Assembly: GCA_031414955.1 (NCBI GenBank)
Contig: JANOQV010000204.1
Span: forward strand, 1 to 15,555
Direction: 5' to 3'
Source: Pedosphaera sp.
GTDB lineage: Bacteria > Verrucomicrobiota > Verrucomicrobiia > Limisphaerales > SIBH01
DNA length: 15,555 nucleotides
Part shown: in pieces, positions 1 to 15,555 of the stretch
How the letters are laid out: every line of letters begins with the position of its first letter
How positions within the stretch are numbered: position 1 is the stretch's first letter
Notes under the pieces: model-generated
The model's input: the letters and a program-made list of their open reading frames with translations, nothing else
Databases searched by the model: none
What the model was told of the DNA's origin: nothing
Program-made: the position numbers and the translations under genes

Positions 1-181
1 CGCGGTTCGTGACCCGGCGATCCCGGGCCCAGCGCACCTTGGCCTCCTCGATCCGCTTGAGGTGCTCAAGGCACGAATTCTTCGACGCCACCACGCGCGC
101 CTTGACGAAATTCGGAATCGCGACCGCCAGCAGCAGCCCCAGCGCCGCGAGGCCCAGCGGAATGGTCACCTTGCTTCTCAT
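1..181 (-). CDS. Partial pilin/pseudopilin-like protein (N-terminus only, runs off the window edge)
   Basis: Manual translation from ATG at 181: MRSKVTIPLGLAALGLLLAVAIPNFVKARVVASKNSCLEHLKRIEEAKVRWA... The hydrophobic helix followed by AIPNFVKAR..S..NSC...L.RI..AK..WA resembles PVC-superphylum pilin-like proteins. No clear GFTLIE cleavage motif. Starts 5 bp after the upstream stop. Not in the ORF track. Confidence 0.65.
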   Translation of the reverse strand, partial: MRSKVTIPLGLAALGLLLAVAIPNFVKARVVASKNSCLEHLKRIEEAKVRWARDRRVTNR

Positions 182-186
182 GCGCT

Positions 187-1101
187 TCACGCCGCCTGCG
201 CCGCCGCGACGGTGATTTCGAACACCGCGCTCGCCTGGCCCTCGCCGCCCGCGTTGCGCGGGATGGCCTGGAAGCGATGCAGCCCCACCAACTGGTTCTG
301 CAACGTGAGGCTCTTCAGCGGCGAATCGGCAAACAGCACCACGAACACCGGCGAGTCGGGCGGCTGGTGCAGATACGTGAAGCGCGTCGCGTGCGGCGCG
401 TGGCAATCGAAATGGATCACCCTGCCGGCCACGATGATGTTGGAAATCACGGCCTGCCCCACCGGCGGCGGGGGCGTGTAAGTCGTCGGCACCGTCGAGC
501 GGATCGTGTCGCCCGCCGCCGTGCCGGCCTTGAACTTGTTCGTCGCCGCGGCGTACCACGCCACGCACGCCTTGTCGCAGGTCAGGGCCGTCACCATCAG
601 CTTCGAGGCGGCCGTGCGCCAGTCCTCGAAGGCATTCGCGTGCGCCGCCTTCTCCGCCAGCGAGTTGGCCAGCAACGAGCCGAAGTTGGAGAGTTCCACC
701 TCCGCGTCGAACACCCAGGCGCCATCCGCCTTGGCCCAGAGCGCGCGCGCCGCCTCGCCCTGGTTGTAAAGGCCGTCGCGCCCCTGCGCGTCCGTGCGCA
801 GCGCGCGGAAGCGCGACAGCACCGCCGGCTGCGCGCGAAAGTAATAGACCCCCTCGCGCTTCACGTCGCGCGACACGCGCTGGATGTTTCCCAGCGACAG
901 GTCCCACGTCGCCGCGGCCGCACGCCAGTCGGCCCGCTTGTTGATCTCCTGGATGCGCAGTTGCTCCAGCCCGGTGTGCTCCGGGCCCCATTGGGCGGCG
1001 GGCTTGCCGGACCAGACCCACGGCGGCGTGCCCGTGCTCAGTCCCAGTTGCGTGGTGGAAGTCGCCAGCAGGCGACTCATGGTGAAGGAGATGCTTTTCA
1101 T
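187..1101 (-). CDS. Hypothetical protein, probably helical N-region plus C-terminal fibronectin-III/Ig-like domain
   Basis: 304-aa ORF with an AT-rich upstream region. A Pro/Thr linker (VPTTYTPPPP) precedes a beta-rich tail ending HRFQAIPRNAGGEGQAS, which resembles the FN3 Y.F.V.A.N..G.G..S pattern. Alternative start at 1080. Confidence 0.65.
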   Translation of the reverse strand: MKSISFTMSRLLATSTTQLGLSTGTPPWVWSGKPAAQWGPEHTGLEQLRIQEINKRADWRAAAATWDLSLGNIQRVSRDVKREGVYYFRAQPAVLSRFRALRTDAQGRDGLYNQGEAARALWAKADGAWVFDAEVELSNFGSLLANSLAEKAAHANAFEDWRTAASKLMVTALTCDKACVAWYAAATNKFKAGTAAGDTIRSTVPTTYTPPPPVGQAVISNIIVAGRVIHFDCHAPHATRFTYLHQPPDSPVFVVLFADSPLKSLTLQNQLVGLHRFQAIPRNAGGEGQASAVFEITVAAAQAA

Positions 1102-1247
1102 AACTGTGTTCCGTCTGTCTTTCTATTTTGGTTGTTTTCACGAACGCGCCATTCGGTGCGTCACTGGTATTCCTCATATCATGTGCCGTGCCAAACCCCA
1201 CCGACCGCAAAAGAAAGTGAGCGCCTCCCCTCCTCCTGCGGGCTTCT

Positions 1248-1270
1248 CCCTCTCCCCGTCCGACGGGGAG
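1248..1270. repeat. Palindromic REP-like hairpin CCCTCTCCCCGTC-C-GACGGGGAG, cut on one arm by the IS110 end
   Basis: CTCCCCGTC (1252-1260) and GACGGGGAG (1262-1270) are perfect reverse complements. The AGGG needed to extend the palindrome is replaced by IS sequence. Confidence 0.7.
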
Positions 1271-1297
1271 CAACGGTGTTGTTGGGCAAGCATTTTT

Positions 1298-2254
1298 TCA
1301 GGCGGTTTTGAGCGCCGGTTTCGGTTTCGGTTTGAGGGCCTGATTCATTTGCACCAGCAGTTTGCGCATCACCGCCGTCAGCGCCACTTTGGCCGGTTTG
1401 CCGGCCGCTCGCAATTTGGCGTAGAACTTCCCCAGGGTGCTCTCTTTCATCCGCGCCAGGGCCACCGCCGACATGTAGAGGGCCCGCCGCACCGCCGCCC
1501 GCCCGCCGCCGATGTGCCGCTGGCCTTCCCAGGGGCCGCTCTGGCGCGTCCACGGGGCCAGGCCGGCCAGTGCCGCCGCTTCGCCCCGGTTGAGCTGGCC
1601 CAGTTCAGGCATCTGGCTCAAGACGCTCACGGCGGTGAGCCGGCCCACGCCGTCCAACGCCTCGAGCTGGGCCACCGGTTCCTGCCACTGCGGGGCCCGC
1701 GCCAGCGCCGCCGCCATCTCCCTCTCGACGGCCTCCATCTGCTGGTCCAGGTGCGCTTCCAGTTTGGCCAGGCGCTTCTTGACGAAGGCCAGGGTGGCGT
1801 GTTCGGCGTGGTTGCGCAGGCCGTTGCGTTGTTCCACCAGCTGGCCGCGCCACTGCACCAGCCCGCGCAGTTCGGCCAGCGCCGTGTCGGGCAGGGGCGT
1901 GGCCGCCGGCCGCAGGGCCGCGCCGTAGGCGGTGAGCACCCGGGTGTCGAGGGGGTCGTTCTTGGCCCGCTGGCCCTGGGCCAGGGCGAAGTGCCGCACC
2001 AGCGCGGGGTTGAGCACGCTCACCGGGATCGCCGCCGCCTGGAGCGCGGCGACCACGGCCCGTTCGTAGCCGCCGGTGGCTTCGCAGACGACGTGCGCGC
2101 CGGGCACGGCCCGCAGGAGTTTGACCAACTGGCGGTGGCCGGCGGCGGTGTTGGGCAGGGTGTAACCTCGGCCTTGGAGGTCGAGTTGGAGGGTGGCCTT
2201 GGCAATATCCAGGCCGGTGTGGACGACGGAGGTTTTTTCAGTCAGTGTGTTCAT
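1298..2254 (-). CDS. IS110-family transposase/recombinase (DEDD RuvC-like domain plus Tnp domain)
   Basis: 318 aa with motifs GLDIAK (D), VVCEATGGYE (E), AKNDPLD (D,D), LDGVG, AGLAPWTRQSG (catalytic Ser) and ALTAVMRKLL. AGGAG Shine-Dalgarno upstream. Frame intact. Confidence 0.95.
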   Translation of the reverse strand: MNTLTEKTSVVHTGLDIAKATLQLDLQGRGYTLPNTAAGHRQLVKLLRAVPGAHVVCEATGGYERAVVAALQAAAIPVSVLNPALVRHFALAQGQRAKNDPLDTRVLTAYGAALRPAATPLPDTALAELRGLVQWRGQLVEQRNGLRNHAEHATLAFVKKRLAKLEAHLDQQMEAVEREMAAALARAPQWQEPVAQLEALDGVGRLTAVSVLSQMPELGQLNRGEAAALAGLAPWTRQSGPWEGQRHIGGGRAAVRRALYMSAVALARMKESTLGKFYAKLRAAGKPAKVALTAVMRKLLVQMNQALKPKPKPALKTA

Positions 2255-2481
2255 GCTGTTCGGACTCCTACTTGCACATGCGAGCGCGGCCCCGAAGGGA
2301 CGGCTCTATCAACGGTTCGAGTGACGGACAGAAGGCGAGAGCGGCTCTGGCTCCCCGACGAACGCGCCGAAGCGGTTCCAGAGGGCAACGAGCGCGCCCG
2401 CGCCGCCGCCCTCCCCCCTGCAGGGGGGAGGGCGGCCCCATCTTCCTGTTTGGCTTGCGCCAAAAAAGGAAGATGGAAAGA
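2255..2481 (-). ncRNA. Putative bridge RNA of the IS110 element (ends approximate)
   Basis: Two 5' hairpins (2438-2476 with a GCAA loop; 2405-2436) followed by two internal loops, each capped by a UUCG hairpin. Guide segments: TTGCCCTCT (2388-2380), CGGGGAG (2357-2351), ACCGTTGAT (2316-2308), GTGCAAG (2277-2271). Confidence 0.75.
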
Positions 2482-2487
2482 GACATA

Positions 2488-2703
2488 CCAGGGTTGCGAG
2501 TCCGCGAGCTACCCTGGGTTGGCTCGCATGGAATTCCTCTTCAACCCTGAAGGGGTTGCAGCACGCTCGGGATCTTCCCACGGCCCCGCACCGTGTGACC
2601 AGTGCTTCAACCCCTTCGGGGTTGGTAAATTTTTTGCGGGCGTTCCCAGGGTAGCTCGCACCTCGCAACCCTTGGGCAGAGTGCTTCAATCCTTTCACGA
2701 TTG
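2488..2703. repeat. Cluster of nested inverted REP-like palindromes (REPIN/BIME-like)
   Basis: 2488-2518 (CCAGGGTTGCGAG..CGAGCTACCCTGGG) is a near reverse complement of 2645-2676. 2542-2563 and 2603-2624 are inverted copies (20/22 identical). A degenerate third copy of the inner unit lies at 2682-2703. Confidence 0.8.
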
Positions 2704-2767
2704 AAAAACGGCTCGTCGAGAGGCGGGCAACGACATGGCGTTTGCGCCGGCTCAACGGTAAGACCAT

Positions 2768-3084
2768 TCAAGGCAATCTCATCGCCCGGTAGTAACGGTG
2801 CGTGCTGTTCGTCGCCGTGGGATCGATGATGTTCGCCGTTGCGCCGTTCCAGGAAATCGTGCCCGTCAACGCCGTCCAACCGGCCGCGCCCAGGTCATCC
2901 TTGAACTCGGCGCGATAGCTTCGAGCGGGATTGCCCGTCCAGAATAGCAGCTTGCCGCCGCCGCCCGCCGGCGAAACGGTCAGCACCCGAAAGGTGGAAG
3001 CGGCAGCGCGAGCAGGCCGAGCAAGGCCAGCGCGGCGAGGACGGCGGCCAGTTCGAGGCGGGTGAAGGCGGCGCGGGAGTTCAT
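2768..3084 (-). pseudogene. Chimeric remnant: prepilin-type N-terminus (3084-2980) joined out of frame to the C-terminal domain of a secreted protein (about 3005-2768)
   Basis: One frame gives MNSRAAFTRLELAAVLAALALLGLLALPLPPFGC* (AFT.LEL prepilin motif, stop after 34 aa). Another gives AASTFRVL...LFWTGNPARSYRAEFKDDLGAAGWTAL...DPTATNSTHRYYRAMRLP*, resembling the terminal 'R[FY]YR' domain of verrucomicrobial extracellular proteins. Confidence 0.6.
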
Positions 3085-3248
3085 GCAAGTGAGTGTTGTG
3101 GATAAGAGGCCCGACCGGGGGAATTTATTCCCGCCAGAACGCCTGAAAGCATGTGTGGTTCGAGGCATGACGTGTTCGGAGTCTGGTGGCGAAAGCACGG
3201 CCGGCGTCGGGGAATGGCAACGCGGTTCTCGAAGGCCGAGGCACCTCG

Positions 3249-3407
3249 GGCGCATTCGTCCACCGTTGGCGAATGACCCGGGGCCAGGTGGGCGGCCTCG
3301 CGCTGCGAGGCCAGGTCGAACGGCCCAGGCCAAGCCCTCGCCTCGCAGCGCGAGGCTTGCCACCTCCGCCCTGGTTCCGGCTTTCACCAACGGTGGACGG
3401 ATGCACC
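3249..3407. mobile_element. 159-bp non-autonomous MITE/REPIN-like element
   Basis: 25-bp terminal inverted repeats (3249-3273 and 3383-3407, 3 mismatches). Flanking 10-bp direct repeats AGGCACCTCG (3239-3248) and ATGCACCTCG (3408-3417). Internal perfect 17-bp inverted pair at 3295-3311 and 3340-3356. Confidence 0.6.
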
Positions 3408-3468
3408 ATGCACCTCGGGCCAAGGTCGCGCTTGCGCGGCGGTGGCGTGCGCGCCATTTTCGCCGCCC

Positions 3469-4008
3469 ATGATGACTTTGATTGTCGGCACCAACCGTCC
3501 GGGCAGCAGCACGCGCCAAGTGGCGGCCCAAATCGAGGAGATTTACCGCGAGCTGGAGACGCCGCTCAGGGTGCTCGACCTCGCCCAGTTGCCGCCGGAA
3601 ATTTTTCACCCCGGCTCCTACGCGGAGAAGCCCGCCGGGTTCAAACCATTCTCCGAGGGCGTGCTGCAAGCGTCCGGCTTGATCGTCGTGACGCCCGAAT
3701 ACAACGGCTCACTGCCCGGCGTGTTGAAGTACTTCATCGACATGCTGGAGTTCCCGGAGAGCTTCGAGCGGCGGCCCGTCTGTTTCGTGGGGGTCGCCGC
3801 CGGAATGTGGGGCGCGCTGCGGCCGGTCGAGCAGTTGCAGGCCATCTTCGGCTACCGCAACGCCCACATCTTTCCCGAACGCGTTTTCCTGCCCCGCATT
3901 GGCACGCTGCTGGATGCAGGCGGGCGGTTGAAAGATCCGGAACTGGTCGAACGCCTGCGCACGCAGCAGCAGGGCTTTGTGGCGTTCGTGAAGAAGTTGA
4001 AGGGCTGA
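3469..4008 (+). CDS. NAD(P)H-dependent FMN reductase (ChrR/SsuE-like flavodoxin fold)
   Basis: Motifs IVGTNRPGS, VVTPEYNGSLPGVLKYFID and GMWGALRPVEQL. Start at 3469 or 3472. Confidence 0.9.
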   Translation: MMTLIVGTNRPGSSTRQVAAQIEEIYRELETPLRVLDLAQLPPEIFHPGSYAEKPAGFKPFSEGVLQASGLIVVTPEYNGSLPGVLKYFIDMLEFPESFERRPVCFVGVAAGMWGALRPVEQLQAIFGYRNAHIFPERVFLPRIGTLLDAGGRLKDPELVERLRTQQQGFVAFVKKLKG

Positions 4009-4011
4009 TGG

Positions 4012-4539
4012 CTACCCGGCCAGTCGGGTGATGCTTTCGTCCGCCGGCAATTCAGCGAGCAACTCGGCGATGCGGCGAGATTGCCCGGGCAACACAAACT
4101 CCGGCGCCACTTCGCTCAACGGCTGAAGCACGAAGCGCCGCAGATGGGCGCGCGGATGCGGCAGAATCAGAGTCGGCCTGTTCCGCACCTCGGCCCCGAA
4201 CGCGATGAGGTCGAGGTCGATCGGACGCGCCTCGTTCATCACCGACTTGGGCCGTCGTCCGAGATCCCATTCCAGGGTGAACAGCTTCATCCCCAGCGAG
4301 TCGGCGGTTTCGCCGGGCCAAGGCGTGAGAGCCACGGCGGCGTTGATGAACAGCGGCGAATCTGGCGGGCAAGCCACGGGCGTCGTCTGCCAGAGCGACG
4401 ATCTGCGCAGTGGCCGCGCGGAAAGCTTCTCCAACTCGACGAAGGCCCGATAAATCGTGCCCACGGAGTCGCCGAGGTTGGAACCGAGGGCAACGAGGGC
4501 AACCTGTTCCGCATTCCGCATTCCGCGTTCCGCGCTCAC
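4012..4539 (-). CDS. folK: 2-amino-4-hydroxy-6-hydroxymethyldihydropteridine diphosphokinase
   Basis: Motifs VALGSNLGD, FINAAV, ARPIDLDLI and LILPHPRAHLRRFVLQPL. GTG at 4539 overlaps the dapB stop (GTGA). Alternative ATG at 4521. Confidence 0.92.
   Translation of the reverse strand: MSAERGMRNAEQVALVALGSNLGDSVGTIYRAFVELEKLSARPLRRSSLWQTTPVACPPDSPLFINAAVALTPWPGETADSLGMKLFTLEWDLGRRPKSVMNEARPIDLDLIAFGAEVRNRPTLILPHPRAHLRRFVLQPLSEVAPEFVLPGQSRRIAELLAELPADESITRLAG
4506..4533. repeat. Four tandem 7-nt repeats (G/A)TTCCGC at the folK 5' end
   Basis: GTTCCGC ATTCCGC ATTCCGC GTTCCGC read directly. Confidence 0.9.
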
Positions 4540-5270
4540 TTCAACCCCAGCACATCCTGCATGTCGTAGAGGCCGGGCTTTTGTTTCACGATCCACTGCG
4601 CGGCGCGGAGGGCGCCGTTGGCGAAGGTGTTCCGGCTCGAGGCCTTGTGGGTCAGTTCCACGCGCTCGCCGTTCGCGGCGAAGATGACGGTGTGGTCGCC
4701 CACCACGTCGCCGCCACGCAGGGCATGAATGCCAATCTCGGCCGCGGTGCGTTCCCCGGTGATCCCCTTGCGTCCGTGGCGCAGGACTTCGTCGAGTTGC
4801 ACCTGGCGGACGTCGCCGAGGATTTCGAGCAGCGTGGTGGCGGTACCGCTCGGGGCGTCCTTCTTCAGGCGATGGTGCATCTCCACCACTTCGAGGTCGA
4901 AGCCGGGGCCGAGAATTTCCGCCGCCTTGCGGGTGAGCCAGAAGAGCGTGTTCACACCGGTGGAATAGTTTGAAGCCCAGACGATGGGAATCTGGGATTG
5001 GAGATTTGCGATTTGAGGTTTCTCCTCCGGCTGATGGCCGGTGGTGCCAATGACGAGCGCCTTCTGGTGCTGCGCGCAAAGTTTGGCCACGCCGAGCGTC
5101 GCGGAGTGAAAGCTGAAGTCGATGACCGCATCGCATTTCGCGATGACGGCACCGAGATCGTCGCCCACATCGACCTGTCCGACGACTTCGAGTTCAGGGA
5201 TGCGCGCCGCGCAGGTGATGAGCGCCAGGCCCATCTGGCCTTTGGCCCCGGTGATGATGATGCGTGTCAT
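4536..5270 (-). CDS. dapB: 4-hydroxy-tetrahydrodipicolinate reductase
   Basis: Motifs GAKGQMG, VIDFS, VIGTTG, EMHHRLKKDAPSGTA, RGGDVVGDHTV and FANGALRAA. 244 aa. Confidence 0.97.
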   Translation of the reverse strand: MTRIIITGAKGQMGLALITCAARIPELEVVGQVDVGDDLGAVIAKCDAVIDFSFHSATLGVAKLCAQHQKALVIGTTGHQPEEKPQIANLQSQIPIVWASNYSTGVNTLFWLTRKAAEILGPGFDLEVVEMHHRLKKDAPSGTATTLLEILGDVRQVQLDEVLRHGRKGITGERTAAEIGIHALRGGDVVGDHTVIFAANGERVELTHKASSRNTFANGALRAAQWIVKQKPGLYDMQDVLGLK

Positions 5271-5274
5271 GGGA

Positions 5275-5514
5275 TCAGAGTTTTGAAAGAACCGCCGCCT
5301 TGTCGATTCCTTTCGCGCTGGCTACCGCTCGAAGTATCGCATTCAAAGTCCCCGTTCGCAGGGGATCGTGATTGGGCACGGACAAGCGATGCGACCTTGG
5401 CGATTCAGTCTGGAGAATGATGTGGCTGCCTTCCTGATGGATCTTTCTATAATCAATATCCCGGCAAAGGACTTTGACCGGTTCCGTGCCGCTGAGGTCG
5501 CGCGGCAACTTCAT
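5275..5514 (-). CDS. hicA: HicA-family toxin (type II toxin-antitoxin)
   Basis: 79 aa: MKLPRDLSG...HQEGSHIIL...SVPNHDPLRTGTLNAIL, with the GSH catalytic His motif. ATGA overlap with the upstream gene. Confidence 0.88.
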   Translation of the reverse strand: MKLPRDLSGTEPVKVLCRDIDYRKIHQEGSHIILQTESPRSHRLSVPNHDPLRTGTLNAILRAVASAKGIDKAAVLSKL

Positions 5515-5717
5515 GAGCAGGAGAGGACTTCGTCGCGAACGAGATGGAGCCGAATTGAAGACGGCTTTGGTTGATCAAAAAAGTATGCCGAAACCGCTTC
5601 TTGAACGTTCCTGCGCAGTTCATTCCAGTTGTCGCCCTCGGTAAAGATGTCATGCGACAGACACTCGGCAACGAAGCCTCCATCCGACTCCTGCGTTACG
5701 CTGAATACGATTTCCAT
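5511..5717 (-). CDS. hicB: Short HicB-like antitoxin without a DNA-binding domain
   Basis: 68 aa: EIVFSVTQESDGGFVAEC...IFTEGDNWNELRRNVQEAVSAYF fits the HicB partial RNase H fold pattern. Coupled to hicA. Confidence 0.8.
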   Translation of the reverse strand: MEIVFSVTQESDGGFVAECLSHDIFTEGDNWNELRRNVQEAVSAYFFDQPKPSSIRLHLVRDEVLSCS

Positions 5718-5723
5718 GTCGGC

Positions 5724-5751
5724 AGTATAGCGGTGCAGCAGGCCGACTCAA
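5724..5751 (-). promoter_or_regulatory. Putative sigma70 promoter for a leaderless hicB-hicA transcript
   Basis: TTGAGT-16 nt-TATACT with only 6 nt before the hicB ATG and no Shine-Dalgarno. Overlaps the inverted repeat GTCGGC (5718-5723)/GCCGAC (5742-5747). Confidence 0.5.
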
Positions 5752-6629
5752 CGACGGAGCACTCCCGCCGCCTGTAGCGTCGCCTTGAGCACCGCCTTGT
5801 TCGGCGCGCTCATCGGCACCAACGGCAGGCGATATTCCTCCTGCACCAAACCCATCATGGCCAGCGCGGCTTTGACCGGCACCGGGTTGGTCTCGATGAA
5901 CAAGTCTTTGAACAGCGGGTAAAATTTCGCGTGCAGCTTTTGCGCTTCGGCCATCTTGCCGGCGGCGAACGCCCGCACCATCCGGCTCACTTCGCGCGGG
6001 ATGACGTTCGACGCCACGCTGATGACGCCGTTTGCCCCCACGCTCATGAAGGGCAAGGTCAATGAGTCATCGCCGCTGAGAATCTCAAACTTCAGGCCCA
6101 GCGCGGCGCGGAGCTGGCTCACGCGATCCGCGTTGCCGCCGGCTTCCTTGATGCCGACGATGTTTTTGTGCGCCGCCGCCAGCCGCTTGACCGTGTCGAT
6201 GCCAATCTCGATGCCGCACCGGCCCGGAATGCTGTAGAGCAGGATGGGCAGCTTGGTCGCCGCAGCGATGGCGCTGAAGTGCTGGAACAAACCTTCCTGG
6301 GTCGGCTTGTTGTAATAAGGCGCGACTTGGAGCGAGCCATCCGCGCCTTCCTCCTCGGCGGCCTTGGTCAGATAAATCGCCTCGCTGGTGGAATTGCCAC
6401 CGGTGCCCGCCAGCACCTTGACCCGGCCCTGGGCGAACTGCACTGCGAGTTCGATGACGCGCACATGCTCCTCATAATCGAGCGTGGGCGATTCGCCCGT
6501 GGTGCCGACCGGCACGATGCCATCCACGCCGCCTTGGACCTGGGCTTTGACCAGGCGCTCCAGCGCGGATTCATCCAATACGCCGTTGCGAAACGGCGTC
6601 ACGATTGCGGTATAGATTCCAGTAAACAT
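5748..6629 (-). CDS. dapA: 4-hydroxy-tetrahydrodipicolinate synthase
   Basis: Motifs MFTGIYTAIVTPF, GTTGES, APYYNKP, LYSIPGR, GIKEA, LSGDD and ETNPVPVK. 293 aa from ATG 6629; the longer ORF-track start runs through the tRNA. Confidence 0.97.
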   Translation of the reverse strand: MFTGIYTAIVTPFRNGVLDESALERLVKAQVQGGVDGIVPVGTTGESPTLDYEEHVRVIELAVQFAQGRVKVLAGTGGNSTSEAIYLTKAAEEEGADGSLQVAPYYNKPTQEGLFQHFSAIAAATKLPILLYSIPGRCGIEIGIDTVKRLAAAHKNIVGIKEAGGNADRVSQLRAALGLKFEILSGDDSLTLPFMSVGANGVISVASNVIPREVSRMVRAFAAGKMAEAQKLHAKFYPLFKDLFIETNPVPVKAALAMMGLVQEEYRLPLVPMSAPNKAVLKATLQAAGVLRR

Positions 6630-6715
6630 GTGTCCGAAGAATTCTGCGTAATTTCTCAAACGCCCGCTGCGAAGCCAGCCTGAATTTTGAACGAGAATGG
6701 CGGTTCGGGGAAAAG

Positions 6716-6790
6716 TGGAGCCAGTTGTCGGATTTGAACCGACGACCGACGGTTTACAAAACCGTTGCTCTACCACTGAGCTAAACTGGC
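6716..6790 (-). tRNA. tRNA-Thr (TGT)
   Basis: GCCAGTT/AACTGGC acceptor stem, D arm GCTC..GAGC, anticodon arm ACGGT-TT-TGT-AA-ACCGT, T arm GTCGG-TTCAAAT-CCGAC, encoded CCA. 75 nt. Confidence 0.97.
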
Positions 6791-6806
6791 GTCCGGCCCG
6801 CGTGGC

Positions 6807-6834
6807 AATGTATTCCCTGAACCAGCGCAAACAA
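6807..6834 (-). promoter_or_regulatory. Possible sigma70 promoter for the tRNA-Thr/dap operon
   Basis: TTGTTT-16 nt-TACATT followed by a GC-rich discriminator, 16 nt upstream of the tRNA. Confidence 0.35.
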
Positions 6835-7239
6835 GGATTTTCCAGGTCGGCCGGCGCACGAACGCGATGGGGGGCGGCGCGGGTGGAAAAACACCCTCAG
6901 CTCATTACTGCACTGCCACGCAATCGAAAACCGACCGGCGTTCAGCAACTCAAGCGCTGGCAAAATCAATCCCGGCTGCATCGTTCCAGCTTATACCCCA
7001 CGCGGAACTGACCGGGCCATGAGCCGGGACGATCCAAGGTCGATGCTGGTCGGCGCGATTTCCCGAAGAGTATCTTTCCGGTGTTCACCCCGTCTCGTTT
7101 CTCGACACGCAAAGTTACCGAATCGGCAGAAGGGACAACTGGCCGCGAGATCTTTTTTCGAAAATGAAGAACGGGAATCTTGTCCAGCCTGCGACTGGTC
7201 CGAATTCGGATCGAAACCGCGCTCAACTCACTCATCACC

Positions 7240-7458
7240 ATGAAAACTCGTCGTTGTCTCTTTCTTCTCCTGCTCGTGACCGCCTCGGCCCTGGTGTCTG
7301 GGTGCCAGCACGTCAACCCCTGGGAGCGTGGCGCACTCGCGGACGAAACCATGCGGGCCGATCCGCTGAACCTCATGATGGCCGAACACATGTGGTTCTC
7401 TCGCGAGGTGGCCTCCGGTGGCCGTGGCGTGGGCGGCGGTGGCTGTGGCTGCAACTGA
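7240..7458 (+). CDS. DUF4266-family lipoprotein
   Basis: 72 aa with a lipobox-like LVSGC, VNPWERGALA and the characteristic C-terminal SRE..SGG.G.GGGGCGCN. Confidence 0.88.
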   Translation: MKTRRCLFLLLLVTASALVSGCQHVNPWERGALADETMRADPLNLMMAEHMWFSREVASGGRGVGGGGCGCN

Positions 7459-7494
7459 TTCGGACCCACATTGGTTCGCATCCTCAAAGAAGAC

Positions 7495-8259
7495 ATGAAG
7501 TTCTCCAGGCTCCTCAACCCGGCGCATCTGGCAAGTAACACCGTGGCGTCCGGCGCACTCACGGGACGCTATACTTTGGTCGTGGCCGCTTCGGCGGATG
7601 GAGAGACCGCGCCGCTGGGCGATGGTTACGCTTCTCTCAGGGTGGGCGCCGGAGGCACGGTAACGCTTTTGGGATCGCTGGCTGACGGATCGAAGCTGGT
7701 GAAGACGGTGACGATTTTCGGCGGAGCCGACCTGCCCGTTTACGTGCCGCTGAATCGAGGCAAGGGTGCCGTGTTTGGCTGGCTGAAGCTGACGCCGGGC
7801 AGCTCGGAGGATTTGTCAGGCCAAGTGCATTGGATCAGCCCGCCCTCAACCAGGAGAAAAAGATACGCGACCGGATTCCATTTGGTTTCACCGGGGCACG
7901 GCTCCGTTTACAACTGGCAAGCTGATGAAGTTGAACACGAGCGAGGCAGCGCTGCAGATCTGGACGACGATAAGCTGCGCCAGCAACCGATCGCCCGCTT
8001 GGTGCTGACCGGCGGCAATTTGCCCGGCGCGGTGACGAACGAGGTGCGTTTCGGCGAGCAGGGACAGGTCGTAGGTTCTGCGCCGGACGCAGTGCGGTTG
8101 ATATTCTCCAGGAGAACAGGCTTGTTCACCGGCACTCTCGACACCTGGGCCGCGCCGCGCCGGATTCGCTTTCAAGGTGCCATCCTCCAGAGACAGTCCT
8201 TCGCCACGGGCTATTTCTCCGGCACGAACGAGGTTGGTCACATTTACCTCGGCCCGTGA
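7495..8259 (+). CDS. Hypothetical beta-rich protein, possibly the C-terminal fragment of a large extracellular protein
   Basis: 254 aa from ATG 7495 (TTG 7471 alternative). Motifs GRYTL, P.GDGYA...V...G.V...G.LADG, TGLFTG and FQGAILQ...ATGYF resemble C-terminal regions of large verrucomicrobial proteins (from recall). No signal peptide. Confidence 0.55.
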   Translation: MKFSRLLNPAHLASNTVASGALTGRYTLVVAASADGETAPLGDGYASLRVGAGGTVTLLGSLADGSKLVKTVTIFGGADLPVYVPLNRGKGAVFGWLKLTPGSSEDLSGQVHWISPPSTRRKRYATGFHLVSPGHGSVYNWQADEVEHERGSAADLDDDKLRQQPIARLVLTGGNLPGAVTNEVRFGEQGQVVGSAPDAVRLIFSRRTGLFTGTLDTWAAPRRIRFQGAILQRQSFATGYFSGTNEVGHIYLGP

Positions 8260-8479
8260 GCGGGGGCCGCGGCGATGTGTGCGCGGAGGCTAGATCGCCC
8301 TGCTCCTCAGTTTTGCCCGTCGGTGCCACCGACCGGAGGCGCCCAGTTACGGCCGGGGGGGGTGAATTCCCAGTTTCCTTCGAGGTGGCCGTTGGATAAC
8401 CTCGGTCCATGTTGCGGCACGAAATGAATTCCGGCGTGGCTTTGCGCCGCACCTACGCGCCTGTCATCCGCCTCCATCC

Positions 8480-8776
8480 ATGAATTATCTCCCGGCTCCC
8501 ATCGACACCGCATCCGTGATCCTGCCTCCGGAACTGGATCAACTCACCGAGCGCCTGGCCGAGAACACTCACGACATCTGGGCGCGGCAACGGCTCAATG
8601 ACGGCTGGGTCTGGGGCGCGCAGCGCGATGACGCGGCGAAGAAGCATCCCTGTCTCGTGCCCTATGACCAATTGCCCGAGAGCGAAAAGGAATATGACCG
8701 CGTGGTCGTACTGGGGGTGTTGCGCACGATCCTCTCGCTGGGATACAAGATCGAGCCTCCCAAACCATCGGCATGA
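8480..8776 (+). CDS. Stand-alone RyR (ryanodine receptor repeat) domain protein
   Basis: 98 aa: Y.PAPIDTASV.LP.EL..L.ERLAENTHDIWA..RL.DGW.WG..RDD..K.HPCLVPYDQLPESEKEYDR...GY.I matches the RyR domain signature. Confidence 0.92.
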   Translation: MNYLPAPIDTASVILPPELDQLTERLAENTHDIWARQRLNDGWVWGAQRDDAAKKHPCLVPYDQLPESEKEYDRVVVLGVLRTILSLGYKIEPPKPSA

Positions 8777-9960
8777 AACGAGGGCCGCGCCTGGTGGCCT
8801 CACCCCCAAGTCATCGCATGAACCCCCAACCGCCCGCGACCAAACCAGCCCCCGACCCTTGGGAAGATCATTTGCGGCAACAACTCGCCGTGCCTGATCG
8901 CGCCTACACCCTGGACATGGACGACGCGCCCGAGCAGGCGCACCTCGCCCAGTTCGGAGTGTTAAACGACGCGATTCAGTTTCTGAACCAGGAGGTGACG
9001 AAGTTGTACCAGGCGGCGGATCAGGCGGCGCGGAAACATCAGGGGCGCCACCGTCATCTGGCCCGCTGGGCCATCTGGACCGGTGCGGTCTCCGTGATGC
9101 TGGCCATCGTGCAACCCGCCTTGAAGGAGGCGTCGAACGAATGGTCAGGCCGGGTCTTATGGCTCGAAGGGGCGGCGGTGCTCATCGCCGTGATCGCCGT
9201 GGGCTTTGGCTTGAAGGCGAAGTTCGACAGCCAGTGGTTCGTGCAGCGGCATGTGGCGGAGCGGTTGCGCATGTTGAAGTTCCAGGCGCTGGGCCAGGCT
9301 GAACTCTGGTGCGGGAACTTCCCGGCTTGGGAGAGCTGGGTGCGCGGGCAGATTCAGACCATCCGGCAAATCACTTCGATCGGTCAGGTCAAGCAATGGG
9401 CCGAAGGCGGCGAGGCTGAACCTTTCGAGCCGATCCCTCCGCCCTGCGCCCTGGGCGCGCCCCTGTTACGCGCTTATTCGAGCTACTACTGCTGGAAGCG
9501 TGTGAAATTTCAATCCACCTACTTCAAACGGCAGGCGGAGACATTTCGCCAAAGGTCTCAACCGCTGGCGCACCTGGGGCTGCCGCTGTTCTTTCTGACC
9601 ATCGCCGCCGCCGTGCTGCACTTCGCGGCGGACTGGCGCGCACATGTCGCCGAGACGGACCACGCCGAATCCGCCGCGCACCTGTGGCACAGCGTGGGCC
9701 TGTGGGCGCTGACGGCGGCGGCGCTGCTGCCGGTGGCCGGACTGTGTGTGCGGGCCTGGCTGGGAGCCTTCGAGCACACGCGCAGCGCCAGCCTGTTCGA
9801 GGCCAAATCCCGGGCGTTGGAATCCCTCTCCGGCCAGTTGCGGCAGGACGGGGGCGACTTGGCCAAGACCATGCACCACATCGCCCATGTCGAGCATTTC
9901 CTGGAACACGAACACCGCGAATGGCTGCGCCTGATGCTCGAGGCGGAGTGGTTTTTGTAA
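8773..9960 (+). CDS. Four-TM membrane protein with two tandem SLATT/DUF4231-like modules
   Basis: 395 aa, ATGA-coupled to the RyR gene. First module: YQAADQAARKHQ, two hydrophobic helices, WFVQRHVAERLR. Second module: RVKFQSTYFKRQA, two hydrophobic helices, terminal EHREW. Confidence 0.7.
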   Translation: MKRGPRLVASPPSHRMNPQPPATKPAPDPWEDHLRQQLAVPDRAYTLDMDDAPEQAHLAQFGVLNDAIQFLNQEVTKLYQAADQAARKHQGRHRHLARWAIWTGAVSVMLAIVQPALKEASNEWSGRVLWLEGAAVLIAVIAVGFGLKAKFDSQWFVQRHVAERLRMLKFQALGQAELWCGNFPAWESWVRGQIQTIRQITSIGQVKQWAEGGEAEPFEPIPPPCALGAPLLRAYSSYYCWKRVKFQSTYFKRQAETFRQRSQPLAHLGLPLFFLTIAAAVLHFAADWRAHVAETDHAESAAHLWHSVGLWALTAAALLPVAGLCVRAWLGAFEHTRSASLFEAKSRALESLSGQLRQDGGDLAKTMHHIAHVEHFLEHEHREWLRLMLEAEWFL

Positions 9961-10103
9961 ATCTGAATCCGGGCGGACTCTCCAAGGCCTGCGGCCCAAA
10001 CGCCGGAGCGCATCCCGTGCGTTGGCCCCACCCCGCCCGCCGGTCGGCGCGCGGTCTGCGTAAATTGATGACTTCCAGCGGGGTTTGCTTGAATCATGCG
10101 CCA

Positions 10104-11222
10104 ATGGACATGCTGGAAAAGCTGGCGGCGCGCATCATCACGAGGTCGAAGACGGCCCGGGCCGATGAGGTGCTGCGCGCGGAATTGAAAGTGGAGCGGC
10201 TCCAACCGCGCGACAGCAGCGCCGTGGCGGCGATGGTGTTCAGCTACTTCCGCTGGCGCGGCTGGCTCGAAGAAGGCCAGGATATGGCGCGCCAGTTCGC
10301 CGCCGTGCGCGAACTGGATTTTCAATTCTCCTCCAACTCCGACGCCTTCAGCCTCGAAGATTTGCTCAAGGCCATTCCCGCCTGGGCGCGCGACGAGGTC
10401 GCCGTGACCCGGGAATGGCTGGTGACTTTGCAGACCCAGCCGACGCTCTGGCTGCGCGCCAAGCGCGGCACCGGCGAAGCCTTGGCCCGCAAGCTCGGCG
10501 ATTGTATCCGCGGTCGCGATGAACTCAGCGACACGCTGGAATATCAGGGCCGGGAGGACTTGTTCCGCACCCAGGAGTTTCATGCCGGCGAATTCGAGGT
10601 GCAGGACATCGCCTCCCAATTCGTCGGCCTGCTCTGTGATCCCCAGCCCGGCGAAACCTGGTGGGACGCGTGCGCGGGCGAAGGCGGCAAGCTGCTGCAT
10701 CTCTCCGAGCTGATGCAGAACAAGGGATTGATTTGGGCCAGTGATCGTTCGGAACGCCGGCTGGTCAATCTTCGCCGCCGCACCGCGCGGGCCAAGGTGT
10801 TCAACTACCGCGCCGTGCCCTGGGATGGCGCGGCCAAGCCGCCCACAAAAACGAAATTCGACGGCGTGCTCGTGGATGCACCGTGCAGCGGAGTGGGGAC
10901 CTGGCAGAGGAATCCGCACGCGCGCTGGACCACCACGCTTCAGGACGTGCAGGAACTGGGCGCCATCCAGCAGCAGCTCCTCTTGCACGCTGCGGCGAGC
11001 GTGAAGCCCGGGGGCAAACTCATTTACGCCGTCTGTACGCTGACACGGACTGAAACGGACGCAGTGGCAACTGCTTGTTCACCAAGGTTGTCTGGATTCG
11101 CACCGAGTCCCCTGCCTGCTTGGCCCAATGAGCCGCCAGCAGCATCGGACCAGAGATGGATTTGGCCCCAGAACTTTCGCGGGAACGGAATGTTTGTGAA
11201 GGCATGGAAGCGTCTCCCTTGA
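10104..11222 (+). CDS. RsmB/NOP-family RNA m5C methyltransferase
   Basis: Motifs FEVQDIASQ, WDACAGEGGK, VLVDAPCSGVGTWQRNP, GGKLIYAVCT and GMFV. Start at 10104 or 10110. Confidence 0.92.
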   Translation: MDMLEKLAARIITRSKTARADEVLRAELKVERLQPRDSSAVAAMVFSYFRWRGWLEEGQDMARQFAAVRELDFQFSSNSDAFSLEDLLKAIPAWARDEVAVTREWLVTLQTQPTLWLRAKRGTGEALARKLGDCIRGRDELSDTLEYQGREDLFRTQEFHAGEFEVQDIASQFVGLLCDPQPGETWWDACAGEGGKLLHLSELMQNKGLIWASDRSERRLVNLRRRTARAKVFNYRAVPWDGAAKPPTKTKFDGVLVDAPCSGVGTWQRNPHARWTTTLQDVQELGAIQQQLLLHAAASVKPGGKLIYAVCTLTRTETDAVATACSPRLSGFAPSPLPAWPNEPPAASDQRWIWPQNFRGNGMFVKAWKRLP

Positions 11223-11237
11223 GTTGAGGTTCGCGGC

Positions 11238-11672
11238 CTAGTCCGAACGATAGTAGTCGTCGATGAGACCGGATTTACTGTCATCGAACTGTTTGTTCGG
11301 CCCCGCCGAGCGGATGAAGACTTCGTTGTTGCCGAAGTAAATCTTCAGCGGCGTGCCCCACGGATCGACAATCTCACCCTTGGTGTTCAGTTCGGCCTTC
11401 TTCACCGCGAGGATGATGATCTTCTTGGGGTTGTTTCCCTCGAGCAGCGCCTTGGCAATGTCGGTGTTGTTGCCGTTGGGATAGCTGCCGACGTGGGTCT
11501 TGTATTGGTGGAAGGCTTCAAAGAGGCTGTCCACTTCGGAGTTGAAGGCGCGCACTGGCCGCTCCTGTTTCCAATTTTTAGCCGCTGTCCATCCCCAGAC
11601 TGCCCCAATTCCGACCACGAGGATGACCACGATCAGGGCAATCCGCCGAATCGAGCTGTTTGAATCATTCAT
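11238..11672 (-). CDS. Type II secretion protein G-like (pseudopilin C-terminal domain) membrane-anchored protein
   Basis: 144 aa with an N-terminal TM helix, then QYK..VGSYP, IVDPWGTPL and IRSAGPNKQFDD motifs. Confidence 0.75.
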   Translation of the reverse strand: MNDSNSSIRRIALIVVILVVGIGAVWGWTAAKNWKQERPVRAFNSEVDSLFEAFHQYKTHVGSYPNGNNTDIAKALLEGNNPKKIIILAVKKAELNTKGEIVDPWGTPLKIYFGNNEVFIRSAGPNKQFDDSKSGLIDDYYRSD

Positions 11673-11680
11673 GCCTGCGC

Positions 11681-12703
11681 TTACGCAGGACTCTTGCCAA
11701 CTGGCGGGGCGGTGCTGGCGCGCGCGATAACCTCGGCGCGCAGGCGCTTGCTTTCGGGCGGTTCGCCGCGCAGCAATGCCTGCATCGTGTCCATCGCGGC
11801 GTAGCCCAGGCGCAGCTTGGGCTGGCGCACGGTGGTGAGCGGGACACGGAAATACTCGCTGACCAGAATGTTGCCAAAACCGGCGATGGACAACTGCTGT
11901 GGCACGGTAATGCCCTGGTTCAGGAAAACATCCGCCGCGCCGATGGCCACCAAGTCATTCACCGCCTGCACCGCGGTGGCTCCGGGATTTTCATTGAGCA
12001 TCTGCAACGCGGCCTTCTCCCCTTCCTCGATGGTGCTGCCGGCATTGAAGACCAGCCGTTCGTCCAGCTCCAGGTTCGCTTCCCGCAAAGCCCGGCGGTA
12101 GCCCTCGTAGCGCTCCTGCGCCGAGGGCGACACCGGAGCCCCGGTAAAGTAGGCGATGCGCTTGTGCCCCAGTTCGATCAGATGCCTGGTCACGGCCTGG
12201 CTCGCCGCGATGTCGTCGGTCTCGACATTGGCGAAGGTGCTGCAAAACAATCCTCGATGCCCAAGGATCACGGTGGGCACCTTGAAGCGCTTGAGCTCCT
12301 CATAGGCCGGGGCGTTGGGCGTGAGCCGATACACCGGCGTGATGAACAATCCGTCCACGCGCCGCAGGAGAAACCGACGGATGCAGGACTCTTCGCGCGA
12401 GGTCTGGTTCAAGGAATGGGCAAACATCAGATCGTAGCCCAGTTCGTGCGCCCGCTCCTCAATGGCCATCATGATGCGCGCGTAGATCGGATTGGTGGCC
12501 GCCGAGATGATTAGACCGAAGAGCCGCGTCTTCCCGCTGCGCATCAGTTGCGCGGACAGATCGGGCACGTAACCCATTTCCTCCGCCAGCCGGCGCAGCT
12601 TGCTGCGCGTGGCGGGCGCGATGTCCTTCGATTCCCGCAGCGCCTTGGAGACGGTCATGATGGAGACCCCGGCGCGTTCCGCGATGTGTTTGAGCTTTAC
12701 CAT
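11681..12703 (-). CDS. LacI-family transcriptional regulator
   Basis: HTH LKHIAERAGVSIMTVSKAL, then GYVP, LIELGHKRIA, ERYEGY, NDLVAIGA and PLTTVRQP. 340 aa from ATG 12703. Confidence 0.96.
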   Translation of the reverse strand: MVKLKHIAERAGVSIMTVSKALRESKDIAPATRSKLRRLAEEMGYVPDLSAQLMRSGKTRLFGLIISAATNPIYARIMMAIEERAHELGYDLMFAHSLNQTSREESCIRRFLLRRVDGLFITPVYRLTPNAPAYEELKRFKVPTVILGHRGLFCSTFANVETDDIAASQAVTRHLIELGHKRIAYFTGAPVSPSAQERYEGYRRALREANLELDERLVFNAGSTIEEGEKAALQMLNENPGATAVQAVNDLVAIGAADVFLNQGITVPQQLSIAGFGNILVSEYFRVPLTTVRQPKLRLGYAAMDTMQALLRGEPPESKRLRAEVIARASTAPPVGKSPA

Positions 12704-12709
12704 GGGGAA

Positions 12710-12817
12710 GAGTCCAAGGTCCAAAGTCCAAGGTCCAAGGTCAGCGTCAGTCGTGGGCGACGCGCCTGGGCAACTCGACGCGGCGACCTTGGACCTTGGA
12801 CCTTGGACTTTGGACTC
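12710..12817. repeat. Two inverted arrays of 7-nt repeats (A[G/A]GTCCA) forming a long hairpin between nadK and the LacI gene
   Basis: 12710-12742 and 12785-12817 are 33-bp inverted repeats with 2 mismatches, around a 42-bp spacer. Confidence 0.9.
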
Positions 12818-12820
12818 ATG

Positions 12821-13705
12821 TTAAACGTGCGACCCGCTCCAGTGAAGTTTCTGCCGCAACGTGCGAAAGAACGAACTCCCGCGCAGTCGCAAGAGCCGCG
12901 CGGCCGACCGGCTCTTGCGCACCTGCACAAAATCCCCGGCGCTCAACGCCCACTGCACCTGCCCGTCCGCCGTCAGCATCGTGTCCGCTCGCTCGCTCAC
13001 GACCGTTACTTGAACCACCGAATCCATGGGCACAATCACCGAACGATTGGAGAGCGTATGCGGGCAGATCGGCGTGATGGTCAGCACCTCGGCCTGCGGA
13101 CTGACAATGGCCCCGCCCGCCGCCAGCGAGTAAGCCGTGGAGCCGGTCGGAGTACTCAGAATCAGCCCGTCGCAGCGGTAGCGCGTCAACTCCTCGGCAT
13201 CGACTGTCACCGCCAGTTCGATCAGGCGCGAGGTCGCGCCGCGGCTGATCACGAAATCATTCAGGGCCAGTTCGCGGATGAGCTGGCCTTGCGCGCGGCC
13301 CGTCGCCTCGACCAATGGCCGGGACTCGAGCAAATAGTCGCCCGCCCAGATCTGTTTCAGCGCCGCACCCAGTTGCGGCCCTTGCACCGCGGTCAGGAAG
13401 CCCAGCCCGCCAACCTTCACTCCGAGGATGGGCGTGGTCGAACCGGCCATGTCCCGCGCCACGCGCAACATCGTGCCGTCGCCGCCGAAGACGAGCAGGA
13501 GATCCACCTCGCGCGCCAGGGCGGCGGCGTTTGCCAGCGCGGGACAGCGCAGCCCGGCCAGGTCGGCGGTGGCTTGATCGCAGCAGAGCTTGCGTCCGCT
13601 GCGTTGAATCATCCGCGCCGCGCTTTGCACCAGCGCGCGGCTGGAAAGCTTCCCGGAATTGGCGAGCAGCCCCACGCTGCTGATTTTTTCACCCACGCTT
13701 TTCAA
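12821..13705 (-). CDS. nadK: NAD(+) kinase
   Basis: Motifs VFGGDGTML, GGLGFL, ALNDFVI, DGLILSTPTGSTAYSLAAGG, TPICPH and DGQ. TTG start overlaps the tlyA end; exact start uncertain. Confidence 0.95.
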   Translation of the reverse strand: MKSVGEKISSVGLLANSGKLSSRALVQSAARMIQRSGRKLCCDQATADLAGLRCPALANAAALAREVDLLLVFGGDGTMLRVARDMAGSTTPILGVKVGGLGFLTAVQGPQLGAALKQIWAGDYLLESRPLVEATGRAQGQLIRELALNDFVISRGATSRLIELAVTVDAEELTRYRCDGLILSTPTGSTAYSLAAGGAIVSPQAEVLTITPICPHTLSNRSVIVPMDSVVQVTVVSERADTMLTADGQVQWALSAGDFVQVRKSRSAARLLRLRGSSFFRTLRQKLHWSGSHV

Positions 13706-14435
13706 TCAGAACCAGAAATTCTTTGTTGCCCGCCGGACCCAGGAGCGGCGAGGTCGTCACTCCGGCCCAGACCACCCCGGCTTGCTCGGCCACAAACTGC
13801 TCCAACTCGCTCAACACTCGCGCATGCACCGCCGGGTCGCTGATCACTCCCGCACCCCGATCCGCCTCTTCCTTGCCGGCTTCGAACTGGGGCTTGATCA
13901 GCGCGACGACATTACCCAAGGGCTTCGTCAATGCAATCGCCGCCGGCAGAATCTTGCGCAGGGAAATGAACGAGCAGTCGATCACCACCAGATCGGCGGC
14001 GGTGAAGGGCGGCGGGAACATCGTCGCGGTCAAGGTCCGGGCGTTCATCTTCTCCATCACCACCACGCGCGCGTCGTTCCGCAAGCTCCACGCCAGTTGC
14101 CCCTGCCCCACATCCACCGCGAAGACCCGGGCCGCGCCCCGTTGCAACAGGCAATCCGTGAAGCCGCCCGTGGACGCGCCCAGATCGATGGCCGTCAACC
14201 CCGCCACTTCCACCGCGAAATGACCCAGCGCGTGCTCCAGCTTGTGCCCGCCGCGGCTGACAAACTTTTCCCCGCCGCTCAGTTCCACCACATCCGACTC
14301 GCGCACCGCGTCACTGGGTTTGTGCGCCAGTTGCCCGTTCACCCGCACCAGACCGGCCATGACGGCGCGCTTGGCCTTCTCGCGGCTCTCGCTCAAGCCG
14401 CGCTCGACAAGAATTTGATCCAATCGCTGGCGCAC
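13689..14435 (-). CDS. tlyA: TlyA-family rRNA (cytidine-2'-O)-methyltransferase
   Basis: S4 domain RLDQILVERGL.ESREKA, then FVSRGGHKL, DLGASTGGFTDCLLQ, DCSFISL, LIKPQFE and GPAGNKEFL. Conserved tlyA-nadK synteny. Confidence 0.96.
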   Translation of the reverse strand: MRQRLDQILVERGLSESREKAKRAVMAGLVRVNGQLAHKPSDAVRESDVVELSGGEKFVSRGGHKLEHALGHFAVEVAGLTAIDLGASTGGFTDCLLQRGAARVFAVDVGQGQLAWSLRNDARVVVMEKMNARTLTATMFPPPFTAADLVVIDCSFISLRKILPAAIALTKPLGNVVALIKPQFEAGKEEADRGAGVISDPAVHARVLSELEQFVAEQAGVVWAGVTTSPLLGPAGNKEFLVLIEKRG

Positions 14436-14546
14436 CCCACGAGGATGGCACGGGGAGATTGAGAGTAGAACCTGAAATCCAAAGCGCCAAACAGGGCGCT
14501 CCGCAGAATCGCCGGGGCCGGGGACAGCGTGATCGCTGCCTTCGGC

Positions 14547-15296
14547 TCAAGGATTCAGCAGTTTTTCCAGCCGCTCCCGGAGCAGGTCACGCGGATTCTT
14601 CGCGTGCTCCAGATCGATGAGTTCGATGAAGGCCGGCACCCCGGAAAAGGCCACCGCCGCCGAGATCAAATCATCCGCCGGGCGAAAGGAACTGAGACAA
14701 GACGTAATGGTCACCACCGGAAGGCCTTTCAGCTCCGCCGGCGTCTCGGTTTGCAAGTCATACCGCAAGTCGCCAAAGAGCGGGGCCAGGCCCGGCGTCA
14801 GGCGCAACACGCTTTGCAGAAGCAACGCGTTGACCACGAATTGCCGCAACAACTCCGGCCGGCCTGACTCCGTGCCGGCCAGGCCGGCCCGCACATTGGC
14901 CAAATTATAGTTCGAACGGTAATTGATCACCCAGCGCAGCGGCGCAGCGATCGTCACCTTCCTTCCTTGAATCTCATGCGTGTATTCCCATGGCTGCACC
15001 TCCAAGGCGGAACCGGCCAGCGCCAGCCAGCTCGGCTCGAAGGCCGAGGAAAGATTGTAGGGCTTGCCCGTAAAGGGCGCATACTTCTCCTGGATTTCCG
15101 CCAGCACGCGCTCCGCCCCCGCCACTTCGATCTTGCCCCCGGCCAGTTTGCCCAAGATCCGTTCGGGCGTGTAAATGGGGCGCAAGGTTTCCAAATGCGC
15201 GACCAACTGCTGCCGCAGTACCTCGGAAATACGCTCGGTCTTTCGCCGCAAGTCGGGGAGATCTTGGAGCGTCACATTGCCTTCGTTTGCCTTCAT
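14547..15296 (-). CDS. Hypothetical cytoplasmic protein
   Basis: Open frame of 249 aa from ATG 15296 (256 aa from 15317) with globular composition and no TM segment or signal peptide. No family assigned with confidence. Confidence 0.7.
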   Translation of the reverse strand: MKANEGNVTLQDLPDLRRKTERISEVLRQQLVAHLETLRPIYTPERILGKLAGGKIEVAGAERVLAEIQEKYAPFTGKPYNLSSAFEPSWLALAGSALEVQPWEYTHEIQGRKVTIAAPLRWVINYRSNYNLANVRAGLAGTESGRPELLRQFVVNALLLQSVLRLTPGLAPLFGDLRYDLQTETPAELKGLPVVTITSCLSSFRPADDLISAAVAFSGVPAFIELIDLEHAKNPRDLLRERLEKLLNP

Positions 15297-15306
15297 GAGT
15301 TTTGAT

Positions 15307-15555
15307 CTAACAAGCATGCGCCCCGCCGGAAAGCACCATCACGCGCGACTTGGGCGGCAGCGCGAGAGTCTTGCCCACGATGCCCGTCGCGGTCGCGATG
15401 ATGGAGCGCGGGTTCGAGCCGGAGCTGCGCTGTTCGATGGCGATGGAAGGCGACAGCCCCTCGATGAAATCCACGTCCGGCTTCTGGAGCTGGTCGAGGA
15501 ACTGCCGCGCGTAAGCCGAGAGCGACTCCACGTATTTGCGCTGCCCCTCGGCGTA
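15307..15555 (-). pseudogene. uvrA: Truncated, internally deleted uvrA fragment (5' part outside the window)
   Basis: [42 protein letters not shown]...NPRS is the UvrA N-terminus. It lacks the following EIYDYLR/zinc-finger segment and stops at 15307. Confidence 0.85.

Follow-up and report, generated by a model that had tools for sequence, protein, structure and literature searches.

The closest described relatives of the element reported here are IS621 (PMC11208160, PMC11208158; structure 8wt6) and ISCro4 / IS622 (10.1101/2025.05.14.653916), which is equally distant from it and has the same architecture. In the published accounts of IS621 this architecture comprises a DEDD plus serine recombinase, a long left end, a two-loop bridge RNA and a CT core. 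The right donor guide of IS621 pairs discontinuously with CTTGTAT, using two bases, two flipped-out bases, a non-canonical G and four bases (PMC11208158). Bridge RNAs are predicted in 85.7% of IS110 elements (PMC11208160), and a screen has covered 72 IS110 orthologues (10.1101/2025.05.14.653916). Of ISCro4 / IS622 and the element reported here, only the former has been shown to be active in human cells. In the IS1111 group, the same recombinase family is accompanied by an RNA on a long right end (PMC11208160). ISPpu9 and ISPpu10 of Pseudomonas putida are also IS110 elements and insert into repeated intergenic or REP sequences; by their descriptions, other hosts and other targets set them apart. 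Half-match events and rearranged natural loci have been described as well (10.64898/2026.08.31.748434, 10.64898/2026.08.14.744561).

We analysed an IS110-group element on the minus strand of a 15,555-nucleotide stretch of Pedosphaera sp. DNA (the window), in which an earlier note, made from the sequence alone, had recognized a bridge RNA. The recombinase class, long left end, two-loop RNA and CT core are shared with IS621, as are 9-nt left guides, a bulged right donor guide of the form AT-nn-G-CAAG, the right donor TGTAT, a candidate junction promoter and a repeat target. Unlike IS621 as described, the element has a distant protein, the left donor ACCGTTG, a different target and two 5' hairpins; pairing by its right target guide extends over 7 nt instead of 4, the first core position in its left donor guide is A, and the left flank of this copy is swapped. 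That swapped flank is the only unexpected feature of an otherwise ordinary element. Literature searches combining IS110, Verrucomicrobi and bridge RNA found nothing, and we did not find the clade named in print; a search for IS110, Verrucomicrobi and palindrom gave only irrelevant matches. The exact donor and left guide are absent from the searchable Durrant 2024 supplements, which cover part of the files and one gapped alignment, and the member may sit in other lists.

Element boundaries and recombinase

The element (Table 1) is almost certainly an IS110-group, IS621-like bridge element, judging from its sequence. Its recombinase combines a DEDD RuvC-like domain with a Tnp domain carrying the catalytic serine and matches PF01548 (E 2.7e-18) and PF02371 (E 2e-13). 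Only two solved sequences match it, those of IS621 (8wt6; E 5.8e-29, 105 bits) and ISCro4 / IS622 (PDB 9t56; E 4e-28), in alignments spanning its length. All five catalytic residues are in place, with D16, E58, D100, D103 and S239 aligning with IS621 D11, E60, D102, D105 and S241. The dinucleotide CT stands at both junctions (2491-2490 and 1270-1269). The left end is long, at 237 nt, and the right end short, at 29 nt, in contrast to the RNA-bearing long right end of the IS1111 group. These domains and residues, together with the homologues described below, support what the earlier note had proposed for the IS110 bridge-RNA class, the loop and guide positions and the CT core, and every loop motif and guide that it named lies on the minus strand where it had placed them. 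Both the recombinase and the RNA of this copy look intact by sequence.

Table 1. Coordinates of the element, its predicted bridge RNA and the flanking repeats in the window
Feature	Position	Strand	Evidence
IS110-group insertion sequence, core to core, 1,223 bp	1269-2491	-	Ends set by homologues
318-aa bridge recombinase ORF	1298-2254	-	Pfam domains, IS621 structure match
Predicted bridge RNA with presumptive 5' end: two 5' hairpins, target loop, donor loop	2255-2481	-	Fold, pair covariation
Two 5' stem-loops, upstream of target loop	2405-2477	-	Fold z -9.0
Target loop	GCTC 2393-2390; left guide 2388-2380; inner hairpin 2378-2360; right guide 2357-2351; GAGC 2347-2344	-	
Donor loop	ACTC 2322-2319; ACCGTTG 2316-2310; GTGCAAG 2277-2271; GAGT 2267-2264	-	
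Left target guide TTGCCCTCT	2380-2388	-	Covaries with left flanks in homologues
Right target guide CGGGGAG	2351-2357	-	5/5 plus core match to 1270-1264
Left donor guide ACCGTTG(AT)	2308-2316	-	Identical to 1277-1271
Right donor guide, discontinuous AT-gt-G-CAAG, specifies CT-TG(T/C)AT	2271-2279	-	IS621 pairing scheme
Right junction: left donor ACCGTTG, core CT (1270-1269), right target CCCCG	1264-1277	-	
REP-A right half; other arm is a second, inverted target at 1245-1258 (5/7 left, 5/5 right)	1243-1270	.	
Candidate -35 box TTGCCC; in a joined circle a candidate -10 (2487-2482) would lie 17 nt away	1284-1289	-	
Anomalous left junction: flank CGCAACC, core CT (2491-2490), GGTAT replacing TGTAT	2485-2498	-	
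REP-B cluster, truncated at the left end of the element; a sister guide lineage targets it	2488-2710	.	

The 90% protein cluster of the recombinase has two members with three residue differences, and the best plasmid matches are less than 44% identical. Within its own genome (G000), a relative split over two contig ends (C115:1-373 and C134:1-1010) has 66% protein identity and nearly the same guides, and a partial relative (C80:12314-12869) has different guides. Records titled Klebsiella pneumoniae (L008, L019) hold close relatives (82-86%) with REP-A-like flanks; their label may be wrong.

We also surveyed the remainder of the window. At the gathering threshold Rfam placed no family over the element, its sole match in the window being a tRNA gene at 6719-6790 (minus strand). 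A search of the window's minus strand for a larger element, with cargo and a more distant left end, found no guide-matching flank joined to a donor half. We considered CTTGCAT at 3089 as the true left end and rejected it, given its non-matching flank and chance-level occurrence. An ORF at 187-1101 (minus strand, 304 aa) has no Pfam match and has paralogous relatives at 25-29% in 3 of 13 family genomes. More clusters of palindromic repeats lie at 3249-3407 and at 12710-12817, the latter with a tandem heptamer-like inverted repeat.

Bridge RNA and guide covariation

Short guide matches are weak evidence within the window alone, where ACCGTTG occurs 6 times against 1.9 expected and the target 11-mer, allowing up to one mismatch, once against 0.55. 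Since these counts are near chance, the guides were tested in homologues, and the significance of the matches comes from that comparison. Loci were drawn from the element's own genome, a protein scan of genome contigs (15 loci), 60 relatives and a donor-loop pattern scan of metagenomes (at least 120 stretches). At least 151 carried the donor-loop pattern; 13 of these were removed because their donor loop was missing its second half and 7 for shortness, which left 131 rows, duplicates of the same locus included. The named relatives are mostly Verrucomicrobiota assemblies, in keeping with a host of that phylum. Guides were read from alignment columns, blind to the flanks; one-base slips in a few of them work against the test.

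Across the homologues the target guides change in step with the insertion flanks, as expected of a bridge RNA and as the earlier note had suggested checking. With the 1269-2491 copy left out, left guides matched their flanks at 4.47 of 7 positions against 2.45 after shuffling (74 distinct pairs), and right guides at 4.28 of 5 against 1.81 (43 distinct pairs). None of 20,000 shuffles reached the observed match on either side, a result to be read as something other than a p-value because the homologues are related and shuffling overstates their independence. The outcome holds with one pair per guide (54 left and 36 right guides). Agreement is best beside the core (78-86%) and worst at outer positions 1-3 (28-51%). 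Eight of the 74 left pairs match at 2 of 7 positions or fewer, some of them through guide misalignment.

The predicted RNA has two internal loops, each bounded by a stem. In 32 hand-picked RNAs of the 109 distinct ones, the named structure was paired in 93.7% of cells, compared with 25-45% for slid controls. In the same sample 13 of 17 target-loop pairs show two-sided changes, a number reached in 0 of 500 shuffles; the donor-loop stems show no variation, in part because they were included in the search pattern. Folding of 2255-2481, also proposed earlier as a check, gave z -5.5, most of it from the 5' hairpins (z -9.0), and the isolated loops fold weakly (z -1.9 and -0.4). The homologue L009 lacks both 5' hairpins (about 100 nt) and sits in a perfectly matching target, which suggests that the hairpins are dispensable, were lost later or are supplied in trans.

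The base after the right target guide is C in 85 of 88 distinct guide sets, and in this element it could form a handshake pair with G at donor position 7. For the donor-loop handshake base, agreement with target position 7 is seen in 26 of the 37 sets that have T and 9 of the 45 that have C; the base is mismatched in the 1269-2491 copy.

A sigma-70 scan of the linear region found no promoter. Of 66 distinct right ends from homologues, 35 have TTG at the -35 offset, a conservation in line, by analogy, with the junction promoter of IS621, and we treat the box as a promoter candidate only. RNA run X12 yielded contigs identical over 2232-2434 and over parts of the ORF, and run X20 yielded a contig matching a piece of the ORF only. 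We did not accept these contigs as proof of bridge RNA expression, since they carry neither strand, ends nor level and may include DNA carried over. Nor do we take missing coverage of the flanks in the RNA runs as evidence. The joint of a circle appears in none of the contigs listed from the read runs.

Comparison of the donor ends revised one pairing. The earlier note had aligned GTGCAAG contiguously with CTGGTAT, the left end of this copy. The homologues point instead to the bulged arrangement AT-nn-G-CAAG, which is found in 53 of 91 distinct guide sets, with a longer bulge in 19 more. Left ends read CT-TGTAT in 81 of 88 distinct cases and CT-GGTAT only in the 1269-2491 copy; the search accepted ends with up to one mismatch to CTTGTAT, which inflates the figure of 81, but a G elsewhere would have been found. 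Read in this layout, the right donor guide would specify CT-TGTAT, not CT-GGTAT. When the element's donor guides are set against its own ends, the left one matches at 7 of 7 positions, ACCGTTG being identical to 1277-1271 as previously noted, and the right one is mismatched at the first post-core base, a comparison to be read knowing that the homologues were selected on their donor loop. The donor end of this copy is probably impaired, and G at the first post-core base would also remove the TG ahead of the candidate -10. Seven loci (L018, L066, L073, L082, L089, L112 and L124) combine a REP-B right guide with a right donor guide ending in TAAG and lack any left end resembling CTTGTAT, which suggests that the donor of this subgroup has changed.

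Target repeats and the left junction

We labelled two families of host palindromes REP-A and REP-B. The REP-A 11-mer CCCTCTCCCCG, found in the window at 1248-1258, has 61 copies in the genome where 1.7 would be expected, and nearly all of the 40 listed lie within the REP-A palindrome. The full 14-mer predicted by the guides has 0 copies in the genome. The split paralogue (C115/C134), with its nearly identical guides, also has a REP-A right flank. In read run X5, from a study other than that of X1, a contig is identical over 1263-1394 and then enters a different REP-A arm, so the same element end has landed in REP-A more than once. Together with the match of the right target guide, which is the exact reverse complement of 1270-1264 (right flank 5/5), these comparisons show that the predicted guides select the host REP-A palindrome, with CCCT-CT-CCCCG as the best-read part, and that the right junction of this copy is, by its sequence, a REP-A insertion. 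The earlier proposals of an exact right-guide match and of a palindromic-repeat target thus hold.

Two other proposals fared less well. The element had been credited with a specificity of its own, which is overstated: Durrant 2024 supplementary file 5 (PMC11208160) contains CCCTCTCCCC 49 times, as target entries in the passages shown, so a CCCT-CT-CCCC repeat among published natural IS110 targets is not a new specificity. An intact target at 1248-1258 on the other arm of the hairpin is indeed present; it follows merely from REP-A being a palindrome, as does the whole second target at 1245-1258. Elsewhere in the genome (G000), contig C281 stops, at its reverse-strand end, exactly after a REP-A left half and CT, like an unassembled insertion junction.

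The left junction is different. CGCAACC agrees with the element's own left target guide at 1 of 7 positions, against 5 of 5 for the right flank, so that the flanks fit the guides on the right and fail to on the left, a mismatch the earlier note missed. We read this as a later rearrangement, which lowers the case for an intact insertion and leaves family membership unaffected. CGCAACC is the left half of REP-B, whose 12-mer occurs 23 times in the element's own genome against 0.65 expected. REP-B arms continue as CTGGGCT in 25 of 36 cases, and only the arm at 2485-2498 continues as CTGGTAT. Of 64 REP-A right halves, 54 keep CCCT and 2 follow an IS110 end. Each repeat thus stands at this locus as one half that ends in register at the CT core, and the unexpected G is the next base of REP-B. 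On this reading the left junction is secondary, probably through a deletion, and the G at 2489 probably comes from the REP-B repeat.

REP-B is itself the target of a sister IS110 lineage with the guides TTCAACCCT/AGCCCAG and about 47-55% protein identity where full length. The flank CGCAACC is exact in four sister loci with guide TTCAACCCT (L105, L107, L151 and L160), and GGGCT follows in 14 of 14 AGCCCAG-guide loci with a right junction. The left ends of the two guide lineages are about 85% alike over 60 nt. By a crude rule, 10 of 58 distinct loci with both junctions are discordant, and among these 58 only the 1269-2491 copy has, by eye, a flank cognate to another guide of the set.

We looked for further copies of this junction in several collections. 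No contig among those listed from the read runs bridges it, so a single assembly supports it. We found no second copy of the exact left end that could display TGTAT, the exact left-end 21-mer has 0 matches in viral contigs, and 400 genomes of the order hold no near-identical left end, the best being 85-86% over long matches. Flanking-gene synteny in 13 family genomes did not reveal the state before a deletion. A gene remnant lies nearby at 2764-3088 (minus strand), parts of which match C23:9012-9083 and C23:12796-13037 of the own genome at 79% each; about 3.7 kb seem deleted there at an 8-nt overlap near 3000, about 500 bp from the left junction. We rejected a tie between that deletion and the guide of the C80 paralogue, as the overlap is a few bases off the corresponding CT.

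Possible histories of the left junction

By analogy with IS621, a circle would form whose joined ends supply both the donor ACCGTTG-CT-TGTAT and the bridge RNA promoter, the two RNA loops would pair with donor and target, and a recombinase tetramer would exchange strands at the CT core. At this locus, insertion into REP-A would have come first. A local rearrangement, most simply a deletion, would then have joined the left end to the left half of REP-B, removing the left half of REP-A and leaving G at the first post-core base; a plain deletion would explain that G without any further change, and the apparent deletion near 3000 speaks for it as well. Weighing against the account are the poor agreement at outer guide positions, the absence of the 14-mer from the genome and a left junction known from one assembly. 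We give this whole account, an IS621-like element inserted into REP-A with a secondary left junction, a probability of about 0.7.

A special case of it would name the agent: a REP-B-targeting sister sharing the donor loop may have joined the left junction to a nearby REP-B site by bridge recombination on a right-donor half-match. The CT of REP-B lies in exact register with the core of the element, its CGCAACC and GGGCT halves are those seen at the sister loci, and half-match recombination is reported for IS621 (10.64898/2026.08.31.748434). We nevertheless consider it unlikely that a sister RNA acted here, because cleavage between core position 9 and position 10 (PMC11208158) predicts CT-TGTAT rather than CT-GGTAT, the case is one in 58 loci with both junctions, and a search of the 95.9%-complete assembly, whose coverage of multi-copy elements has gaps, turned up no REP-B-guided sister, no junction of one and no convincing reciprocal junction. 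Less probable still is recombination of an element in REP-B with a relative in REP-A through the first 60 bases, where the two are similar, with loss of the DNA between them and a separate origin for the G. The likeness of the lineages' left ends would permit this, and both repeats would then have been cut at the core without unusual chemistry, yet an extra point change would be needed exactly where REP-B has G, the first 30-60 nt of the left end show no clear grouping with REP-B-guided elements, and the sister is again absent from the assembly.

The version closest to the earlier note, an intact insertion whose natural variant donor CT-GGTAT entered a pre-existing hybrid site read by the right guide alone, dispenses with a second event; the right flank is perfect, and the poorly matching left pairs among the homologues indicate that natural flanks tolerate mismatches. 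We hold it improbable all the same: the guide keeps an A that pairs with T at the position concerned, G appears there in 0 other of the 88 left ends, and the empty site would have been a hybrid of two repeat families, while no such hybrid was recognized in the genome. An assembly or library chimera at the left junction is doubtful to much the same degree. This is a metagenome assembly of 313 contigs with 5.8% contamination, the REP-B 32-33-mer recurs exactly on other contigs, and the X1 contig stops at 2490. That stop, however, is expected from the repeat branch alone, and the two sides offer no long overlap on which an assembler could join them. REP-A insertion followed by a local rearrangement is the preferred account.

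Taken further, the sister-RNA case would describe a Verrucomicrobia-associated IS110 clade in which one donor loop is combined with many target guides and element ends are open to the bridge RNA of a sister. Here a REP-B sister would have swapped the left flank and deleted host DNA, with an exchange 1-2 nt past the usual cut. We regard such cross-talk as a tentative and rather unlikely proposal.

With this element the bridge recombinases gain a further compact member that is only distantly related to IS621 and whose 7-nt right guide can be read. Its homologues provide at least 54 naturally occurring left target guides combined with a single donor loop, which is unsurprising and useful for orthologue screens. 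The element also carries a practical warning, in that a donor read from the ends of a single copy would be wrong here. If a sister RNA did make the left junction, the bridge RNAs of related elements would rearrange each other's loci in nature.
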